Assembly: GCA_045113315.1 (NCBI GenBank)
Contig: JBGUIX010000010.1
Location: forward strand, 3,248-67,247
Length of the DNA: 64,000 nt
Source of the DNA: Bacilli bacterium
Lineage (GTDB): Bacteria > Bacillota_I > Bacilli_A > RFN20 > CAG-826
Direction: 5' to 3'
Shown here: positions 1-64,000 of the stretch, one piece after another
How positions within the stretch are numbered: position 1 is the stretch's first letter
Layout: every line of letters starts with the position of its first letter
The notes under the pieces: model-generated
The model's database searches: none
Seen by the model: the letters and a program-made list of their open reading frames with translations, nothing else
Told to the model about the DNA's origin: nothing
Translations under genes and position numbers: made by a program

Positions 1-62
1 TTCTGCTTTTGCCAGCCTTGATAATTCGTACCTTTATAGGATACTTGACATAGTAATCTCAT
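1..62 (-). CDS. truA: tRNA pseudouridine synthase A, 5' end only (gene runs off the window start)
   Basis: The reverse complement of 1-62 reads MRLLCQVSYKGTNYQGWQKQ, which resembles the TruA N-terminus (Y-x-G-T-x-Y-x-G-W-Q). It follows ecfT, as in the usual Firmicutes ecfA-ecfA-ecfT-truA order. Confidence 0.55.
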   Translation of the reverse strand, partial: MRLLCQVSYKGTNYQGWQKQ

Positions 63-74
63 CTCAAAAACCCC

Positions 75-956
75 CTAAAATCCCAGGTTAACGTGGAAAA
101 ATAACGCAAATAAATCTAAACTTTCTACATTTAAATCATAAATGAATAGATATAGGATTCCACCGAATACCGCGCCACCAAAAACAAAGGCGATGATGTC
201 TCTATATGTGAATGATAATTTACGATATCTAGTTCTTTTACCTTTTGGATCATAACCTCTAGCTTCCATCGCATCAGAAAGTTCTTCACTTCTTTGAATT
301 GCAGATACAAATAGAGGAATAATTAAAGATATAACTGCTCTAAAGCGCTTAAAGAGATTTCCTCTATTAAAATCGACACCACGAGAAGCTTGAGCTTTCA
401 TAATTCGGTCCGTTTCATCTAATAAAGTCGGTATAAATCTTAAAGCAATTGATAAAGTCATGGCGATTTCGTGAACCGGGAATCTAATTAACTTTAATGG
501 ATACATATACCATTCAAAAGCATAGGTTAAATCCATCGGTTTAGTGCTAGAAGTTAAAACCATGGTTAAAGAAATCATCAAAACCAGTCTTAAAATGATA
601 TAACCAGCTTGATAAAAGGAATCCCAATATATCGCATAATGATCATTAAAACGATAACATACCATCGTATAGGAGTTATTCGGAATAAATACATATATCG
701 CTAATATGAAGATGACCATGAACCACATGGATTTCATACTTTTGAATAAATCTAGGAAACTAATTCTAGTAAGAATCATTAATATAATTAATAAGATTAA
801 CATTCCTGCACTTAAAAGAAGTGTTGTGGACCATAAAGTAAACTTTAAGAAAATGGCCACCATTAAAAGAATAAGAATTAAAATCTTATTTCTTGGATCA
901 AGTTTATGAACAAAGGTGTTATAAGGCGTATAACGCCCAAAAGTGACGTTATTCAT
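75..956 (-). CDS. ecfT: ECF transporter transmembrane (T) component
   Basis: 293-aa polytopic protein with the two C-terminal A-R-G coupling motifs (QASRGVDF, MEARGYD). It overlaps ecfA2 by 8 nt. Confidence 0.9.
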   Translation of the reverse strand: MNNVTFGRYTPYNTFVHKLDPRNKILILILLMVAIFLKFTLWSTTLLLSAGMLILLIILMILTRISFLDLFKSMKSMWFMVIFILAIYVFIPNNSYTMVCYRFNDHYAIYWDSFYQAGYIILRLVLMISLTMVLTSSTKPMDLTYAFEWYMYPLKLIRFPVHEIAMTLSIALRFIPTLLDETDRIMKAQASRGVDFNRGNLFKRFRAVISLIIPLFVSAIQRSEELSDAMEARGYDPKGKRTRYRKLSFTYRDIIAFVFGGAVFGGILYLFIYDLNVESLDLFALFFHVNLGF

Positions 957-1806
957 CCTTATATCCCTTTCTAGTAATTTGATTTACTAAATCATCAACA
1001 TATTTGATACTTTGAATATCAATATTTGCCCCTCTATCCTTAAGTAGCTTAGCTAATTTATATAAAGGAGGGATTTCAATCGCTGAAGATTCATTTATTT
1101 GATCGAATAATAAATCAGGAGTTCCTTGATACACTAATTTGCCATCTTTTAATAAGAATACTAAATTACAGTATTCCATTACTAATTCCATATCATGGGT
1201 GACAACAATAATGGTTTTACCATCATCATGCATCTTTTTGACTAAAGACATGATATCTTCAGTTCCTTTAACATCTAATCCAGCGGTGGGTTCATCAAGA
1301 ACTAAGATATCTGGGTTCAACGCTAAGATACCCGCAATAGCGACTCTTCTTTTTTCTCCACCCGATAATTCAAATGGAGATTTTTGATAGAATTTAGGAC
1401 CTAATCCAACTGATTCAAGGGCTTTATGCGCTTCTTTTAATGCATCTTGCTCTTTATAACCGAAGTTTTTTAAACCAAAAGCGACATCCTTTTCCACAGT
1501 CTCTTCAAATAATTGATATTCAGGGAATTGAAAAACAATACTTAAGTGTTTTCTTAAACCTTTGATGTTTTTATTTTTACGTTTATTACTAGTCACCACA
1601 AAGTCATCGACATGGACTTCACCACTTGTGGGTAATAATAAAGCATTTAATGTTTGGATTAAGGTTGATTTACCTGAACCAGTTCTACCAATAAAAGCCG
1701 CAAAAGAATTATTTGGTATTTCTAAAGAAACACCTTTTAAAGCTTCACTTGAGTTAGGCGTTTTACGTAAATATGTATAGAAGAGATTTTCTATCTTGAT
1801 GGACAT
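949..1806 (-). CDS. ecfA2: ECF transporter ATPase A2
   Basis: Walker A GRTGSGKST, signature LSGGEKRR, Walker B ILVLDEPTAGLD. I set the start at ATG 1806 (MSIKIENL) because GGAGG lies 4 nt upstream; the tracked ORF start at 1839 has no RBS. Confidence 0.9.
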   Translation of the reverse strand: MSIKIENLFYTYLRKTPNSSEALKGVSLEIPNNSFAAFIGRTGSGKSTLIQTLNALLLPTSGEVHVDDFVVTSNKRKNKNIKGLRKHLSIVFQFPEYQLFEETVEKDVAFGLKNFGYKEQDALKEAHKALESVGLGPKFYQKSPFELSGGEKRRVAIAGILALNPDILVLDEPTAGLDVKGTEDIMSLVKKMHDDGKTIIVVTHDMELVMEYCNLVFLLKDGKLVYQGTPDLLFDQINESSAIEIPPLYKLAKLLKDRGANIDIQSIKYVDDLVNQITRKGYKDE

Positions 1807-2612
1807 AAAACCTCCGCTATTTCTTCTAAAGAAGAACACTTATTAATATCTATGCCTTTTTCTGAAAGTTTTTCTTTTAAATCCAAAATAAAGGGCATGC
1901 CTAAATGAAGTGACTCTAAGGCAGTTCTATTAGAAAAAACTTCTTCCGGTTTTCCTTTAAACGCTACTTCACCTTTATTAATAACAATCACTTCATCACT
2001 TAAGAATGCTTCTTCGACATCATGGGTAATAGATAAAACTGTTAAGGAAGGATTTTCTTTTTTCATCTCGAAAACAAGATTCTTAATATCACTTTTACCT
2101 TTCGGATCAAGCATCGATGTTGCTTCATCTAAAATTAAGATTTCTGGGGCTAAAGCTAAAGCGGAAGCAATGGCCACTCTTTGCTTTTGACCACCTGATA
2201 AACGAGATGGTTCTTTATCTAAAAATTCGTTCATTCCCACGCGTTTTGCATAGTTTTTGACGATTTCTTGCATTCTTTGACGTTCGATTTGTTTGTTCTC
2301 TAAACCGAACGCAATATCATCTTCAACCGTCGCACCAATGAACTGATTGTCTGGATTTTGGAATACTAAACCAATCTTCTTTCTAATATTACGGATAGTT
2401 TTATATGTGACTAATTCATTATCGATAGTTATATTTCCCTCAGTTGGGGCGATAAGTCCGATAAGTAATCTCGCTAATGTCGATTTACCAGATCCATTAT
2501 GGCCAACGATGGAAACATAAGACCCTTCTTTGACGTTAAAAGAAACATGTTTTAACACTGGTTCTTGATTATTATATGAAAAACTTATGTTTTTAACTTC
2601 AATCTTATTCAT
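1791..2612 (-). CDS. ecfA1: ECF transporter ATPase A1
   Basis: Walker A GHNGSGKST, signature LSGGQKQR, Walker B ILILDEATSMLD. Confidence 0.9.
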   Translation of the reverse strand: MNKIEVKNISFSYNNQEPVLKHVSFNVKEGSYVSIVGHNGSGKSTLARLLIGLIAPTEGNITIDNELVTYKTIRNIRKKIGLVFQNPDNQFIGATVEDDIAFGLENKQIERQRMQEIVKNYAKRVGMNEFLDKEPSRLSGGQKQRVAIASALALAPEILILDEATSMLDPKGKSDIKNLVFEMKKENPSLTVLSITHDVEEAFLSDEVIVINKGEVAFKGKPEEVFSNRTALESLHLGMPFILDLKEKLSEKGIDINKCSSLEEIAEVLCPSR

Positions 2613-2664
2613 GGACGTTATTATATCACAGCTTTTAAGCTAAAAGACAATAACGTATGATAGG

Positions 2665-3228
2665 TCATTTCATCAACCGACGTAACTTACTAACTGCATT
2701 TTGAAATAAGTAATAGACTGTGGAGCGAGATTTACGCATCTCTTTGGCAATTTCTTTAAATTCATATCCTTCAAGAAACAAGGATACAATTCGATACTCC
2801 TGATAGGAAAATTGATTAGAATGTCGCATGGTATTTAATATTGAACTAGTCAGATTCTCTTCTTTGAAATAAGTATCGCTAAAACTAGAATCGTGAACTT
2901 TGATGTTATCAAAATTAAATGAATCATCAATTCTTATTGTGGCCACATCTAAAACCGCTAGCTTTCGATGGCTTCTTACGAATTTAGAAATCTTATTGAT
3001 CGCGATTAATCTCCAATATGAATAGAAACTATTCGGACCACTAGTATATCTTTCCATCGCTACTAGAGTGGCTTCATAAGCTACAGACATGTAATCTTCT
3101 ACAGAAAAACTTAAATGTTCATAGATATCTTTTGATTCATTAGCGAGTTTCCATGCAAATTTACGATATCTTTCTAAAAGAAGATTTCTTGCTCTATCAT
3201 CTCCATTACGTATTTCATCAAGTAGCAT
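2665..3228 (-). CDS. Alternative sigma-70 family sigma factor, SigH-like by position
   Basis: 187 aa with a region-2-like N-terminal half and a C-terminal HTH (EIAKEMRKSRSTVYYLFQNAVSKLRR). Its location after cysS-rlmB mirrors the Bacillus cysS-...-rlmB-...-sigH order. Confidence 0.65.
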   Translation of the reverse strand: MLLDEIRNGDDRARNLLLERYRKFAWKLANESKDIYEHLSFSVEDYMSVAYEATLVAMERYTSGPNSFYSYWRLIAINKISKFVRSHRKLAVLDVATIRIDDSFNFDNIKVHDSSFSDTYFKEENLTSSILNTMRHSNQFSYQEYRIVSLFLEGYEFKEIAKEMRKSRSTVYYLFQNAVSKLRRLMK

Positions 3229-3254
3229 ATCATCAGTTGGATATGTTCTATCCG

Positions 3255-3296
3255 AAATAAAAAAATTCCCCCTTTCTTTATAATTTAGGAGGAATT
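3255..3296 (-). terminator. Rho-independent terminator after rlmB, immediately upstream of the sigma factor gene
   Basis: Minus-strand RNA reads AAUUCCUCCU-13 nt loop-AGGGGGAAUU, a 10-bp stem with one G-U pair, followed by UUUUUAUUU. Confidence 0.65.
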
Positions 3297-3308
3297 TAAA
3301 TTAATAAT

Positions 3309-4028
3309 TTAATATTTTTCTCTTATCTGCGACATTAATATGCCTGCAGCAACAGATGCATTTAATGAATTAACATGCCCATATTGAGGGATTTTTACTA
3401 TGTAATCAGAATTAGACAAAACTAATTTAGAAACACCTTGTCCTTCACTACCAATAATAAGAACAGTTTTAAAATCATAATCTAAGTCTTGATAATTAAT
3501 TGTTCCAGAACCATCGGTAGAAACAATCCAAAATCCTTCTTCTTTTAGTTTAGAGATGGTCTGATTCAAATTGCCAATAAGCGCAACAGGCACATAATTA
3601 ATCGCCCCTGCTGAAGTTTTGGCCACAGTAGCATTTAACGGAACTTGGTTATGTTTAGGAATTAATAAGCCAGTTGCTTTAAATACATCACAGCTTCTTA
3701 ATATAGCTCCTAAGTTATGTGGATCGTTAATTCCATCTAAAATAACGATAAGTGGTTTAGTTTCACTTTTTGCCAATTTTAAAATATGCTCCAAAGAAAC
3801 ATATTCGTATTCTTTAATAAATGCAATAATACCCTGATGAACTCCATCGCATAAAGAATCAAGCTCGTCATTGCTTTTAAAAGTAGTTTTCACGTTCTTT
3901 TCCTTAATGAGATCGAGTATTTCTTTATGTGAGAATTTAGGTGTTAAAAAGATTGACTTTACGCGGTTAGCATGTAAAGCTTCTTTAACTGAATTCCTCC
4001 CATAAATGACATTATTTTTCGTTTCCAT
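3309..4028 (-). CDS. rlmB: 23S rRNA 2'-O-methyltransferase, SpoU/TrmH family (RlmB-like)
   Basis: Motifs LDGINDPHNLGAILRS, LIIGSEGQGVS and IPQYGHVNSLNASVAAGI. The ATG at 4028 (METKNNVIYGRNSV) is preferred over the GTG at 4058. Confidence 0.8.
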   Translation of the reverse strand: METKNNVIYGRNSVKEALHANRVKSIFLTPKFSHKEILDLIKEKNVKTTFKSNDELDSLCDGVHQGIIAFIKEYEYVSLEHILKLAKSETKPLIVILDGINDPHNLGAILRSCDVFKATGLLIPKHNQVPLNATVAKTSAGAINYVPVALIGNLNQTISKLKEEGFWIVSTDGSGTINYQDLDYDFKTVLIIGSEGQGVSKLVLSNSDYIVKIPQYGHVNSLNASVAAGILMSQIREKY

Positions 4029-4084
4029 TATTAAACTACTTTCTTTATTTAAAATCACTATAATTTTTATCTATATAATAGAGA

Positions 4085-5422
4085 TTACAAAATTCCTTTT
4101 TGTATTAAAATTTGACGAATTTCATCGCTTTTTGCAAAGTCTTTTGTCTGTTTTGCGGCTAAATAAGCATTTGCTAATTCTTCGATTTCTTTATCAAATT
4201 TAACATATGAAATATTTAACCCTAAAACTGAAAACATATCAGTGAGAGTTTTAAACTGATTGTTAAGTGTTACAAAATCAATTTCTCTACTTCTTAAAGT
4301 TAGATTACTTTCTTTAATTAATTTATAAACTTCGGTTAATGCGTTCGCGGTATTAAGATCATCCGCTAAAGAGGTGATAAATTGATCAATATAAACAGGT
4401 TTACCTTCATCTAAATTAATATGATTAATCTGTAAGGTGTAAGCCATTTGTTTATAAGCCACTTGCATCTTATTAACTTCTTGCATCGCCGCGTTCACTG
4501 TTTCATCAGTAAAATTCACAGGTTGACGATAATGGGCGTTCAAAATCACTAATCTAGTGACCGCTCCGCCATATTTTTCAATCATGTCTTTGGCGTAGAC
4601 AACATTGCCTAATGATTTGGACATCTTTTCATTACCAAAATTGATGAATGCATTATGCATCCAATAATTAGCAATTTTATTATGATGCATCGCTTCAGCT
4701 TGAGCGATTTCATTTTCATGATGCGGGAATTTTAAATCATATCCACCGCCATGAATATCGATAAAATGATTTGGGAAGATAGAATCAATCATCACTGTAC
4801 ATTCAGTATGCCAGCCTGGACGACCTTTTCCCCATGGGGAATCCCATCTCACACCAGTATCGGTTTTCTTCCATAAAGCGAAATCTAAAGGAGATTCTTT
4901 TTTAGAATTTTCTTCGATTCTAGCGCCCACAATTAAATCTTCGACGTTAATTCCGGATAAAGTTCCATAATCTTTGATTTTAGGAACACGGAAATAAACA
5001 TCTCCATCTACAACATAAGCGGCATCAAGTTTAACTAAAGCATCAATATATTCGATAATTTTATCAATATATTCAGTCACTTTTGGTGTGATGTTTGGTT
5101 TTTCACTACCAATCGCGTTTGTGACCTTTAAAAATTCTTTTATATAAAATTCTGTTAATTCCTTTTCACTTTTTCCTTCTTTTTGAGCTTCCTTGATGAT
5201 TTTATCATCGACATCGGTAAAATTACTGACGTAAGTAACTTTGTAGCCTACGTAGCGTAAAAAGCGTCTTAAAGTATCGAAGACCACAACTGGTCTCATA
5301 TTTCCAATATGAGGATAGTTATAAACAGTTGGTCCACAAACATACATGGACACTTCACCATCTTTAATTGGTTTAAATTCTTCAAGTTTATTGGTTAAGG
5401 AATTGTAGAATACTATTTTCAT
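4085..5422 (-). CDS. cysS: Cysteine--tRNA ligase
   Basis: Class I motifs HIGN (PHIGNMRP) and KMSKS (EKMSKSLGN). ATG at 5422; the tracked start at 5428 is TTG. Confidence 0.95.
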   Translation of the reverse strand: MKIVFYNSLTNKLEEFKPIKDGEVSMYVCGPTVYNYPHIGNMRPVVVFDTLRRFLRYVGYKVTYVSNFTDVDDKIIKEAQKEGKSEKELTEFYIKEFLKVTNAIGSEKPNITPKVTEYIDKIIEYIDALVKLDAAYVVDGDVYFRVPKIKDYGTLSGINVEDLIVGARIEENSKKESPLDFALWKKTDTGVRWDSPWGKGRPGWHTECTVMIDSIFPNHFIDIHGGGYDLKFPHHENEIAQAEAMHHNKIANYWMHNAFINFGNEKMSKSLGNVVYAKDMIEKYGGAVTRLVILNAHYRQPVNFTDETVNAAMQEVNKMQVAYKQMAYTLQINHINLDEGKPVYIDQFITSLADDLNTANALTEVYKLIKESNLTLRSREIDFVTLNNQFKTLTDMFSVLGLNISYVKFDKEIEELANAYLAAKQTKDFAKSDEIRQILIQKGIL

Positions 5423-5433
5423 AAGCAAGTAGA

Positions 5434-5454
5434 GGGGGCGATTTTACCGCCCCC
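5434..5454 (-). terminator. GC-only hairpin between hydA and cysS (possible weak terminator or attenuator)
   Basis: GGGGGCG-7 nt loop-CGCCCCC, a perfect 7-bp stem. On the minus-strand RNA it is followed by UCUACUUGCUU and then the cysS AUG, so the U-tract is poor. Confidence 0.35.
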
Positions 5455-5460
5455 ATAAAA

Positions 5461-7212
5461 TTAATCAGGATATTTTTCTCTCTTAGAATTGTAGTGAGTG
5501 TGTAATAATTCTTCACTTAATTCTGATAGAGGTTCACCAAGGAATTCCTTATATAATTTTTGAATATCCTTGTTATTGTGAGATTGTCTAATAACTTGTC
5601 TTTCATCTTCGCTATATAAGACACTCGCACGTTTTTGACGATAAGTATCTAAGATATCATCATCTTCATTTGGTAATAAGGATGGTTGAACATATGGTTG
5701 ACCACCACCGTTAATACATCCACCTGGGCAGCCCATAATTTCGATAAAGGCATATGGAGATTTACCTTCTTTAACTTCTTGGACTAATTTAGAAGCGTTC
5801 TTCATACCAGAAGCGATCGCTACTTTAATACCAAGTTCTTTAATTTCGGCTTCTCTAACACCTTCTAAACCACGGACATTTTCAAATACGATTTTATCGT
5901 ATTCTTTACCAGTTAAGACGAAGTAAGCAGTTCTTAAAGCCGCTTCCATAACACCACCGGTAACACCGAAGATAACACCAGCGCCAGAATAATCACCTAA
6001 TAAGTCAGCATCAAATTCTTCTTCTGGTAATTTTTGCCAGTTAATACCGGAACGTTTGATCATCTTAGCTAATTCACGTGTGGTTAAAACAGCGTCGACA
6101 TCGTGATCCATTTCTGGACGTTGTCTTTCATATTTTTTCGCTGTACAAGGCATAATGGAAACCACAAAAATATCTTTAGGATCTAAATCATGTTTCTTTG
6201 CGAAATAAGATTTAATAATCGCACCCATCATCATATGTGGTGATTTACATGTTGAGATATGTGGGATGATTTCTGGATAGAAATATTCCATATAGTTAAT
6301 CCAACCTGGTGAACAGGATGTGATTTGTGGTAATACACCTTTATTCTTAATTCTATGAATTAATTCATAGCCTTCTTCCATGATGGTTAAGTCCGCACCG
6401 AAGTTTGTGTCAAAGACACGATAGAAACCTAAACGGTGTAAAGCGGCAACCATTTTACCAGTACCAGGAGTGCCAATCTTTTCGCCGAATTCTTCAGCGA
6501 TAGCAGCTCTGACAGCAGGAGCGGTTTGAACAATAACTTTCTTACCACTTCTAAAGGCTTCATCAACCTTTTCAATTTCACTATGCTCCATTAACGCACC
6601 GACAGGACAGACGTTAACGCATTGTCCACATTGCATACATGGGACATTAGCAAAGCTTCTATTTTGGACAGGACCAACAATGGTCTTAAAGCCACGATTT
6701 TCAAAACCTAAGATAGAAATACCTTGGGCTTCTTTACATCTTTCAATACATCTACCGCATAAAATACATTTTGCAGTATTTCTAATGATGCCAGGAGCGA
6801 CTTCGTCATAAGTCTTTTCTGTGGTTTGACCAACATATTTACCTTCTCTAGCACCGACCATTTCAGCGACATGTAATAATTCGCAGTGTCCATTTTTTGG
6901 ACATTGTAAGCAGTTTTTCTCGTGATTAGAGAGGATTAATTCCACACTAGCTCTACGAGCTTCTACTGCTTTTGGTGAAGAAATAGAGATTTCCATTCCT
7001 TCATTAACTGGATAAACGCATGAGGCGCATAATCCACGAGCGCCTTTGACTTCCACTAAACAAACACGGCAGCTTGCTCTAGAGCATTTACCATGATTGA
7101 AAGCACATAAGGAAGGGATTTCATAGCCGCATTTACGGCATGCTTCTAAGACGGTCAAAGAATTATCAACTTGATAATCGCGACCTTCGATTTTGATATT
7201 TACTAAAGCCAT
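5461..7212 (-). CDS. hydA: [FeFe] hydrogenase catalytic subunit (HydA/HndD type)
   Basis: N-terminal 2Fe-2S and multiple 4Fe-4S Cys clusters. H-cluster motifs MPCTAKKYE and EIMGCPGGCINGGGQP are present; the first motif reads TSCSPGW. A C-terminal small-subunit-like tail is present. RBS GGAGG. Confidence 0.9.
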   Translation of the reverse strand: MALVNIKIEGRDYQVDNSLTVLEACRKCGYEIPSLCAFNHGKCSRASCRVCLVEVKGARGLCASCVYPVNEGMEISISSPKAVEARRASVELILSNHEKNCLQCPKNGHCELLHVAEMVGAREGKYVGQTTEKTYDEVAPGIIRNTAKCILCGRCIERCKEAQGISILGFENRGFKTIVGPVQNRSFANVPCMQCGQCVNVCPVGALMEHSEIEKVDEAFRSGKKVIVQTAPAVRAAIAEEFGEKIGTPGTGKMVAALHRLGFYRVFDTNFGADLTIMEEGYELIHRIKNKGVLPQITSCSPGWINYMEYFYPEIIPHISTCKSPHMMMGAIIKSYFAKKHDLDPKDIFVVSIMPCTAKKYERQRPEMDHDVDAVLTTRELAKMIKRSGINWQKLPEEEFDADLLGDYSGAGVIFGVTGGVMEAALRTAYFVLTGKEYDKIVFENVRGLEGVREAEIKELGIKVAIASGMKNASKLVQEVKEGKSPYAFIEIMGCPGGCINGGGQPYVQPSLLPNEDDDILDTYRQKRASVLYSEDERQVIRQSHNNKDIQKLYKEFLGEPLSELSEELLHTHYNSKREKYPD

Positions 7213-7224
7213 AATCTTTCCTCC

Positions 7225-9114
7225 TTATCTTTTAACAATCGCGCCGAATTTACATCCAGCCATACAGCTACCACATTTCACACACTTATTTGGATCGATG
7301 TGATGAACAAATTTATTTGGAATTTTAGCTGGTTGATCAGTAGGTGTAATACAACCAACTGGGCAGTTTCTTGCACATAATGTACAACCCATACATTTTT
7401 CTGGAAGAATATAGTATTCCATCATGTTTTTGCAAACATGAGCAGGACATTTATGATCCCTAACATGAGCTTCATATTCTTCTGGGAAAGCTTTCATCGT
7501 GGAAAGAATTGGGTTAGTTGCGGTTTGGCCTAAAGCACATAAGGAGTTAGATTGAATGAATTTCGCTAATTCTTTCAAATCTTCTAAATCCTTTTCTTCA
7601 CCTTTACCATCGCAGATCTTGGTTAAGATATCTAAACATCTTCTGGTACCAATACGACATGGAGAGCATTTACCACATGATTCATCGCAGATAAATGTCA
7701 TATAGAATTTAGCGACGTCCACCATACAGTTATCTTCATCCATAACAATGGCACCACCAGAGCCCATCATACTTCCAGCGGCTATTAAGCTACCAAAGTC
7801 GATTGGTGTATCTAAGTCTTTTTCGGTTAAGCATCCACCAGATGGACCGCCTGTTTGAATGGCTTTGAATTTCTTACCACCAGGGATACCGCCACCGATA
7901 TCATAGATTAATTGTCTTAAGGTAGTTCCCATAGGAACTTCAACTAAGCCAACGTTATTCACTTTGCCACCTAAAGCAAAGACTTTTGTACCTTTAGTGT
8001 CGTCTGTACCAATACTAGCAAATTTCTCCCATCCTTCTCTTAAGATGAATGGAACACAGGCTAAAGTTTCGACGTTATTAACGACAGATGGATGTCCCCA
8101 TAAACCTTTCACCGCTGGGAATGGAGGACGAGGACGTGGCATACCACGTTTACCTTCAATGGAATTGATTAAGGCAGTTTCTTCACCACATACGAAGGCG
8201 CCTGCACCTAATCTAATATGACAGCGGAATGAGAAGTCTGTACCTAAGATGTGATCACCTAAAATACCAATTTCTTCCAATTCTTTAATCGCTTTTGCTA
8301 AACGTTTAACAGCGATTGGATATTCGGCTCTGACGTAGAAATAACCATCATTGGCGCCAATCGCATAACCAGCGATCATCATACCTTCGATAACCGCACA
8401 TGGATTTCCTTCAATAATAGAACGATCCATGAAGGCTCCTGGGTCACCTTCGTCACCATTACAAATCATGTATTTTGGTTCGTCAGTGTCAGGAACAAAT
8501 GACCACTTTCTTCCTGTTGGGAAGCCAGCGCCACCTCTACCTCTTAATCCAGATTTTAAAACTTCATCGATGACTTCTTTTCTAGTCATATGTAAGGCTC
8601 TATTTAAGCCTTGGAAAGCACCGTTACCAATTGCTTCATCAATATCTTCTGGATTGATTTCACCATTACCATGTAAAGCGATATCTCTTCTTTGTAATTT
8701 ATAGAAGTTAATATCGTGTTGTTTTTGCACATGTTCTTTAGTTTGAGGATCAATAAATAATAATCTGGTGACAATTTCGTTATTTAAGATATCTTTCTCA
8801 AAGATTTCTTCCGCATCAGATGGTTTCACCTTTGTGTACAAGGTTTCTTCTGGGAAGATTTTGACGAATGGGCCTTGAGAACAGAAACCGAAACATCCAA
8901 CGATGTTAGCGGTCACTTTATCTTCTAAACCATTCTTTTTAATTAATTCTTGGAATTTTTCTAAGGTCACTTGGCTGTCCGCGGATAAACAACCGGTACC
9001 ACCACAGACGACGATCGCTTTATGACCGGGTTCACAGTGGAATTTCTTTTGTAAACAACTACCGCAGTGGTTAAATCTCTCTTGGAGTTCTTTTTCATTA
9101 TTAATACGATTCAT
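7225..9114 (-). CDS. hydB: Hydrogenase flavoprotein subunit, NuoF-like (HydB/HndC)
   Basis: N-terminal thioredoxin-like 2Fe-2S part. NuoF core with GAGAFVCGEETALINSIEG and GRGGAGFPTG. CGKCSPCR cluster, and a C-terminal 2x[4Fe-4S] ferredoxin domain (CMGCTLCARNCP, CVKCGSCMAGC). Confidence 0.9.
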   Translation of the reverse strand: MNRINNEKELQERFNHCGSCLQKKFHCEPGHKAIVVCGGTGCLSADSQVTLEKFQELIKKNGLEDKVTANIVGCFGFCSQGPFVKIFPEETLYTKVKPSDAEEIFEKDILNNEIVTRLLFIDPQTKEHVQKQHDINFYKLQRRDIALHGNGEINPEDIDEAIGNGAFQGLNRALHMTRKEVIDEVLKSGLRGRGGAGFPTGRKWSFVPDTDEPKYMICNGDEGDPGAFMDRSIIEGNPCAVIEGMMIAGYAIGANDGYFYVRAEYPIAVKRLAKAIKELEEIGILGDHILGTDFSFRCHIRLGAGAFVCGEETALINSIEGKRGMPRPRPPFPAVKGLWGHPSVVNNVETLACVPFILREGWEKFASIGTDDTKGTKVFALGGKVNNVGLVEVPMGTTLRQLIYDIGGGIPGGKKFKAIQTGGPSGGCLTEKDLDTPIDFGSLIAAGSMMGSGGAIVMDEDNCMVDVAKFYMTFICDESCGKCSPCRIGTRRCLDILTKICDGKGEEKDLEDLKELAKFIQSNSLCALGQTATNPILSTMKAFPEEYEAHVRDHKCPAHVCKNMMEYYILPEKCMGCTLCARNCPVGCITPTDQPAKIPNKFVHHIDPNKCVKCGSCMAGCKFGAIVKR

Positions 9115-9116
9115 AA

Positions 9117-9599
9117 TTAAGCCTCCTTAGCGCGATATTCTGCAATAATGTTTTTAACATTATCAACTTTCACTTGTGGATAAACTTTGCCGTTAATACT
9201 AACAGCGGGAGCGACCGCACAAGCACCAATACAACGCAAGACGTCAATTGTGAATAAGCCGTCTGGGGTTGTTTCGCCTGGTTTGATGTTTAATAGTTCC
9301 GCGAATTTATCGAGTACTAAATTGCTACCCTTAACATAGCAAGCAGTACCTAAACAGACACCGACAACATATTTGCCTTTAGGTGTCATAGAGAAGAAGG
9401 AATAAAATGTTACAACACCATAGATTTCACTAACTGGTACACCGGTTAATTTGCTGACTAATTCTTGAACTTCTAATGGAATATAACCATATTCTTTTTG
9501 AATGTCTTCAAGAATCATCATCGTCGATGTTGGTTCATCTTTATACCTTTCTACAATTTCTGTAATAAGTTTTACAGCTTGAGGTTGTAATTTTGCCAT
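9117..9599 (-). CDS. hydC: Hydrogenase 2Fe-2S subunit, NuoE-like (HydC/HndA)
   Basis: 160 aa with the NuoE-type pattern CLGTACYVKG ... LRCIGACAVAP. Tightly packed ahead of hydB. Confidence 0.9.
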   Translation of the reverse strand: MAKLQPQAVKLITEIVERYKDEPTSTMMILEDIQKEYGYIPLEVQELVSKLTGVPVSEIYGVVTFYSFFSMTPKGKYVVGVCLGTACYVKGSNLVLDKFAELLNIKPGETTPDGLFTIDVLRCIGACAVAPAVSINGKVYPQVKVDNVKNIIAEYRAKEA

Positions 9600-9625
9600 A
9601 ATAGCCTCCTACTTGGTTATTATTT

Positions 9626-9640
9626 CGTGAGTATATCACG
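9626..9640. promoter_or_regulatory. 15-bp palindrome CGTGA-N5-TCACG in the hydC/ldhA divergent region (candidate operator)
   Basis: The sequence is cgtgagtatatcacg. It lies 27 nt upstream of the hydC start and about 108 nt upstream of ldhA. Confidence 0.3.
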
Positions 9641-9747
9641 CGTATTATTTTACGTGTAAATGCGCTTATGTGTAAATAAGAGAAATGAAAAAGTATTATT
9701 AATGAATAAATTTGATAAATAAAATATGATATCTATAGGAAGAAATT

Positions 9748-10779
9748 ATGAAAATTGCATTTTTTGACACAAAAGAATACGACAAGGACGCATTTAATAA
9801 ATTCGCGGAAGAAAGAAATATTGAAGTTAAATGTTTTGAACCGAGATTAAATATCGATACCGTAAGTTTAACTAAGGGTTTTGACGGGATATGCGCATTT
9901 GTGAACGATGATTTAAGTAAAGAAGTTATCGATCGTTTATATGAAAATGGTGTTAGAGCCATATTCTTAAGGTGCGCAGGTTTTAATAATGTCGATGTCA
10001 AAGCTAGCTTTGGTAAGATCCATGTTTATCGAGTTCCCGCTTATTCTCCATATGCAGTCGCGGAACACGCGATGGCCTTATATATGACCAATAACCGTCG
10101 TATCCATAAAGCCTACAATAGAACTAGAGAATATAATTTCTCCCTTAACGGATTAACCGGAAATGATATGCATGGAAAAACAGTCGGTGTTATCGGTACC
10201 GGAAGAATTGGAAAATGCTTTATCAATATCTGCAAAGGCTTTGGAATGAATGTCCTTTGTTATGATGCCTATCCAAGTGATGATTCATTAAATTACACCT
10301 CTTTAGATGAAATATTTGAAAAGAGTGACATCATCTCTTTACACTGTCCATTAACTGAAGAAACCAAACATTTAATAAACAAAGATAGTATCGCTAAAAT
10401 GAAGAAAGGTGTATCCATCATCAATACTTCAAGAGGTGGGTTAATAGATGCTAAAGCGTTACTCAAAGGAATTACCGATAGAAAGATCGGCTCTGCATGC
10501 TTAGATGTCTACGAAGAAGAAGCCGATTTATTCTATGAAGATAAGTCTGGTCATATTATGAATGATGATACATTATTAAGACTCATTTCTATGCCAAATG
10601 TCATCATTACTTCACACCAAGCTTTCTTAACTCATGAAGCATTAGAAAACATCGCTGATACCACGACACAAAACATTTTAAGTTTCTTCAATAAAGAGGA
10701 AGTCAATGCGAACGAAATCTGCTATAGATGTGGTCATCAAGAGATATGCAAAAAAGTTAGAAAACAAAAATGTTTCTAG
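9748..10779 (+). CDS. ldhA: D-lactate dehydrogenase / D-2-hydroxyacid dehydrogenase
   Basis: NAD-binding GVIGTGRIG and the catalytic region INTSRGGLID ... SHQAFLT. 343 aa with an unusual Cys-rich tail. Confidence 0.85.
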   Translation: MKIAFFDTKEYDKDAFNKFAEERNIEVKCFEPRLNIDTVSLTKGFDGICAFVNDDLSKEVIDRLYENGVRAIFLRCAGFNNVDVKASFGKIHVYRVPAYSPYAVAEHAMALYMTNNRRIHKAYNRTREYNFSLNGLTGNDMHGKTVGVIGTGRIGKCFINICKGFGMNVLCYDAYPSDDSLNYTSLDEIFEKSDIISLHCPLTEETKHLINKDSIAKMKKGVSIINTSRGGLIDAKALLKGITDRKIGSACLDVYEEEADLFYEDKSGHIMNDDTLLRLISMPNVIITSHQAFLTHEALENIADTTTQNILSFFNKEEVNANEICYRCGHQEICKKVRKQKCF

Positions 10780-10801
10780 CAAAATAAGCCACTTTTGCAA
10801 T

Positions 10802-10836
10802 AAAAATGCCGGATTTTCTTTAGATCCGGCTTTTAT
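10802..10836. terminator. Bidirectional Rho-independent terminator between ldhA and cysE
   Basis: AAAAA-GCCGGAT-9 nt loop-ATCCGGC-TTTT. Confidence 0.7.
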
Positions 10837-10944
10837 ATATTTTCTTCAAGTTTACTAATTTATAATGCTAACCAATAAGTTTTTTTCTTAGTCACTTATA
10901 GTCCTTTAATTCATATCAGCTATTGAAGTTGAAATTGCTTATTT

Positions 10945-11643
10945 TTAAAACTTCTTTCGAACGATTAATTGTGGTTTTCCAATGGTGACTCTGACATCAT
11001 CAGGGACTGACTCAGTTAAAAAGACGTTACTACCGATGGTGACACGGTTTCCGATCACAACATCACCGCCTAAAATTGAAACACCAGCATAAATGGTAAC
11101 ATCATCTTTAATTGTAGGATGTCTTTTTACTCCCGCTAAACGATGCCCTTTACCTAATGATAAAGCACCTAAAGTAACGCATTGATAGATTTTGGCTCTT
11201 TTGCCAATAACTGTGGTTTCACCGATAACAATACCTGTCGCGTGATCAATAAAGAAAGGAGAATCTATTTGTGCGCCTGGGTGAATATCAACACCTGTTA
11301 AGATATGAGCTTCTTCCGCAATAATTCTTGCGGTTAGCTTTTCTCCTAATAAATATAATTCATGAGCGACACGATAATATCTAATAGCTTTATAGCCTGG
11401 ATAAGCTAAAACAACTTCATCCTTGCTATCCGCGGCTGGATCGCTATCTACAAAGAAATCTAAATCCTGTTCAAGTTGTTTTCTTACCACAGGTAATTTG
11501 CTTAAAAAGACTTCTGCTTCTTTCTCATCATTTTTAACATATTCCAAGAATAAGCCTTTAATAATACTTAAGTTATCAGAATAACCTAACACATAGTTCT
11601 CTACGGATTCATAAAATTCACTAATTTCTTTACTGCAAATCAT
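10945..11643 (-). CDS. cysE: Serine O-acetyltransferase
   Basis: Hexapeptide-repeat C-terminal half with DIHPGAQIDSPFFIDHATGIVIGETTVIG. GGAGG RBS. Confidence 0.85.
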   Translation of the reverse strand: MICSKEISEFYESVENYVLGYSDNLSIIKGLFLEYVKNDEKEAEVFLSKLPVVRKQLEQDLDFFVDSDPAADSKDEVVLAYPGYKAIRYYRVAHELYLLGEKLTARIIAEEAHILTGVDIHPGAQIDSPFFIDHATGIVIGETTVIGKRAKIYQCVTLGALSLGKGHRLAGVKRHPTIKDDVTIYAGVSILGGDVVIGNRVTIGSNVFLTESVPDDVRVTIGKPQLIVRKKF

Positions 11644-12060
11644 ATGTTAGCCTCCAAGTGGTATTGATTTTATCATTAAAAATTATATTTGAATATTTTA
11701 ACGATATAAAAATATTTATTAAGCAAAGTAAGAAATTTAAAAAATCATTTTCCGACAATTGTATAAAACGTTACCTAATTTCTTAAAAAATAGTGTTATT
11801 TAAGCAATCTTATATAAATAAATTTATATATAGTAAAATCATAATCATAAATTAGGTTAATAATTTTATTTTTCTTGTATATATCACTACTTTTTTGTGT
11901 TTTTTCGACACTGTATAAACTTCAAATTGTTTTGCTTGTTTACCTATAAGTAAATTGATAAAGTTTATACACATTCCATTTAAGAGGCATCTTAGAAGGA
12001 AATTTCTTAAAAACACTTTAGAAAGGTGTTTTTCTATCACCATAAAGGAGTGAGCTTTTT

Positions 12061-14430
12061 ATGCTAAAAATTTTAAAAAGAAGCGGAAACGTCGAACCGT
12101 TTGACATCAAAAAAATCGAAAGAGCGATAGAAAAAGCATTCTTCGCTGAACACAAAGTTTATACACCAGACGTCATTGAAATGTTAGCACTTAGAACAGT
12201 GGCTATTTTTAATGGCAAAGCAAAAAACGAAACTATCGGAGTGGAAGATGTTCAAGACGCTGTTGAAGTAGCCTTGATCCAAGCCGGTTTTGTGGATGTA
12301 GCAAAAAGTTACATCATCTATCGTAAACAACATCAAAATTTAAGAGAACTTAAAACCACAAACTTAGATTATAAGAATGTTGTTAATAACTACTTAAAAA
12401 TTAATGACTGGAGAGTTAAGGAAAACTCCACTGTTACCTATTCTGTGGGTGGCTTAATTCTTTCTAACTCTGGTGCAGTCACCGCTAACTACTGGTTAAG
12501 TGAAGTATATGATAAGGAAATCGCGGACGCGCATAGAAATGCTGATATCCACATCCATGACTTATCCATGTTAACTGGTTATTGTGCAGGTTGGTCATTA
12601 AAACAATTAATCCAAGAAGGTTTAGGTGGTGTCGTTGGAAAGATTACATCCGCTCCAGCTGCTCACTTATCCACTTTATGTAATCAAATGGTTAACTTCT
12701 TAGGTATCATGCAAAATGAATGGGCTGGTGCACAAGCCTTCTCATCCTTTGATACCTATCTAGCCCCATTTGTGAAAGTTGATAACTTAACATATAAACA
12801 AGTTAAACAATGTATCCAATCCTTCATCTATGGTGTTAATACACCATCCAGATGGGGTACTCAAGCGCCATTTACCAATATCACCCTTGACTGGGTTGTT
12901 CCAAACGATATGGCGGAACTTAACTGTATCGTCGGTGGTAAAGAAATGCCATTTAAATATAAAGATTGTGTCGAAGAAATGGCGATGGTTAACAAAGCCT
13001 TCATTGAAATCATGATCGAAGGTGACGCTAACGGAAGAGGATTCCAATATCCTATCCCAACCTATTCCATTACCAAGACATTTGACTGGTCAGAAACTGA
13101 AAATAATAAATTATTATTCGAAATGACCGCCAAATACGGTACACCATATTTCTCTAACTACATCAATTCCGATATGGAACCAAGTGATGTGAGAAGTATG
13201 TGCTGCCGTTTAAGATTAGACTTAAGAGAATTAAGAAAGAAATCAGGTGGTTTCTTCGGTTCTGGCGAATCTACCGGTTCTATCGGTGTTGTCACTATCA
13301 ATATGCCAAGAATCGCTTATTTAGCCACTGATGAAGCTGATTTCTATCAAAGATTAGATCATATTATGGATATCTCTGCTCGTTCACTTAAAGTGAAGAG
13401 AAATACCGTCACTGCTTTATTAGAAGCAGGTTTATATCCATATACTAAGAGATATTTAGGTACATTTAATAACCACTTCTCCACCATCGGTTTAGTGGGT
13501 ATGAATGAAGCTTGTTTAAATGCTCGTTGGTTAAAGAAAGATTTAACACATAAAGAATCCATTCAATTTACTAAAGATGTGCTCAATCACATGAGAAGTA
13601 AATTATCTGATTACCAAGAATTATATGGTGATTTATATAACTTAGAAGCTACCCCTGCGGAATCCACAGCTTACCGTTTAGCTAAACACGATAAAGCTAA
13701 ATTCCCAGATATCATTACCGCTAATGAGGATGGTATGACTCCATATTATACAAATTCATCTCACTTACCAGTCGGTTATACCGAAGATGTATTTAAAGCT
13801 TTAGACATCCAAGATGGTTTACAAACTTTATATACATCAGGAACAGTTTTCCACTGCTTCTTAGGTCAAAAATTACCTTCTTGGAAATCTTGTATGAATT
13901 TCGTTAGAAAGATCGCGGAAAACTATCATATTCCTTATTACACAATGTCGCCAACATACTCTGTATGTAAAGAACATGGTTATTTAGTTGGTGAACAATT
14001 CGTTTGTCCACACTGTGGTCAAAAAGCGGAAGTTTATTCCCGTATTACCGGTTACTATCGTCCAATTCAAAACTGGAACGATGGTAAAACCGCTGAATAC
14101 CATAACCGTAAAGAATATGAACCAGAGAATTCTCATTTAACACATACTTTAATTAATGAAGAATGTGCGCAAGAAGAAAAGACAAGTGACGAATCATTAA
14201 ATGAAATCTTATTATTCGCCACAAAAACTTGTCCAAACTGTAAGATGGCCAAAATGCTTTTAGATAAAGCTGGTATCCACTACACAGTTATCGATGCGGA
14301 AGATAATAAAGAAAAGACTTTAAAATATAAAGTCAACAAAGCACCAACCCTTATCGTTCCTAACGAAAATGGCTACGATGTCTTTGAAAACGCATCCAAC
14401 ATCAAAGGATATATAGAAAGTATCAACTAA
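12061..14430 (+). CDS. nrdD: Anaerobic (class III) ribonucleoside-triphosphate reductase with a C-terminally fused thioredoxin-fold CxxC domain
   Basis: N-terminal ATP-cone-like segment, Zn-ribbon CPHCG and glycyl-radical motif SRITGYYRP. These are followed by an acidic linker and a 76-aa module (14200-14427) with CPNC at 14230-14241. RBS AAGGAG. Confidence 0.9.
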   Translation: MLKILKRSGNVEPFDIKKIERAIEKAFFAEHKVYTPDVIEMLALRTVAIFNGKAKNETIGVEDVQDAVEVALIQAGFVDVAKSYIIYRKQHQNLRELKTTNLDYKNVVNNYLKINDWRVKENSTVTYSVGGLILSNSGAVTANYWLSEVYDKEIADAHRNADIHIHDLSMLTGYCAGWSLKQLIQEGLGGVVGKITSAPAAHLSTLCNQMVNFLGIMQNEWAGAQAFSSFDTYLAPFVKVDNLTYKQVKQCIQSFIYGVNTPSRWGTQAPFTNITLDWVVPNDMAELNCIVGGKEMPFKYKDCVEEMAMVNKAFIEIMIEGDANGRGFQYPIPTYSITKTFDWSETENNKLLFEMTAKYGTPYFSNYINSDMEPSDVRSMCCRLRLDLRELRKKSGGFFGSGESTGSIGVVTINMPRIAYLATDEADFYQRLDHIMDISARSLKVKRNTVTALLEAGLYPYTKRYLGTFNNHFSTIGLVGMNEACLNARWLKKDLTHKESIQFTKDVLNHMRSKLSDYQELYGDLYNLEATPAESTAYRLAKHDKAKFPDIITANEDGMTPYYTNSSHLPVGYTEDVFKALDIQDGLQTLYTSGTVFHCFLGQKLPSWKSCMNFVRKIAENYHIPYYTMSPTYSVCKEHGYLVGEQFVCPHCGQKAEVYSRITGYYRPIQNWNDGKTAEYHNRKEYEPENSHLTHTLINEECAQEEKTSDESLNEILLFATKTCPNCKMAKMLLDKAGIHYTVIDAEDNKEKTLKYKVNKAPTLIVPNENGYDVFENASNIKGYIESIN

Positions 14431-14431
14431 T

Positions 14432-15352
14432 ATGTACGATGTCATCATTATCGGTGGCGGTCCTGCTGGAATGGCAGTCGCTTTAAATACACTTAGAAAT
14501 GGACGCACCTGTCTCCTTTTAGAAAAGGAGAATTTTGGTGGTCAAATGGCGACTTCTCCAAAACTAGAGAACATTCCAGGCATCAAAGCGATATCCGGAA
14601 TCGAATATAGCGATAAGATGTTTGAACAGATCACCGATATGGGGGCGGAGTTCGAACTTGAAGAAGTAGAATCTATCACAAAAGAAGAAGAAAAATTCAT
14701 CGTTAAAACTAATTACAACACCTATGAATCTTGGACTGTTGTTTTAGCAAATGGATGTCACCATCGTAAGATGAACTTACCACATGAAGATGATTTAGTG
14801 GGTAAAGGTGTCTCTTATTGTGCAGTTTGTGATGGAGCTTTCTATAAAGGTCAAACCACAAACATCATCGGAGATGCTAATACAGCGTTACAATATGCTT
14901 TATTACTTAGTAATTATTGCCCCACTGTTAATGTCTTTGCTTTATTTGATCATCTATTTGGGGATCAAATCTTAATTCAAAGAATTAATGATAATCCAAA
15001 TATCCATGTTAGATATAATGTTTCTTTACAAGAATTCATCGGTGAAGAAGAATTAAAAGCTTTACGCTTCTTTGATAAATCAAATAACGAAGAATTTACC
15101 GTTGAAACAAACAATGTCTTTGTCGCTATTGGCCAAATCCCTTGTAACGAGCCATTTAAAGATTTAGTGGAATTAGATAATAAAGGATTTGTCATCACTA
15201 ATGACAATATGGAAACTTCTTGTCCAGGTGTCTACGCCGTAGGCGATACAAGAAAAAAAGACATCCGCCAAGTAGTAACTGCTTTGGGTGATGCCAGTGT
15301 GGCTAGTGTCTATATCAATAGATATTTACAATCATTAAATAGAAATGATTAA
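14432..15352 (+). CDS. Thioredoxin-reductase-like flavoprotein lacking the NADPH-binding motifs
   Basis: FAD motif IIIGGGPAG and redox CAVCDG (14819-14830). The NADPH site reads IIGDANTA instead of GGGNSA, and the HRR motif is replaced (VFALFDHLF). The gene starts 1 nt after the nrdD stop. Confidence 0.8.
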   Translation: MYDVIIIGGGPAGMAVALNTLRNGRTCLLLEKENFGGQMATSPKLENIPGIKAISGIEYSDKMFEQITDMGAEFELEEVESITKEEEKFIVKTNYNTYESWTVVLANGCHHRKMNLPHEDDLVGKGVSYCAVCDGAFYKGQTTNIIGDANTALQYALLLSNYCPTVNVFALFDHLFGDQILIQRINDNPNIHVRYNVSLQEFIGEEELKALRFFDKSNNEEFTVETNNVFVAIGQIPCNEPFKDLVELDNKGFVITNDNMETSCPGVYAVGDTRKKDIRQVVTALGDASVASVYINRYLQSLNRND

Positions 15353-15373
15353 AGGATTGCTTCGGCAATTCTT

Positions 15374-15625
15374 TTATTTATATAAATTCTTTAATCTTTC
15401 GTTTGGTTCTGGAGGATTGTCCATTAGCTCTAAAAACAAATCTCTCTCACTATTATCTAAAATAATGGATTGATTTCTCATATCGTTTCTAACTTGTTTC
15501 ATCATTGCATCATAAATATAGGCTGGTAATGTTTGATGCTTTAGATCCGCGGCCATATTTAAAAACTCTTTCTCATTATCAGAAAGATAAATATTTATTT
15601 CATTTGTCTTTTTAAAAATAGCCAT
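15374..15625 (-). CDS. DUF1778 / TacA-like ribbon-helix-helix protein (antitoxin-like, no cognate toxin gene nearby)
   Basis: 83 aa. The pattern (LSDNEKEFLNMAADLKHQTLPAYIYDAMM ... IILDNSERDLFLELMDNPPEPNERLKNL) resembles TacA-family antitoxins. RBS GGAGAA. Confidence 0.5.
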   Translation of the reverse strand: MAIFKKTNEINIYLSDNEKEFLNMAADLKHQTLPAYIYDAMMKQVRNDMRNQSIILDNSERDLFLELMDNPPEPNERLKNLYK

Positions 15626-15675
15626 GGAATTTCTCCATAGCTATTATAACATTTATATCGATAATTTCACGCTTA

Positions 15676-16368
15676 TTAGTAGCCTCTTAAATTAACTGAG
15701 TGAATAGTTTCGCTTAATATATCTTTGAAATGTTCGGCTTTTTCTTCGCTCACTTCGTGAAAACCATGAGCGATGCAACTTTCACGATCCACATATTTTT
15801 GAAGATACATTCTTTTAGCCCCTTTAATTAATTGGGCCATCTTTTTAATATCTTCTTCATTATGGAATTCATCAATGATTGTGGTTCTAAATTCATATTC
15901 ATATGGTGAATTAATTAAAAAATTAATTGTTTCTTTAATCTTATCCATATAAACATTTTTAGCACCTGCGGTTAAAGGATATTTTTTCTCGCTATTTTTA
16001 ATATCCATCGCTACATAATCAATTAATTTATTTTCAAATAAATATTTCACTAATTCTGGGTTAGTGCCATTAGTGTCTAATTTCACTAAATAACCTAATT
16101 CTTTAATCTGTTTTATCTTATCCACTAAATCGGGCATTAAAGTGGGTTCGCCACCACTCACCACAACTGCATCGATTAAACCTTTTCTTTGTCTTAAATA
16201 GGCTAAAATATCATCAAAAGGAATAAAAGTATCCGCCTCTAAGACTGTTTGTCCGTTATGACAAAAAGGACATCTAAAATTGCAAGCTTTAGAAAATAAG
16301 ACAACAGCAACTTTGTCTTCATAATCTAATAATGAAAATTTATCTATCCCTACAAAGTCCATGCACAT
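15676..16368 (-). CDS. nrdG: Anaerobic RNR activating enzyme (radical SAM)
   Basis: CNFRCPFCHN (CxxxCxxC) and GGEPTL. 230 aa; the alternative ATG two codons downstream is equally possible. Confidence 0.85.
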   Translation of the reverse strand: MCMDFVGIDKFSLLDYEDKVAVVLFSKACNFRCPFCHNGQTVLEADTFIPFDDILAYLRQRKGLIDAVVVSGGEPTLMPDLVDKIKQIKELGYLVKLDTNGTNPELVKYLFENKLIDYVAMDIKNSEKKYPLTAGAKNVYMDKIKETINFLINSPYEYEFRTTIIDEFHNEEDIKKMAQLIKGAKRMYLQKYVDRESCIAHGFHEVSEEKAEHFKDILSETIHSVNLRGY

Positions 16369-16431
16369 ATTTTAGCATATTATCGATATTTTCATATTTT
16401 ATATTAATAAAATTGGTATTATAATTTCATC

Positions 16432-16911
16432 ATGATTAAAAGTAATATTTCCTGGGATGAATATTTTATGGGCATCGCTGTGCTCTCCAGCATGCGTAGT
16501 AAGGATCCCAACACCAAAGTGGGAGCGTGTATCGTGGATGAAAATCATAAAGTGGTTTCCATCGGTTATAACGGCATGCCATGTGGATGCGATGAAAGCC
16601 AATTATCTTGGAATAAAGGTACAGGTTTAGATAGCAAATATCTTTATGTTTGCCACGCGGAATTTAACGCTATTTTAAATACCAGAAATGGTACTTCTGC
16701 GTTAAAAGGTTGCACCGTTTATGTGACATTATTCCCATGCAATGAATGCACTAAAGCCATTATTCAAACCGGAATTAAAGAAGTTGTTTATATTTCTAAT
16801 AAATATGAAACCACGACTGAAACTCAAGCTTCGTTAAGAATGTTAACACTTGCTGGAGTCAAGATTCGTCATTACGAAGGAAGAATTCCTGAAATTAATT
16901 ATGACCGTTAA
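16432..16911 (+). CDS. comEB: dCMP deaminase
   Basis: Zn-deaminase motifs HAEFNAI and PCNECTKAI. 159 aa. Confidence 0.85.
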   Translation: MIKSNISWDEYFMGIAVLSSMRSKDPNTKVGACIVDENHKVVSIGYNGMPCGCDESQLSWNKGTGLDSKYLYVCHAEFNAILNTRNGTSALKGCTVYVTLFPCNECTKAIIQTGIKEVVYISNKYETTTETQASLRMLTLAGVKIRHYEGRIPEINYDR

Positions 16912-17689
16912 AGAATACGTTAACTTTAGAAAAGACGAGATGAAAAATCTCGTTTTAAAAATGGATAAAAAACCATGCATCGCGATCGTCCAAGTTAATG
17001 AAGACGCTGGTAGCAATGCTTATGTTAAAGGGAAATTAAAAGACGCGAATGAATTAGGCATAAATGCTGATTTAATCAAATTACCTTTAGATACTAAACA
17101 GGAAGAATTATTAGAAATCATTGATCAATTAAATAAAGATAAAGTTCATGACGGCTTTATCGTTCAAATGCCTCTACCTAAAGGAATAGATGAAGAAACC
17201 ATCAAATTAGCGGTATCTCCTAATAAAGATGTGGATGGCTTCCATCCATTAAGTAAATTATCTCCATGTACCCCAAAAGGGATCATGAATTATTTATATC
17301 ATGAAAACATCCCAATATTAGGTAAAAACGCGGTTGTTATCGGTAGAAGTAATATCGTTGGTAAACCGATGGCGAAACTCTTATTAAAAGAAAGTGCGAA
17401 TGTCACTGTTTTACATAGTAAAACTTCATTTGAGGATATGTCTAGATATATCGAAAACGCTGATATCATTGTTATCGCGATTGGAAAAAAGCACTTCTTA
17501 GATAATAAATTTAAATATAAAAAATCCGCAGTCATCATAGATGTTGGTATATCTAGAGATGAATCCGGATTACATGGTGATGCCTTACCTGATTTACCAG
17601 TTTATTTACAAACACCGGTACCAGGTGGTGTAGGACTATTAACTAGATTAGCCCTATATGAGAACCTATTAGAACTTGTATCAAAATAA
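16901..17689 (+). CDS. folD: Bifunctional methylene-THF dehydrogenase / methenyl-THF cyclohydrolase
   Basis: YVKGKLKD, VIGRSNIVGKPMA and PVPGGVGLLT. The start is set at ATG 16901 (MTVKEY), which overlaps the upstream gene by 11 nt. Confidence 0.9.
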   Translation: MTVKEYVNFRKDEMKNLVLKMDKKPCIAIVQVNEDAGSNAYVKGKLKDANELGINADLIKLPLDTKQEELLEIIDQLNKDKVHDGFIVQMPLPKGIDEETIKLAVSPNKDVDGFHPLSKLSPCTPKGIMNYLYHENIPILGKNAVVIGRSNIVGKPMAKLLLKESANVTVLHSKTSFEDMSRYIENADIIVIAIGKKHFLDNKFKYKKSAVIIDVGISRDESGLHGDALPDLPVYLQTPVPGGVGLLTRLALYENLLELVSK

Positions 17690-17690
17690 A

Positions 17691-18842
17691 TTATTTATTC
17701 TTCAACTCGGCGAATTTCTCTCTCATCGTCGGGTTGTTTTTTGTTAATGACTTAATTGATAGATTTTGCACCTTATCATTAGCGATTCTTAAATTCTTTT
17801 CACTACCCACAAGTTCTTTTCTGACTTTTTGTAAGTGATCGATAGTTTTATCAATTTCTTCAATCGCTGTGGTGAAATGATCTTTGGCAAGTTCATAATT
17901 TCTCGCCACTAATTGTTGTTGGTCATTAAGTTCTTGTTCGAAGTTAGTGATATCAATATTTTCATTTCTCACTAACATAAGTTCGTTTTTCGCTTCTGCA
18001 GCATTAAGCGCGGCATTTCTTAATAAAGAAATAATTGGAATAAAGCATTGTGGTCTTACCACATACATCTTCTTATAACGATAGGAAACATCAACAATAC
18101 CAGCGTTATATAATTCGTTATCTGGTTCTAACATAGAAACAAGAACTGCGTATTCACAATTTTTCTCATTTCTATCTTTATCGAGTTCTTTAAAGAAATC
18201 TTCGTTTTTGTGTTTGGTCGCCGTTTCATCATTTTCATTTTTCATCTCAAACATAATGGAGATAAGTTCCGCGCCTTCTTTGGTCTTTTCTCTAAAGATA
18301 AAATCACCTTTAGATCCACTTTTCGCATCGTTATCTTTTTCAAAATAAGCATCAGGGAAAGCTGACATTCTAATTTGATTAAATTGAATCTGGCAGTGTT
18401 GTTCTAAAGTTTCACCCACTAGTTTTGTGGACATTCTCGTTTTTAAATCACGATAATAACTAACTTCTTCTTCCTTTTCTTTGAGCTTTCTAGCTTCCTC
18501 ATTCTTTTGATTTAAAAGGTCATTTTTTAGTTTATCTATTTCGTGATCTTTACTAGAAATCGCTTTTTGAATTTCTAATTCTTTCTCGCTCTCATTTAAT
18601 TTGATTTTGTTCTTTAATTCATCGATTTCTTTTTCAAGATTTCTTTGCTTATCTAAAAGCTCATTTTTGTGTTTTTCTTCCAAAATAGTGAGGTTTTGAC
18701 GGTTTTTTACTTCTTCTAACTCTAAACGACGATGTAATTCTTTTTCGAATTCGACATCGCGAACACTACTAGCGATACTACGATATTGTTCCTCGCTAAC
18801 ACTAAAAACTTTTTGGCAGTGTGGGCATTTAATTTCTGGCAT
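17691..18842 (-). CDS. DUF2130/RmuC-like coiled-coil protein with an N-terminal zinc ribbon and a putative PD-(D/E)xK core
   Basis: N-terminal CPHC. About 120 aa of heptad-rich E/K sequence. Then GDFIF ... ISIMFEMKNE (a D ... E-x-K pattern). Strong RBS AGGAGG. Confidence 0.55.
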   Translation of the reverse strand: MPEIKCPHCQKVFSVSEEQYRSIASSVRDVEFEKELHRRLELEEVKNRQNLTILEEKHKNELLDKQRNLEKEIDELKNKIKLNESEKELEIQKAISSKDHEIDKLKNDLLNQKNEEARKLKEKEEEVSYYRDLKTRMSTKLVGETLEQHCQIQFNQIRMSAFPDAYFEKDNDAKSGSKGDFIFREKTKEGAELISIMFEMKNENDETATKHKNEDFFKELDKDRNEKNCEYAVLVSMLEPDNELYNAGIVDVSYRYKKMYVVRPQCFIPIISLLRNAALNAAEAKNELMLVRNENIDITNFEQELNDQQQLVARNYELAKDHFTTAIEEIDKTIDHLQKVRKELVGSEKNLRIANDKVQNLSIKSLTKNNPTMREKFAELKNK

Positions 18843-18853
18843 AATCTTTCCTC

Positions 18854-19072
18854 CTATCTTGGAAATATATCTTTCTCATTAACATCTTTTATGATCGCTG
18901 GACACTCTCCACCGATTTGGATGTCATAGATAATTTCTCCGTTACTATTTTTTCTCATTTCAAATATGATTCCAGGATCAACATCATCCCTTCTTTTAAA
19001 GGAGACTTTTTGTCCTTTTTTATATGTTGAATTGAAAATAACTTCCGATTTCTTCTTTTTAAATAAACACAT
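18854..19072 (-). CDS. Hypothetical 72-aa protein, first gene of the DUF2130 operon
   Basis: Open frame with coding-like composition, ending 11 nt before the DUF2130 gene. No SD; a palindrome abuts the ATG. Confidence 0.45.
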   Translation of the reverse strand: MCLFKKKKSEVIFNSTYKKGQKVSFKRRDDVDPGIIFEMRKNSNGEIIYDIQIGGECPAIIKDVNEKDIFPR

Positions 19073-19073
19073 C

Positions 19074-19093
19074 TTGTGAATATTTTATCACAA
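19074..19093. promoter_or_regulatory. Rex-like 20-bp palindrome TTGTGAA-N6-ATCACAA overlapping an extended -10 (TGaTAAAAT, minus strand)
   Basis: The sequence is ttgtgaatattttatcacaa, with 7-bp perfect arms CTTGTGA/TCACAAG. It has one mismatch to the Rex consensus TTGTGAAnnnnnnTTCACAA and ends 1 nt from the ATG at 19072. Confidence 0.4.
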
Positions 19094-19263
19094 GAATAAT
19101 CATTGATTTACCACTAATGCAAAATATTAAGATTTTTTATTTTCGTTTGTAGCAATTGTTACAATCGAAATCTTTATAACTATTATTTTTGTTCACTTTA
19201 TTTATAATAAAATTTACCAATTTTTTGTAACAATACTATAATAGTTAAGAAAGGAGAAAACAT

Positions 19264-19887
19264 ATGCAATTTGTTAAAGAACGTATTGGTAAATGGATTC
19301 AAGCCGCTATCATCATTGTCGTCGGTATTTTATGTATCGTCGCAGGTGCTGCTCTTGGAAATAATGATCCAAGTTCTGCTCAAGATGCTATCAATGGCAT
19401 TTCATTAACATTAGGTATCATCTTAATCGTTGTTGGTTCATTGTCATTATTATTAGCCTTCTTAGTAGCTTTCTTAGCAAAGAAAGGATTTGCAGCTGTC
19501 GCTATCCCAGGTGCTATTTTATTAGCTTTTGGTATCAGCTTAGTAGTCGTTAAATACGCTTTCACATTTATCAACTTATTATTAGTCGTCGTTCCATATT
19601 TATTAATCTGTGTCGGCGCAGTCGTCGTCTTAGATGCTATCTTCAACTGTGTCTTCGCTATCTTAGCTAAAAACCTCAAAGGAGTTTTAGTGGGAGTTAT
19701 CGTTGGCTTAGTAGTCGGTGCTGCCGCAATCGTCTTAGGTGCTTTATGCATCGGTGACAAACCAGTTATCGAATATGGCGCACAATTAATCGTCTTCGGT
19801 GTCATCGTTGTCTTAGTGGGATGCTTACAATGTTTATTAACATTTGTGAAACTTCCTGATGCCGTCGTCGTTGTGAGTAAAAAATAA
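19264..19887 (+). CDS. Polytopic membrane protein (internally repeated, DUF308/HdeD-like)
   Basis: 207 aa and almost entirely hydrophobic, with about 6 TM segments. Good RBS AAAGGAGA. TATAAT at 19237-19242. Confidence 0.6.
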   Translation: MQFVKERIGKWIQAAIIIVVGILCIVAGAALGNNDPSSAQDAINGISLTLGIILIVVGSLSLLLAFLVAFLAKKGFAAVAIPGAILLAFGISLVVVKYAFTFINLLLVVVPYLLICVGAVVVLDAIFNCVFAILAKNLKGVLVGVIVGLVVGAAAIVLGALCIGDKPVIEYGAQLIVFGVIVVLVGCLQCLLTFVKLPDAVVVVSKK

Positions 19888-19910
19888 GACACAAATATTA
19901 ATTATAAAAT

Positions 19911-19941
19911 CCCGTAAAAGTTTAGTTTTTACGGGTTTTTA
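19911..19941 (+). terminator. Rho-independent terminator
   Basis: CCCGTAAAA-7 nt loop-TTTTACGGG followed by TTTTT. Confidence 0.7.
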
Positions 19942-19976
19942 TTTATTTTTAAGGTAATTATTAATAGAATTAATTC

Positions 19977-20717
19977 ATGAAATTTATCAATATTCCGAAA
20001 GATAAGTTGAAGAAATATTTAAAAATATTACTTGTTTTAGTAGTTATCGCCGCGATCAGCATTTCTTTATATTTCATCTTAAGAGCGGCTGGTTTAACCG
20101 ATGTTAATAAATTAAAAGGCTGGTTAAAGTCTGTTGGCCCATGGGCTATTATCTGCTACATCCTTTTAAGAGTGGCTTGCACTATATTCTTATCATTTAT
20201 GCCCGCCACTAGCATGATCTTTGATCTACTTTCTATCGCGACATTTGATTATTTAAATCCAATCTATATTTTCTTAATTTGTTTCTTTAGTGTTATTTTG
20301 ACTTCTGTTGTCATGGATTTAATCGGTCGCTTCGGTGGTAATAAAGCCATTGTCAAAATCTTAGGACAAAAAGAATATGATGAAGCAAAAGATCTAGTGC
20401 AAGAAAAAGGAATGGTTTATGTTCCTGTTATGTATCTACTTCCCATCTTCCCAGATGACGCGATATGCATGGTTTCAGGAGCCACAAAGATGAACTTCTG
20501 GGTTCACCTCGCGGAAATAATTTTATGTAGAGGCATAGGATGCGCGACTGTCATATTTGGTGTTCAGATTATTCCAAAAGGTGTATCAAGTTTCACGAGC
20601 ACCAATCCATTAGATTATTTACAAGTTATCTTCTTAATCGTCGCTTATTTAGGTTTATTACTTTATTTAGCGAGACGAGTTGATAAATGGTTAACTGCGA
20701 AATTAAAGAAAAAATAA
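19977..20717 (+). CDS. TVP38/TMEM64 (DedA-related, SNARE-associated) membrane protein
   Basis: 246 aa with multiple TM segments and the family-typical LLPIFPDDAICMVSGATKM. Confidence 0.65.
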   Translation: MKFINIPKDKLKKYLKILLVLVVIAAISISLYFILRAAGLTDVNKLKGWLKSVGPWAIICYILLRVACTIFLSFMPATSMIFDLLSIATFDYLNPIYIFLICFFSVILTSVVMDLIGRFGGNKAIVKILGQKEYDEAKDLVQEKGMVYVPVMYLLPIFPDDAICMVSGATKMNFWVHLAEIILCRGIGCATVIFGVQIIPKGVSSFTSTNPLDYLQVIFLIVAYLGLLLYLARRVDKWLTAKLKKK

Positions 20718-20733
20718 AAGGGTATAAACCCTC

Positions 20734-21702
20734 TTATAAGATTTTAACTCCTTGTTTTAGGAGTTTTTCTTTATATTCATCATCCCAATAAGATGATTGC
20801 ACTTCTCCAATATGTTTCTTTTTTAAATAAAACATACATAATCTAGATTGACCGATACCACCACCGATGGTTAATGGTAATTCATCATTATTAATCATCT
20901 GACAATACGGATTATTTAATTTATCTAATTCACCTTTATATTTTAATTGCTTATATAAAGATTCTTTATTGACTCTAATACCCATCGAAGATAATTCAAT
21001 TGGAGAATCGATAGTCTCATCAAAAAGAATAATATCGCCGTTTAATTTCCAATCATCATAGTCCGCCGCGCGACCATCATGGGGCAATTTATTTTTAAGT
21101 GGCCAGCCTATCTCATAGATAAATACCGCTTTTAAGGCTTTAGAGATTAAATATTCTCTTTCTTTAGGAGTTTTACTAGGATATCTCTTTTCAAGCTCCT
21201 TCGTGGATATTTTCGCTATTTTGTTAGGTAAATCGTATTTAAATCCCCACTTCTTCTCGCTCAGTAAAGAAACTTTATAGATTACAGAATAGATTTGAGA
21301 AACAATTTTAAATAAATATCTTTTATTTCTATCTTCTTGTTTAATAATCTTTTCCCAATCCCATTGGTCAACATAGATAGAATGAAGATTATCCATCTCT
21401 TCATCTTTTCTAATCGCATTCATATCGGTATATAAACCAGTCTCTATTGGGAAATCATATTTTTTTAAAGCATATCTTTTCCATTTCGCTAAAGATTGAA
21501 CTATTTCTAGTTTTTTATCTTTAATGACAAAGCTTACTCTTTCTTCATGTCCGTTAAGTTCATCATTTAAGCCGCTTTCTGCTTCTAAGAATAAAGGTGC
21601 GGACACTCTCACAAGATTTAGTTTTTTCGCTAATATAGTTTCAAATGTATCTTTTAGATATTTAATGGCGATTTGTGTTTCTAATAGTGTTAATTCTTTC
21701 AT
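20734..21702 (-). CDS. asnA: Aspartate--ammonia ligase (asparagine synthetase A)
   Basis: LAKWKRYAL, HSIYVDQWDWEKII, SSMGIRV and IGGGIGQSRLCMF match AsnA throughout. Confidence 0.9.
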   Translation of the reverse strand: MKELTLLETQIAIKYLKDTFETILAKKLNLVRVSAPLFLEAESGLNDELNGHEERVSFVIKDKKLEIVQSLAKWKRYALKKYDFPIETGLYTDMNAIRKDEEMDNLHSIYVDQWDWEKIIKQEDRNKRYLFKIVSQIYSVIYKVSLLSEKKWGFKYDLPNKIAKISTKELEKRYPSKTPKEREYLISKALKAVFIYEIGWPLKNKLPHDGRAADYDDWKLNGDIILFDETIDSPIELSSMGIRVNKESLYKQLKYKGELDKLNNPYCQMINNDELPLTIGGGIGQSRLCMFYLKKKHIGEVQSSYWDDEYKEKLLKQGVKIL

Positions 21703-21729
21703 ATCCCCATAATCATAAAGAAATATATT

Positions 21730-21755
21730 TAAAAGGGCAATAGAAAAGGCCCTGA
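21730..21755 (-). terminator. Weak Rho-independent terminator at the end of the surface-protein operon
   Basis: Minus-strand AGGGC-10 nt loop-GCCCU followed by UUUAAAUAU. Confidence 0.35.
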
Positions 21756-21793
21756 TAAATCAGAGCCAGTTCTTATAAGTTAATAGTTTCTAA

Positions 21794-23112
21794 TTAGTAG
21801 ACACGAACAGCGCTAACATTAGAGAATTCCACACTCTCGTTAGCGTATTTCATATCGAAACTAACGTATAATTTTTCTCCCATTAAGGAAGTATAAAGGC
21901 TACTAGAAGCAACATAAACTTGATTACCTTCAACTTCTTTGGCTTCAAAGCCCATCTTCGCCATGTTATCGCCTAAGCTTAAGCCTTTTTCAATAACGAC
22001 TTCTTCTCCACCTGCGGCATATCCCTTATTGAATTTAACAGAGAATTTTGGAGCAAAAGCGTTATTTTGACTGATATTTTCAAAGTTCAAAATTCCTTCA
22101 AAATGGACTGCACCATCATCCTTAATAGTGAATTTGCTATCATTAAGTGTTGGTATTTCGTTAATTGGTGTATATGTTCCACTTTCAGAATTATAGTCAC
22201 CAACGGTTGTGCTACTTGCTAATTCAACAACAAATGGATTCGCATATTTGGTTTTGAAAGTGTTAATCGCGCCTTCATTAGAGGCTTTCTTACCATATTT
22301 TACTTCCAATATAGTATAGAAGTATCTTTTGCAACCACTCTTTCCTTAGCAAATGGGACATTAAGCGCATCATCATAGTTTGATGTGGTTTCGCTAAATC
22401 TAGTCATTCTTGTGATTTCAAACTTGGAATTGAAGGAGAAAACTGATTGGCTCTTTTCCACTTCTAACTTATCGAATGTTTCATCGCCACGAATAACCGC
22501 GGTGTGGGTTTCGATAATATTAGATTCGACAGTGATATAAGAGTTTTTGCCTTCTTTATAAAATTCCAATTGAGCAAGTCCAAAAGGCTGTACAATACTT
22601 TGCCAAATCATTCTCTTATAGAATTGTTCTTTAACTGCTGGTAATTCAGTTTCAGAGATTGCTTGGAAGTAGGAATGTGGTAATTCTTCATATTGCTCAG
22701 CAACCGTGCCAACCACTTTCTTTTCTTCGTCTAAATAAATGTAGCTATTTTCTTCTTCGACAAAAGAATACTTATATGATGGTTCTTCCACTTTTGTGGT
22801 TTCTTTATTCTTCGTTTCTAAATAGAAACCTTCATATGCCTTACCATCAATTTCAATTGATGTTTCGCTCTTTCTATTTTCGCTTGGAGAACTTAAACGG
22901 TAACCTGTACCTTTCATTTCTTTTAGATCAGCGAGTTTGTTATAAACACCATCTAATAATTTAGCTTTTTCAATACCAGTAACTGGATCACCGCTGAATT
23001 TAAAATCTTCAAATTTGACCTCGCTACTCTTTTTATTTGAACAAGCTGCTAAAGAGAGAGGAAGCAAGATACTAGTAGCTAAAATAATAATTTTCTTTTT
23101 CATTTTATTCAT
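21794..23112 (-). pseudogene. Lipoprotein paralog 1, split by a frameshift near 22300-22310 (ORFs 22300-23112 and 21794-22309)
   Basis: The N-terminal ORF has a lipobox (LSLAAC). The C-terminal ORF starts at TTG, and its frame is open upstream. Together (270+171 aa) they are colinear with the intact 434-aa paralog. The match EVKYGKKASNEGAINTFKTKYA versus TVTYGDKEDGAAKFSAIVSEFY spans the break. Confidence 0.6.
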
Positions 23113-23122
23113 CCTTCTTTCT

Positions 23123-24427
23123 TTACATCATATTGGAGAAATATGGAACAACAGTAACGTTTTCAAAGCTTAATGTGTTCTCGTTAGTTAAAGTAACATC
23201 ATAGGAGACTAAGAAACTGCCGCCTGCTGGCATTGCATCATATGTATAAACAACATATGCTTCTGTTCCTTCACCAATTTTTACTTCAGTAAATCCGAAT
23301 GGTTCTAAAGCATCTTTTAAAGGTAATGTGCCTCTAGCAATATCAACCGTGCCTTGATAACCATTAGGACGATAATTTAAAGAGTTAGTAATTTTAAGAG
23401 CGTTTTGGTCATTAGAACCGCCATATACTCTAATGTCATAGTGACGTTTCACTAAAGATGAATCTTCTCTTCCGATTATATCTCTAGACATTTGACCTTG
23501 TTGTGTAAATGTCTTGGTGTCTTTATCGTAGTAACCTGTTTCAACATCCATACCGGTTGTATCATCAGATAATTGTTTTCCATAGAATTCGCTGACAATC
23601 GCGGAGAATTTAGCCGCACCATCTTCTTTATCACCATAAGTAACAGTCTTTTTCTCAGTGGTTTCTTCAACTACAACTGGTTTATCGATATAGTGCTCAT
23701 AAGAAGGAACGTTACTTTGTTCATCTTTAAACAACGTCCAAGAAACAATCTTGTAAGCTTCATCAATCTTTAAAACTTCTTGTTTACGATCGATATTGAT
23801 TCTTTCTTTGTGATGTTCATTATCACCATATGGTTCAAAGGCATGTTCTTCTTCATATTTTTCATTTATCGCATAATAGAATTTTCCCTCTTTAAAGAGT
23901 TTGCCTTCATCAAAGACATCACCGACATCAGCTAAGAAACGATTATTTAATCCTTCTCTTCTGGCTTTAAGAGCGTCTTCATCTTGAATTTCTTCAACGT
24001 TATTGTAATAACGAGTCGCTTTTCTATAGTCGACAGTGATCATTTTTTCTCCATCGACCCATTCATATTCATCAGTCGTCGCTTTTTCAGTGGTGATAAT
24101 ATGATCTCTTTTTGTGCGAGTTTCAACATTAGAGATTTCGTTTAAGAAATATCCATTATATAAGGTTGTTTCAACTGTGCCTTCAGCATTCATGCAGTTA
24201 TCGTAGTCGTTATAAACATAATCTGTTCTTTCGCTCTTTACACTCTTGATTTGTTTCGCCGCCTCTAAGACTTCAAACATAATACGATCACGTTCAAATC
24301 CGGTGACTTCGGCTTCAAAATTAAATTGTTGGAAAGTAACTTTATTTGTATCTTTTTTCTTATTGGAACAACCAGATAACACTAAAGGTAAGATTAACGC
24401 TGTTCCTAAAATAAATTTCTTATTCAT
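23123..24427 (-). CDS. Lipoprotein paralog 2 (intact, 434 aa)
   Basis: Signal peptide plus lipobox MNKKFILGTALILPLVLSGC. It shares N-terminal and C-terminal motifs with its two neighbours (SYDVTLTNENTLSFENVTVV). Confidence 0.75.
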   Translation of the reverse strand: MNKKFILGTALILPLVLSGCSNKKKDTNKVTFQQFNFEAEVTGFERDRIMFEVLEAAKQIKSVKSERTDYVYNDYDNCMNAEGTVETTLYNGYFLNEISNVETRTKRDHIITTEKATTDEYEWVDGEKMITVDYRKATRYYNNVEEIQDEDALKARREGLNNRFLADVGDVFDEGKLFKEGKFYYAINEKYEEEHAFEPYGDNEHHKERINIDRKQEVLKIDEAYKIVSWTLFKDEQSNVPSYEHYIDKPVVVEETTEKKTVTYGDKEDGAAKFSAIVSEFYGKQLSDDTTGMDVETGYYDKDTKTFTQQGQMSRDIIGREDSSLVKRHYDIRVYGGSNDQNALKITNSLNYRPNGYQGTVDIARGTLPLKDALEPFGFTEVKIGEGTEAYVVYTYDAMPAGGSFLVSYDVTLTNENTLSFENVTVVPYFSNMM

Positions 24428-24445
24428 CTTTATTCTCCTTTCCTA

Positions 24446-25567
24446 TTACATGACTTGGCTAATAAAGGCATCTAAGTTAGAAATAACTACTTCTGTTTGT
24501 GTTATTTCAACATCAAAACTTAAATGTAAATAGCCTTCAATCATTTGGCCTTCTGGTAAATAATAAACGACATCGTGATCAACATAATTATTAACAGAAT
24601 ATCCACTTGGGAGTTTAGCTTGTAAACCTTCAAATTCTTTATCGATTAAACCAACCCATTCATCGGATGGGATAATGTGATCGTGAGTATGACCAGCAAG
24701 ACGTAATGAGAATGCATTAGCTTGATCACTATTATTTAATGGAATAATAGCATCAACATGTCTTTTAGCGAATGTAATGAATTTCATTTCGATGTTATAA
24801 TCTGGAGAGCTTGTGCCGTTATAAGTTTGAGCTTCAGCATTATAAGTACCTAATGTTGTATTTAAGAATAAGTCAGAGAGTTGAACACTATTGTATTCAG
24901 CATTAATTTTCGCTAATTCTTTTGAATTATCTTTTAATTTGCCATATTCAAATTTGGCTTCATTATGATTTTCTTGAAGTTTAATCATCTCTTCTCCTAG
25001 AGGAGGTATTGTTTGAGTATAGTTGGCTTCTCTAAGAAAATCATAGGAAAATTCCGTAACCTTAAATGACTTATTAATAGTCATGGTCATTTGCATTTTG
25101 GTAGAACTTTTTCCCGTTAAAACGTCTTCGCCAAATACCATTGGTGATTCAGATTCATCATAATATCTAGCGACAAAATTATAATTGTCACCTGACTTAT
25201 AGGCTTGAGCATCCGTCATTTGAGTCACAAACAAAGCAGGAATTTCACGATAGAAATTGGTTTTGAGTAATTCAAACTGTCCTTGTTCGTCGGTGTCATA
25301 GAAGTGTCCATCTACATCAATATCTTTATCGTGTTTGTCATTAAGGACTAAAAGGTATTGTTTCTTTTCACTATCGATCCAACGATCTTGAGTATTTTCA
25401 CCTTCTACAACTGAAGTTACACCATTAGTCACATATGTAGTTTTTGTCTCTCCTTCAGAGTGTGAATAATAGTTAGCATAGTTATGGGTGACTTGCTTAG
25501 TTTCCGTTGTACTATTAGCGTTTTTATCAGTAGCCTCAAATGATTTTGTGCTCACAGTAAATTTCAC
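24446..25567 (-). CDS. Lipoprotein paralog 3, lacking signal peptide and lipobox (N-terminally truncated, GTG start overlapping the GH3 stop)
   Basis: Homology to the paralogs continues in frame upstream of the GTG to 25663 (GEELSDKEKADVIWAAYQKLDEV versus GDPVTGIEKAKLLDGVYNKLADL), but no signal sequence exists. C-terminal motif SFDVEITQTEVVISNLDAF. Confidence 0.5.
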   Translation of the reverse strand: MKFTVSTKSFEATDKNANSTTETKQVTHNYANYYSHSEGETKTTYVTNGVTSVVEGENTQDRWIDSEKKQYLLVLNDKHDKDIDVDGHFYDTDEQGQFELLKTNFYREIPALFVTQMTDAQAYKSGDNYNFVARYYDESESPMVFGEDVLTGKSSTKMQMTMTINKSFKVTEFSYDFLREANYTQTIPPLGEEMIKLQENHNEAKFEYGKLKDNSKELAKINAEYNSVQLSDLFLNTTLGTYNAEAQTYNGTSSPDYNIEMKFITFAKRHVDAIIPLNNSDQANAFSLRLAGHTHDHIIPSDEWVGLIDKEFEGLQAKLPSGYSVNNYVDHDVVYYLPEGQMIEGYLHLSFDVEITQTEVVISNLDAFISQVM

Positions 25568-27804
25568 AACTTCGTCAAGTTTTTGATAAGCAGCCCAAAT
25601 AACATCTGCTTTTTCTTTATCAGAAAGCTCTTCACCGATGGATAGATCTTTCCATATAAGGTATTAAATTCATAGATCGGAGTTTCCATCGTATATGGTT
25701 TTTTCTTTTTATAAGGTTTTACTTTTCTACCTAGATAGGAAAAATATGTTTCATTATCAATATGAGTAATATCTTTTGATAAATAAATGTCTTCATTTTC
25801 TTTTAAAGATAATCTCTCACCATTAATATGAATCTTCTTAGTTTCATATATATGATTAGCATCATCATTTAAATAGAAGATATAATCTCCTTCTTCAATC
25901 TTTTCTAAATTAGAGGATGATTCATACACTTTTAAGTCGTCCACTTTAATAGTTAAATTAACTTCTTTTTCTTCTAATGGGGATAACGCTACTTTCTTAT
26001 AAGCTTTTAATTCATATTTGCTATGTGGAAGAGAGCTATTTTCTATTCCAACATATATTTGAGGAACGACTTCGATAGAAATATCACTATCGTTTTTCAC
26101 CTTAAAGGAAACGATTATTTCCTTATTATCCTTATTATTAATATATAAATTATAGAAATGATATTTCCCATACGTTAAACCATAACCAAATGGGAATAAT
26201 ACTTTCTTATCAAAAGAAGAATAATAACGATACCCAACATATATCGATTCTTTATATAGCTCAATTGGAGAAGAGTCGTACTCGCTATAATAAGGAACAT
26301 CTTCATATCTATTCATCCAGGTAAACGCTAAATGGCCAGAAGGAGATGTTTCTCCAAATAATAATTTATAACAAGCTTCTCCACCCATCTCACCAGGTAG
26401 ATTCATAAATAACAAACTATTTAATTTAGCAATAGATGGTATCTCAAAAGGAGATCCACCAAACATGATAAAAACAATCTTTTTATTTTGTTTTACTAAT
26501 TCGTTAATGAGATGGATTTGATTAATAGGAAGTTTCATATCTTTTCGATCAAATCCTTCTGATTCAGATAGATCAGTTAATCCACCGAAGAATAAAATAA
26601 CATCCGCTTCTTTCGCGCCATTAATCGCTTCTATTTCTAATTTAGAATTTATCTTTTCTTTATTTTCTTCATAACCCGGATAGAAACGATATTTTATTTC
26701 ATGGTTATCAAAAGCTTTCTTATTATCAATAACCTCATAAGCATTGATTAAAGATGATCCACCACCTTGATATCTCATCTTATTAAATAGGTCACCAATA
26801 ATGACATATTCTTTGTTCTTATCTAATGGTAAAAGATTATTTTCATTCTTTAATAAGACCGCACTTTTAATAGCGGATTTTAAAGCAATTCCTTTATTTT
26901 TATCAAATATCTGCGGGTTTTTTGATGTTTTTACTCTCGTTTTATTAATTGTTTCTAATAATCTAAAAACTGATTCATCTAAGGTCGCTTCTTTAATTAA
27001 TCCAGACTCAACACCTTTCACTATTTTTAAGATGTTTTCTTCTATCATGCCTGGCATCTCTAAATCTTGAGACATATTTAAAGAGATATCTCTATTTACC
27101 ATTCCACCCCAATCGGTAATGGTTAATCCATCATAATGATATTTATCTCTTAAGATATCTTTTAATAAATATTTATTCTCACTAGCGTGATAACCATTGA
27201 CCTTGTTATAGGCGGTCATGATTAAACCAGGATGAGAATTATTAATAACAATTTGATATCCCTTTAAATATATTTCATTCAAGGCTTTTAGATCGATAAT
27301 CGAATCACCGATATATCGATAATCTTCTAAATTATTACCAGCGTAATGTTTAAGACAGGCTAATACTTTATTTTGCTGTAAGCCATTAACAAAATTAGAG
27401 CATAATGTCCCTGTTAAATATGGATCTTCAGATAAATATTCAAAATTTCTTCCACATAATGGATTTCTTTTAATATTTATCGCTGGCCCTAATAAAACAT
27501 TAATATCGTAATATAAACATTCTTGAGCGATGCTATTTCCAACTTCAAATAATAAATCATTATCAAAAGAACATGCTAAAGCGCTACCTGATGGAAAGCA
27601 AGTCGCTGGTAATGTATGAATGGTGTTATTAATATCAACATTGCCTTCACTTTCTTTTCTAACCCCATTAGGGCCATCGCTCATCGTTAAGCTTGGTATA
27701 GCCAAAGGCTTCACTGGTCGAGTGGCCATATTCTGGTACCCAACTAATAGTGAAGCCTTTTGATAAATAGTGAGTTTTTTTAATAGTTCTTTACTATCAA
27801 GCAT
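25564..27804 (-). CDS. Glycoside hydrolase family 3 (beta-glucosidase-like), cytoplasmic, apparently C-terminally truncated
   Basis: SDGPNGVRK, KHYAGNN, nucleophile region GLTITDWGG and an Fn3-like domain. No signal peptide. The start ATG overlaps the upstream stop (TAATG). Confidence 0.8.
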   Translation of the reverse strand: MLDSKELLKKLTIYQKASLLVGYQNMATRPVKPLAIPSLTMSDGPNGVRKESEGNVDINNTIHTLPATCFPSGSALACSFDNDLLFEVGNSIAQECLYYDINVLLGPAINIKRNPLCGRNFEYLSEDPYLTGTLCSNFVNGLQQNKVLACLKHYAGNNLEDYRYIGDSIIDLKALNEIYLKGYQIVINNSHPGLIMTAYNKVNGYHASENKYLLKDILRDKYHYDGLTITDWGGMVNRDISLNMSQDLEMPGMIEENILKIVKGVESGLIKEATLDESVFRLLETINKTRVKTSKNPQIFDKNKGIALKSAIKSAVLLKNENNLLPLDKNKEYVIIGDLFNKMRYQGGGSSLINAYEVIDNKKAFDNHEIKYRFYPGYEENKEKINSKLEIEAINGAKEADVILFFGGLTDLSESEGFDRKDMKLPINQIHLINELVKQNKKIVFIMFGGSPFEIPSIAKLNSLLFMNLPGEMGGEACYKLLFGETSPSGHLAFTWMNRYEDVPYYSEYDSSPIELYKESIYVGYRYYSSFDKKVLFPFGYGLTYGKYHFYNLYINNKDNKEIIVSFKVKNDSDISIEVVPQIYVGIENSSLPHSKYELKAYKKVALSPLEEKEVNLTIKVDDLKVYESSSNLEKIEEGDYIFYLNDDANHIYETKKIHINGERLSLKENEDIYLSKDITHIDNETYFSYLGRKVKPYKKKKPYTMETPIYEFNTLYGKIYPSVKSFLIKKKQMLFGLLIKNLTKL

Positions 27805-30800
27805 TATTTATTTTTCTTCTTTTTGACTAAGAAGTAAATACCAACTCCAACTCCACCTAAAACGATAACAGAGGCAATAATCACTGGAATCGCCCAGGCT
27901 AAGACGTTAATTGATTGTTTACTTCCACCGCCTTCAGATGTTGAACCACTGGAAGAGGCACCACTTGTTGGATCCTCTGATGTTCCTCCACCATTACTAA
28001 CGGTAATTGTGAATGAAGTATGTTTAGTAATCTCACCAGCGGTATAACTAACATCAACTGTATATGTTCCAGCTTGGTTCATGTTATAACCACTAAATGT
28101 GGCTTCATTTGTGACATCAACTGGATCACCAAATTCAAACTGTGCCATAACAGTTGGTTTTACGAATTCATCACCAACATTATATGTAGTGACTGGATTA
28201 GTAACGCTGATTGACTGTAAATCGTTATGATCGTTAGAAACGATTTCGATATCATAAACATATTTAAATTCAGTATTTAATTTATAAGTAACAGTGATTT
28301 GTTTAATACCGACTTGAGCTTCGGTAAATGGAACGCCTTCGTCTGGTTGCCCAGTAATGACGTAATCGGAAGCATCTAATTCCTCTCTTTGGTTATCGGA
28401 GAAGACTGCTTTGACTGTACCACCGAAGGAGAAATATTCACCAACGATGAAGACGTTTTTCATGCCGCTTACTTCAATACCAACCATGATATGTTGGCTA
28501 GAAGGTTTGACGTTAATTGTATAAGATGTTTCCACACCCAAATAAGTAACTATGACAGATTTTTGTCCAGCGGTTAACATATCAGGAGTTTCCACTTGGA
28601 AACCTGTGCTTATAACATCAAATGCTCCACCACCCCAATTAACTTTAACTTTTAAACCTGAATAGGAGAATGTTTCTCCAAGTTCAAATTCTGTATCGTG
28701 CGTAGAGCTTGTATCAACTTCAATTGATTCAGGTTTCTTTAATGTGACATCTTCATAAATCTCAATATCACTGGTGTTGGCCATTTTGATTTTGCCAGCA
28801 TCAGAATTATAAGACATATATAAATAGTCGGTTTGAGATTTGCTTTCAATATAAACAGTGTCATAAGTATCAGTTCTAGTAATAGAAACTTCCCAAACTG
28901 CCGCTGGAACAACACTGGTGTTATATTCTAATGCTTTTCCATTAGCGGATAGATATTCACCACTATCTAAATCTCTAAACGCCCATCCACCATTAGTGAC
29001 TTTTTCAACTTCAAAGACTTTTTCACCATGTGGACGATATGTAAATTCTTTGACTTCGAAGTTTTCATTATACATTTCTAAATTATCACTACCTGCGGCA
29101 AAGACGACATGATCACCAGCAGTAATAGATGGTGATAATTCGAATTTAGCTTGTGTAACATTAACTGGATAGGTGTCTACGCAGTTGTTATAAACAACTC
29201 TAATTTCTTCTGTATCAGAAGTAATAACTTCAGGATCAAGAGTGTACTTATCACTTGCGACTTCTTCGACTTGATCTGGACCGATACCAGCCGAATCTTT
29301 ATATGTGGCAGTAACCACTAAACCAGTTTTGTTTGTGGTTTCACCAACAAAGTAATCTTTTTGTGCGTTAGTAGCATCCACTGTAATTTCACTACAATAA
29401 TAGCCAGTCACTGTAATTCCAGAAACAGTCACTGTTCTTTCCGCACCACTTAATTGAATACGACCAGTTACGGATGTATTGCCCGCTATTAATGCATCCC
29501 AAGTGACGCTACCAGTAACATCTAAACTGAAGGTTTCAAATGTCGCTGTGATTGTCAAACCAGTGGCATCAAACTCTTCACCTTCGTTATAGGTGTCTTT
29601 AGCTAGTGTTCCACTATAGGAAAGGGAATTAAATTCTTGAGTAACTAATAAGCCGATCTTGTTGTTATTTTCTTGTTGAACGGTACTACCAGAAATAAAT
29701 CCGCCAGAAATATGTTGTAAATATCTACCTTGGGTATCGATTAAATTGAATATTTCAACACCAGAAGTTGGGCGAGAAACAACCCAGTATGTGGTTGGTT
29801 CACTAACAAATGCTAAATATGAAGTGCTATCGCCTTTTTCAACATAGGAGTCACCTTTTCTAATGTAATAAGAGTTATCAGCTTTATTCGCTCTTTCAAA
29901 TAAGAAAACGCTTGAACCGTCACTATAATTAATGTCGGTTACATTATTTCTTGGATTAGTTGTAGACATACCAACTTTAAATGTATAATCGGTAATAATA
30001 TATTCATTAGATGTTAAAACATCATAAACATAGTTATGAACTGTAATTGTACAACTGGCTTGTCTTACGATTGTGCCATCAGATGCGGTACATGTCGCTG
30101 TCGCAACACCTTCACCTTCATAAGTAACAATAACAGTTTGATCACTATCACTATCTAATGATAAGACAGCAGTATCGCTCACTTCCCAATGATAGGATGT
30201 TGGTTCATATCCTGTAGTTGGAGTAGCAGTTAAACTGATACTACCACCAGTAGGACCGCTGGCTTCAGTTTCATTTAAGGTAATGTTTTCATTACCACTA
30301 GCGTATTTGTAGATGGAAACAGGAGTTAAATTAGCAGAAGTTTCAGCATAACAAGAAAATCTATTTGTGCCATTTAATCTAATGATGTTTCTTTCAGCGC
30401 TTGTGCTCACACATTTGATTAAGGCGCTAGTATCGCTATCATCTATAGTGATGTTCCATGAGGATAAATCTGACAATGTGGATTCATATGTCATTAAATT
30501 CTTTGAAGTGGTTTGCGCAGCTAAATATTTATTATTTTCACCAACAAAAGCATAACTACCATCAGAGTATCCGCTCACAACTGTAAGTTCTAAAGCGTCG
30601 GTTGGTAAACCGAGTATTTTTTTGTTATCGGAGGATTTGGTTCCAGTAGCGACATCAAAATAGTCGTCACTTGTGCCGTGTTTTTTGCCCATAACACCTG
30701 TGCTAGCACCAACGCCAGAGATTAATACTTTACTATTAAGTGTTAAATCACTAAGACTCTCAACTAATTTATACGTAGCAATTGCAGGGGCAGCGCTAAC

Positions 30801-31826
30801 ATTAACATTAAATGATGTAGTAACACTTGGCGCATAAGTAACTGTAATTTCTTTGCTACCAATATCTGTAGCCACAAATGTGGTTGGAGATAATGTACAA
30901 GATGATGTGACATTAATTTTTTCGCCGCAATGAGAACATGTTCCCATCACTACTAATCCATCAGTTTCTAAATCATCGCCAACATAATAATCAACTTTTG
31001 TTGGCATATTAGTCACTTCGATAGAAGTAATTGTGGGCTCAACAACACTAATAGGTGTATCACAAGTTAATTCACCATAACTTATTGTTATTTTTTCAGT
31101 TCCTGCGGCTAAAGCACCACTAGGAGAATAAACATAATCAGTAATTTCTTCTTTTGAACCACCTTCATGTGTACCTTCTACATACATGCCTGTAGGATCA
31201 AAGAATTCCCCAGCATGGTAAGAAGTTTTCGTAGGAGCTGTTGTTACCTCAATTTTTGTAATTGGATCAGTAGGAGTTCCACCTTCATAAACAACTTCGA
31301 TTTTATTTAAATATAAAGCTGCTTGAGCTTGAGTTGGTCTACTTACTTCTATAGTGATAGCGCCAGTCTTTTTCGAGGTGGAATTATCATATGTTAATTC
31401 AGTTCCTCCGGTGTCTACGTTATTAGCTAAAACATCACTTTCGGCAACTTTAGTTCCCCCAATTAAAATATGACTTGTTGCATTAGAATTGGCTTTTGCA
31501 GCAGCCCAGACAGAAACTGATTTAACCGTAATTGTGTTAAACGCTGTCGTAGACAAAGTTAAAGAAGTCGCATTTTTTTTACCAGAGCCAACATGAATAT
31601 AAGATGCATTATCATTAATGCTCTCGGCCACATAAGAAAATGACCAAGTATTACTTTTATCATCACTTAAATCACCGGCTTGTGTCACATGGCTTGGTTG
31701 TAAAGTCGCGGTCTCTTCCGCAGCGTTAGCCTTAATAACATTACCAGTCTTAGGCAATAACGCTACCGCTAATAAGGATAAGGACACGCCTGCTAAGACC
31801 GAGGCTAATAATTTTTTATGTCTCAT
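27804..31826 (-). CDS. 1340-aa surface protein with Ig-like repeats and a C-terminal transmembrane anchor
   Basis: N-terminal signal peptide. At least 7 Big_3-type modules (pattern T-x-P-T-K-x-x-Y-x-x-G-E-x-F-D-x-T-G-L) and a Big_2-like module. Three modules of about 130-160 aa of unknown type. Ends with a G/S-rich linker, one TM helix and KKKKNK. No LPXTG. Confidence 0.8.
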   Translation of the reverse strand: MRHKKLLASVLAGVSLSLLAVALLPKTGNVIKANAAEETATLQPSHVTQAGDLSDDKSNTWSFSYVAESINDNASYIHVGSGKKNATSLTLSTTAFNTITVKSVSVWAAAKANSNATSHILIGGTKVAESDVLANNVDTGGTELTYDNSTSKKTGAITIEVSRPTQAQAALYLNKIEVVYEGGTPTDPITKIEVTTAPTKTSYHAGEFFDPTGMYVEGTHEGGSKEEITDYVYSPSGALAAGTEKITISYGELTCDTPISVVEPTITSIEVTNMPTKVDYYVGDDLETDGLVVMGTCSHCGEKINVTSSCTLSPTTFVATDIGSKEITVTYAPSVTTSFNVNVSAAPAIATYKLVESLSDLTLNSKVLISGVGASTGVMGKKHGTSDDYFDVATGTKSSDNKKILGLPTDALELTVVSGYSDGSYAFVGENNKYLAAQTTSKNLMTYESTLSDLSSWNITIDDSDTSALIKCVSTSAERNIIRLNGTNRFSCYAETSANLTPVSIYKYASGNENITLNETEASGPTGGSISLTATPTTGYEPTSYHWEVSDTAVLSLDSDSDQTVIVTYEGEGVATATCTASDGTIVRQASCTITVHNYVYDVLTSNEYIITDYTFKVGMSTTNPRNNVTDINYSDGSSVFLFERANKADNSYYIRKGDSYVEKGDSTSYLAFVSEPTTYWVVSRPTSGVEIFNLIDTQGRYLQHISGGFISGSTVQQENNNKIGLLVTQEFNSLSYSGTLAKDTYNEGEEFDATGLTITATFETFSLDVTGSVTWDALIAGNTSVTGRIQLSGAERTVTVSGITVTGYYCSEITVDATNAQKDYFVGETTNKTGLVVTATYKDSAGIGPDQVEEVASDKYTLDPEVITSDTEEIRVVYNNCVDTYPVNVTQAKFELSPSITAGDHVVFAAGSDNLEMYNENFEVKEFTYRPHGEKVFEVEKVTNGGWAFRDLDSGEYLSANGKALEYNTSVVPAAVWEVSITRTDTYDTVYIESKSQTDYLYMSYNSDAGKIKMANTSDIEIYEDVTLKKPESIEVDTSSTHDTEFELGETFSYSGLKVKVNWGGGAFDVISTGFQVETPDMLTAGQKSVIVTYLGVETSYTINVKPSSQHIMVGIEVSGMKNVFIVGEYFSFGGTVKAVFSDNQREELDASDYVITGQPDEGVPFTEAQVGIKQITVTYKLNTEFKYVYDIEIVSNDHNDLQSISVTNPVTTYNVGDEFVKPTVMAQFEFGDPVDVTNEATFSGYNMNQAGTYTVDVSYTAGEITKHTSFTITVSNGGGTSEDPTSGASSSGSTSEGGGSKQSINVLAWAIPVIIASVIVLGGVGVGIYFLVKKKKNK

Positions 31827-31844
31827 TTTTTATATCCCCTTTCA

Positions 31845-31878
31845 ATAATAAATCCCCCAGCCAATGTAGATTGGGGGT
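31845..31878 (-). terminator. Rho-independent terminator after preA
   Basis: Minus-strand ACCCCCA-12 nt loop-UGGGGG followed by AUUUAUUAUU. Confidence 0.55.
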
Positions 31879-31885
31879 ATAAATA

Positions 31886-33157
31886 TTAGAGTTTTTCAAC
31901 GGTTTCTTGCAAAACCATTTTCTTTAAATTCTTTTCTTTTCTTCCTGGTTTTAAAACTCTTTCACCAGGTTTAATCGCTCCAACTGGGCACACAAGTCCA
32001 CATAATAAACAACCAACACATTTATCATGGTTACAATTTGGACGACGTGTTTCTTTATTCCATTCCATAGCTTGGTGAGCGCCGTCATAACAGGAGATAA
32101 CGCATCTTCCACAGCCAACACATTTATCGGAATTAATTTCTGGATAGACGATATAATCTCTATCAAGTTCTTCCGCTGGAATGATATTTTTATTAGCTAA
32201 TCCGACTAAGTCTTCTAAATGATCGACGCCTTGTTCTTCCATATAGTGCTCTAAGCCGTTTTTCATATCTTCAACGATACGATAGCCATATTGCATAATA
32301 CCTGTGGTAACTTGTAAGTTTTTACAACCTAATAAGATAAATTCTGCAGCATCTTCCCAAGTTTCGATACCACCGATACCGGAGATATCTACATCCTTAA
32401 GTTTTGGATTAGTTTTCATCTGTTGAATAAATCTTAAGGCCACTGGTTTAACAGCTTTACCAGAATAACCAGAAATAGAGGATTTACCATTAATAATTGG
32501 TAAACCAACTTTCTTATCTAAATCAACATTGATAATAGATTTAATGGTGTTAATAGCCGCGATACCATCCGCTCCACCTTCGATAGAAGCGATGGCAGGA
32601 TCACACATATCAGTGATATTTGGTGTCATCTTGGCCATGAATGGTAATTTGGTACTTCTTCTAACAGCCGCGCAGTATTTACGGCAAAGTTCAGGATTAC
32701 TACCAACATCGCTACCCATCGCATGAGAAGTCATCTGTGGACAGGAGAAATTTAATTCAATCATATCCGCACCGGCTTCGGTGACAAGTCTAGCTAATTC
32801 TTCCCAGTCTTTTTCATTACTACCCATAATTGAGGCGATAAGAACGTTATTTGGGAATTCTTTTTTAAGTCTTCTTAAGTCCGCTAAATTTTCTTCTAAA
32901 GAGTGTTCAGCGATCTGTTCCATGTTTTTAAAACCAACAAATGGTTCCGCTTCTTTTGTTAAAGCGTCAAAACGAGGAGAAACTTCATCGATTAAATAAT
33001 GTTTTGGACCAATTGTCTTAAAGACAACTCCACCCCAACCACTACGATAGGCTTTCGCACACATGTCATAGCAGTTACCAACTGGGGAAGATGATAAACA
33101 GAATGGGTTTGGGAATTTAACACCCATGAAGGTAATGGATAAATCTTTTCTAACCAT
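31886..33157 (-). CDS. preA: NAD-dependent dihydropyrimidine dehydrogenase subunit PreA (DHODH-like plus 2x[4Fe-4S])
   Basis: FMN barrel (NFSCPQ, GIAAINT, GIGGI) and a C-terminal ferredoxin domain ([23 protein letters not shown]). Confidence 0.85.
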
Positions 33158-34389
33158 TATTTTTTACCTCCTAAAAATCTTTTGACTTCAAAAGCGACTT
33201 CTTTACCGCTTCTGACACCATAAACAACTGTCTTTTCACCATGACCAATGTCACCAGCAAAGAAGACGTTAGTGCCTTCCACACGGCAACCTTTTTGGTT
33301 AACTTCGCCTTTTTCTAAAGTAACACCTAATCCGTTCACATTAGAAACTTGGCCAACCGCTAAGATGATAAGATCAGCTTTAATCTTTAATTCAGCAGGA
33401 ATAACTCTATGTTTAAATTTAACAATTCCGCCTCTAGCCACAGCGGTAGGAACATAACCATCAATGATAGTAACTCCTTCGGCTTGTGCTCCTGTTAATT
33501 CCTTCTTGGAAGCACGGAATTCAGAGAATTGTTCATAAACAACATCGGTAACATGTGGGCATCCTAATAATTTTAAGGATGTGACGACATCCATCGCGAC
33601 GTCACCACCACCGATTACTAAAACATTTTCAGGAACTTTGACATTGCCTTTTCTAGCTTTAGTTTTCTTTAACCAATCAACAGCCTTAATGACTTTACGG
33701 TTATTTTCAAACATTGGTAACATCTTACCTTCGCTAGCACCAACCGCCAAGACAACAGCGTCATTTTCTTTTCTTAATTCTTCAATCTTAACGTCTTCAC
33801 CGACTTTAGTGTTTAAAACAATATCAACACCTAATTCGACAATTCTTTTAATTTCTTTATCAACGATTTCATTTGGTAAACGATATTCAGGAATACCATA
33901 TCTTAAATAGCCACCGGCTTTTGCTTCTTTTTCATAAATTGTCACTTTAAAGCCTTCTTTAGCGAGTTCTGCAGCGACTGTTAAGCCACTAGGACCACTA
34001 CCAATAACGGCGACTTTCTTACCATTAGGTTCTTTAACTTCTAAGATTTCCATTTTGGTGGCATCTTCAAAGTCTGTGATGTAACGTTGAATTCTACCGA
34101 TATCGATTGGTTTATCAATACCGCTTCTGCTACAACCTTCTTGGCAATATCTTTCTGTTGGACATACTCTTGCGCATATCGCCCCTAAGACGTTATTAAT
34201 ACGCACAGTCTCCGCGGCTCCTTTGACGTTTTTGAAACGTAAGGAACGAATAAATTTAGCAGGATCTGTTCCTGCTGGACAACTAGTAGAACATGGAGCG
34301 TCTAAGCATAGTAAACACCTGCTAGCTTCTTCCATAACTAAACGAGGTGTAAAACCGACTTCATATTCTTTTTGGTACTTTTTGGACAT
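33157..34389 (-). CDS. preT: Dihydropyrimidine dehydrogenase subunit PreT (glutamate synthase small-subunit-like)
   Basis: N-terminal Fe-S Cys clusters ([14 protein letters not shown]), [11 protein letters not shown] and [12 protein letters not shown]. The start is set at ATG 34389 because GGAGG lies 8 nt upstream. Confidence 0.85.
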
Positions 34390-34564
34390 TATTAACCCCT
34401 CCATAAAAAGTATTAAGAATTATTCTTTGTCTATATTCTATCAAAGGATTTATTTTTATTAAATAAAAGAATAATAGCTAATTATTAATAATAAGATATT
34501 ATCTCATCAATAATTTTTTTTAATCTTTGATTAATAAAAAATCTGTCTCATATTTTTGAACATT

Positions 34565-34593
34565 TTGGAATTTTCACTCCCTATTTGTATAGT
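34565..34593 (+). promoter_or_regulatory. Candidate sigma-A promoter for the small-ORF transcript
   Basis: TTGGAA (34565-34570), 17-nt spacer, TATAGT (34588-34593). Predicted TSS near 34600. Confidence 0.35.
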
Positions 34594-34616
34594 AGGAGGA
34601 TATTTTATCTTCCTCG

Positions 34617-34791
34617 TAGTTACGTATAGGCGCTTTCGCCGACTGTTCGCTAGGTAGGCCGGAAAGAACAAAGGAGGAAGTGATTATGGAAATTATCATA
34701 GTTTTCATGACTTTACTACTATTGATGCTAGTAGAAGTAAATAAAACAGGAAGTAAGTAACCAACTTATAAATCCTGCCTATACGTAACTA
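34617..34791 (+). repeat. Perfect 15-bp inverted repeat TAGTTACGTATAGGC / GCCTATACGTAACTA bracketing the small ORF
   Basis: Arms at 34617-34631 and 34777-34791. Read directly from the sequence. Confidence 0.85.
34686..34760 (+). CDS. 24-aa hydrophobic peptide MEIIIVFMTLLLLMLVEVNKTGSK (type-I-toxin-like small ORF)
   Basis: Strong SD AAGGAGGAAG (34671-34680) 5 nt before the ATG (the GGAGG core ends 8 nt before it). The peptide is a hydrophobic helix plus a polar tail. A perfect anti-SD CTTCCTC at 34609-34615 lies in the predicted 5' UTR. Confidence 0.45.
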   Translation: MEIIIVFMTLLLLMLVEVNKTGSK

Positions 34792-34830
34792 TTGTTACAT
34801 CTTTATTTTATATTATTGACTTGATTAAGC

Positions 34831-34863
34831 AAGAAAAAAGTTGCCCACATAATATGGACAACT
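34831..34863 (-). terminator. Rho-independent terminator of the 153-aa lipoprotein gene
   Basis: Minus-strand AGUUGUCCA-7 nt loop-UGGGCAACU followed by UUUUUUCUU. Confidence 0.7.
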
Positions 34864-34884
34864 CTTAGATCAATAATTAATTAA

Positions 34885-35346
34885 TTATTTGGACCATTTA
34901 ACGGTGAAGTTATGTTCCACACCACTGACTTTACCTTTCATACTGGTTAATAAGCCATATTTGTTAAAGGTCGCTGTACCGTTATCTTGTTCAGCTTTCA
35001 TGGTAACTTTGAATGAACCATTACCGAAATAATAGGTGAAACTTTCATTATTACCGACAAATGCAGCATCATAAACGAAGACTTTTAAACCCGCTAAAGC
35101 GGCAACGCTATTGTCATTTGTACTTGGTTTACCATCTTTCCATTCATAAGTGGTCTTATCAAATTTGACTTCAGCACCTAAATAGGTGGATGTACCGTTT
35201 AAAACGACCTTTGTGAAAGGAACTTCTTGCTTAGCAGCGTTAACAGCTTCTTCATGGAATTTGTCATAGCTGACTTTGCTTGGGCCACAGGCTGTCAATA
35301 GGACTAGTGATGCGGCACCTAAAACTAATTTGTTTAAGATTTTCAT
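34885..35346 (-). CDS. Small lipoprotein (153 aa)
   Basis: Signal peptide plus lipobox MKILNKLVLGAASLVLLTAC. Confidence 0.7.
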   Translation of the reverse strand: MKILNKLVLGAASLVLLTACGPSKVSYDKFHEEAVNAAKQEVPFTKVVLNGTSTYLGAEVKFDKTTYEWKDGKPSTNDNSVAALAGLKVFVYDAAFVGNNESFTYYFGNGSFKVTMKAEQDNGTATFNKYGLLTSMKGKVSGVEHNFTVKWSK

Positions 35347-35432
35347 AATTTTATCAATCCCCTTATGTAAAACATAATATCACTTGATTTTTAATACTTA
35401 GAAACACTTTTTGTGTTTTTTGTATCAAAGGC

Positions 35433-35470
35433 AAAAGAAACCCCTATCTAGTGAACAATCTAGTAGGGGT
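35433..35470 (-). terminator. Rho-independent terminator of the C11 peptidase gene
   Basis: Minus-strand CCCCUACUAG-loop-CUAGAUAGGGG (one bulge) followed by UUUCUUUU. Confidence 0.55.
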
Positions 35471-35477
35471 ATTATTT

Positions 35478-37292
35478 TTAATAACAGCGACCTGATTTTT
35501 CACAGAACTTGTACCAATCAGTTAAATGCGTTTCAGAACCTTGATAATAACCTTTTACTGGTATAAACATTGATAAGCCACATCCAGAGGTGTTTTTTCC
35601 GTGTTGTTCATAATAAACTAACACGCTTAAAGCCGCTTTTGCTTCACTTACAGTAGATAAACCGCTATAACTTGAATCAGAAACATCGAAGACATCTTCG
35701 GCATCAAATACATCATAGCCATAACTAGCACTACTAGCATATCTTTTCACATTGCTATTCATTAAATTTTTAAATGTGGTCCAGTTAGTGACTTTGCTAT
35801 TCATCTGTTTAGCAAACGCAGATAGTTTGTTCACATATGTATCAATTTTTGTCAAATTAATGACGGATTGGGTTTGGTCATATTCATGGGCGCTTTCCAC
35901 TTCTTCCATAAATGTAACAGCGATTTCTTTTAATAATTCACCTGGGTGAACTTCTTGTCCGTTTTTAACTCTTGTATATAAATATGGAAGCCAGGCATCG
36001 TAATCATAACCTGATCCAGCTTCAACTTCTTGAGAAGAAAGCATATAGTTGAAATTTTTACTATTATATTCAGCGATATCTTGAACACACATTAAGCAAG
36101 CATCATAAGTGATGAAGTCGAGTTTGGAAGCGATTCCATAATTTCTTCTTGCCTCGGTCACTGCAGCTTCACATTCAGATGAAGTTAATGCATCGTCGCC
36201 TTTGACCTCATCAAAACAGACACCTTGCATCGCGCCACCATGGTTCCATAAAATGACACCATAATGTTCAGCGGGATATTTATGAAATCCCCATTCCAAG
36301 AACTCTTGGAAAGTAGAAGTTGCACCCATACTATATGTATAAGTTTTATCTTCTTCCCAGACGATTTGTTGATTATCAACATGCCATCTAGATAATTTGT
36401 CTTTGTGTTGTCTAATCTTTGTGTTTTTCCAACCTAAAGAACCACCACACTCCATGATGATGTTGACACTATCTGGTTTACCGCTAGTTGCTAAAATTTC
36501 AGCGATATCATCGGAACAATAACCCATAGGGTTTGTGTCAGGATCGTATCCATATTGAGCGTAGTCACTTCCACTTTCCAAGGAAGAACCACACATATAC
36601 ATCATAATGGTCCATTTATCTAATGGGATTTCTTGAATTTGGATAGTTTTAGATGCTTCAAATCTATTATCCGCGGTTTTCGCAGTAACAACGACACTAC
36701 CTTCACTGGAATATGAAGTCAAAACACCTGTATCACTAATAGAGGCTAGATTTGTTTTATCAACCGACCAGTTAATTTCTGGAAGTTCCGCACGACTTGG
36801 ATTAGCGGCGACAGAAAAAGTCATCGTGGAATTAAGACTCATATTTTCTCGAGGGGAAGAAATGGTAATACCAGCTAATTCAGGATTGACAACCTCAACG
36901 TTAAAAGAAACAGAGAATTCAGTTTTATTTTCGTTGGTCAAATTACCAGAGACGGTAACAATAGCATTTCCTACTGAAACACCTTTAAAATCACAATTAT
37001 GTTTTGTAGTGACACTTGTTGATTCCCTTTTTAGAATCTTCTTATTTGAAGTCCTCCAAGAAATTTCACTTTTCGGCAAAACATCCTGATCAGCGGATAA
37101 AGTAAAAGTAACAATGCTATCAACACTAACTTTAGATTCTCCGGTCAATTTCACTACTACACCATCGAATACTCCCTCAGCTTCTGATTGAGTTTTTTCA
37201 CTTATACTCTCCGCTTTTGGAGAGACGATATTACATGATGAAAGAAGTAATGGAGTTAATATTAACGGAACAAGTTTCCAAATCTTTCTCAT
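35478..37292 (-). CDS. Lipoprotein with two Big_2-like domains and a clostripain-family (peptidase C11) domain
   Basis: Lipobox LLLSSC after ATG 37292. C11 hallmarks are WTIMMYMCGSSLES, His in ILWNHGGAMQG and Cys in ITYDACLMC. Confidence 0.75.
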   Translation of the reverse strand: MRKIWKLVPLILTPLLLSSCNIVSPKAESISEKTQSEAEGVFDGVVVKLTGESKVSVDSIVTFTLSADQDVLPKSEISWRTSNKKILKRESTSVTTKHNCDFKGVSVGNAIVTVSGNLTNENKTEFSVSFNVEVVNPELAGITISSPRENMSLNSTMTFSVAANPSRAELPEINWSVDKTNLASISDTGVLTSYSSEGSVVVTAKTADNRFEASKTIQIQEIPLDKWTIMMYMCGSSLESGSDYAQYGYDPDTNPMGYCSDDIAEILATSGKPDSVNIIMECGGSLGWKNTKIRQHKDKLSRWHVDNQQIVWEEDKTYTYSMGATSTFQEFLEWGFHKYPAEHYGVILWNHGGAMQGVCFDEVKGDDALTSSECEAAVTEARRNYGIASKLDFITYDACLMCVQDIAEYNSKNFNYMLSSQEVEAGSGYDYDAWLPYLYTRVKNGQEVHPGELLKEIAVTFMEEVESAHEYDQTQSVINLTKIDTYVNKLSAFAKQMNSKVTNWTTFKNLMNSNVKRYASSASYGYDVFDAEDVFDVSDSSYSGLSTVSEAKAALSVLVYYEQHGKNTSGCGLSMFIPVKGYYQGSETHLTDWYKFCEKSGRCY

Positions 37293-37413
37293 AATTTTCC
37301 CCTTTAGTTCCATTTTAATGGAGAGATTATTTTAAGGGAAAAAGAAACACAATGCAAACAAAGTGTTTATTTATTGTTATTAAATAAAGAATGTATCTAT
37401 CAATTGTAGGGTT

Positions 37414-37444
37414 AAAAAAAGAAGTGATGAACATCACCACTTCT
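37414..37444 (-). terminator. Rho-independent terminator ending the alpha operon (after rplQ)
   Basis: Minus-strand AGAAGUGGUGAUG-UU-CAUCACUUCU followed by UUUUUUU. Confidence 0.75.
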
Positions 37445-37462
37445 CTTTAGCTTGATATGAGA

Positions 37463-37864
37463 TTATTCAACCCAGGTAACCACGACGATTGGAGCGTCAT
37501 CTCCACGTCTATTACCGAGTTTTAATCTTCTTGTATATCCACCGTTTCTTTCCTTAAATTTAGGACCGACTTCGGAGAATAAAACATCTAAAGCTTTTTT
37601 GCCAGATTCGTTTTCGATGTTTCTAACAAATCTAGCGGCTTGTCTTTTTGCGTTCATAACATCTTCCTTTTTGGTTAATGTCACTAAACGATCTGCTTCT
37701 TTCACCACATCACGGGCGACAGCTTCTGTAACTTTAACAGAACCTTTGAGAATTAAGTCAGTAACGACATTACGAAGCATATTCTCATATTTGCTCTTGG
37801 TATAGGCGGCTTTAAATCTTACACCGGTCTTACCATGGACATTTTTTCTACCTTGTGCTGGCAT
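37463..37864 (-). CDS. rplQ: 50S ribosomal protein L17
   Basis: Recognisable L17 sequence (GGYTRRLKLGNRRGD). Last gene of the cluster after rpoA. Confidence 0.9.
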   Translation of the reverse strand: MPAQGRKNVHGKTGVRFKAAYTKSKYENMLRNVVTDLILKGSVKVTEAVARDVVKEADRLVTLTKKEDVMNAKRQAARFVRNIENESGKKALDVLFSEVGPKFKERNGGYTRRLKLGNRRGDDAPIVVVTWVE

Positions 37865-37878
37865 AACTTGTTACCTCC

Positions 37879-38844
37879 TTATTCAAAGTCTCTGAAGGAT
37901 AAACCATAAGAAGTTAATTTTTCTTTGATTTCCTTAAGTGATTTCTTACCTAAGTTTTTGACCTTCATCATCTCTTCTTCACTCTTTTCTGTTAATTCGA
38001 GGATGGTTTGAATACCAGCTCTCTTTAAGCAGTTATAAGAACGGACAGAGAGATCTAATTCTTCGATGGTGAAGTTTTCATATTTATTTTCTTCAACTTT
38101 CACTTCATCCTTTTCGATATTGATATCTCTTGTGATATCAGCGACATCTAAGAATTTATTTAAGTGGGCAATTAAGATTTCCGCGGATAAGGCTAAAGCT
38201 TCCTGAGGAAGTATAGAGCCGTTTGTCCAAACTTCGATTGTTAACTTGTCGAATCTAGAATCGTGTCCCACACGGGTGTTTTCGACGGTATAATTGGCTT
38301 TTCTCACTGGTGAGTAGTTACTATCAGTAGAAATGGTGCCGAGAGTTAAACCGGTATGAAGTAATTTATTTTGTTCACCGGTCACATAACCACGACCATT
38401 TCTAGCGTGTAAAACCATCTTTAAGGAACCGCCTTCACAAACGTGAGCGATTTCTAAATCTTTGTTAACGACCTCGACCCCGCTAGGTAAGATAATGTCA
38501 CCAGCGGTCACCACTTTTGGTCCTTTAACATCGATTTCTAATTTTTTATTTGTATCATCACCTTCAGGAATTTTTAAGACTAAGTCTTTTAAATTTAAGA
38601 TGATGGATGTGACGTCTTCTTCCACACCTTCTAAAGCGGTGAATTCATGACGCGCACCTTCCACTTCTACCGCGTAGACAGAAGCGCCAGGTAAACTGGA
38701 TAATAACACTCTTCTTAAAGCGTTACCTAATGTATTACCAAATCCTCTTTCTAAAGGTTCGATGACGAAACGACCATAATTTTCATTTCCGTCATAATCG
38801 GCTTGGGAGATCCCAAATCTTTCAAATGGGTTCGCAATTTTCAT
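37879..38844 (-). CDS. rpoA: DNA-directed RNA polymerase alpha subunit
   Basis: 321 aa with the N-terminal assembly domain (GNTLGNALRRVLLSS) and a C-terminal domain with LSVRSYNCLKRAGI. Confidence 0.95.
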   Translation of the reverse strand: MKIANPFERFGISQADYDGNENYGRFVIEPLERGFGNTLGNALRRVLLSSLPGASVYAVEVEGARHEFTALEGVEEDVTSIILNLKDLVLKIPEGDDTNKKLEIDVKGPKVVTAGDIILPSGVEVVNKDLEIAHVCEGGSLKMVLHARNGRGYVTGEQNKLLHTGLTLGTISTDSNYSPVRKANYTVENTRVGHDSRFDKLTIEVWTNGSILPQEALALSAEILIAHLNKFLDVADITRDINIEKDEVKVEENKYENFTIEELDLSVRSYNCLKRAGIQTILELTEKSEEEMMKVKNLGKKSLKEIKEKLTSYGLSFRDFE

Positions 38845-38859
38845 GTTTTTTACCTCCTA

Positions 38860-39249
38860 TTAGCCTCTTGGGCGTTTTGGTGGACGGCAGCCATTATGTG
38901 GGATTGGAGTGCTATCAACGATAGATAAGACTTGTAAACCCACGACCGCTAAAGAACGGATGGCGCCTTCACGACCTGGACCTGGACCTTTGACATCGAC
39001 ATCAACTTGTCTAATTCCTTGATCATAAGCGGCTTTACCAGCAGCTTCCGCGGCTTGTTGAGCAGCGAATGGAGTGGCTTTTTTCGCACCTTTGAAGCCC
39101 ATCGCACCAGCGCTGGACCAGCTTAAGGCGTTACCTTGTTCATCACAGATGGTCACAATTGTGTTATTGAAAGTGGAATGAATGTGGGCCACACCTTTAG
39201 TAAATGAACGTTTGACTTTCTTTTTACGAGTATTTGTCTTTTGAGCCAT
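38860..39249 (-). CDS. rpsK: 30S ribosomal protein S11
   Basis: [16 protein letters not shown] ... [15 protein letters not shown]. Confidence 0.95.
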
Positions 39250-39267
39250 ATTACTTTCCTCCTTCTA

Positions 39268-39645
39268 TTAACCTTGTGGCGCCATCTTCTTATTCGCAAT
39301 GGTCTTTCTTGGACCTTTACGAGTTCTGGCGTTAGTTTTTGTTCTTTGACCACGGACTGGTAAACCTTTTCTGTGGCGTAATCCTCTATAGCAGTTAATT
39401 TCTGTTAAACGTTTGATGTTTAAAGCTACTTCTCTACGAAGATCACCTTCTGTTTTGTATTTAGCGATTTCATTTCTGATCGCACCGAATTGATCATCAG
39501 TTAAATCTTTAACTCTGATCGTGCCGTCGACTTTTGCAGCTTCGCAAATCTTTTCGGCGGTATATCTTCCGATACCATAAATATAGGTAAGGGAGATTTT
39601 GACTGGTTTGTCGTTTGGAATATCAACACCAACAATACGTGCCAT
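39268..39645 (-). CDS. rpsM: 30S ribosomal protein S13
   Basis: [10 protein letters not shown] ... [23 protein letters not shown]. Confidence 0.95.
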
Positions 39646-39662
39646 ATTTCAATTTCCTCCTA

Positions 39663-39776
39663 TTAACCTTGTCTCTGCTTGTGTTTTGGATTTGAGCAAA
39701 TGACCATAACTTTGCCATTTCTCTTAATCACTCTACACTTTGGGCAGATAGGTTTGACTGAGGGTCTGACTTTCAT
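39663..39776 (-). CDS. rpmJ: 50S ribosomal protein L36
   Basis: Not in the ORF track because it is under 60 aa. The reverse complement reads [37 protein letters not shown]. Confidence 0.9.
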
Positions 39777-39801
39777 AAGTTTTTTCCTCCTAAATTACGG
39801 T

Positions 39802-40020
39802 TTATTTAAACCTAAATGTTATACGGCCCCGTGTTAAATCATAAGGCGAGATTTCTACCGTAACTCTATCACCTGGGAGAATGCGTATGTAATTCATACG
39901 GATTTTTCCAGAAACGGTGGCCTGAATTACGACGCCGTTTTCGAGTTCTACCTTGAAATTTGCGTTAGGTAGGCACTCCTTAACGACCGCCTGCACTTCA
40001 ATCATATCTTGTTTTGACAT
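39802..40020 (-). CDS. infA: Translation initiation factor IF-1
   Basis: 72 aa with an S1-like fold sequence ([33 protein letters not shown]). Confidence 0.95.
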
Positions 40021-40782
40021 TTATTCTTCTCCTTCATACATGGTAATTATTTCATAACCGTCTTCGGTGACGATCACTGTGTTCTCGTAATGCGCGGTTA
40101 ATTTACCGTCCTTACTTTTCACAGTCCATCCATCTCCTAAGGTACGAACATCCTTACGACCTTCTAATACCATCGGTTCGATGCATAACGCCATTCCTTT
40201 GCTAATAACTGGACCAGTTCCACTTCTTCCATAATTTGGAATGGATGGATCTTCATGCATGTGGGAACCTATCCCATGACCAGTATATTCTCTAACGACG
40301 TTATAACCATGACTTTCAACAAATTTTTGAATGGCTTCGGATATATCTCCGATATGAGCGCCGGGTCTCACTAATTTCACCGCTTCGAAGAAAGCTTGTT
40401 TAGTAATATCAACGATCCGATTCGCCCTTTCCGTGAGCGTGCCGACTTTATAGGTACGACACGCATCCGCGGAATAGCCTTTATATGTTGCTACAATATC
40501 CACTGAGACGATGTCACCTTCATGGATGACAATCTTACTTGAAGGAATGCCATGTATTAATGTGTCATTAACACTCACACACGCACTCGAGGGATAACCA
40601 TAATATCCTTTCTCCGCGGGAATACAGTTATTATCTAACATCGTTTTCTCGACGATAGAATCGATATCTAAGGTTGTCATACCAGGATGAATCTTCTCTT
40701 CTAGTGTTTTAAACACTAAAGCGACGACTCGTCCCGCTTCTTTCATCAAATTAATTTCTCGTTCGGATTTTGTAATAATCAT
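40021..40782 (-). CDS. map: Methionine aminopeptidase type I
   Basis: Metal ligand regions are present: DIVSVD, GYSAD, GHGIG, EPMV and ENT. Confidence 0.9.
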   Translation of the reverse strand: MIITKSEREINLMKEAGRVVALVFKTLEEKIHPGMTTLDIDSIVEKTMLDNNCIPAEKGYYGYPSSACVSVNDTLIHGIPSSKIVIHEGDIVSVDIVATYKGYSADACRTYKVGTLTERANRIVDITKQAFFEAVKLVRPGAHIGDISEAIQKFVESHGYNVVREYTGHGIGSHMHEDPSIPNYGRSGTGPVISKGMALCIEPMVLEGRKDVRTLGDGWTVKSKDGKLTAHYENTVIVTEDGYEIITMYEGEE

Positions 40783-40783
40783 A

Positions 40784-41434
40784 TTATTTTGTTAAAAATT
40801 TGGAAACTTGATTGAAGAGTTCTTGACTGCCCACTAAAGAGTTGAAGTTCTCTAATAAGCCTCTTTTTTTGTAGAAGTCTAAGAGAGGTTTAGTGTCAGT
40901 CACATAGTGGTCTAAACGAACTTTTAAAGCTTCTTCATTATCGTCCGCTCTTTGATAGAGTGGTCCGCCACATAAATCACAGACACCTTCCACTTTTGGT
41001 TTCATGGTGACGATGTGATATGGTGCGCCACAATTCTTACAGACGCGACGACCGGAGATTCTTCTAATGAGTTCTTCGTTATTACAATCTAAGTTGACCA
41101 CGACTTCGATTGGTCGATTGATTTCTTTAGATAATCTTTCTAAAGCTTCCGCTTGAGGAAGAGTTCTTGGGAAACCATCGAGTAAGAAACCGTTTTCACA
41201 GTCCTTTTCCGCTAAACGAGCTTTTAACATATCGATGGTCACTTGGTCAGGGACTAAGTCACCTTTATCGATATAGCTTTTCGCGAGTAGACCTAATGCG
41301 GTTCCACCCTTTATATTTTCTCTAAACATATCTCCAGTAGAAATATGAACGAGATTAAGGGAACTTTTTAATTGTTTAGCCAAGGTGCCTTTACCCGCAC
41401 CTGGAGGGCCCATTAAGATAATGTTCTTTTTCAT
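40784..41434 (-). CDS. adk: Adenylate kinase (zinc-lid type)
   Basis: P-loop GPPGAGKGT and lid CKNCGAPYH ... CDLCGGPL. Confidence 0.95.
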   Translation of the reverse strand: MKKNIILMGPPGAGKGTLAKQLKSSLNLVHISTGDMFRENIKGGTALGLLAKSYIDKGDLVPDQVTIDMLKARLAEKDCENGFLLDGFPRTLPQAEALERLSKEINRPIEVVVNLDCNNEELIRRISGRRVCKNCGAPYHIVTMKPKVEGVCDLCGGPLYQRADDNEEALKVRLDHYVTDTKPLLDFYKKRGLLENFNSLVGSQELFNQVSKFLTK

Positions 41435-41436
41435 AA

Positions 41437-42795
41437 TTAACGTCCTCCACCAGCGACGACTTCGTCGAATGATTTTCCGGCTAATAAGCCATCGATTTGA
41501 CTATTGATTTCAAGCGCCACACCAACGACGATGATTAATCCTGTTCCGCCTAAAGCCAGAGAAGGATTATCTTTAAAGATGGTTAATGTTAAGACGACTG
41601 GTAAGGCCGCGATAAGGGCTAATGCCATCGCTCCGATAAAGGTCACTCTATTGAGTACTTTACGGACATAACGTTCCGTTTCATTACCGGTATGGATACC
41701 AGGGATATAACTACCATTCTTTTGGAAGTTTTCCGCAAGTTGTTGTGGATTAATTTGAATGTTCGCATAGAAGAAGGTAAATGCAATTGTTAAGACTAAA
41801 TAGATTATTAAGCCCCAAGGCATTGACCATCCACCCATATCATACATCGTGGAGGTTTGAAAAATTCCTAACCATTTATCACTTGTTTTATCTGGGTCGA
41901 TAAATGCGACGATAACGCTAGGTGCCATCAAGATGGAACTCGCGAAGATGACAGGAATGACACCTGCGGAGTTAACCTTGATCGGTAAGAAGCTAGCACG
42001 GGACATCGCTTGAGTTTGTCCCCCACCCTTACCGGAGTGTTGCACTGGAATCTTTCTTTTGGAAAGTTCGATAAATGTAACAAAGGCAATAATAAGGACA
42101 TAAGAGAGGATATAAAGCAAGAATTTGAATATACCCGCGATACGAGCGGAGTCGCCTTGTCCTTGTAATGCGGAATTACCCACCCATAATGAGAAGGCAT
42201 TTCCAATCTGACTTGGTAATGAGCAAACGATACCGGCGAAGATAATCATTGAGATACCGTTGCCAATACCTTTGATAGATATTTGGTCACCGAGCCACAT
42301 GACAATCATGCTACCCGCCATCATAATGACAATTATATAAATATAAGTGAGCCATTCTTGACTAGCGGTCACGAATGTAATGGCGTCAGATGATTCCATG
42401 GTACGAATAATACCATAGGCTTGGACCGCACCTAACATCAATGTTAGATAACGGGTGGCCATTTCGAGCTTTCTTCTTCCGCCTTGACCTTGACGTTTCA
42501 GCTCCGTTAAGGCTGGTAAGACATCAGTGGATAATAGTTCCACGATAATCTGCGCCGTGATGTAAGGAGAAACGCCTAGGGCGAATATGGAGAAGCTCTG
42601 TAAAGTTCCTCCGCCTAATAGGTTCATTAAGGATAAAGCGTAAGAACTATCTAAATAATTCTGTAAATCTTCACCTAATGTCACCCCCGGAACGGTGATT
42701 TGAGCTCCGATTCGGAAGATGAAGAGGATGAGAACCGTGAATAAGATACGGTTCATGATTTCTTTATTTTTGAGAATTCCACCTAATTTCTTCAT
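41437..42795 (-). CDS. secY: Preprotein translocase subunit SecY
   Basis: 452 aa, 10-TM pattern, located between rplO and adk. Confidence 0.95.
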   Translation of the reverse strand: MKKLGGILKNKEIMNRILFTVLILFIFRIGAQITVPGVTLGEDLQNYLDSSYALSLMNLLGGGTLQSFSIFALGVSPYITAQIIVELLSTDVLPALTELKRQGQGGRRKLEMATRYLTLMLGAVQAYGIIRTMESSDAITFVTASQEWLTYIYIIVIMMAGSMIVMWLGDQISIKGIGNGISMIIFAGIVCSLPSQIGNAFSLWVGNSALQGQGDSARIAGIFKFLLYILSYVLIIAFVTFIELSKRKIPVQHSGKGGGQTQAMSRASFLPIKVNSAGVIPVIFASSILMAPSVIVAFIDPDKTSDKWLGIFQTSTMYDMGGWSMPWGLIIYLVLTIAFTFFYANIQINPQQLAENFQKNGSYIPGIHTGNETERYVRKVLNRVTFIGAMALALIAALPVVLTLTIFKDNPSLALGGTGLIIVVGVALEINSQIDGLLAGKSFDEVVAGGGR

Positions 42796-42797
42796 AA

Positions 42798-43238
42798 TTA
42801 GATCACCTCAATTTTGCCACCGGCATCACTAATGGCTTTTTCAGCGGATTTGCTGAAGGCGTGAGCTTGGACGGTTAACTTCTTTTCCAAAGTTCCTCCG
42901 CCTAAAACTTTTAAACCACTATATTCTTTGGTTAATAAACCTTCTTCTTTTAGTAATGCTGGAGAGACCACTGTACCGTCTTTGAATCTATTAAGATCCT
43001 TGACGTTAATGGTGGCATAATTGACATGATTTACATTTTTGAAGCCTCTTTTTGGAAGTCTTCTGAAGAGTGGTAATTGACCACCTTCGAAACCGAGAGC
43101 TACGCCACCACCGCTACGGGCATTTTGACCTTTATGACCTTTACCGGCTGTTTTGCCGTTTCCAGATCCAAGGCCACGTCCTTTACGGAAATGTTCTCTA
43201 CGCGCACCTTCGGTAACTTGAAGTTCATGTAATTTCAT
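42798..43238 (-). CDS. rplO: 50S ribosomal protein L15
   Basis: [25 protein letters not shown]. Confidence 0.95.
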
Positions 43239-43282
43239 ATGTGCACCTCCTGTTCAAATATTTTTATATTGAATAGATATTT

Positions 43283-43903
43283 TTATTCTTTGCCACGAAG
43301 AGTTCTAGTTTCTTTGTAGCTCTTGAGGTTATTTAAGCCTTGGTTGGTGGCTCTAATAATGTTAATTGGAGCTCTACTACCATAGACTTTGGAGCAAACG
43401 TTACGAACACCTGCTAATTCTAAGACCGCACGGACTGGACCACCGGCGATAACACCAGTACCTTCAGGGGCAGGTTTTAGATAAACATTACAAGCACCAT
43501 ATTTACCGATGACTTCGTGAGAGATGGTTCCACCTTTCACTAAGTGAATGTTAAATAGGTTCTTTTTAGCAGATTCGGATGCTTTCTTAATCGCATCTGG
43601 GACTTCAGCGGCTTTACCGACACCGAAGCCGTAGCGGCCTTTACCATCTCCGACGACAACAAGCGCGGAGAATTTCATTCTACGACCACCTTTAACGGTT
43701 TTGCTAACACGGTTGATGAAGACGACACGTTCTTCAAATTCTTTTACTTCTTCGCCTCTTGGATGACGATCACGTCTATCACCTTTAGATGGACGTCTAT
43801 CGCCTCTTGGACGACGAGATTCTTTATTTTCTTCTTTAGGAGCTTCGCTAACTGGAGCAGCTTCTGTAGCGGAAACTTCCGCGACTTTCTTTTCTTCTTC
43901 CAT
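43283..43903 (-). CDS. rpsE: 30S ribosomal protein S5 with an N-terminal extension of about 55 aa
   Basis: Core [28 protein letters not shown]. The extension is preceded by its own RBS GGGAGG. Confidence 0.9.
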
Positions 43904-43917
43904 TTATCTTTCCTCCC

Positions 43918-44274
43918 TTAGAATTTTAAGCCAGCTTCTCTAGCGGCTTCCGCTAAAGCTTTAACACGTCCGTGGTAGATATAACCACTTCTATCAAAGA
44001 CCACTGATTTAATCTTTTTGGCTAAAGCCTTTTTAGCGATATCTTCACCCACTAATTTCGCGGCTTCAATGTTGCTACCATTTTCTAATTTCAAAGTCAT
44101 AGAAGAACTTGAAACTAAGGTTACACCTTTGACGTCATCGATAATTTGAGCTTCGATATTTTTATTAGAACGGTAGACTGAGAGTCTTGGTGTTTCTGTT
44201 GTACCGGAAACTTTCGCTCTAACACGAGCGTGTCTACGAACACGAGATACGTTTTTATCTTGTTTTTTAACCAT
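43918..44274 (-). CDS. rplR: 50S ribosomal protein L18
   Basis: [18 protein letters not shown] ... [29 protein letters not shown] at 44274; the tracked start is TTG. Confidence 0.9.
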
Positions 44275-44297
44275 AAACAACTATTCCTACCTTTCTA

Positions 44298-44840
44298 TTA
44301 TTTACCAGCGGCACGTTTGCCTTCTTTTGTGGCAACGTACTCACCCTTATAACGAATACCTTTACCGAGGTATGGTTCTGGAGGTCTCACTTCACGAATT
44401 CTCGCTGCGGTTTGACCAACAGCTTGTTTATCAATACCTTCGACATCGATATTTGTTGGATCAACGATAATGACTTTCACTCCTTCATTTGGAACGATGG
44501 TCACTGTGTGGCTATAACCGGCCCATAAGACTAAGTTATTACCTTGTAATTGGGCTTTATAACCGATACCTCTCATCTCGAGAGATTTTTTGTATCCTTG
44601 GCTGACACCGACAACCGCGTTATGAACATTAGCTCTCACTGTGCCGTGATTTTGTTTGGTTTGCTTTAGTTCATTGTGACGGGAGAAGGAAACAATGTTA
44701 CCTTCCACTTTCATATCGATACCAGAGTTTAAGGCCACCATTAATGTGCCTTTTGGGCCACTGACTTTGGCAAAGCTACCTTCTTGGCTTACGGTAACAC
44801 CGGCTGGAAGGACAATATGTTTATTACCAATTCTTGACAT
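44298..44840 (-). CDS. rplF: 50S ribosomal protein L6
   Basis: MSRIGNKHIVLPAGV ... PEPYLGKGIRYKGE. Confidence 0.95.
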   Translation of the reverse strand: MSRIGNKHIVLPAGVTVSQEGSFAKVSGPKGTLMVALNSGIDMKVEGNIVSFSRHNELKQTKQNHGTVRANVHNAVVGVSQGYKKSLEMRGIGYKAQLQGNNLVLWAGYSHTVTIVPNEGVKVIIVDPTNIDVEGIDKQAVGQTAARIREVRPPEPYLGKGIRYKGEYVATKEGKRAAGK

Positions 44841-44851
44841 AAATATACCTC

Positions 44852-45244
44852 CTACCAGACATAAGCGATGACTTCACCGCCGATACCAAGGGTTCTGGCT
44901 TTGGCATCAGTCATGACACCTTGAGAAGTGGAGATGATCGCAATACCTAAGCCTTTTAAAACTCTTGGAAGTTTTTCGCAGCTCACGTTGACACGTAATC
45001 CTGGTTTAGAGATTTTCTTTAAGCCAGAGATAACTCTTGTGCCGTCAGCAGCGTACTTTAAGGTCACGGTCATTTCTTTTTTCACTTCACCTTTCACTTT
45101 ATAGTCAACGATGAAGCCTTCTTCTTTTAAGATTTTTGCAATTTCCACTTTCATCTTGCTGGATGGAAGTTTCACTGTTTCATGTTTTAAAGCGTTAGCG
45201 TTTCTGATACGTGTTAACATATCCGCAACTGGATCTGACATCAT
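44852..45244 (-). CDS. rpsH: 30S ribosomal protein S8
   Basis: [13 protein letters not shown] ... GGEVIAYVW. Confidence 0.95.
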
Positions 45245-45263
45245 AATTACATTTCCCTCCTTA

Positions 45264-45449
45264 TTACCAAGATGATTTCTTCATGCCTGGAATTTCGCCT
45301 TTATAAGCTAATTCTCTAATGCAGATACGGCATAAATGGAATTTTGAATAGACAGAATGAGGACGTCCACAACGTTCACATCTAGTGTATTCTCTAACTT
45401 TGAATTTTTGTGGTCTAGATTGTCTGACCTTTAAACTAGTTTTAGCCAT
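45264..45449 (-). CDS. rpsN: 30S ribosomal protein S14, zinc-binding type Z
   Basis: 61 aa with [20 protein letters not shown]. Confidence 0.95.
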
Positions 45450-45463
45450 TGTGCACTCCTTTC

Positions 45464-46174
45464 TTATCTAGAGAATGGCATACCCATTAAATCTAATAAT
45501 GTATATGCTTCTTCGTCTTTACTTGCAGTGGTAACGATAACGATATCCATACCACGCACTTTTGCGACCTTATCATAATCGATTTCAGGGAAGATTAATT
45601 GTTCCTTGATACCTAATGTGTAGTTACCACGACCATCGAAAGCGTTTTTGCTAACACCACGGAAGTCACGGACACGTGGTAAGGCGATGGAGACTAATTT
45701 ATCGAAGAAGTCCCACATACGGACACCACGTAAGGTCACTTTACAACCAATTTCTTGACCTTCTCTTAATTTGAAGGAAGCGATGGATTTTTTCGCTTTG
45801 GTAATGACTGGTTTTTGACCAGTGATTTGGCTTAATTCGCTAACCGCTTCTTCAAGTCTTTTGCCATCTTGAGTGGCATCACCAACACCGATGTTGATGA
45901 CGATCTTAGATAGACCTGGGATTTGCATCACGGAAGAATAATGATATTTTTCTAATAATGCTTTTCTCACTTCAGTGTCATATTTGACTTTCAAACGAGG
46001 TTGAATAGCGGAAACTTTGTTTCCAGAGCCTTTCTTTGCCACTTTTTTGGCTTTTGGGGCTTCTTTTACTTCAGCTTCAACTTTTGGTTCAACTTCTTTT
46101 GGAGCGACTTTCTTTGGAGCGGTTTTGGCTGTGGAGGTTTTCTTCGCAGCAACTTTCTTTGTTTCTTCTGCCAT
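45464..46174 (-). CDS. rplE: 50S ribosomal protein L5 with a K/A/E/P-rich N-terminal extension of about 58 aa
   Basis: Core [19 protein letters not shown] ... Start at ATG 46174 (MAEETKK) with RBS AAGGAGGAA; the tracked ORF start at 46282 runs into rplX. Confidence 0.9.
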
Positions 46175-46187
46175 AATACTTTCCTCC

Positions 46188-46493
46188 TTATAGCACGGTG
46201 CCGCTCTTCTTGGCGACACGAACTTTTTTGCCTTTAACAACTTTATGACCAATTCTAGTTGGTTTTTTGGTTTTTGGATCAACTAACATAACGTTAGAAG
46301 CATCAATTGGTGCATAGATCTCAACGATACCACCTTCAGGATTGGCTTGAGTTGGTTTTCTGTGTTTCTTTCTTAAATTGACGTTTTCCACGACAACTCT
46401 GTTACTTTCAGGAATAACTTTTTGGATTACGCCAGTTTTACCTTTATCGCGACCTGCGATAACGATGACGGTATCACCTTTAACTAAATTCAT
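46188..46493 (-). CDS. rplX: 50S ribosomal protein L24
   Basis: [19 protein letters not shown], a KOW motif. Confidence 0.95.
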
Positions 46494-46509
46494 AGTTTCT
46501 TATTCCTCC

Positions 46510-46887
46510 TTATAACACTTCTGGGGCTAATGAAACGATTTTCATAAATCCTTCAACCCCACAATCACGTAATTCTCTGGCCACAGGACCAAACACACGT
46601 GTACCCACAGGCGCATTATCATCATTAATAATAACGACTGCGTTGTCATCGAATGCGATTTGGGAACCATCTGGTCTATTGATAGCCTTTTTAGTTCTCA
46701 CGATAACGCATCTGACGACGTCACCTTTTTTCACCTTACCATTTGGAAGGGCATCTTTAACGGCACATTTGATAATGTCACCGATAGAAGATGATTTACG
46801 GGTGGAACCACCATAGAGGGTGAAAGCACGGACAGAACGTGCACCACTGTTATCAGCGACAACAAGGTTTGTTTCTTTCTGGATCAT
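46510..46887 (-). CDS. rplN: 50S ribosomal protein L14
   Basis: [17 protein letters not shown] ... The start overlaps the rpsQ stop (TAATG). Confidence 0.95.
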
Positions 46888-47333
46888 TACTTACTTTCCT
46901 CCTTTGGTTCTTCTTCTTTTACTTCTTTTGCCTTTCTAGCAGCAGGTTTCTTGGCAGGAGCTTCCACCTTGACTTCTTCTACTTTTTCTTCTTCTGCTTT
47001 TGGGGCTTCTTTTAAGTCAACTTCAGCTTCTAAGATTTCTTCTTTTAATTCCGCTTCAGCTTCTTTAACAGATAAGACGGCTTTCTTATCGATGCTCACT
47101 AATCTGAATCTCTTTAAAGCGGATAAGCGTCTAGTTTCCATAATGGTCACTGTATCGCCATTCTTCGCTTCATTGTTTTCATCATGAGCGTAATATTTTT
47201 TACCGTATTTCACACGTTTGCCGTATTTGGCGTGTCTTTTGTGTGTTTCAACAAGGACGACAATTGTTTTGTCATTCTTATCACTAACAACGACACCTTG
47301 GACGCTACGACGAGATGTAACTTTTCTTTCCAT
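46887..47333 (-). CDS. rpsQ: 30S ribosomal protein S17 with an E/K/A-rich C-terminal extension of about 60 aa
   Basis: Core [29 protein letters not shown], followed by a low-complexity tail that ends EEPKEESK. Confidence 0.9.
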
Positions 47334-47346
47334 TTATTTGTCCTCC

Positions 47347-47544
47347 TTATTTCTTGGCGAGTTCGCGTTCTCTTAATACTAAGTTGATACGCGCGATGTC
47401 TTTTCTCACGCCGATGACATCTTCTGGTTTTTCTAAGGCTCCAACAGCTTTCTTTCTGCGGAGTTCGAATAATTGTTCTTGTAAGGAATAGAGCTTTTCT
47501 TTTAATTCAGCACTTGTTAATTCACGAACTTCATTAATTTTCAT
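47347..47544 (-). CDS. rpmC: 50S ribosomal protein L29
   Basis: 65 aa, ELKEKLYSLQEQLFELR. Confidence 0.9.
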   Translation of the reverse strand: MKINEVRELTSAELKEKLYSLQEQLFELRRKKAVGALEKPEDVIGVRKDIARINLVLRERELAKK

Positions 47545-47546
47545 AA

Positions 47547-47960
47547 TTACTCTTCTCCTTTCTTGACCACTTTACATTTGATTGGGAGTTTGTAAGCTGC
47601 TAAACGAAGAGCTTCTCTGGCGGCATCTTCTGGGACACCCGCCATCTCGAACATAATTGTTCCTTGTCTGACGACTGCCACCCAATCTTCTGGTGAACCT
47701 TTACCAGAACCCATACGGGTACCGGCAGCTTTCACGGTTTTAGCGAGGTGTGGGAAGATACGAATGTAAACTTTCCCACCTCTTTTGGTATATCTACTGA
47801 CGACGATACGTGCCGCTTCAATTTGGCGGGTGGTGATCCACGCACCTTCTAAGGCTTCTAGTCCATATTCACCAAAGGCGACTGTGGTACCAGATGTCGC
47901 TTTACCTTCATATCTAATGATATGTGGACGACGATATTTCACACGTTTTGGTTGTAACAT
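47547..47960 (-). CDS. rplP: 50S ribosomal protein L16
   Basis: [13 protein letters not shown] ... [16 protein letters not shown]. Confidence 0.95.
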
Positions 47961-47962
47961 GA

Positions 47963-48646
47963 CTATTCTCCTTTCCCTTCAGAAGATTTCTTTTGAAGTT
48001 CAGGACGAATCTCACCACGGCAGATCCAAACTTTGACACCTAAACGGCCATATTGGGTTGCAGCGTGGTAGACAGCGAAGTCGATGTCGCTTCTTAAGGT
48101 ATGAAGAGGAATAACACCTTCTTTATAGCCTTCACTACGAGCGATATCAGCGCCGCCTAAACGACCTGAGACAACTGTACGGATACCTTTCGCACCGGCT
48201 TTACGAACTCTTTGAATAGCTTTCTTTTGCGCGGTTCTGAAACTGGCTCTTTCTTCTAATTGTTTACCGATGCTTTGCGCCACGATGTTAGCGTCTAAGT
48301 CAGGATTTTTGACTTCAACAACATCAACCTTCACGCTTGTCGCACTGAGTAATTTAGATAAATCTTCTTTAATTTTATTAATTGTTTTTCCGTCTTGTCC
48401 GATGACGACGCCTGGACGGGCGACGAAGATGGAGACGGTGGCGTTATTACCTTTGTCGTAAGATTTACTTCTTTGAATTTCGACGTGGGATAATAAGGCA
48501 TCTTTAAGGTTCTTTTCGAGATATTCACGGACTTTGATGTCTTCGTTGAGGAACACATGGAATTCGTGTTCGTTAGCGTACCAACGTGAATTCCAATTGC
48601 GGTTGACGCCAACACGCATACCGACTGGATTAACTTTTTGACCCAT
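47963..48646 (-). CDS. rpsC: 30S ribosomal protein S3
   Basis: [18 protein letters not shown], a KH domain, and [12 protein letters not shown]. Confidence 0.95.
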
Positions 48647-48659
48647 TGATATTTTCCTC

Positions 48660-49178
48660 CTATCTCATTTTGACCACTACATATAAGTGGCTGTTTCTTT
48701 TCACTAAACCAGAAGCGGAACCTTTCGCTCTTGGTAAGTATCTCTTCATTCTTAAGCCATCGTTGGCGTAGATTTCAGAGATGTATAAGCTATCTTCATC
48801 CATACCGAAGTTGTTAACAGCGTTAGCAGCCGCGGATTTGATGAGTTTGCTAACAGGTTCAGATGCCGCTTTATTTAAGTTCGCTAAGATGCCTAAGGCA
48901 ACTTTCACATCTTTACCTCTAACGAGATCCATCACTAATCTAGCTTTACGAGGAGTGATTCTCACGTTTTTAGAAACCGCACGCGCTTCAGTTGGCATTG
49001 GTTTCTTTGGAGTTTCAACTTTCTTTTCAGCTTTCTTAGCTTTGACTTCTTTTTTAGGAGCTTCACTAACAGGAGCTTTCACTTCTTCTACTTTCGCTTC
49101 TGCTTTTGGAGCGGCTTTTTTAGGAGCAGCTTTCTTTGCAGGGGCTTTAGCAGCAGTGACTTTCTTTTCTTCTGCCAT
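48660..49178 (-). CDS. rplV: 50S ribosomal protein L22 with a K/A/P-rich N-terminal extension of about 60 aa
   Basis: Core ARAVSKNVRITPRKARLVMDLVRGK. The extension has its own RBS AGGAGG. Confidence 0.9.
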   Translation of the reverse strand: MAEEKKVTAAKAPAKKAAPKKAAPKAEAKVEEVKAPVSEAPKKEVKAKKAEKKVETPKKPMPTEARAVSKNVRITPRKARLVMDLVRGKDVKVALGILANLNKAASEPVSKLIKSAAANAVNNFGMDEDSLYISEIYANDGLRMKRYLPRAKGSASGLVKRNSHLYVVVKMR

Positions 49179-49188
49179 AACTTACCTC

Positions 49189-49482
49189 CTATTTAGCGGC
49201 CGCGGCAGCTTTATCTTCTGCTGTGTGGCCTGTATGTCCGGTGAATTTTCTCGTTGGAGAGAATTCGCCTAATTTATGTCCGACCATATCTTCTGTGACA
49301 TACACAGAGATGTGTTCTCTACCGTTATATACTGCGAAGGTATGTCCGACAAATGATGGGAATATTGTGCTACGACGGGACCATGTCTTAATGATCTCTT
49401 TCTTATTAGCAGCATTTAACGCTTCGACTTTTCTCATTAATGATTCATCGACGAATGCGCCTTTTTTCAAGCTTCTTGCCAT
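49189..49482 (-). CDS. rpsS: 30S ribosomal protein S19
   Basis: [12 protein letters not shown] ... [13 protein letters not shown]. Confidence 0.95.
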
Positions 49483-49504
49483 AATTCATTTTCCTCCTTC
49501 TACA

Positions 49505-50338
49505 CTATTTACCGTTTCTTCTACGGACGATTAATTTGGTGGATGCTTTTTTCACTTTACGTGTCTTCACACCGAGAGCACGTTTGCCCCAAGGGGTACG
49601 TGGTGCGTCACGTCCAACTGGACACTTACCTTCACCACCACCATGAGGGTGATCGTTCGGGTTCATAACAGAACCTCTGACTGTTGGTCTAACACCTAAC
49701 CATCTGGTTTTACCAGCCTTACCACTATTGATTAGGTTCCAGTCTTCATTACCGACGAAACCGACGGTCGCGCGGCATTCTTTTAAGATTTTACGAACTT
49801 CGCCAGAAGCTAATCTCACGAGCACGTATTTTCCTTCGTTACCGAGCACTTGTGCGGCTGCACCTGCGGCACGGCAGAGCTGACCACCATTACCAGGTAC
49901 TAATTCGATGTTATGGATGAATGTACCTTCTGGAATGCTCTTTAAGCACATCGCATTACCAGGCATGATATCAACTGCTTCACCAGACCAGACTTTATAT
50001 CCGATCTTGATATCCTTTGGAGCGAGGATATAACGCTTTTCACCATCTGCATAGCAGACTAAGCAAATATTTGCATTGCGGTTTGGATCGTATTCGATAG
50101 TTTTCACAACCGCTGGGATATTGTCTTTATTACGTTTGAAGTCAATAACACGATATTTACGTTTATGACCTCCACCAATGTGACGGCAGGTAATTTTACC
50201 TTGGTTATTTCTACCGCCAGATTTGGATAAACTGACTAATAATGATTTCTCAGGAGTTTTTGTTGTGATTTCTTCGAATGTCGAATTTGTCATGTTCCTA
50301 CGGCTTGCGGACGTAGGTTTGTAAGTTCTAATAGACAT
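49505..50338 (-). CDS. rplB: 50S ribosomal protein L2
   Basis: [23 protein letters not shown] ... [13 protein letters not shown]. Confidence 0.95.
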
Positions 50339-50377
50339 TACTTTTCCTCCTATAATTTGGAATTAATCGAACTTAGA

Positions 50378-50719
50378 TTATTCCTTGAATAAGTCAATCG
50401 CTTCGCCTTCTGCGATAGTAACGATTGCTTTCTTATAACCGGAGATCTTACCTGAATAACGGGTACCTCTGGTTGTTTCTTTCGCTCTGACATTGCTGAC
50501 GCGGACATCTTCAACTTTAACTTGGAAGATTCTTTCGACTGCTAATTTAATTTCAGTCTTGTTCGCGCTGTCGAGGACTTTCACCGTGATCTTGTTTTGA
50601 TTTTGCATCAAATCCATGCTCTTCTCAGTGACTCTTGGTTCAAGAATGACTTCGAAGTCTTTCGCGGTTGGTTTCGCAAAGCGGTTTGAAGCTTTAGCTT
50701 CTGTTTTCTTGGCTGCCAT
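50378..50719 (-). CDS. rplW: 50S ribosomal protein L23 (short N-terminal extension)
   Basis: ILEPRVTEKSMDLMQ ... KKAIVTIAEG. Confidence 0.9.
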   Translation of the reverse strand: MAAKKTEAKASNRFAKPTAKDFEVILEPRVTEKSMDLMQNQNKITVKVLDSANKTEIKLAVERIFQVKVEDVRVSNVRAKETTRGTRYSGKISGYKKAIVTIAEGEAIDLFKE

Positions 50720-50720
50720 A

Positions 50721-51362
50721 TTACTTCAAAACCTCCTTTTGTAAATTTTCCACTGAAGATTTTGTGAATAAGACACTATCAACATTTAATAAGTCAACAA
50801 CACTCACATTATCAACAGTAACTAATTTGACCCAGTTAACATTGCTCGCGCTATAGAATGTATTTTCATCAAATTCATCAACAACAACGAGAACTTTGTT
50901 ACCAACTTTTAAGGCATCTAAGACCTTTAAGAATTCTTTAGTTTTCTTTTCGGTGAATTTTAATTCATCGACAACCACTAATCCTTGTTTAGCTTTTAAG
51001 CTTAAGGCACTTCTTAATGCTAAGTTGTGGGCTTTCTTGTTTTGGGAAATCTTATAAGATTGATTTCCATCTGGTCCGAAGACCGTTCCACCACCAACCC
51101 AAATTGGTGATCTGGTTGTACCTGCACGAGCACGGCCGGTACCTTTTTGACGGAATGGTTTCTTTCCGCCACCACTCACCTCGTGACGAACTTTTGTTTT
51201 CGCTGTCGCTTGGCGAGCGTTGCTTTGTTCAACTTGAACAGCGTCGAACATAACTTGGTTATTAGGTTCAATACCGAAGACTTCAGCACTTAAACTTAAT
51301 TTGGAAACTTCTTCGCCAGCTCTGTTAAAGACTTTAACGCTGACTGATTTCTTTTCTGCCAT
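50721..51362 (-). CDS. rplD: 50S ribosomal protein L4
   Basis: GGGKKPFRQKGTGRARAGTTRSPIWVGGG. Confidence 0.95.
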   Translation of the reverse strand: MAEKKSVSVKVFNRAGEEVSKLSLSAEVFGIEPNNQVMFDAVQVEQSNARQATAKTKVRHEVSGGGKKPFRQKGTGRARAGTTRSPIWVGGGTVFGPDGNQSYKISQNKKAHNLALRSALSLKAKQGLVVVDELKFTEKKTKEFLKVLDALKVGNKVLVVVDEFDENTFYSASNVNWVKLVTVDNVSVVDLLNVDSVLFTKSSVENLQKEVLK

Positions 51363-51377
51363 CTTTATGTCCTCCTA

Positions 51378-52130
51378 CTATTCAGCTTTTGCTTCAGGAG
51401 CGGCTTCCACTACTGGGGCTTCTTCCACCACAGGAGCTTTTTCTTCCACTACTGGAGCAGGTGTACGATCAATTAAGGTCTTGACCGCTTTCGGATTCTT
51501 AACCACTTTGACGGCGTCACGGATGACGACGATTCCTTTACGAGGACCAGGTAATCCACCTTTAACTAAGATGTAATTCTTTTCCGCGTTCACTGCGATA
51601 ATGGTTAAGTTTAATAATGTCGCAGATTCGTTACCCATGTGTCCGGACATGTGTTTACCAGGCATAACACCGTGGTTGTAACGACCATTATTAGCGAAGG
51701 AACCTTGGCCTCTGTGATATCCTGAACCATGTCCCTTTGGACCGATAGTCATATTCCAGCGTTTGATGGTGCCGGTATAACCATGACCCTTGCTAGTTCC
51801 AATAACATCGACGATATCTCCAGCTTTGAAGATTTCGGCGGTGATCTTGTCACCTAATTGATATTTGGCCATTTCATCACCACGTAATTCTTTACTGACA
51901 TAATGTGGGGTGGTGTTTGCTTTAGCGGCAATACCTTTTTCACATTTGTTAGCACGAGATTCACGTTTTTCTTCATAGCCAACTTGCACTGCTACATAGC
52001 CATCTTTTTCTAAAGTTTTGACTTGTGTAACAACGTTTGGTAAGACTTCGACGACTGTAACTGGGTACATTGTTCCATCTTCAGCGAAGACTTCAGTCAT
52101 GCCCATTTTGCGTCCAACGATTGCTTTCAT
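51378..52130 (-). CDS. rplC: 50S ribosomal protein L3 with a P/V/E/A-rich C-terminal extension
   Basis: Core GTSKGHGYTGTIKRWN, followed by the tail TPAPVVEEKAPVVEEAPVVEAAPEAKAE. Confidence 0.9.
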   Translation of the reverse strand: MKAIVGRKMGMTEVFAEDGTMYPVTVVEVLPNVVTQVKTLEKDGYVAVQVGYEEKRESRANKCEKGIAAKANTTPHYVSKELRGDEMAKYQLGDKITAEIFKAGDIVDVIGTSKGHGYTGTIKRWNMTIGPKGHGSGYHRGQGSFANNGRYNHGVMPGKHMSGHMGNESATLLNLTIIAVNAEKNYILVKGGLPGPRKGIVVIRDAVKVVKNPKAVKTLIDRTPAPVVEEKAPVVEEAPVVEAAPEAKAE

Positions 52131-52144
52131 TGACTCTTACCTCC

Positions 52145-52456
52145 TTATAATTTGAATGCGATATCAACTCCAGCAGGTAAATCGAGATTTTTAATTGCAT
52201 CGAATGTTTCCTTTTTTGGATTGTTAATATCGATAACGCGTTTGTGTGTTCTGATTTCGAATTGTTCACGAGAATCCTTATACTTGTGAACCGCTCTTAA
52301 AATCGTAAAAACTTGCTTTTCCGTAGGGAGCGGAATAGGACCCACAACGGTAGCCCCTGTCTTTTTCGCTGCCTCAACAATCTTCGCCGCACTAGAATCT
52401 AGGATGACGTGATCGTAAGCTTTTAAGCGAACCCTAATCTTGGTAGCTTTTGCCAT
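52145..52456 (-). CDS. rpsJ: 30S ribosomal protein S10
   Basis: [17 protein letters not shown] ... THKRVIDI. Confidence 0.95.
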
Positions 52457-52582
52457 GAAATTTCCTCCTTTATCACTTCAGGCTTTGACTTCAACCTGCT
52501 CAGAACGAATTACCTGAACACACCTTCATGACAACGCCTGTGGGTGTGTCAGCAACCTCGCACTTCAACGCGGGCAGTCAAC
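52457..52582 (-). promoter_or_regulatory. Structured, relatively GC-rich 5' leader of the S10 operon
   Basis: About 125 nt between the promoter and rpsJ. It contains a hairpin CUGACACACC ... GGUGUGUUCAG (10 bp, one bulge) and three copies of a UGAAGU(G/C) motif, two of them extended to UUGAAGU(G/C). Confidence 0.5.
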
Positions 52583-52588
52583 GTGAAA

Positions 52589-52617
52589 ATCATACCCCTC
52601 ATATATGTGCGTGTCAA
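52589..52617 (-). promoter_or_regulatory. S10 operon promoter
   Basis: Minus strand: TTGACA (52612-52617), 17-nt spacer, TATGAT (52589-52594). Confidence 0.7.
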
Positions 52618-52682
52618 ATATTTTTTATAAAAATTATTAAATATAGAAATCCCGTATATGAAAAATTACCCAAAATTAGCAC

Positions 52683-52709
52683 AAAAAAACGACTTATTTT
52701 ACGTCGCTT
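52683..52709 (-). terminator. Rho-independent terminator after queH
   Basis: Minus-strand AAGCGAC-9 nt loop-GUCGUUU followed by UUUUG. Confidence 0.5.
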
Positions 52710-52736
52710 TTTGTCATTTTTCCGATTTTTGAGGCC

Positions 52737-53369
52737 TTATTTTTGCTTTTTTTCGAGGTATTTTTGATAGGAATATTTACAACCACAATACTCTTGAAAG
52801 TACATCTCGTGTTCTCTCACAATTTGTAATGATTTTTGATATCCGTCATTCTTTTTAAAATCAGCATCCAGCCATTTTACAGGTGAAAACTCTTTCTCTA
52901 ATTCATGCCCAATACGATTCAGATCTTGAGAATTTTTATATCTTGAAATAGTCATCACTGTTCCAAAATATTCAAAATTATGAGCTTTAGCGTATTCAAA
53001 TCCTTGTCTTAGTCTCTTTCTAAAACAAAGGCGACAACGTTCGTTACCTTCGTAGTCATCTGCAAGTGGTTCTAAATCTTTGTTGTAGTTTAAATTATCA
53101 TAAGGAAATTCCACGAACTCAACGTCCGCTTTTATGCTTCTTATATATTCCTTAAATTCGTTTAAACGACGATGATATTCTTCTTCTGGATAGATATTGG
53201 AATTATTATAGACAATAGTGATCTTAAAATAGTCTTTTATTAATTCATAAGGATAGGTGAAACAAGGACCACAACAGGCATGCAAACAAAGAGTGGGTTT
53301 TTGCCCATTTTCTTGAATTTCGGCGAGTTTTTGCAATAATTTTTCTTGATAATTGATTTTATTTTCCAT
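52737..53369 (-). CDS. queH: Epoxyqueuosine reductase QueH (DUF208)
   Basis: LHACCGPC motif plus downstream Cys residues (CRLC, CGC). ATG at 53369 overlaps the queA end by 11 nt; the tracked start is TTG. Confidence 0.8.
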
Positions 53370-54389
53370 ATAAGAACATCGAATCACCAAAGGAGAAGAA
53401 ACGGTATTTTTCTTCCACCGCGTGCTTATATAATTCCAAAGTAAATTCTCTTCCTGCGAAGGCAGAAACGAGCATAATTAATGTTGATTTTGGCAAATGG
53501 AAATTTGTAATAATAGCTTCAACCGCTTTAAACTCATAGCCTGGCTGAATGAAGATATTAGTTGCTTCTCTTGTAGGTTTGAAACAATTATATTTTGAAT
53601 AGTTAGCTTCTAAGGTTCTAACAGAGGTTGTACCTATAGCAATAATACGTTTATGTTCCGCTTTAGCTTTATTTAATCTAGTAGCAGCTTCTTCACTGAT
53701 CTCATAAACTTCGCTATGCATAACATGATCTTTAGTGTCTTCCACTTTTACTGGTCTAAAAGTTCCAAGACCAATATGAAGTGTAATATCAATAACTTCG
53801 ACACCTTTAGCTTTTATTCTTTCAAATAGTTCTTCTGTGAAATGGAAACCAGCAGTCGGTGCGGCTGCACTTCCTTCATATTTCGCATAAACTGTTTGGT
53901 ATCTATCGTTTTCGCATAATTGCTCTCTTATATAAGGTGGTAATGGCATTTTACCTAACTGATCTAAGACTTCTAAAAAGATTCCATCATAGATGAATTT
54001 AAATACTCTAATACCTTCTTCTCTTTCTTCGATACATTCCGCAATAAGCTTTCCATCACCGAAATCGACTCTAGCACCGACTTTTAAGGATTTAGCGGGT
54101 CTAGTTAAGCATTCCCAATTATCGCCTTCTATTTGCTTTAAAAGAAGTAATTCGCAATGCGCTCCAGTTTTTTCTTTAATACCTAATAATCTCGCAGGAA
54201 TAACTTTGGTATTATTTCTGACTAAAACATCTCCCGCATGGAGATAATCGATTATATCGAAGAAATGTTTATCTTCATATTTTTTCTCTTTTAAATTCAC
54301 CGCTAAAAGACGAGATTCATCTCTTTTCTTAGCGGGAGTTTGAGCGATCAATTCTTCAGGAAGATAAAAATCAAATAGATTAATATTCA

Positions 54390-54390
<1 letters not shown>
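53359..54390 (-). CDS. queA: S-adenosylmethionine:tRNA ribosyltransferase-isomerase
   Basis: [15 protein letters not shown] ... PLPPYI ... GTTSVRTLE. Confidence 0.9.
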
Positions 54391-55535
<1,145 letters not shown>

Positions 55536-55695
55536 TTACCATTTAAAAGCAATATTTGCTTTGCTCTTATTAATTCATAGAATCTATGTTTGTTTCTAAA
55601 AATGATATTGGGTAGGTTATATATATTAAAAACGAAATATAATGCCACAATCATCTAATTTGTGACAATATCTCTGGTGACGATTTTGCCCATTT

Positions 55696-56610
55696 TTATT
55701 TGCGTTTAATCTCTTCCAAAACTAAAGGAAGAATATCGACAACTTTTATATAATTTGAGAAGTTCTTTTCTATAGTATTTGTGACAACTAAGTCCGCCAC
55801 TTTTGATCTTCTTAATTTAGTTAAGCAGCCTTTTGATAAAACAGCATGTGTTGCTGAAACAAGCACCTTTTGCGCTCCATTTTTGTGCAAAAGTTCGCTA
55901 GCTGATGCAATTGTGCCGCCTGTATCAATAATGTCATCAATGAGAATACAAATCTTTCCTTTGACTTGTTCACCATCAATTTCTAAGTGTTCTGCTCTAT
56001 TAGCTTGAGGACGCACTTTATCTAAAATCACTATATCGATTCCACCTAGTTCTCTGGATAACATATCTGCTCTTGTATTACTACCATGATCAGGTGAAAC
56101 AATAACCACATTTTTAGGGTCGATATGATGAACATTAAAATAGTGTGTATAGTATTGAGCGAATAATCTTGTTGTAGGTTTATTTGTAACTTTGTGTTTG
56201 AAGAAGCCTTCAATCATTGGATGATGTAAGTCAAAACATGTTAAATCATCAAAATCAGCGGTATCAACAAGTTTAGCGACAACCTCACAACTCACAGGTT
56301 CATTAGTCCAACTAACTCTTTCTTGTCTGGAGTAGGCAAAATAGGGCATAAATAGTTTTATTGATCTAGCGCCTGCTCTTTTTACAGAATCGAGCAATAA
56401 CAACAAAGAGAATAATTCATCGTTTACGTTTTTAGATGTGGATTGAACAATAATGACATCTTTATCTTTCACATCAGAAGAACTCTTCACCATGATTTCA
56501 CCATCAGCAAAGGTCTTTTTATAAATCTTCCCTAATTCCGCATTTAAATAATTAGCAATTTCTTTTGCTAAGTTTTTATTACCGGAAATGGAGAAAACAA
56601 TATAATTCAT
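55696..56610 (-). CDS. prs: Ribose-phosphate pyrophosphokinase
   Basis: PYFAYSRQER and the PRPP loop ILIDDIIDTGGT. Confidence 0.9.
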   Translation of the reverse strand: MNYIVFSISGNKNLAKEIANYLNAELGKIYKKTFADGEIMVKSSSDVKDKDVIIVQSTSKNVNDELFSLLLLLDSVKRAGARSIKLFMPYFAYSRQERVSWTNEPVSCEVVAKLVDTADFDDLTCFDLHHPMIEGFFKHKVTNKPTTRLFAQYYTHYFNVHHIDPKNVVIVSPDHGSNTRADMLSRELGGIDIVILDKVRPQANRAEHLEIDGEQVKGKICILIDDIIDTGGTIASASELLHKNGAQKVLVSATHAVLSKGCLTKLRRSKVADLVVTNTIEKNFSNYIKVVDILPLVLEEIKRK

Positions 56611-56611
56611 A

Positions 56612-57196
56612 CTACATGTAATATTTGACCGCGATTAAAGCCATTTGTTTGTTGGTAGCATATTCATTACCAACACGGTCATTGTCAAATTCTAAACCTT
56701 TACTTCTAACATAGTTAGCGAATTCTTTAGTGGGGAACCAATAACGAAAATCTTTATTGATGAAATTATAGTTAGATTCAAAACCACTATAAGTGAATGG
56801 AAGATAATATAATTTTCCATTATAGAATTTAAAATTCTCAGGCATGAAATCTAATCTAATTTTTTCTCTTCTTCCATACCATTCTTCACTTAAAAGAGCT
56901 TTATAGATGATTTCATCTTTAATATCTTCTTTTAGAAGCATTTCAAATACAGTGGGTCCTTCAATATAATCAACCACACTGATCATTTGGTTTTTATCAA
57001 ATAAATAAACTTTAGGAATATCAATTGCGGTAATCTTTAAACGATGCTGATGATCAACAAACTTTTGAAAATCTTCTTTGTTCTCATATTTCTTTAGAAA
57101 AAAGAATTTGCCTTTTCTTTCAACTTTATAAGAATGATCGCCTAATTTTTCTATGACAACAAATTCTTTTCTTTTGATTTCAATAATCTCAGTCAT
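56612..57196 (-). CDS. 194-aa protein-kinase-like-fold protein (minimal, atypical)
   Basis: Beta-3-Lys-like FFFLKKY, hinge VVDYIEG, and a catalytic-loop-like LDFMPENF (D-x-x-P-x-N). No clear DFG Asp. The stop is 1 nt before the prs start. Confidence 0.4.
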   Translation of the reverse strand: MTEIIEIKRKEFVVIEKLGDHSYKVERKGKFFFLKKYENKEDFQKFVDHQHRLKITAIDIPKVYLFDKNQMISVVDYIEGPTVFEMLLKEDIKDEIIYKALLSEEWYGRREKIRLDFMPENFKFYNGKLYYLPFTYSGFESNYNFINKDFRYWFPTKEFANYVRSKGLEFDNDRVGNEYATNKQMALIAVKYYM

Positions 57197-57300
57197 GGCA
57201 ATATTATCTTATAATTTCTTATAAAATTAAAGATAGCAAATCTTCTTTGTATAGTTTTTTATTTTAATAAAGCATAAAATTTATAAGAGGTTTTTTAATT

Positions 57301-58494
57301 ATGGAACACATTGAAAGATTTATTAGATACGCTAAGATTGATACTCAATCTAACGATAAAACAGGAACCACTCCCTCTACAGAAAAACAAAAGAACTTAT
57401 CTAGATTATTAGTTAATGAATTAAAAGAATTAGGTCTAGAAGATGCTTATATGGATGAATATGGCATTGTCTATGCTCATAAGAAAGGTGAAGGCGATAA
57501 AATCGGGTTAAACGCTCATGTCGATACCGCTTTAGAAGTCACTGATACTAATGTAAATCCACAAATCCACAAAAACTTTGATGGAGTAAGTGTCAAATTG
57601 AATGACAAATTAGTATTATCCTCCGAACAATTCCCAATTCTTAAGAATTTTAAGGGCTGTGACTTAATCACTACTGACGGAAATACACTTTTAGGCGCTG
57701 ATGATAAAGCGGGTATCGCTATTATTATGTCTGCTTTAGCCTATTTCCATGCTCATCCAGAGGTGAAACACCATAATATTTCTATTTCATTTACTGTGGA
57801 CGAAGAGATTGGAGAAGGCGCAAAGCATTTCTCCTTAGAAAAGATGGATGCGGATTATGCGTTTACCATTGATGGAGCCCATCCTTCTAATGTCGATTTT
57901 GAAAATTTTAACGCTAAACATTTTGAAATGGATATCGAGGGTGTCAGTGTCCACCCAGGTGAAGGAAAAGGTAGACTAATTAACGCTGTTTTAGTGCTCA
58001 ATGAATTCTTAAATATGATGCCTAAAAATGACACACCTTATGAAGCTAATGAAGATGAAGGATTCTGGCATTTAACAGGCGTAAATGGGTCTAGTGATAA
58101 AGTCCATGTTGAATTCATTTTAAGGGACTTTTGCAAGGAAAAACTCTTAAAACGCGTTGAAATTATCGAAAATAGCATTCAAACATTACTCAAGAAATAT
58201 CCGGCGATTAAGATCAAATATGACATCGTTGATCAATATGAAAATATGAGACAATATGTCGATAAAAATCCAAAACCAGTGGAAGTTGCAAAAGCCGCTT
58301 TAAGAAAGAACGGTATAGAACCTGTTTCTTCTAAAATTAGAGGTGGCACCGACGGCGCTACATTCTCCAAAATGGGATTAGTGACTCCTAACTTAGGAAC
58401 AGGAAGTTATAATCATCATGGACGATATGAATTCTTAGTAATTCAAGAGTTTGAAAAGATGATTCAGGTCGTCATTGATATTCTAAAAATATAA
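57301..58494 (+). CDS. pepT: Peptidase T (tripeptide aminopeptidase, M20B)
   Basis: N-terminal ERFIRYAKIDTQS, HVDT, GADDKAGIA, DEEIG and the C-terminal GGTDG. Confidence 0.85.
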   Translation: MEHIERFIRYAKIDTQSNDKTGTTPSTEKQKNLSRLLVNELKELGLEDAYMDEYGIVYAHKKGEGDKIGLNAHVDTALEVTDTNVNPQIHKNFDGVSVKLNDKLVLSSEQFPILKNFKGCDLITTDGNTLLGADDKAGIAIIMSALAYFHAHPEVKHHNISISFTVDEEIGEGAKHFSLEKMDADYAFTIDGAHPSNVDFENFNAKHFEMDIEGVSVHPGEGKGRLINAVLVLNEFLNMMPKNDTPYEANEDEGFWHLTGVNGSSDKVHVEFILRDFCKEKLLKRVEIIENSIQTLLKKYPAIKIKYDIVDQYENMRQYVDKNPKPVEVAKAALRKNGIEPVSSKIRGGTDGATFSKMGLVTPNLGTGSYNHHGRYEFLVIQEFEKMIQVVIDILKI

Positions 58495-58500
58495 AAATAA

Positions 58501-58530
58501 AACCGCAGGGGAACACCTTGCGGTTTCATT
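58501..58530. terminator. Bidirectional terminator between pepT and the MIP channel gene
   Basis: AACCGCAGG-loop-CCTTGCGGTT flanked by A-run and T-run. Confidence 0.65.
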
Positions 58531-58547
58531 TATTAAAGGTGAAATAA

Positions 58548-59270
58548 TTATTTCGCTTCTTCTTTGCCTTTTAATAATTTCCAAACGATGGCTGCTAAAG
58601 CGGCACCGATGAATGGGCCAATTACGCAAGCGATCATTGTTAAGAAGTCAGCTTTGACAGCGTCACCACCATTGAACATGTGGAACACTAAAGCGGATAA
58701 AGCTCTAGCCGGGTTAACGGATGTACCAGTTAATGGGATACCTAATAAGTGGACACCAAATAAAGCTAAACCGATAACAATACCAGCAACTGGGCCCCAT
58801 TCTTTCTTACTTGTTGCGCCTAAAACGGCCATGATGAATAAGAAAGTTAAAACGACTTCGGCTAAAAGACCTAACATCACAACACCAAAGGTGTATGTGT
58901 TAGCTTGAGTAATAGCAACAAAGGCATTTAAGCTGTTGGAACCTGTGGCTTTGACTCCCATGAAAATTAAAGCAAGAATACCACTACCAACGAAAGCGCC
59001 TAAAACTTGCGCACAGCAATAAATAGCGAATTCTTTCCAGGTGATATCACCACGGATAGCCATCGCTAAAGAAACTGCTGGGTTAGCATGTCCGCCAGAG
59101 ATTTGGCCGACAGAGTAAGCTAAGACAACGATGGATAAACCAAAGGCAGCAGCTGTAGCAACAACTGAGCCTGCATCGGCAGCATTACAATTAACGCCGA
59201 TAGCAACACCACAGCCGATGAGCACTAAGAACATAGTGGCAAAACATTCACTAATAAATTTCTTCAACAT
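58548..59270 (-). CDS. MIP-family channel (aquaporin/glycerol facilitator)
   Basis: Two NPA boxes (HANPAVS, SVNPARA). 240 aa, 6 TM. Confidence 0.85.
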   Translation of the reverse strand: MLKKFISECFATMFLVLIGCGVAIGVNCNAADAGSVVATAAAFGLSIVVLAYSVGQISGGHANPAVSLAMAIRGDITWKEFAIYCCAQVLGAFVGSGILALIFMGVKATGSNSLNAFVAITQANTYTFGVVMLGLLAEVVLTFLFIMAVLGATSKKEWGPVAGIVIGLALFGVHLLGIPLTGTSVNPARALSALVFHMFNGGDAVKADFLTMIACVIGPFIGAALAAIVWKLLKGKEEAK

Positions 59271-59334
59271 AAATAATTAATTCCTTTCCTAGCAAATTAT
59301 AGTTCTAGAATTAACAAAATTAAATAGCAAAAAT

Positions 59335-59357
59335 AAAAAAGAGGTAATAATTACCTC
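59335..59357 (-). terminator. Rho-independent terminator after rubredoxin
   Basis: Minus-strand GAGGUAA-UUA-UUACCUC followed by UUUUUUAUUUUU. Confidence 0.6.
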
Positions 59358-59364
59358 AATTCTA

Positions 59365-59502
59365 TTAATCTATCTTTTCAAATAAGTCTTTTCCGACTCC
59401 GCAGACTGGACAGGTGAAGTCTTCTGGTAACTCTTCTTCTTCGGTTTCATAAACATAACCACAGACTGTGCATTTGAAATGATGCAATTTTTTCTCATCC
59501 AT
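59365..59502 (-). CDS. Rubredoxin
   Basis: 45 aa from ATG 59502 with CTVCGY ... CPVCG. RBS AGGAGG. The longer tracked ORF overlaps the upstream gene and is not needed. Confidence 0.85.
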
Positions 59503-59515
59503 TCGATATTTCCTC

Positions 59516-60652
59516 CTAATTCTTCTCAAAATAAATTCTATAGTAAATACTCTGATAATGCGACAAAGATACAACATGACCTTTATCATCGACATCGGTA
59601 TCTGTGTCTATATAAGATGTTGTTCCTTCTTTTTGCCCAAAAGTTTTTAAATACCAATCGTTAACTTTATCACCAAAGTCCGCTAAGAAGGCTTGTCCTT
59701 TCCAATGTTCATAAATGAAATGGAAGTTTTTTAAAACATCATCACTATGCAATGAATTTACATAGTTAATGTCTTCTTTATTTTCACTTAATCTCACTAA
59801 ATCAATAATTCGATCAATTGTGTTGTAATAAGCAGAATATCTAATATATGGATCGCTACTTCTTAAACATATTTCACTGGCTAATATCTGTGCGTCATCC
59901 TCTCTCATTACTCCTAAACCATGACACATCTCATGGGCGATATAAAATGGCTTTTCACCATTCGTGGAGAAAGTGGAATAATTAGCCTCTCCTAAAGGAC
60001 CAAAATACATACCCACGATTGATACTGTCGTAAAGAGATGAGAGCTTAATAAAGGCTTTGCCTTTGGAACGGTAGAAAAATAATAAGAATTATTTAATTT
60101 AGTGAATTCTTTTCTTAAGTTAGAAATTAAAATTTCATCAGTGTAAGGGGCTTTTATTTCTCCTTTTTCGTCAATTCCTAATTCATTTACGCAGTGATTC
60201 ATATCTTCTACAAAGTAAGAAGCGATATCTTTAAATTTTGCTTTATCAATTTCCCCCGTATATCTATCCACTGGTAAGGCTTTTCTTTTATAAGCCATGC
60301 CTACACTTAAATCGTAAACCGCTACTGTGGAAACAATCACTAGTGTGACTAATAAGAAACGATTAATCGCTTCCCAATATTTTTTATTACCTAATAAGCA
60401 AAATCCCCAGGATAGATAAATAATTACAAAAATAATTAAAGATATAACACTTATCTCTGTTAAAGATAAACGGAAGGCTTCATTGATAGTTCTAAATACA
60501 TTTGTATAGCCTTTTCCAAAGCTTCTCGTCCAAGCTTCCGCTATATCGCTATTATTTGATAAAACATTCATGACAATCATTAAAATGATTACCATGATTA
60601 AAACGATAGTCATAATCACAAAACCTTTATGATTTTTCATGAATTTTTTCAT
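59516..60652 (-). CDS. DUF3810-type membrane zinc metallopeptidase
   Basis: N-terminal TM helices and [16 protein letters not shown] (HExxH plus downstream E). Confidence 0.65.
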
Positions 60653-60752
60653 ATATTCAGTTTACTTATTTTTATATCTAACTCAAATAAAATATAACTT
60701 TGTTATTTTGATTTGAACAAAGAAGTTAACAAATATATACTTAAAGAAGATT

Positions 60753-61298
60753 ATGAAATCTAGATTTGTTCTACAACTTATTATTAATTCCATCGTCGTC
60801 CTCTTATTTTTAGGAGCGGGTATTTCGGTATTTATTCTTAATCATACCGCGGAAGAATATAGTTATATTCTCTTAGGAACTATTTCTATTATCGTCGGTG
60901 TTTGTAAAGGTGTTATCTATCTTCTTAATGGAGGTATTCATAACCATAAAAACGTCACCTTTGTCACTTCCGTAGGGATGATCTTTTTAGGATTATTCTT
61001 CTTTTTAGGAAATAAAGATATTGATACTTTATGTTTCGGTTGGGGATTAATGGAATTAATGATTGGTCTTATTGAAGTTTATATCGATATCTTAGAAACT
61101 TCAGAAGGTAAAAAGACCGCTCCATTTGAAATGATGGTTAATGTCGGAACTATCGTCTTTGCTATCTTACTTTGTATTAAAACTGGAGATGGATTAAAAG
61201 CACATTTAATCTTCTTAAGCATAAGCTTAGTACTTAACGCCTTAATCCATGCTTCAACGATCTATAAAACCATTAAAGAGAGAAATAATAATGATTAA
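60753..61298 (+). CDS. Polytopic membrane protein, unknown function
   Basis: 181 aa with about 6 hydrophobic segments. Confidence 0.5.
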   Translation: MKSRFVLQLIINSIVVLLFLGAGISVFILNHTAEEYSYILLGTISIIVGVCKGVIYLLNGGIHNHKNVTFVTSVGMIFLGLFFFLGNKDIDTLCFGWGLMELMIGLIEVYIDILETSEGKKTAPFEMMVNVGTIVFAILLCIKTGDGLKAHLIFLSISLVLNALIHASTIYKTIKERNNND

Positions 61299-62217
61299 AA
61301 ATATCGTTCTTGATTGTGATCCTGGACATGATGATGCGATTGCCATCCTTTTAGCGGGACAAAAAGACAAATTTAATTTATTAGGTATATCTGTGGCCGC
61401 GGGCAATCAAACAATAAGAAAAACCGCGATTAACGCTTTAAACGTGGCTTCTTACTTAAATATTAATGTTCCTATCGCTATTGGTTGTGAATTTCCAATC
61501 GTTAAAGAAAGGGTCATCTGTGCTTCTATACACGGAGAAAGTGGATTAGATGGCTTTGATTTTCCAAAACCAAAACATAGTTTTGATAAAAGACATGGTG
61601 TGCAATTAATCATTGATTCCATCATGAATAATGATGATGTCACTATGGTGTGTACCGGTCCTTTAACTAATCTGGCTTTAGCAATGAGATTAGAACCTAA
61701 AATTGTTTCTCGAATTAAAGAAATAGTTTTAATGGGTGGCTCCACTGATAACGGAAATACTTCTCCTGCTGCCGAATTCAATATCATGTGTGACGCAGAG
61801 GCGGCACATATCGTCTTTAATTCTGGTGTCACCATCAAAATGATTGGTTTAAATGTCACTAGAAAAGTAATGGTGACAGATAAAGTTATTTCTAGAATGG
61901 AAAAAATTGGTAATTCCGCTAGTGAGATGTTTACCAAATTAATGAAAGTGTTTAACGAAAACCAAAGAAAGATATTTGGCATTGAAGCGGGACCTTTACA
62001 TGATCCAGCCACTATGGCATGTTTAATCGATGATAAAGTTATTAAATTCCAATCCATGAATGTTGAAATAGATATTAATCATGGATCAAGTTATGGAAGA
62101 ACTAACTGTGATGTATTTGATTATCTCCATAAACCGCATAACTGTTTAGTAGCCATGGATATCGATGTTAATCGTTATTGGGATGTCATCGAAGAAGGTT
62201 TAAAATATTACAAATGA
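61291..62217 (+). CDS. Ribonucleoside hydrolase (IUNH/Rih family)
   Basis: N-terminal DCDPGHDDAIAIL fingerprint. The start is set at ATG 61291 (MIKNIVLD). Confidence 0.85.
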   Translation: MIKNIVLDCDPGHDDAIAILLAGQKDKFNLLGISVAAGNQTIRKTAINALNVASYLNINVPIAIGCEFPIVKERVICASIHGESGLDGFDFPKPKHSFDKRHGVQLIIDSIMNNDDVTMVCTGPLTNLALAMRLEPKIVSRIKEIVLMGGSTDNGNTSPAAEFNIMCDAEAAHIVFNSGVTIKMIGLNVTRKVMVTDKVISRMEKIGNSASEMFTKLMKVFNENQRKIFGIEAGPLHDPATMACLIDDKVIKFQSMNVEIDINHGSSYGRTNCDVFDYLHKPHNCLVAMDIDVNRYWDVIEEGLKYYK

Positions 62218-63095
62218 AAAAGATATTAGTCATCGGTAGCATAAGTATCGATAATGTCATCTACACGAATAACTTACCTCAACCAGGAATGACTGTTTAT
62301 GGCGAGTCTTTTTTATCTAATGTTGGTGGTAAAGGCGCTAACCAAGCATGCGCTATAAAACGCTTAGGTGGAGATGTTGATTTCTATGGTGCGGTTGGCG
62401 ATGATAATAATGGAAAAATTGTCAAAAACTTCCTAAATAGCGAAGATTTAAATAGTTTTTTAAAGATTTCAAAGCTTTCTACAGGTGTGGCTAGCATCAC
62501 TATCGATATGAAATCTGCGGAGAATAGAATTGTTATTGTCCCAGGTGCAAATAGGGATTTAACAATAGATGATATTGACCAAATTGATTTTAAAAAATAT
62601 AGCGTTTTATTAATTCAATTAGAGATATTAATTCCTTCTGTTATTCACGCGATGAAAAAAGCTAAAGAAAATGGATTAACAGTGGTTTTAAATCCTGCTC
62701 CATATAATGAATTAGATAATAATGCTTATCAATATATCGATTTCTTTATCCCAAATGAACATGAATTAGAACAATTCACTCCTGACATTAAAGGTGATTA
62801 TTTACAAAGAGCCAAATCTCTAGTAAATCAGGGAATTAAAAACGTCATTGTTACATTAGGTGAGAAAGGAAGTTTGTTTGTAAATAGTAAAGAACATTTC
62901 TATATAGAACCGCATAAAGTAAATGCTATCGATACCACAGGCGCAGGAGATTCTTATTGTGGGGCTTTTGTCACCGCTTTAAATAATGGGTCTAGTATTA
63001 AAGGAGCGATGGAATTTGCTAGTAAAGCAAGTTCTATGACAGTTACAAGAAAAGGAGCGATTGCTTCGCTCCCATATCTTGAAGATATTAAATAA
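62214..63095 (+). CDS. rbsK: Ribokinase
   Basis: GGKGANQA, and the PfkB signature DTTGAGDSYCGAF. ATG 62214 overlaps the upstream stop (ATGA). Confidence 0.85.
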   Translation: MKKILVIGSISIDNVIYTNNLPQPGMTVYGESFLSNVGGKGANQACAIKRLGGDVDFYGAVGDDNNGKIVKNFLNSEDLNSFLKISKLSTGVASITIDMKSAENRIVIVPGANRDLTIDDIDQIDFKKYSVLLIQLEILIPSVIHAMKKAKENGLTVVLNPAPYNELDNNAYQYIDFFIPNEHELEQFTPDIKGDYLQRAKSLVNQGIKNVIVTLGEKGSLFVNSKEHFYIEPHKVNAIDTTGAGDSYCGAFVTALNNGSSIKGAMEFASKASSMTVTRKGAIASLPYLEDIK

Positions 63096-63100
63096 TCTTA

Positions 63101-64000
63101 CTACTTGTTGTGAACGACAATCATCGTCGTTTCTGGTTTAATAATAATCTTTTCTTTCTTGGAAAGATTTTTATTTAAATATTTGATGTTTTGGAAATCG
63201 TGTTCCATCTCTTCTGGAGTATCAGATAATGTTAAGGCATTACCAATTCCAGATAAGACTTTGCCAGTCACATTAACTACACCACCGACAGTGTTTCCCA
63301 AGGCTCCCATAATCGTGGTTTTTTCTTTTTCTCCGATAAAACCTATTGGTAAATATTCCTCATTACTTGAATTATAGACGGCGTTTACAAATTCACCTGT
63401 AGAAGCGAATTCATTAGTGGCATCGCCAAATAATTCTTTGCCTTGTCTAATTTCAAAAGCAATCTTGCTTTCAACGTCTGGCATTAATAAGTCTTCATAT
63501 AATTTATGAGCTTTTTCATTACATAGTAATTGCGCCATATAAACCGCGACAATTTGATTAGCGATAATGACACCGCTAATATTTAAACTCTCTAATGAGA
63601 ATCTATTTGTGGGTTCAAATATTTCAGCGAATACTTCAACATCTTTAGAAAGTTCTTTGTTAGCCTTAATTTTGATTAAGGATAGGAAGACGTTGCTATC
63701 GATATTATCCTCGCTAGCGTTACTATCAGAAAGTATTAATACTTTCTTTCTACCTTTAGTTTTCTTGAAATCATCAAATAATTTCTCGATATCAACATCG
63801 CTTGGTAAAACCTTTAAGTTGATGTTTCCTTCTTTCTTATTATTAAATCTAGAAACTGCTTCTTTAATAGCTTCAGATCTTTCATTTTCACCAATAACAA
63901 ATAAGTTAAACACACTGGTAGCTAATTTCTTTTCGATTTTAATCTCTTTAGAGTATTTCTTTTTAAATAAAGATTTATGAACTAGAAATCCTTTTGTCGC
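63101..64000 (-). CDS. C-terminal part of a larger protein with RCK/TrkA-like (CASTOR/POLLUX-type) regulatory domains; the 5' end lies outside the window
   Basis: The frame stays open from the tracked GTG (63913) to the window edge. Rossmann-like FNLFVIGENERS ... VLILSDSN. Confidence 0.4.
   Translation of the reverse strand, partial: ATKGFLVHKSLFKKKYSKEIKIEKKLATSVFNLFVIGENERSEAIKEAVSRFNNKKEGNINLKVLPSDVDIEKLFDDFKKTKGRKKVLILSDSNASEDNIDSNVFLSLIKIKANKELSKDVEVFAEIFEPTNRFSLESLNISGVIIANQIVAVYMAQLLCNEKAHKLYEDLLMPDVESKIAFEIRQGKELFGDATNEFASTGEFVNAVYNSSNEEYLPIGFIGEKEKTTIMGALGNTVGGVVNVTGKVLSGIGNALTLSDTPEEMEHDFQNIKYLNKNLSKKEKIIIKPETTMIVVHNK

What the first reader, a model, noticed from the sequence alone, without database searches (positions are those of the whole stretch)
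12061..16368. Class III RNR with a covalently fused CxxC redoxin domain, next to a TrxR-like flavoprotein and NrdG
The NrdD core ends normally, with the Zn ribbon CPHCG and the glycyl-radical motif SRITGYYRP. The reading frame then continues through an acidic linker of about 27 aa into a 76-aa thioredoxin-fold module (14200-14427) with CPNC at 14230-14241, which resembles NrdH/glutaredoxin-like proteins. I see no stop codon or frame change at the junction. The next gene starts 1 nt after the stop and is thioredoxin-reductase-like. nrdG lies 1.2 kb further on the opposite strand. Most class III RNRs use formate as reductant. Subtypes reduced by thioredoxin (Neisseria bacilliformis type) or by an NrdH-like redoxin plus a ferredoxin:disulfide reductase (Methanosarcina barkeri type) have been described. 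Fusing the redoxin directly to NrdD would give a self-contained electron delivery chain, and I am not aware that this arrangement has been characterised.
Basis: partly seen in the sequence, partly recalled or inferred. Interest (0 to 1): 0.75.

Follow-up and report, generated by a model that had tools for sequence, protein, structure and literature searches.

The report
Anaerobic RNR with built-in redoxin
This gene encodes an oxygen-sensitive enzyme that makes DNA building blocks and carries its own small electron-carrier domain, always next to a dedicated but unusual recharging enzyme; the arrangement is common in gut bacteria and their viruses, yet I found no study of it.

Summary
ORF 12061-14430 encodes one 789-aa protein: ATP-cone, class III RNR core, variable acidic linker, then a 76-aa Trx-fold module with CPNC. 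The fusion is not an artefact: more than 120 close clusters, 80 of 80 genome species representatives and 41 viral contigs carry it. The core has the thiol-dependent NrdD2 signature (C175, C381-C382, E529), invariant in all fused orthologs. It also keeps the finger-loop Met of formate-type enzymes.

The TrxR-like gene starts 1 nt after the stop. It lies immediately downstream in 72 of 80 species. In the reverse test, 45 of 45 metagenome genes with its signature peptide follow an NrdD-redoxin gene. It keeps the FAD motifs and CAVC, but conserved alternatives (GDANTA, ALFDHLF) replace both NADPH motifs, so its electron donor is unknown; ferredoxin or flavodoxin is my guess.

The most likely chain is donor, FAD, CAVC, tethered CPNC, then the NrdD active-site disulfide. 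A 2018 supplementary table lists one grx::nrdD fusion. I found no characterisation. I rate it a new variant of a known kind and of moderate-to-good interest. Whether the tether reaches the active site could not be measured.

The parts
12061..14430 (+). nrdD::redoxin fusion gene (789 aa plus stop)
   Evidence: ORF. Pfam and NCBIfam hits. Same architecture in more than 120 clusters and in 80 of 80 genome loci.
12067..12336 (+). ATP-cone (residues 3-92), the allosteric on/off domain
   Evidence: PF03477 at 77 bits. pLDDT about 69-94 per 10-residue block, mostly above 80.
12421..14118 (+). Class III RNR catalytic core with the glycyl-radical domain (residues 121-686)
   Evidence: PF13597 at 630 bits over the full model length. 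Foldseek TM-score 0.72-0.75 to T4 and T. maritima NrdD.
12580..12585 (+). Y174-C175: the bottom-face cysteine conserved in all RNRs, preceded by Tyr as in T. maritima-type NrdD
   Evidence: Aligns to TmNrdD Y124-C125. Invariant in both clades.
13198..13209 (+). Thiyl (finger) loop M380-C381-C382-R383. C382 is the thiyl-radical Cys and C381 is the extra NrdD2 Cys.
   Evidence: Aligns to Tm 328-SCCR-331, which equals T4 288-MGCR-291. CC is invariant.
13639..13647 (+). N527-L528-E529: candidate active-site Glu of the NrdD2 signature
   Evidence: E is invariant in 80 fused orthologs and 81 Tm-clade sequences. P. copri NrdD has Leu at this position.
13966..14016 (+). Zn ribbon C636-x2-H639 ... C649-x2-C652
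   Evidence: Read from the sequence. Invariant or nearly so.
14041..14055 (+). Glycyl-radical motif R661-I-T-G664-Y665
   Evidence: Read from the sequence. G664 is invariant.
14122..14199 (+). Acidic, poorly conserved linker (residues 688-713)
   Evidence: 7 acidic and 1 basic residue. Mean pairwise identity is 17%. The Y686-L718 spacer is 21-51 aa across orthologs. pLDDT below 50 at residues 698-710.
14200..14427 (+). Trx/Grx-fold redoxin module (residues 714-789). CPNC lies at 14230-14241 and the cis-Pro motif APTL at 14341-14352.
   Evidence: PF00462 is above its cut-off. 37 of 38 diverse modules hit PF00462. Trx fold predicted at pLDDT about 71-87. C724, C727 and P762 are invariant.
14432..15352 (+). 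TrxR-like flavoprotein (306 aa). FAD motif GGGPAG at 14453-14470; CAVC at 14819-14830; GDANTA at 14870-14887 in place of GGGDSA; ALFDHLF at 14939-14959 in place of HRRDxLR.
   Evidence: Pfam and NCBIfam hits, with TIGR01292 at 299 bits, below its cut-off of 343. Alignment to canonical TrxRs. Motif survey. Synteny in 72 of 80 loci. Reverse test 45 of 45.
15351..15374 (+). Terminator-like hairpin ending the nrdD-trxR-like pair
   Evidence: Consensus scan only.
15676..16368 (-). nrdG, the radical-SAM activase (CNFRCPFC at 16261-16284)
   Evidence: TIGR02495 NrdG2 at 198 bits, above its cut-off of 131. An NrdG gene lies within the flanks held in 55 of 80 related loci.

Best explanation
This is a thiol-dependent (NrdD2-type) class III ribonucleotide reductase whose disulfide reductant is tethered to its own C-terminus.

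**Proposed cycle**
1. NrdG installs the glycyl radical on G664.
2. C382 becomes the thiyl radical.
3. Each turnover oxidises C175 and C381 to a disulfide, with E529 as the likely proton relay.
4. The tethered CPNC dithiol (C724/C727) reduces that disulfide.
5. The co-translated TrxR-like flavoprotein recharges the redoxin through FAD and its CAVC pair.

**What is shown**
- The architecture and the invariance of all these residues.
- A sequence-unconstrained linker.
- A two-way genomic association between the fusion and the flavoprotein.

**What is inferred**
- The direction of electron flow.
- The identity of the disulfide pair.
- The electron donor to the flavoprotein. The window's flavoprotein lacks both NADPH-binding motifs, so I infer the donor is not NAD(P)H. 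Reduced ferredoxin or flavodoxin is my best guess.
For: **Core**
- The NrdD2 signature is present and invariant: third Cys C381 beside the thiyl Cys C382, bottom Cys C175, and E529. The definition is taken from PMC4493059.

**Redoxin module**
- It is under selection: CxxC and the cis-Pro are invariant and mean pairwise identity is 50%. The linker is only 17% identical and 21-51 aa long.
- Its closest solved relatives are small Trx-like proteins and NrdH. From my own knowledge, several of these are reduced by TrxR-type enzymes.

**Partner flavoprotein**
- It starts 1 nt after the fusion's stop codon.
- It is immediately downstream on the same strand in 72 of 80 species, at a median gap of 4 nt.
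- In the reverse direction, all 45 signature-bearing TrxR-like genes with upstream sequence follow an NrdD-redoxin gene.
- FAD motifs and the CxxC pair are conserved.
- 11 of the 71 neighbours analysed keep canonical NADPH motifs. This fits a reductase role whose electron source varies between lineages.

**Precedents**
- Trx/TrxR supports N. bacilliformis NrdD (cited).
- A Grx fused to NrdB is a functional RNR reductant (PMC6187632).
Against: - There is no biochemistry.
- M380 occupies the position of the finger-loop Met that forms the thiosulfuranyl radical in formate-type enzymes. Formate chemistry is therefore not excluded.
- That E529 is the defining Glu rests on alignment and invariance plus my memory of Wei et al. 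2014, which is not held.
- The finger loop is modelled at low confidence (residues 361-402).
- 8 of 80 cellular loci and 0 of 41 viral fusions have an adjacent TrxR-like gene. The redoxin can evidently be served by something else.
- No ferredoxin or flavodoxin gene is conserved nearby.
Confidence: 0.7

Rival explanations
1. The enzyme still uses formate for turnover. The tethered redoxin and its flavoprotein serve only to repair or regulate, for example by re-reducing adventitious disulfides in the CC loop after oxidative stress, or by acting as a redox on/off switch.
For: M380 sits at the position of the Met used in formate-type chemistry, next to the conserved C175 and C382. Viral fusions and 8 of 80 cellular fusions have no adjacent reductase.
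Against: The third Cys and the Glu that define thiol-dependent NrdD2 are invariant. Tyr174 replaces the T4 Asn78 position, as in T. maritima-type enzymes. A repair-only role does not easily explain translational coupling and the 45-of-45 reverse association.
Confidence: 0.12
2. The flavoprotein is the cell's general thioredoxin reductase and the fused module is one of several clients. The gene pairing reflects co-expression in small genomes, not a dedicated chain.
For: The closest solved relatives are ordinary bacterial TrxRs (E about 1e-64). 11 of the 71 neighbours analysed keep canonical NADPH motifs. No second TrxR or Trx gene is visible in this 64-kb window.
Against: The xLFDxxF-type signature was found only downstream of NrdD-redoxin genes in the metagenome sample, 45 of 45. 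The protein scores below the curated TrxR cut-off. A general housekeeping TrxR would not be expected to lose its NADPH site in a conserved way.
Confidence: 0.1
3. The fusion is an assembly or sequencing artefact: a missed stop or frameshift between nrdD and a separate small redoxin gene.
For: None found.
Against: The same in-frame architecture is seen in more than 120 independent clusters, 80 of 80 species representatives, 2546 profile hits and 41 viral contigs.
Confidence: 0.01

Closest known systems
Neisseria bacilliformis NrdD (NrdD2 subtype) with TrxA/TrxB/NADPH (Wei et al. 2014, PNAS; described in PMC4493059)
   Same: Class III RNR with a CC thiyl loop and an active-site Glu. A dithiol protein is the reductant instead of formate.
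   Different: There the redoxin is a free, general thioredoxin recharged by a canonical NADPH-dependent TrxR. Here the redoxin is covalently tethered, and the adjacent reductase lacks both NADPH motifs.
Methanosarcina barkeri NrdD3 with an NrdH-like redoxin and ferredoxin:disulfide reductase (Wei et al. 2015, from my own knowledge; reductant class listed in PMC9176816 Table 1)
   Same: The RNR operon encodes a dedicated small redoxin plus a dedicated reductase that does not use NADPH.
   Different: NrdD3 lacks the Glu, which is present here. The redoxin there is a separate protein. The reductase there is an FTR-like iron-sulfur enzyme, not a TrxR-fold flavoprotein.
Facklamia ignava Grx::ATP-cone::NrdB fusion (PMC6187632)
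   Same: A glutaredoxin-fold domain fused to an RNR component, shown experimentally to act as the RNR reductant.
   Different: That is a class I enzyme, with the fusion at the N-terminus of the radical-generating subunit, and it depends on GSH. Here the enzyme is class III, the fusion is at the C-terminus of the catalytic subunit, and I found no classical GSH-binding motifs by inspection.
Glutaredoxin:NrdD of Lachnospiraceae bacterium TWA4 (WP_082039398.1; Table S1 of PMC6187632)
   Same: A Grx-NrdD fusion catalogued in RefSeq, from a Firmicute. Probably the same family.
   Different: It is only listed. Domain order, neighbourhood and function were not described, and I did not retrieve its sequence.
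Ferredoxin-dependent flavin thioredoxin reductases (FFTR; Clostridium, Gloeobacter; PMC8154056, PMC10880999)
   Same: TrxR fold with FAD and CxxC but without the GxGxxA and HRRxxxR NADPH motifs.
   Different: The window protein is more similar to canonical NTRs (E 3e-64) than to solved FFTRs (E about 1e-31 to 1e-37). It has its own conserved replacement motifs and has no C-terminal tail extension.
Thermotoga maritima NrdD (PDB 4COI, 4U3E)
   Same: Same signature residues (Y-C, CC-R, N-x-E). The CC loop is disordered or mobile. An unidentified protein reductant is required.
   Different: It has no ATP-cone and no fused redoxin. It has Ser where the window protein has Met380.

Membership tests
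Class III RNR (NrdD) | Scores above the curated cut-offs of the NrdD family models | tested here: met
   PF13597 at 630 bits (cut-off 26). PRK08270 at 1118 bits (cut-off 548). TIGR02487 at 513 bits (cut-off 326).
Class III RNR (NrdD) | C-terminal glycyl-radical motif RxxGY preceded by a Zn ribbon | tested here: met
   RITG664Y and C636/H639/C649/C652. Invariant across orthologs.
Class III RNR (NrdD) | Ten-stranded RNR barrel fold | tested here: met
   AF2 model with pTM 0.70. Foldseek TM-score 0.72-0.75 to T4 and T. maritima NrdD.
Class III RNR (NrdD) | A cognate radical-SAM activase, NrdG | tested here: met
   TIGR02495 at 198 bits, above its cut-off of 131, for 15676..16368 (-).
NrdD2 (thiol-dependent subtype) | A third Cys adjacent to the thiyl Cys | tested here: met
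   C381-C382 aligns to the T. maritima SCCR motif. Invariant.
NrdD2 (thiol-dependent subtype) | An active-site Glu | tested here: inconclusive
   E529 is invariant in the fused family and in the T. maritima clade, and is Leu in P. copri NrdD. That this is the defining Glu rests on my memory of Wei et al. 2014. Its position in 3D could not be checked.
NrdD2 (thiol-dependent subtype) | Turnover with a dithiol protein rather than formate | not testable with these tools
   Needs an anaerobic enzyme assay.
NrdD1 (formate subtype) | Lacks both the third Cys and the Glu | tested here: not met
   Both are present. M380 is nevertheless retained at the T4 Met288 position.
NrdD3 (M. barkeri type) | Has the third Cys but no Glu | tested here: not met
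   E529 is present and invariant.
NrdD3 (M. barkeri type) | FTR-like ferredoxin:disulfide reductase in the operon | tested here: not met
   The conserved neighbour is a TrxR-fold flavoprotein. No other conserved neighbour was found.
Glutaredoxin/thioredoxin fold | Family model above its cut-off, with CxxC at the start of helix 1 and a cis-Pro loop | tested here: met
   PF00462 at 33-37 bits, above its cut-off of 22.9. C724-x2-C727 and P762 are invariant. The beta-alpha-beta-alpha-beta-beta-alpha fold is predicted at pLDDT about 71-87.
Classical GSH-dependent glutaredoxin, or NrdH | Curated equivalog score. For Grx, CPYC with the TVP and GG-x-DD GSH-site motifs. For NrdH, CVQC with WSGFRP. | tested here: not met
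   All Grx and NrdH NCBIfam models score far below their cut-offs (17-31 bits against 66-129). The motifs are CPNC and APTL. I found neither motif set by inspection of the sequence; the motif definitions are from my own knowledge.
NADPH-dependent low-Mr thioredoxin reductase (NTR) | FAD-binding GxGxxG and a redox-active CxxC | tested here: met
   GGGPAG and CAVC.
NADPH-dependent low-Mr thioredoxin reductase (NTR) | The NADPH motifs GxGxxA/G and HRRxxxR | tested here: not met
   GDANTA and ALFDHLF occupy these positions in the alignment. The criterion is taken from PMC10880999.
NADPH-dependent low-Mr thioredoxin reductase (NTR) | Curated equivalog cut-off (TIGR01292) | tested here: not met
   299 bits, below the cut-off of 343.
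FFTR (ferredoxin-dependent flavin TrxR) | Absence of the NADPH motifs | tested here: met
FFTR (ferredoxin-dependent flavin TrxR) | Groups with characterised FFTRs | tested here: inconclusive
   Solved FFTRs (6gna, 6gnc, 5j60) match at E 1e-31 to 1e-37, against 1e-64 for NTRs. I could not build a tree because no FFTR sequences were retrievable.
FFTR (ferredoxin-dependent flavin TrxR) | Reduced by ferredoxin and not by NAD(P)H | not testable with these tools
   Needs an enzyme assay.

The most novel reading that the evidence does not exclude
The xLFDxxF-type flavoprotein is a previously unrecognised TrxR-fold disulfide reductase that does not use pyridine nucleotides. On this reading it arose separately from the FFTRs, exists only as the dedicated recharger of the NrdD-tethered redoxin, and couples dNTP synthesis in many gut Firmicutes directly to the low-potential ferredoxin or flavodoxin pool. 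The mobile CC loop of NrdD2 enzymes, seen flipped out of the barrel in T. maritima crystals, would swing out to meet the tethered redoxin, rather than the redoxin entering the active site. That would explain viral fusions whose linkers are only a few residues long.
Probability: 0.35. Interest if true: 0.75.

Novelty: new variant of a known kind. Interest (0 to 1): 0.6.

Why it matters
**An open question in the RNR field.** The physiological reductant of thiol-dependent class III RNRs is settled in only a few cases. For T. maritima NrdD it is still unidentified (PMC4493059). Here the genome states the redoxin, because it is fused, and states its reductase, because it is translationally coupled and associated in both directions. 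The electron path becomes directly testable with three recombinant proteins.

**Scale.** The system looks like a major route to DNA precursors in uncultured gut Bacilli and in Christensenellales, Oscillospiraceae, Lachnospiraceae and their phages.

**The flavoprotein.** It adds a candidate new branch to the TrxR enzymes that lack the NADPH motifs.

**Structure.** A covalent tether could help trap the redoxin-RNR encounter complex, which would also bear on the long-debated mobile CC loop.

Tried and rejected
1. A redoxin-only profile (A1) was too divergent to seed a genome scan. I replaced it with the whole-tail profile A2.
2. The first AF2 run used only relatives 85-97% identical in the core. 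It gave pLDDT 58.9 and an unusable core. I rebuilt the MSA with T. maritima-clade sequences and reached pLDDT 78.3. Even then the finger loop stays below pLDDT 50.
3. Model coordinates are not exposed, so no tether-to-active-site distance could be computed.
4. Wei et al. 2014 is not held. The subtype definitions were taken from PMC4493059 instead.
5. An NrdR-box search upstream of nrdD found nothing within 3 mismatches near the gene.
6. There are no tRNA or Rfam hits in the window.
7. The promoter scan was not above chance.
8. A conserved ferredoxin or flavodoxin neighbour was looked for and not found. Motif scans of the window found only the hydrogenase and DHODH-like Fe-S proteins and one rubredoxin-like ORF.
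9. The sequencing-artefact explanation was considered and rejected.
10. Filing the neighbour as an FFTR was considered and left open, because its similarity to solved FFTRs is weaker than to NTRs.

Full report
**1. Observation**

The ORF at 12061..14430 (+) is uninterrupted and encodes 789 aa.
- Pfam places an ATP-cone at residues 3-92, the NRDD domain at 121-686 (630 bits, full model length) and Glutaredoxin PF00462 at 716-752 (33 bits, cut-off 22.9).
- NCBIfam PRK08270 scores 1118 bits.
- The stop TAA is followed by a single T and then the ATG of a 306-aa TrxR-like gene.
- A terminator-like hairpin follows that gene.
- nrdG (TIGR02495, 198 bits, cut-off 131) lies about 1.25 kb downstream on the opposite strand.

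**2. The fusion is real and common**

- More than 120 clusters at 90% identity, from ENA, NCBI, JGI and Logan assemblies, share the ~789-aa architecture at 84-97% identity. Those that carry a name are called "MAG: Bacilli bacterium".
- An exhaustive search of 50%-identity representatives with the last 189 aa gave 76 hits at E <= 1e-30. About half of the top 150 have a glycyl-radical motif followed by a 110-250 aa tail with CP[NK]C.
- A tail profile found 2546 clusters at E <= 1e-10 in the large protein database. Nearly all of the top 120 are annotated NRDD plus Glutaredoxin/Thioredoxin.
- In one genome per GTDB species, the 80 best loci all cover the whole tail. They span Bacilli, Christensenellales, Oscillospiraceae, Acutalibacteraceae and Lachnospiraceae, including the cultured Butyrivibrio sp. 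INlla16.
- 41 of 64 IMG/VR viral loci also carry the fusion.

**3. Selection pattern across the 80 orthologs**

- C175, C381, C382, E529, G664, C724, N726, C727 and P762 are invariant wherever the column is covered.
- Mean pairwise identity is 83% for the core, 50% for the redoxin and 17% for the linker.
- The Y686-L718 spacer ranges from 21 to 51 aa.
- This is a selected domain on a tether whose sequence is unconstrained.
- AF2 predicts the module as a beta-alpha-beta-alpha-beta-beta-alpha Trx fold at pLDDT of about 71-87, and the linker at below 50.
- By profile, the module is closest to Pyrococcus/Aquifex PDO "glutaredoxin-like" units and M. jannaschii MJ0307 thioredoxin. NrdH and Grx3 come next.
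- All curated Grx and NrdH equivalogs score far below their cut-offs.

**4. Which RNR subtype**

PMC4493059 summarises the Wei et al. scheme:
- NrdD2 has a third Cys and a Glu.
- NrdD1 has neither.

The window's 380-MCCR-383 aligns with T. maritima 328-SCCR-331, which that paper equates with T4 288-MGCR-291. So C382 is the thiyl Cys and C381 is the extra Cys.

Y174-C175 aligns with Tm Y124-C125.

N527-x-E529 aligns with an N-x-E that is invariant in 81 T. maritima-clade sequences. P. copri NrdD has Leu at the E529 position; from my own knowledge it is assayed with formate.

The core is therefore NrdD2-type. Two caveats apply:
- That E529 is the defining Glu rests partly on my memory of a paper that is not held.
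- M380 sits where formate-type enzymes have the Met that forms a thiosulfuranyl radical with the bottom Cys. Use of formate is not excluded by sequence.

**5. The partner flavoprotein**

It has the TrxR fold, the FAD motif GGGPAG and the redox pair CAVC.

Against B. cereus, S. aureus and M. mazei TrxRs, GGGDSA reads GDANTA and HRRDxLR reads ALFDHLF. It scores 299 bits on TIGR01292, below the cut-off of 343. By the criterion used in the field, absence of GxGxxA and HRRxxxR (PMC10880999), it is a non-NTR.

The replacements are conserved, not decayed. Most syntenic neighbours read GD[AG]N[TS]ALQY and [TA]LFD[KRH][FL]F[GA]D.

Of the 71 neighbours analysed plus the window's own protein:
- 40 fall in the two xLFDxxF-type classes (this count includes the window's own protein), and a few more carry near-variants of the motif;
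- 11 keep the canonical motifs;
- about 12 carry a Q[NDM]L...T variant.

Solved FFTRs match more weakly (E 1e-31 to 1e-37) than NTRs (E 1e-64). Membership of the FFTR family is therefore open.

**6. Association**

- Forward: a TrxR-like gene lies immediately downstream on the same strand in 72 of 80 species, at a median gap of 4 nt.
- NrdG is within the flanks held in 55 of 80 loci.
- Nothing else is conserved nearby, and there is no ferredoxin or flavodoxin.
- Reverse: I scanned metagenome contigs for DNA encoding LFDKFFGD and got 120 matches. 53 lie in TrxR-like ORFs. All 45 of those with at least 250 nt of upstream sequence follow an NrdD-redoxin tail, at gaps of 2-133 nt. Some of these contigs are probably the same organism sampled repeatedly.
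- Exceptions: 8 cellular loci have unrelated downstream genes, and 0 of 41 viral fusions have a TrxR-like neighbour.

**7. Mechanism**

The most economical reading is this chain: unknown low-potential donor, then FAD, then CAVC of the flavoprotein, then the tethered C724/C727, then the C175-C381 disulfide formed at each turnover. C382 carries the thiyl radical, derived from G664, and E529 acts as the proton relay.

The architecture, the residue conservation and the synteny are shown. The direction of electron flow, the identity of the disulfide pair and the donor are inferred.

- The window also encodes a HydABC-type [FeFe] hydrogenase 2.5 kb upstream. This is weak, circumstantial support for a ferredoxin-based economy in this organism.
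- Reach could not be measured. The second model is good overall (pLDDT 78.3, pTM 0.70, TM-score 0.72-0.75 to solved NrdDs), but the finger loop (residues 361-402) is at low confidence and coordinates are not exposed.
- Some viral fusions place the CxxC only 39-48 residues after RxxGY, against 63 here. That leaves almost no linker. This hints that the mobile CC loop may come out to meet the redoxin.

**8. Literature and novelty**

- Rozman Grinberg et al. 2018 showed that a Grx fused to class I NrdB is a functional reductant. Their Table S1 lists one Glutaredoxin:NrdD protein, from Lachnospiraceae bacterium TWA4.
- I found no paper in the held library that characterises an NrdD-redoxin fusion or its flavoprotein partner. 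This includes a 2022 RNR phylogeny and a 2026 review of glycyl radical enzymes.
- The library lacks most subscription journals, so absence is not proof.
- I rate the finding a new variant of a known kind: a thiol-dependent class III RNR with two unstudied features, the covalent redoxin and a dedicated TrxR-like reductase that lacks the NADPH motifs.

Noticed in passing
window 15374-15625 (-): An 83-aa TacA-like (PF08681) antitoxin ORF sits between the TrxR-like gene and nrdG, with no toxin gene beside it. None of the 80 related loci has a homolog in this position.
   Followed up: partly
window 5461-9599 (-): Three genes resemble an electron-bifurcating HydABC [FeFe] hydrogenase: a HydA-like protein of 583 aa, a NuoF-like protein of 629 aa and a NuoE-like protein of 160 aa. 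They lie 2.5 kb upstream of nrdD and suggest that this organism runs a ferredoxin-linked redox metabolism.
   Followed up: partly
window 16432-17689 (+): A dCMP deaminase gene (16432-16911) and a FolD gene (16850-17689) lie next to nrdG, and their ORFs overlap. This makes a small cluster of nucleotide-metabolism genes around the RNR.
   Followed up: partly
window 59365-59607 (-): An 80-aa ORF has a rubredoxin-like C-terminal domain (PF21349/PF00301). It is a possible small electron carrier, but it is far from the RNR genes.
   Followed up: partly
loci L001-L080, linker region of the NrdD fusions: The linker contains two cysteines in 27 of 69 orthologs and three or four in 6 more (for example CEAC, CASC, CKHC). 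The window has one. Some viral fusions have CAAC, CNAC or CDLC. These might form a shuttle dithiol like the C-terminal tail of class I and II RNRs, or a metal site.
   Followed up: no
loci L201-L241 (IMG/VR viral contigs): 41 viral-contig NrdDs carry the fused CP[NK]C redoxin but none has a TrxR-like neighbour. Many are about 670 aa, lack an ATP-cone and have almost no linker.
   Followed up: partly
neighbour flavoproteins in L023, L038, L047, L050, L051 and others, and in L039, L060, L066, L076 and others: The flavoprotein's cofactor site varies by lineage. 11 neighbours keep the canonical GxGxxA/HRRxxxR motifs and about 12 have a Q[NDM]L...T variant. This is a natural comparison set for working out the electron donor.
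   Followed up: partly
proteins P0132, P0134, P0138, P0142, P0144, P0214 (1041-1608 aa): These are much longer NrdD-redoxin fusions. They may contain inteins or extra N-terminal domains.
   Followed up: no
protein P0271 (202 aa): This was the top hit of the tail profile. It has several Trx-fold Pfam hits and no NRDD domain. It may be a stand-alone or tandem relative of the fused module.
   Followed up: no
window 11644-12060: I found no NrdR box within 3 mismatches upstream of nrdD, although the protein has an ATP-cone. The long AT-rich leader is otherwise unexplained.
   Followed up: partly
window 31886-33157 (-): A 423-aa protein has a dihydroorotate-dehydrogenase-like domain and a C-terminal 4Fe-4S dicluster domain, resembling PreA or dihydropyrimidine dehydrogenase. 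This is another link between Fe-S proteins and nucleotide metabolism.
   Followed up: no

What the first reader, a model, noticed from the sequence alone, without database searches (positions are those of the whole stretch)
14432..15352. Thioredoxin-reductase homolog without NADPH-binding motifs (ferredoxin-dependent FFTR/DTR-like?)
The protein keeps the FAD motif GGGPAG and the redox-active CAVCDG of low-Mr thioredoxin reductases. The second dinucleotide site reads IIGDANTA (14864-14887) where NADPH-dependent enzymes have GGGNSA. The HRRxxxR arginines that bind the 2'-phosphate are replaced (VNVFALFDHLFGDQ). Loss of these motifs defines the pyridine-nucleotide-independent TrxR relatives: clostridial ferredoxin-dependent FFTR and cyanobacterial DTR/DDOR. 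Because the gene is translationally adjacent to the NrdD-redoxin fusion, it suggests a route from ferredoxin (or rubredoxin, also encoded at 59365-59502) through the flavoprotein and the fused redoxin to ribonucleotide reduction. That route would link dNTP synthesis to the low-potential pool fed by HydABC in the same window.
Basis: partly seen in the sequence, partly recalled or inferred. Interest (0 to 1): 0.6.

Follow-up and report, generated by a model that had tools for sequence, protein, structure and literature searches.

The report
NrdD-dedicated thioredoxin reductase, NADPH pocket rebuilt
This gene encodes a thioredoxin-reductase-type flavoprotein whose NADPH-phosphate pocket has been rebuilt in a conserved way. 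It sits in a fixed two-gene operon with the cell's only ribonucleotide reductase, which carries its own small redoxin domain, so it most likely feeds DNA-precursor synthesis from a donor other than NADPH; that donor (NADH or flavodoxin/ferredoxin) is still untested.

Summary
**Observation: confirmed.**
- ORF 14432-15352 (+) encodes a 306-aa low-Mr TrxR homologue.
- It keeps GGGPAG and CAVCDG.
- It reads IIGDANTA where GGGxxA is expected, and A-L-F…F where H-R-R…R is expected.
- It starts 1 nt after the stop of a NrdD fused to a CPNC redoxin domain.

**Interpretation: partly supported.**
- The protein is not of the FFTR/DTR lineage. It scores 220 bits to NADPH-TrxRs, 112 bits to FFTR and 133 bits to DTR. 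It has no C-terminal Trp tail.
- Its fold superposes on TrxR structures in the FR conformation.
- It belongs to a conserved set of TrxRs that always lie directly downstream of NrdD-redoxin fusions (30 of 30 loci checked).
- In that same operon context I found three pocket states: canonical HRRDxFR, "type B" (GGGNSA plus QNLxxLTxE) and this "type A" (GD[AG]N[TS]A plus LFDxxF).
- The six type-A-specific positions all lie in the former NADPH pocket and are strongly conserved. The pocket is rebuilt, not decayed.

**Genome context.**
- There is no other RNR, no PFL and no stand-alone ferredoxin gene.
- Rubredoxin is an unlikely donor.

**Best reading.** It is a dedicated reductase of the fused redoxin. 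The donor is not NADPH; NADH is slightly favoured over flavodoxin/ferredoxin.

**Prior reports.** The scan has reported this module before on other genomes. No paper on it was found.

The parts
12061..14430 (+). nrdD: class III ribonucleotide reductase, 789 aa. It has an ATP-cone (res 3-92), the NRDD core (res 121-686) and a fused small redoxin domain. Catalytic features present: beta-A Cys, MCCR finger loop, Glu equivalent to T. maritima E495, and RITGY glycyl-radical motif.
   Evidence: Pfam PF03477, PF13597 and PF00462. NCBIfam NF006126 at 1118 bits. Alignment to T. maritima NrdD 4COI. Sequence.
14206..14427 (+). C-terminal Grx/Trx-fold domain of NrdD (res 716-789). Active site TCPNCK, cis-Pro motif KAPTL. 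Small YruB/Cp9/NrdH-like redoxin type.
   Evidence: PF00462 at 33 bits and PF13192. TIGR02196 YruB-family, weak hit. C23, P24, C26 and P61 are invariant in 22 aligned domains. 1827 NrdD clusters carry the domain.
14432..15352 (+). TrxR-like flavoprotein disulfide reductase, 306 aa (P0001), 'type A' pocket.
   Evidence: PF07992 at 136 bits. TIGR01292 at 299 bits, below its cut-off of 343. AF2 pLDDT 94.4. TM 0.95 to L. lactis TrxR in the FR form.
14453..14470 (+). FAD-binding GGGPAG (res 8-13).
   Evidence: G8 and G10 are invariant in alignment A2.
14819..14836 (+). Redox-active CAVCDG (res 130-135). It is preceded by VGKG and followed by AFY, the thioredoxin-docking residues of low-Mr TrxRs.
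   Evidence: C130 and C133 are invariant in 80 sequences. Docking residues as defined in PMC5627308.
14864..14896 (+). Altered pyrophosphate loop IIGDANTALQY (res 145-155). D148 and Y155 are clade-specific.
   Evidence: D148 is present in 30 of 30 type A rows and 0 of 69 NTR rows. Y155 is 97% conserved in type A and 0% in NTR.
14927..14968 (+). Former 2'-phosphate site VNVFALFDHLFGDQ (res 166-179). A170, L171, F172 and F176 replace H, R, R and R.
15351..15374 (+). Hairpin plus T-run directly after the stop codon. Probable operon end, shared with the convergent gene.
15676..16368 (-). nrdG-like radical-SAM activase (230 aa), convergent.
   Evidence: PF04055 and PF13353. Orthologues lie next to the pair in most related loci.

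Best explanation
**What it is.** The gene encodes a dedicated flavoprotein disulfide reductase for the small CPNC redoxin domain fused to the C-terminus of NrdD.

**Proposed electron path (inferred).**
1. Electrons pass from the FAD to the CAVC dithiol of the reductase.
2. They pass on to the tethered CPNC redoxin.
3. They reach the Cys pair in the NrdD active site (beta-A Cys plus the MCCR finger loop, with a Glu as proton donor).
4. This regenerates the only ribonucleotide reductase of this organism.

**What is shown.**
- The fold, the FAD motif and the CxxC motif.
- The fixed operon with NrdD.
- The conserved replacement of the NADPH 2'-phosphate residues.

**What is inferred.**
- The electron path above.
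- The donor. The former NADPH pocket has been rebuilt under selection: Arg/His are replaced by Leu/Phe/Phe, with an added Asp and Tyr. The Rossmann loop is kept as GxGxxA or GxAxxA.
- I therefore read the change as a re-specified nucleotide site. NADPH is excluded. NADH is the single most likely donor, at about 0.4 for this sub-claim. Flavodoxin/ferredoxin is the main alternative.
For: **1. Linkage to NrdD.**
- All 10 relatives with at least 42% identity have the gene directly downstream of NrdD-redoxin.
- So do 3 metagenomic representatives.
- So do 20 of 20 loci from an even sample of the class.
- nrdG is usually adjacent.
- The two genes are separated by 1 nt.

**2. NrdD is equipped for disulfide chemistry.** It has MCCR, the Glu and the beta-A Cys (criteria from PMC9669993). 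The genome shows no PFL as a formate source and no class I/II RNR.

**3. Docking residues are kept.** The thioredoxin-docking residues GKG and F/Y are present (PMC5627308).

**4. Co-folding.** Co-folding of the reductase with the redoxin domain gave weak support:
- Score 0.32, against a best control of 0.00.
- The mark was reached by 58 of 80 solved complexes and 2 of 110 mismatched pairs.
- Passes at 0.60 or under were 7 of those 80 solved complexes and both mismatches.
- The runs agree in at least 50% of contacts, and the partner's pLDDT is at least 75.
- A TrxR-Trx complex is already solved (1F6M), so the pass may come from likeness.

**5. A separate housekeeping system exists.** A canonical TrxB (HRRNEFR) lies on contig C11 next to rapZ/whiA, and there is a WCGPC thioredoxin. 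This copy is therefore an extra, specialised one.

**6. The pocket is rebuilt, not decayed.** The only clade-specific conserved positions are D148, Y155, T/A170, L171, F172 and F176. All lie in the pocket.

**7. Evidence bearing on NADH.**
- GDGN[TS]A, a true GxGxxA fingerprint, is frequent in the clade.
- The same operon context also holds reductases with an intact HRRDxFR site, and with GGGNSA plus QNLxxLTxE. This is a graded series in one module.
- There are no insertions or tails. The model superposes on NTR FR structures and on 1F6M.
- No stand-alone ferredoxin gene was found.
- The enzyme's net charge is -17.
- Precedent: the NADH-dependent TrxR Cp34 reduces the YruB-type redoxin Cp9 (PMC3720550).
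Against: - There is no biochemical evidence of any kind.
- In this protein the central Gly of the fingerprint is Ala149, and Asp148 sits beside the pyrophosphate loop. Either could hinder dinucleotide binding.
- There is no acidic residue at the end of strand beta-2 (A170), where NADH-specific relatives such as AhpF carry Glu (from my own knowledge of that family).
- Other TrxR homologues with a normal fold and a changed pocket do not use NAD(P)H at all: D. vulgaris TRi and T. acidophilum TR (PMC5627308).
- With the motif columns removed, the IQ-TREE quick tree supports only the core NrdD-linked clade (20 rows, SH-aLRT 90, not starred). Deeper relations are unresolved.
- A few divergent type A genes lie on phage-like or short contigs with no NrdD within a few kb.
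- The NrdD keeps the finger-loop Met, so use of formate is not excluded (PMC9669993).
Confidence: 0.45

Rival explanations
1. The acceptor is the same (the NrdD-fused redoxin), but the donor is a low-potential protein: flavodoxin or ferredoxin reduced by PFOR. This is FFTR-like in function though not in descent. It is the first reader's reading, and it would tie dNTP synthesis to the low-potential pool.
For: - The NADPH arginines are lost, and the central Gly of the fingerprint is Ala here.
- The organism has PFOR (1180 aa), RnfC and HydA/HydB, so it must run a low-potential carrier.
- A Flavodoxin_4 protein (173 aa) is encoded at G000:C6:4255-4776.
- There is precedent for flavin TrxRs driven by ferredoxin (PMC8154056, PMC10880999).
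Against: - It is not related to the FFTR/DTR clades, and it has no C-terminal Trp tail.
- No stand-alone ferredoxin ORF was found in the genome.
- No carrier gene is conserved near the operon.
- The protein and its pocket domain are strongly acidic, at -17 and -9. Ferredoxin docking to FFTR is electrostatic (PMC8154056).
- The pocket is strictly conserved. In TRi, by contrast, the loop is degenerate (PMC5627308).
Confidence: 0.3
2. The donor is some other small molecule bound in the rebuilt aromatic pocket, for example a free reduced flavin or an unrecognised cofactor.
For: The six clade-specific residues turn a cationic pocket into an aromatic/hydrophobic one (L, F, F, Y) with one Asp. They are highly conserved.
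Against: There is no positive evidence for any particular ligand. The Rossmann fingerprint is retained in many members, which points to a dinucleotide.
Confidence: 0.1
3. It is not specific for NrdD. It could be a second general thioredoxin reductase or an oxidative-stress enzyme that merely shares the operon, or it could reduce another partner.
For: - The thioredoxin-docking residues are generic.
- One relative (G020, 90% complete) shows no other TrxR homologue.
- Some divergent members lie away from NrdD.
Against: - 30 of 30 close homologues are fixed downstream of NrdD-redoxin, across several families.
- The genome keeps a separate canonical TrxB and thioredoxin.
Confidence: 0.1
4. It still uses NADPH despite the substitutions.
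For: The overall fold is unchanged.
Against: All four basic residues that bind the 2'-phosphate are replaced by A/L/F/F, and an Asp is added. In 69 NTR-type sequences these residues are 90-100% conserved.
Confidence: 0.05

Closest known systems
NADPH-dependent low-Mr thioredoxin reductase (TrxB; e.g. B. cereus 7AAW, S. aureus 4GCM, L. lactis 5MH4, E. coli 1F6M)
   Same: - Closest by sequence: 220 and 203 bits.
- Closest by fold: TM 0.95 to 5MH4 and 0.94 to 1F6M.
- Same length with no indels.
- Same FAD motif, CxxC in the second domain, and thioredoxin-docking residues.
   Different: - The 2'-phosphate residues H/R/R/R are A/L/F/F.
- GGG is GDA.
- TIGR01292 scores below its cut-off (299 against 343).
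- The gene is fixed in an operon with NrdD-redoxin rather than sitting in the housekeeping trxB locus.
Thioredoxin-dependent class III RNR system (Neisseria bacilliformis / Thermotoga maritima type; Wei et al. 2014, as described in PMC9669993 and PMC4493059)
   Same: The NrdD has a double-Cys finger loop and an active-site Glu. It is reduced through a thiol redoxin and a flavoprotein reductase.
   Different: - Here the redoxin is covalently fused to NrdD.
- The reductase is a dedicated operon partner with a non-NADPH pocket.
- The finger loop keeps Met (MCCR, not SCCR).
Clostridium pasteurianum Cp34 / Cp9 / Cp20 (NADH-dependent TrxR-like protein plus YruB-type redoxin; PMC3720550)
   Same: - A TrxR-family flavoprotein dedicated to a small Grx-like (YruB/Cp9-type) redoxin encoded beside it.
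- A donor other than NADPH.
   Different: - The target there is a peroxiredoxin, not an RNR.
- The redoxin there is free-standing.
- I could not obtain the Cp34 sequence, so its pocket could not be compared.
Ferredoxin-dependent flavin thioredoxin reductases (clostridial FFTR 6GNA; cyanobacterial FFTR/DTR 5J60, 6XTF)
   Same: They are TrxR homologues without the NADPH motifs.
   Different: - Distant in sequence: 112 and 133 bits.
- FFTR chains are about 288 aa.
- DTR has a C-terminal Trp tail needed for ferredoxin binding (PMC8154056), which is absent here.
Desulfovibrio vulgaris TRi (5NII; PMC5627308)
   Same: A second TrxR in an anaerobe that cannot use NAD(P)H, alongside a canonical TR1.
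   Different: - The TRi signature is TQ/NGK, with a degenerate pyrophosphate loop.
- It scores only 76 bits.
- It is not linked to NrdD.

Membership tests
Low-Mr thioredoxin reductase (TIGR01292 / PF07992) | Two Rossmann domains, an N-terminal FAD GxGxxG motif, and CxxC in the second domain | tested here: met
   GGGPAG and CAVC are present. PF07992 at 136 bits. AF2 pLDDT 94.4, TM 0.95 to 5MH4.
Low-Mr thioredoxin reductase (TIGR01292 / PF07992) | NADPH site: GGGxxAxE and HRRxxxR (PMC5627308, PMC10880999) | tested here: not met
   The loop reads GDANTALQ, and the site reads A170/L171/F172/F176. TIGR01292 scores 299, below its cut-off of 343.
Clostridial FFTR | Clusters with the FFTR sequences (6GNA-6GND) | tested here: not met
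   112 bits to 6GNA against 220 bits to NTR. 150 library representatives score at least 197 bits. No FFTR structure appears among the 50 best Foldseek matches. No FFTR sequence could be placed in my trees.
Clostridial FFTR | Reduced by ferredoxin, not by NAD(P)H | not testable with these tools
   This needs enzymology. No stand-alone ferredoxin ORF was found in the genome.
Cyanobacterial FFTR / DTR | [quoted passage not shown] | tested here: not met
   The protein ends level with the NTRs: residues 1-302 align to 9-311 of 7AAW. The last helix spans 281-301. There is no Trp in the C-terminal region.
D. vulgaris TRi group | TQ/NGK motif in place of HRRD (PMC5627308) | tested here: not met
   The sequence reads ALFD. 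Only 76 bits to 5NII.
Redoxin-dependent class III RNR (partner protein NrdD) | Double-Cys finger loop, active-site Glu and beta-A Cys (PMC9669993) | tested here: met
   MCCR is present, E aligns to T. maritima E495, and C aligns to T. maritima C125.
Redoxin-dependent class III RNR (partner protein NrdD) | Finger-loop Met absent, which marks the thioredoxin-only subclades (PMC9669993) | tested here: not met
   Met is present (MCCR), so formate chemistry is not excluded by sequence. No PFL was found in the genome.
YruB/Cp9-type small redoxin (the fused domain) | A thioredoxin fold of about 75 aa with CxxC and a cis-Pro, matching TIGR02196 | tested here: inconclusive
   CPNC and KAPTL are present and conserved. 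TIGR02196 scores only 26 bits against a cut-off of 88.6. PF00462 scores 33 bits, above its cut-off.

The most novel reading that the evidence does not exclude
The rebuilt aromatic/acidic pocket (D148, Y155, L171, F172, F176) no longer binds any pyridine nucleotide. The enzyme would then be a new, independently evolved class of pyridine-nucleotide-independent flavin thioredoxin reductase. It would be wired exclusively to class III RNR and would draw on flavodoxin/ferredoxin or an unrecognised donor. DNA-precursor synthesis in many gut Bacilli and Clostridia would then be coupled to the low-potential electron pool.
Probability: 0.3. Interest if true: 0.75.

Novelty: new variant of a known kind. 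Interest (0 to 1): 0.55.

Why it matters
Most class III RNRs carry the double-cysteine MCCR loop (PMC9669993), and how they get their electrons is largely unknown.

This module consists of NrdD with a tethered redoxin plus a private reductase. It is widespread:
- 1827 fusion clusters in the protein collection.
- 40 of 300 sampled genomes of the class.

It comes with at least three versions of the donor pocket. It therefore offers a directly testable, self-contained reductant chain for an essential enzyme. It is also a natural series for studying how coenzyme specificity changes in the TrxR fold.

In these small-genome anaerobes NrdD is the only RNR found, so the reductase is probably essential.

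Tried and rejected
- **FFTR, DTR and TRi anchors in a tree.** I could not obtain their sequences as session objects, so their distance rests on phmmer scores to PDB chains and on fold ranks.
- **Monophyly of all type A sequences.** FastTree with all columns gave one clade (SH-like 98). IQ-TREE quick without the motif columns resolved only the core clade (SH-aLRT 90) and left five divergent pairs unplaced. I therefore do not claim a single origin.
- **Conserved donor gene near the operon.** None was found in 10 loci.
- **Rex and NrdR operators upstream of nrdD.** There was no match within 4 mismatches, apart from one weak Rex-like site at 11687-11704.
- **Rfam scan of 11500-16500.** Nothing found.
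- **Cp34 / T. maritima TM0869 sequences.** They were not retrievable, so their NADH pockets could not be compared. A genome-contig scan with a type B profile returned no C. pasteurianum record.
- **Paper of Wei et al. 2014 (PMC4246965).** It is not held. Its content is cited through PMC9669993 and PMC4493059.
- **Coordinates of the AF2 model.** They are not available to scripts, so no pocket geometry or docking could be done.
- **Rubredoxin as donor.** Rejected on redox potential, from textbook values that were not computed here.

Full report
**What is there**

ORF 14432-15352 (+) encodes a 306-aa protein, P0001.
- It matches Pyr_redox_2 at 136 bits.
- It matches the TrxB equivalog TIGR01292 at 299 bits, below that model's cut-off of 343.
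- It carries GGGPAG (res 8-13), VGKG…CAVCDGAFY (res 123-138), IIGDANTALQY (res 145-155) and VNVFALFDHLFGDQ (res 166-179).

The gene starts one nucleotide after the stop of nrdD (TAA-t-ATG). It is followed at once by a hairpin with a T-run (15351-15374).

The upstream gene (12061-14430) is a 789-aa class III RNR. It has an ATP-cone, the NRDD core, and a C-terminal Grx/Trx-fold domain of about 75 aa with a TCPNCK active site and a KAPTL cis-Pro motif.

Downstream on the other strand lie:
- a TacA-like gene;
- an nrdG-type radical-SAM activase (15676-16368);
- then dCMP deaminase and FolD.

**The motif changes are real and conserved**

The same genome has a canonical TrxB on contig C11, next to rapZ and whiA. 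It reads GGGNAA, HRRNEFR and CALCDG.

Against that protein and 69 NTR-type sequences, P0001 has these replacements:

| Canonical position | P0001 |
|---|---|
| second Gly of GGG | D148 |
| third Gly of GGG | A149 |
| H175 (E. coli numbering) | A170 |
| R176 | L171 |
| R177 | F172 |
| R181 | F176 |

All 120 nearest homologues (61-100% identity) keep IGD[AG]N[TS]A and LF[DN]xxF[AG]D.

I screened every alignment column for residues conserved in this group but rare in NTRs. Only D148, Y155, L171 and F176 passed. T/A170 and F172 appear as lost NTR residues. All six lie in the former NADPH pocket. The rest of the protein behaves like an ordinary TrxR.

The pocket has therefore been rebuilt and is under selection. 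It has not decayed.

Many members read GDGN[TS]A, which is still a GxGxxA fingerprint.

**It is not an FFTR or a DTR**

phmmer against all PDB chains:

| Structure | Bits |
|---|---|
| B. cereus NTR | 220 |
| S. aureus NTR | 203 |
| Gloeobacter DTR (5J60) | 133 |
| clostridial FFTR (6GNA) | 112 |
| TRi (5NII) | 76 |
| DDOR | 63 |

- In a search of 1.84 billion representatives, the 150 best all score at least 197 bits.
- The AF2 model (pLDDT 94.4) superposes on L. lactis TrxR in the FR conformation (TM 0.95, rmsd 1.3 Å) and on the E. coli TrxR-Trx complex 1F6M (TM 0.94). No FFTR appears among the 50 best matches.
- The C-terminal Trp tail is needed for ferredoxin binding in cyanobacterial FFTR (PMC8154056). 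It is absent here.
- The TRi signature TQ/NGK (PMC5627308) is also absent.

**What it belongs to**

Linkage to NrdD-redoxin:
- Among 41 related genomes, every hit with at least 42% identity lies directly downstream of a NrdD-redoxin fusion, with nrdG beside it. Hits at 38% identity or below are canonical HRR-type TrxBs located elsewhere.
- In an even sample of 300 genomes of the class, 40 carry a close homologue. They are concentrated in five families.
- All 20 loci I fetched from that sample have NrdD with a CPNC domain immediately upstream.
- Three metagenomic representatives show the same arrangement.

Pocket states:
- A scan of named genome contigs with a profile of the sister group showed that NrdD-redoxin-linked TrxRs exist in three pocket states.
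  - Canonical GGGxxA plus HRRDxFR: 5 loci.
  - "Type B", GGGNSA plus QNLxxLT[GAC]E: at least 10 loci, mostly Clostridia MAGs.
  - "Type A", as here: 3 loci.
- The module is therefore constant, and the donor pocket is the variable part.

Trees:
- FastTree with all columns gives type A as one clade (SH-like 98). It sits next to a clade of type B plus NTR-type sequences.
- IQ-TREE quick with the motif columns removed supports only the core NrdD-linked type A clade (20 rows, SH-aLRT 90). Deeper nodes are unresolved.

Exceptions:
- A few divergent type A genes sit on phage-like contigs or short contigs, with no NrdD within a few kb.

**The acceptor**

The NrdD has every element needed for disulfide-based reduction (criteria in PMC9669993):
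- the beta-A Cys;
- the double-Cys MCCR finger loop;
- the Glu equivalent to T. maritima E495;
- the RITGY glycyl-radical motif.

It keeps the finger-loop Met, so formate chemistry is not excluded by sequence. However, no PFL was found in this 94%-complete genome. No class I or II RNR was found either. NrdD is therefore the sole RNR found.

The fused domain is of the small YruB/Cp9/NrdH type. These redoxins are reduced by TrxR-type enzymes (PMC3720550, PMC6187632). The reductase keeps the thioredoxin-docking residues (PMC5627308).

Co-folding of the reductase with the domain gave weak support only:
- Score 0.32, against a best control of 0.00.
- The mark was reached by 58 of 80 solved complexes and 2 of 110 mismatched pairs.
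- Passes at 0.60 or under were 7 of those 80 solved complexes and both mismatches.
- The runs agree in at least 50% of contacts, and the partner's pLDDT is at least 75.
- A TrxR-Trx complex is already solved, so the pass may reflect likeness alone.

The conserved gene pair is the main argument.

**The donor**

NADPH is very unlikely. All four basic residues that bind the 2'-phosphate are gone, and an Asp has been added.

*Points against a protein donor of the FFTR kind:*
- There is no kinship with FFTRs and no tail.
- No carrier gene is conserved in the neighbourhood.
- No stand-alone ferredoxin ORF appeared in a six-frame CxxCxxCxxxC scan of the genome.
- The enzyme is strongly acidic: net charge -17, and -9 in the pocket domain.

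*Points that keep a protein donor possible:*
- The genome does run low-potential metabolism. It has PFOR, RnfC, HydA and HydB.
- It encodes a Flavodoxin_4 protein.

*Rubredoxin:*
- The 45-aa rubredoxin at 59365-59502 is real.
- By textbook potentials it is far too oxidising to serve as donor.

*Points for a re-specified nucleotide site (NADH):*
- The pocket is strictly conserved.
- GxGxxA is retained in many members.
- The operon context shows a graded series: HRR type, then type B, then type A.
- The fold is unchanged.
- There is the Cp34/Cp9 precedent (PMC3720550).

*Points against NADH:*
- Ala149 sits at the central Gly position.
- There is no acidic residue at the end of beta-2.
- TRi and the T. 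acidophilum TR are TrxR homologues with a normal fold that use no NAD(P)H (PMC5627308).

My weights for the donor are:

| Donor | Weight |
|---|---|
| NADH | about 0.4-0.45 |
| Flavodoxin/ferredoxin | about 0.3 |
| Another ligand | about 0.1 |
| NADPH | about 0.05 |

**Known or new**

- The papers held mention a grx::nrdD fusion once, in a RefSeq survey (Lachnospiraceae bacterium TWA4; PMC6187632).
- I found no paper on the associated reductase or on its pocket.
- Earlier reports of this scan describe the same module on other genomes. Their readings agree with mine, and one favours NADH for a relative.
  - three pocket states within one operon context;
  - clade-specific changes confined to six pocket positions;
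  - no ferredoxin gene in this genome;
  - the acidity of the enzyme.
- Together these move the reading away from "ferredoxin-dependent, FFTR-like" and towards "dedicated NrdD reductase with a re-specified donor site".

Noticed in passing
window 15374-15625 (-): An 83-aa TacA-like (PF08681) antitoxin-type gene lies between the reductase gene and nrdG. No toxin gene is adjacent. It is absent from the equivalent position in most related loci.
   Followed up: no
G000 whole genome (contigs C5, C7, C10): The genome encodes PFOR (1180 aa), RnfC and HydA/HydB. A six-frame scan found no stand-alone 2x[4Fe-4S] ferredoxin ORF (assembly 94% complete). The low-potential carrier of this organism is unclear; it may be flavodoxin.
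   Followed up: partly
G000:C6:4255-6574 (locus L051 246-2565): A Flavodoxin_4 protein (173 aa) is followed by a 598-aa fusion of a flavodiiron-type ODP domain, a flavodoxin domain, a flavin-reductase domain and a rubredoxin-like domain.
   Followed up: no
L041-L043 (metagenome contigs of 55-147 kb), gene at 5001-5915: A divergent type A TrxR-like gene (GDGNTA, LFDKFF) sits among phage-like genes: PDDEXK nuclease, RecD2-type helicase, ClpP, PhoH and a NUMOD3 endonuclease. There is no NrdD within 5 kb.
   Followed up: partly
L061 (MT835493.1, 'Bacteriophage sp.', unverified 57-kb scaffold), 3599-7846: It carries the complete module: nrdG, nrdD-redoxin and a type A reductase at 49% identity. It may be a phage-borne copy or a bacterial contig filed as phage.
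   Followed up: partly
genome G020 (same family, 0.9 Mb, 90% complete): The type A gene is the only TrxR homologue detected; the next hit scores 37 bits. In some lineages this enzyme may therefore also serve general thioredoxin reduction.
   Followed up: no
L062 (Bacillus phage G, NC_023719.1), 4989-5936: gp344 is a canonical NADPH-type TrxR (GGGDSA, HRREKFR). Its RefSeq product name is 'ribonucleotide reductase large subunit'.
   Followed up: yes
L098, L100, L111, L132, L139 (genome contigs): These are TrxRs with a fully canonical NADPH site (HRRDxFRGE) directly next to NrdD-redoxin fusions in Clostridia-type MAGs. This is the presumably NADPH-driven version of the same module.
   Followed up: partly

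Follow-up and report, generated by a model that had tools for sequence, protein, structure and literature searches.

Positions 34529–34799 of the 64,000-nt stretch of DNA analyzed here (the window) hold what we take, with a probability of roughly 0.6, to be a solitary toxin-gene copy of an undescribed, lineage-restricted type I toxin–antitoxin family. A type I toxin-like locus had been suggested at this site by an earlier sequence-only reading. That idea gains from a conserved ORF, an occluded Shine–Dalgarno (SD) sequence and a 5′/3′ closure with a compensatory change, but candidate sRNA genes lie only beside other copies of the unit. That the two RNAs are transcribed, that the peptide is toxic and the sRNA an antitoxin, and that some processing step may switch translation on are inferences.

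We hypothesize that the plus strand gives rise to an mRNA of ~200 nt for a peptide of 24 residues, made up of a single short hydrophobic helix and a basic tail, which by analogy with other type I toxins may enter the membrane and harm the cell that makes it. A 15-bp helix, P1, would join the 5′ leader of this mRNA to its 3′ UTR, and a pyrimidine segment of the leader, termed anti-SD2 (34631–34640), would pair with the SD, stacked on P1; two hairpins, P3 and P5, would enclose the start and the stop codon, respectively. Where a module is complete, its antidote would be a convergently transcribed sRNA of ~100–130 nt that ends at a canonical terminator. The window copy, which falls in the first of two apparent specificity classes, would be silenced in trans by sRNA_d encoded elsewhere in the genome, besides by its self-occluding fold.

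The repeat unit and its peptide

The unit lies in the 480-bp gap between preT (33157–34404, minus strand) and a lipoprotein gene (34885–35346, minus strand), a setting described in the sequence-only reading, all of whose listed sequence features were found again in place. The leader is GC-rich as had been claimed, with a GC content of 0.42 at 34600–34699 compared with 0.36 for the window and 0.13–0.24 in the flanks. A terminator scan, compared with paralogous modules, places the intrinsic terminator of the lipoprotein gene at 34836–34866 on the minus strand, where antisense read-through would end 36 nt before the toxin unit; in the paralogous modules this position is taken by an sRNA terminator. 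A motif common to the lipoprotein and sRNA terminators, CAAGAAAAAAG, was judged to be probably a mere complement of the U tract. Between strains, preT is 99% identical and the adjoining lipoprotein 86% identical.

The segment from about 34529 to 34799 is one copy of a ~270-bp repeat unit, of which we recovered 10 distinct full copies, all from a single uncultured Bacilli species of the rumen (the window copy, copies on three contigs of MAG RGIG2675, and additional alleles from ENA and Logan assemblies). Each of the ten has the arms, the SD and the ORF. Searches of 185,579 genome representatives with three different patterns gave no match in any other species, and in a related species the same site is empty (115 bp). 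A metagenome scan for the anti-SD…SD…ATG pattern yielded 15 loci, none of which is related to the unit; all are matches by chance. Homology among paralogues begins at about GATTAA…TCTCAT with a conserved 5′ block (34529–34593, plus strand) that includes the candidate promoter. At the 3′ edge stands a nearly invariant tail, TATTGTTACA (34790–34799), identical in 9/10 copies and ending in T in L085a; read on the minus strand it is TGTAACAAT (34799–34791), a possible extended −10 box. Logan contigs end exactly at the unit. If confirmed, the toxin-family reading would explain such short-read assembly breaks at these sites in this species, and likewise recombination breakpoints at the unit, where 99% identity in preT meets 86% in the lipoprotein.

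The ORF (34686–34760, plus strand) has 24 codons plus stop and encodes MEIIIVFMTLLLLMLVEVNKTGSK. It starts 8 nt after the GGAGG of AAGGAGGAAG (34671–34680), so the description of a 24-codon ORF behind a strong SD was correct, and an SD–ATG–peptide ORF is kept in 10/10 copies. Peptide length ranges from 21 to 29 residues across copies, each peptide having a hydrophobic core (Kyte–Doolittle hydropathy 3.3–3.6) and a basic tail. Copies differ by synonymous Leu codons, by I/L/V swaps and in the tail, which is variable yet basic, and the reading frame survives even an indel there. In a six-frame check of four copies, only the post-SD frame was open with SD and start codon. This pattern of sequence change marks the ORF as coding and as conserved throughout a multi-copy family. 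Two other ORFs were dropped: one on the minus strand over the leader (MKTMIISI…), which has no SD and whose frame and C-terminus are not conserved, and a plus-strand ORF of 33 aa from TTG 34556, which likewise lacks an SD and is broken in several of the copies.

The peptide had not been recognized as belonging to a named family, and a Pfam and NCBIfam scan of four peptides (E up to 10) indeed produced no hit; an exact look-up of eight ORF translations in a protein collection found none. Type I systems are defined by an mRNA of 150–400 nt, a hydrophobic toxic protein of 20–60 aa and an antisense RNA of 60–200 nt (T1TAdb, PMC8594479). With 24 aa and a structured unit of ~205 nt, the window copy has the predicted short mRNA and small hydrophobic protein of such toxins (PMC8594479).

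The candidate promoter from which the transcript was proposed to start is present, with TTGGAA (34565–34570), a 17-nt spacer and TATAGT (34588–34593) found by scan, but it is weak: it matches at 9/12 positions only, the region has 5 sites of this kind where 3.8 would be expected, and the −10 box varies among copies. TATAGT occurs in two of six copies compared, the other four having TGATAT, and one strain carries an allele with a changed −35 box, which makes the transcription start uncertain. Alternative toxin promoters (an upstream −35/−10 pair, an extended −10, sigma-54/ECF-like motifs) were sought, and none was convincing. A hairpin over the −10 region (34575–34600) was also set aside; the apparent covariation of two copies was not supported by further copies.

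Predicted fold of the mRNA and occlusion of the SD

The in silico folding and covariation checks suggested earlier point to a stable, conserved fold. The plus strand at 34598–34830 folds at −66.8 kcal/mol (z = −5.1; 0/200 shuffles as low), the minus strand at z = −2.3, and two paralogues at z = −6.9 and −9.3. When copies were folded one by one, a five-helix minimum-free-energy (MFE) structure was common to 10/10. In a six-copy alignment, 93.9% of cells were paired and 13 pairs had double changes, a result reached by 0/500 shuffles and compared with 41–53% pairing in slid controls, the covariation being drawn from some four lineages, whose paralogues are close relatives of one another. Because of its G–U pairs, the fold is specific to the plus strand.

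P1 is formed by a 5′ arm (34616–34631, plus strand) and a 3′ arm (34777–34792, plus strand), within which 34617–34631 and 34777–34791 constitute a 15-nt perfect inverted repeat, the only non-palindromic one of ≥14 nt within 400 nt in the whole window. The 5′ arm is invariant in nine copies; in L085b an A to G change is matched by T to C in the other arm (column pair 33–197; AU 9, GC 1). The 15-nt complementarity of the two ends, as reported earlier, is thus confirmed, and it now comes with P1 in 10/10 copies and one compensatory A–U to G–C change. A long-distance 5′–3′ closure of the mRNA, as in hok/Sok and AapA/IsoA, is predicted as the 15-bp P1 in every copy.

The SD region, AAGGAGGAAGUG (34671–34682, plus strand), is paired in every fold. 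Its predicted partner in helix P2 is anti-SD2, CGCUUUC-G-CC (34631–34640, plus strand), which follows directly 3′ of the P1 5′ arm and is the MFE partner in 10/10 copies; it becomes CGCUUCUUC, GCUCUCUCC or CGUCUCCU together with the SD region. A cis-encoded anti-SD that sequesters the SD, a feature of type I mRNAs (PMC8594479), is predicted in silico in all copies. The anti-SD named in the sequence-only reading was a different one, CTTCCTC (34609–34615), which is indeed the exact complement of the SD core GAGGAAG (34674–34680) but shows no covariation with it: it is invariant, remaining unchanged when the SD changes, and the covarying partner is anti-SD2. The best partner of CTTCCTC is the upstream AGGAGG (34594–34602). 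The two form hairpin H0, AGGAGGAUA/UAUCUUCCU (34594–34602 with 34606–34614; 34594–34614 overall, plus strand), which is predicted in 10/10 copies and joins this SD-like box to CTTCCTC. H0 is nearly invariant, with A–U/G–U variation at one pair; its presence in the RNA requires a transcription start at or before 34594, and in the candidate sRNA genes it is the terminator hairpin that corresponds to H0.

Between anti-SD2 and the SD lies the variable inner stem-loop of the 5′ UTR (34641–34670, plus strand), which contains TAGGTAGG (34651–34658). The alternative pairing proposed for this element, with CCTGCCTA, is possible at that site (8 bp including one G–U), but the inner segment differs in sequence in most copies and the window type is kept in one other copy only (L085a), so the pairing is not a feature of the family. 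Downstream, the start codon pairs with codons 6–8 in P3 (34684–34710, plus strand), which is predicted in 10/10 copies with compensatory changes in inner pairs. P4 (34712–34741, plus strand) is a predicted mid-ORF hairpin, and P5 (34747–34777, plus strand; CAGGA…UCCUG) is predicted to combine the last codons, the stop codon and part of the 3′ UTR. The outer helix of P5 is paired in each of its variants (CAGGA/UCCUG, UAGAU/AUCUA and CAGAU/AUCUG).

In an RNAalifold consensus of a ten-copy MAFFT alignment, P2 was lost because anti-SD2 is misaligned there, and the 3′ half of the SD paired with codons 12–14 instead. This helix is possibly an alternative conformer, not our main model. In the folding models, every copy has its SD and start codon covered, and both are paired in full-length and 3′-truncated transcripts alike, with anti-SD2 still occluding the SD in the truncated forms. 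Since the SD is never free in silico, no route to translation is evident; as truncated folds keep it paired, neither is activation by 3′ processing of the hok/Sok and AapA/IsoA type, in which the trimmed mRNA refolds and is translated.

Candidate antitoxin sRNAs and competing explanations

The window locus is without a convincing antisense gene. The sequence-only reading had reported just a weak minus-strand motif and no confident antisense promoter, and this holds: TGTAACAAT is present at 34799–34791 with no conserved −35 box upstream. A scan of the minus strand of the window unit gave no promoter/terminator pair, inspection of the minus strand of the ORF gave no adequate −35/−10 pair, and a possible promoter inside the ORF (TATGATAAT, minus strand) was rejected as it lacks a −35 box and is not conserved. 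A cis-antisense RNA inside the toxin 5′ region, as in hok and AapA, was thus not found at the window unit. The 64-kb window contained no sRNA gene either, which makes its copy an orphan toxin-like gene. In Rfam 15, nothing in the window reached gathering score, and matches near the element were sub-threshold (E up to 10) and outside it.

Sister genomes, by comparison, contain two toxin copies that each have, ~30 nt to the 3′ side (29 and 33 nt between predicted RNA ends), a second version of the toxin 5′ UTR in reversed, convergent orientation, so the window holds the toxin half only. The duplicates have promoter-like sites, TTGAAA-17-TAATAT and TTGAAC-17-TAAAAT, and both end in a canonical terminator; no other terminator-like site occurs in the regions of L085 that contain them. 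The H0-equivalent hairpin has a U tract only in the sRNA direction, and the sRNA folds show this pattern of a terminal hairpin plus U tract, with predicted ends at 3620–3630 and 324–334 on L052. Given a promoter-like site and a canonical terminator on each, the reversed duplicates are candidate antitoxin sRNAs of ~100–130 nt in a par/Fst-like layout. The promoter-like sites must be read with caution, as they occur at chance frequency in this AT-rich DNA and fall below the scan threshold in the L085 sRNA alleles. Rfam gave no relevant hit for the sRNA candidates on L052.

Because its gene repeats the toxin 5′ UTR in reverse orientation, each predicted sRNA is complementary to SD, start codon, anti-SD2 and H0. 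Two specificity classes appear, SD GGAGGAAGUG with sRNA_d (5′ end CATAAGCACTTCCTCCTTTC) and SD GGAGAUGAUG with sRNA_e. Duplex energies are −129 and −111 kcal/mol for sRNA_d with c11 and c31, −113 and −103 kcal/mol for sRNA_e with c21b and c21c, and −67 to −91 kcal/mol for non-cognate pairs. The window toxin pairs with sRNA_d3 at −88, against a mean of −40 with shuffled sRNA, and its SD block (34670–34682) has 13 nt of perfect complementarity to the sRNA_d alleles d1, d2 and d3. An sRNA_d allele was found in the same sample series as exact copies of the window’s preT and lipoprotein proteins. The convergent layout is seen at the sequence level in c21b/sRNA_e, c21c/sRNA_d and L085a/sRNA_d4, and the toxin–sRNA arrangement recurs in at least 12 independent assemblies. 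c21c adjoins sRNA_d, yet its SD class matches sRNA_e, which indicates that modules are mosaic or that some of the “sRNA genes” are decayed remnants.

A more far-reaching version of the toxin–antitoxin reading, which we offer tentatively, is a distributed type I network of five or six dispersed toxins in two SD/leader classes, with one trans-acting sRNA per class. Each sRNA gene would be a reversed duplicate of a toxin 5′ UTR and adjoin a single toxin copy. The window copy and other orphans would then depend on a distant locus, and loss of an sRNA locus, which varies between strains, would unleash several toxins at once.

We consider it unlikely that the partial copies are instead decayed pseudogene fragments, which would leave toxin-like genes without an identified antitoxin or with a short cis-antisense RNA. 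The partial copies do resemble truncated units, one of them with ATG changed to ATA; promoter-like matches are no commoner than chance; and sRNA_d is absent from its usual site in one strain. However, two partial copies that have diverged in sequence share identical truncation points, in both the H0 equivalent, read on the opposite strand, has become a canonical terminator complete with U tract, and both are convergent with a toxin unit ~30 nt away. Moreover, three sRNA_d alleles keep −35 box, −10 box and terminator while the interior varies. The cis-antisense variant would run from TGTAACAAT (34799–34791) to the P5 complement and a U tract (~34738), and a speculative RNA of ~48 nt can be drawn at 34738–34785 on the minus strand. 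TGTAACAAT is nearly invariant at the unit edge, and a minus-strand hairpin (−9.5 to −15.5 kcal/mol) with a U-rich tract behind it was seen in the four copies folded and likewise in the c21b and c21c sequences. Against this variant, there is no conserved −35 box, Lys codons also explain the U tract, and the terminator scan did not report the hairpin at 34738–34785.

Alternatively, the peptides could be a family of non-toxin small membrane proteins, regulatory or accessory, whose translation is tightly controlled by mRNA structure and trans-acting sRNAs. The observations made here are of coding conservation, mRNA structure and sRNA complementarity. None of these observations bears on toxicity, and the peptides match no toxin family. 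We nevertheless find this explanation quite unlikely, given a combination of traits more typical of type I toxins than of housekeeping micro-proteins (PMC8594479): each genome has several dispersed, mosaic copies, presence differs among strains and among species, the unit inserts in intergenic sites, once in place of a higB gene, the candidate sRNAs are dedicated and fully complementary, and the occlusion of SD and AUG is extreme.

A non-coding repeat (MITE-like mobile DNA or a structured sRNA), with functional inverted repeats and an incidental ORF, is highly improbable: the unit is indeed multi-copy, intergenic and variable in presence, assemblies break there, and the arms and TATTGTTACA tail are more conserved than the ORF among copies, but the arms are internal (the conserved unit starts ~88 nt before the 5′ arm and runs on for 8 nt beyond the 3′ arm), no target-site duplication is definable against the empty site of the related species, SD, ATG, frame, hydrophobic core and basic tail are kept in 10/10 copies, the fold is plus-strand-specific through its G–U pairs, and blastn of plasmid and phage collections gave short chance matches only and two scans of viral contigs no match. 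The MITE-like nature that the sequence-only reading had named as a possible refutation accordingly fails.

Comparison with known type I systems

Type I toxin–antitoxin systems are known chiefly from cultured Proteobacteria and a few Firmicutes, and to our knowledge they are almost never annotated. If confirmed, the unit would represent a novel family, of peptide and RNA alike, in an uncultured Bacilli lineage of the rumen, and it would bring together three traits usually found in separate families: a hok/AapA-like 5′–3′ lock, a local anti-SD and a par-like, convergent direct-repeat sRNA. The paralogue set would further present toxin leaders and candidate sRNAs that diverge together into two specificity classes.

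At the level of sequence, the layout matches published type I systems of Gram-positive bacteria (PMC8594479, PMC7472228). The par/Fst–RNA II family (Enterococcus faecalis pAD1 and Fst-like loci of Firmicutes; Weaver 2020, PMC7472228) likewise comes from low-GC Gram-positive hosts. Its peptide is a hydrophobic helix with a charged C-terminal tail, and its toxin and sRNA are convergent, as predicted here for complete paralogous modules. Again as predicted here, a direct repeat in the DNA gives the sRNA complementarity to the translation-initiation region of the toxin, the SD is hidden by an intramolecular stem, and a 5′-proximal helix is present. In contrast, the Fst/Ldr signature (conserved Trp between helix and tail, P/D/S/T-XXX-G, Pfam hit; PMC7472228) is absent from our family; the peptides read had no Trp and no P/D/S/T-XXX-G(C) motif. 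One repeat of ~100 nt spans the whole 5′ UTR here rather than two short repeats (DRa, DRb), the terminator, shared and bidirectional in par, is canonical here only in the sRNA direction, and the predicted sRNA is ~100–130 nt as opposed to ~40 nt for RNA II (PMC7472228). Most toxin copies, including the window’s, have no adjoining sRNA gene.

Likeness to hok/Sok (plasmid R1) and AapA/IsoA (Helicobacter pylori) lies in the full-length mRNA closed by a 5′–3′ interaction, in the sequestered SD and a primary transcript predicted to be translationally inert (PMC6733600, PMC8594479), and in multiple chromosomal copies. Those families are Gram-negative, however, the genes of their antisense RNAs lie in cis within the toxin 5′ region, and their peptides have no homology with the window peptide. 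The anti-SD of hok and AapA1 is at the 3′ end, whereas here it is local and the closing helix merely stacks on it.

Two further groups resemble the family in part. TxpA/RatA, BsrG/SR4, BsrE/SR5 and YonT/SR6 of Bacillus subtilis have a convergent antitoxin 3′ of the toxin, as predicted here (PMC8594479), but their complementarity comes from 3′-end overlap, which is not required where a duplicated segment faces the 5′ UTR; none of these systems matches in sequence or by family. Ibs/Sib and other very short type I toxins lack homology with our family, and the enterobacterial Sib RNAs are cis-antisense with full overlap; the likeness lies in nearly all-aliphatic peptides, of 21–29 residues here, encoded by multi-copy genes.

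A small putative coding sequence between preT and a lipoprotein gene

The candidate toxin gene proposed by the sequence-only reading lies on the plus strand in a 480-bp gap between preT (33157-34404, minus strand) and a lipoprotein gene (34885-35346, minus strand), and the observation itself is confirmed. A Shine-Dalgarno (SD) sequence, AAGGAGGAAG (34671-34680, plus strand), stands upstream of an ATG at 34686 that opens a 24-codon ORF encoding MEIIIVFMTLLLLMLVEVNKTGSK, and each of two 15-nt arms (34617-34631; 34777-34791) is the exact complement of the other, so that together they make up the sole non-palindromic perfect inverted repeat of their size in the whole 64-kb window. These features sit within a ~270-bp repeated element (~34529-34799). 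No Rfam family matched the window locus. A site corresponding to the promoter put forward earlier, TTGGAA-17-TATAGT, does exist, but it is only a 9/12 match and such sites occur at chance frequency in DNA of this kind. Since almost every gene in the window is encoded on the minus strand, the candidate toxin gene runs against its neighbours. There are 26 AGGAGG sites on that strand, and a start codon follows 23 of them; the plus strand has only five, of which the element accounts for two. Between the element and the start of preT lies a 22-nt AT-rich palindrome (34471-34502, 91% complementary) in a stretch of 13-15% GC.

The ORF behaves as a coding sequence. Its reading frame is kept in related copies, and changes in the peptide core are conservative, consisting of synonymous Leu codons or I/L/V exchanges. 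Other copies encode MNLVILFMTLLLLMLIEVKKR, MRLVIVFMVLLLLLIMTLKKDR, MEMLIIFITLLLLLVLAIKENR, MNLVLIFMTLLLLIIIEVKKLKTGINIPS and MELVIVFITLLLLIILEAKRKDR, and two further peptides end in ...VEVKKNRN and ...IEVKKDRK; a 1-nt indel alters the tail, which is still short and basic. A six-frame check of four copies found no other frame open with a start codon and SD on either strand. The peptides had no family match in Pfam or NCBIfam and were absent from the protein collection by exact look-up.

Distribution and genomic setting of the element

The window's preT protein shares 99% identity with its counterpart in 'Bacilli bacterium RGIG2675', a MAG from goat omasum; this genome carries the element at the equivalent position, with 85% DNA identity to the window copy. 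When representatives of 185,579 species were scanned for sequence patterns, the element turned up in one species only, on three contigs, and a profile search added two more diverged full-length copies together with two partial ones, all on one 5.8-kb contig. Look-up of the neighbouring DUF1295 protein retrieved the same region from >12 independent ENA and Logan assemblies, which supplied further alleles and brought the distinct full copies to ten. Nothing similar was found in plasmid, phage and viral collections, and one metagenome scan returned chance matches only. Logan contigs (short-read unitig assemblies) with the window's exact preT and lipoprotein proteins (L068-L073) break off where the unit begins or ends: upstream of preT they extend for ~161 nt, and downstream of the lipoprotein gene for ~115 nt, as a repeat would lead one to expect.

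The same intergenic site is empty (115 bp) in a sister species (L006). In other sister species (loci L003, L004, L005 and L007) the site upstream of preT holds extra lipoprotein paralogues, and in L005 (2895-3809) ~900 bp of other inserted sequence, apparently with small genes; insertions seem to favour this site, as at a hot spot. The lipoprotein on the element's other side shows 85.6% protein identity between the window and RGIG2675 (window 34404-35346 versus L001/L048), and there seems to be a recombination boundary at the element between preT and the lipoprotein gene. Toxin copies are also mosaic between loci, with L085a, a full copy from another strain, joining a window-type leader to the N-terminus of the c21a copy type. 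One strain has an intact higB-higA pair (L085:3922-4541; Pfam HigB-like_toxin, HTH_3), and in other strains (L052:1648-2317, L075:5031-5685) c21a sits in the higB position with a HigA-like gene left orphan; a type I-like unit apparently replaced a type II toxin gene. The c21a allele of strain SRR33718305 (L074:1589-1688) has TTCGCT in place of the -35-like TTGGAA of other copies. On the RGIG2675 contig, two toxin copies flank a gene for a 254-aa ECF-transporter S-component, which is preceded by an FMN riboswitch (L052:695-816, plus strand; Rfam RF00050, 78 bits, E = 4.5e-17).

Predicted mRNA fold and candidate antitoxin RNAs

Folding of the plus strand (34598-34830) in silico gave -66.8 kcal/mol with z = -5.1, versus z = -2.3 for the minus strand of the same locus, and all ten copies, each folded separately, yielded the same predicted architecture. 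A 5' hairpin, H0 (AGGAGGAUA / UAUCUUCCU), precedes helix P1, formed by the two arms (34617-34631 / 34777-34791). Stacked on P1 is P2, in which CGCUUUC-G-CC (34631-34640), just 3' of the 5' arm, pairs with the SD. In P3 codons 6-8 fold back onto the AUG, P4 is mid-ORF and P5 lies over the stop codon. The fold is tied to the plus strand because of invariant G-U pairs. With the structure derived from the very sequences tested, and among close paralogues whose changes trace to ~4 lineages, 93.9% of cells in a six-copy alignment of the collected loci are paired and 13 pairs have changed on both sides; none of 500 shuffles reached the observed pairing values, and slid controls were 41-53% paired. 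Three versions of the outer P5 helix were seen: CAGGA/UCCUG, UAGAU/AUCUA and CAGAU/AUCUG. Copies with GGAGGAAGUG as SD region have CGCUUUC, CGCUUCUUC or GCUCUCUCC, and the variant GGAGAUGAUG co-occurs with CGUCUCCU. P1, elsewhere invariant, has an A-to-G change in the 5' arm and a matching T-to-C change in the 3' arm in the copy L085b.

The partner first proposed for the SD, CTTCCTC, stays constant in copies whose SD differs, and its best partner is the AGGAGG upstream of it, within H0; its pairing with the SD is predicted in the window copy only, with transcription starting near 34600 and before the 3' arm is made. The suggested alternative pairing of the 3' arm with TAGGTAGG is not conserved, the segment differing in most other copies. 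In silico, neither SD nor AUG becomes free, whether the transcript is nascent, 3'-truncated or full-length, and P1 would therefore be an added lock on local occlusion, not the occluding element. RNAalifold on the ten-copy alignment also drew a helix between 34676-34682 and 34715-34721, joining the 3' half of the SD to codons 12-14, with apparent double changes between two SD classes (columns 85-91 with 123-129); the helix may reflect either a second conformer or an artefact of the alignment.

Each of the two partial copies lies 3' of a full toxin copy at a distance of ~30 nt (the predicted RNA ends are 29 and 33 nt apart) and corresponds to the toxin 5' UTR, starting with the H0 equivalent and reaching slightly beyond the start codon. 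Opposite in strand to the toxin, they carry sigma-70-like sites, TTGAAA-17-TAATAT and TTGAAC-17-TAAAAT, and each has a canonical terminator in which AAGGGAGAAG-NAAT-TCTTCCTT precedes a U tract; in another strain (L085) no further terminator-like site occurs in the 650-bp region around either one. The predicted sRNAs, ~103 and ~133 nt, end in the terminator hairpin. Predicted duplexes reach -129 (c11) and -111 (c31) kcal/mol for sRNA_d, and -113 (c21b) and -103 (c21c) kcal/mol for sRNA_e, versus -67 to -91 kcal/mol for non-cognate sRNA/toxin combinations, indicating class-specific complementarity. Three sRNA_d alleles keep both promoter hexamers and the terminator and differ in the interior, and no candidate matched Rfam. 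On these sequence grounds we take the two partial copies not to be random fragments. Several points weigh against reading them as sRNA genes, and this question is among the main uncertainties: promoter-like sites occur at chance frequency in the surrounding DNA, the L085 alleles score below the promoter scan threshold, strain SRR33718305 is without an sRNA_d gene beside DUF1295, and c21c adjoins its non-cognate sRNA_d, so that modules are mosaic.

The window copy has no sRNA gene beside it; the lipoprotein gene, which is convergent with it, has its terminator (34836-34866) at the equivalent position, and profile searches found no sRNA gene anywhere in the 64 kb. Its SD is of the sRNA_d class, with perfect complements to sRNA_d at 34670-34682 (13 nt, SD) and 34624-34635 (12 nt), and to sRNA_e at 34703-34723 (21 nt, in the ORF). 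The sRNA_d allele d3 was found in the sample series that yielded exact copies of the window's own proteins, and its predicted duplex with the window toxin is -88 kcal/mol versus a mean of -40 for shuffled controls. Most likely, the window locus is an orphan candidate toxin gene whose mRNA would be occluded by its own fold and silenced in trans by an sRNA encoded elsewhere in the genome. The core of the type I toxin reading is thus supported, while its details (SD partner, alternative pairing and orphan status) had to be revised. We give a probability of about 0.6 to the full model, in which a new type I-like family, restricted to one species, is represented here by a single orphan copy; its main uncertainties also include the toxin promoter and the predicted expression and toxicity. 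A MITE was rejected, as the inverted repeats are internal to a conserved unit and the ORF is conserved.

Relation to known type I systems

Type I modules are defined by a 150-400-nt mRNA, a 20-60-aa toxic protein and a 60-200-nt antisense RNA; SD and anti-SD pair, both ends form stem-loops, and the 5' and 3' ends interact (PMC8594479). Whatever of this generic definition can be read from sequence appears to be present here, the antisense RNA as candidate genes beside sister copies. The closest gene layout to the predicted complete modules is that of par/Fst, in which promoters are convergent, direct repeats make the RNAs complementary across the initiation region, a stem sequesters the SD and a 5' helix is present (PMC7472228). 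Our candidates are not members of that family because the Fst/Ldr signature (Trp, PXXXG) is missing from the peptides, a single long repeat stands where par has DRa and DRb, and the terminator looks unidirectional. Although the antisense RNA would not be cis-encoded in the leader as in hok and AapA1 (PMC6733600), the predicted 5'-3' lock resembles theirs.
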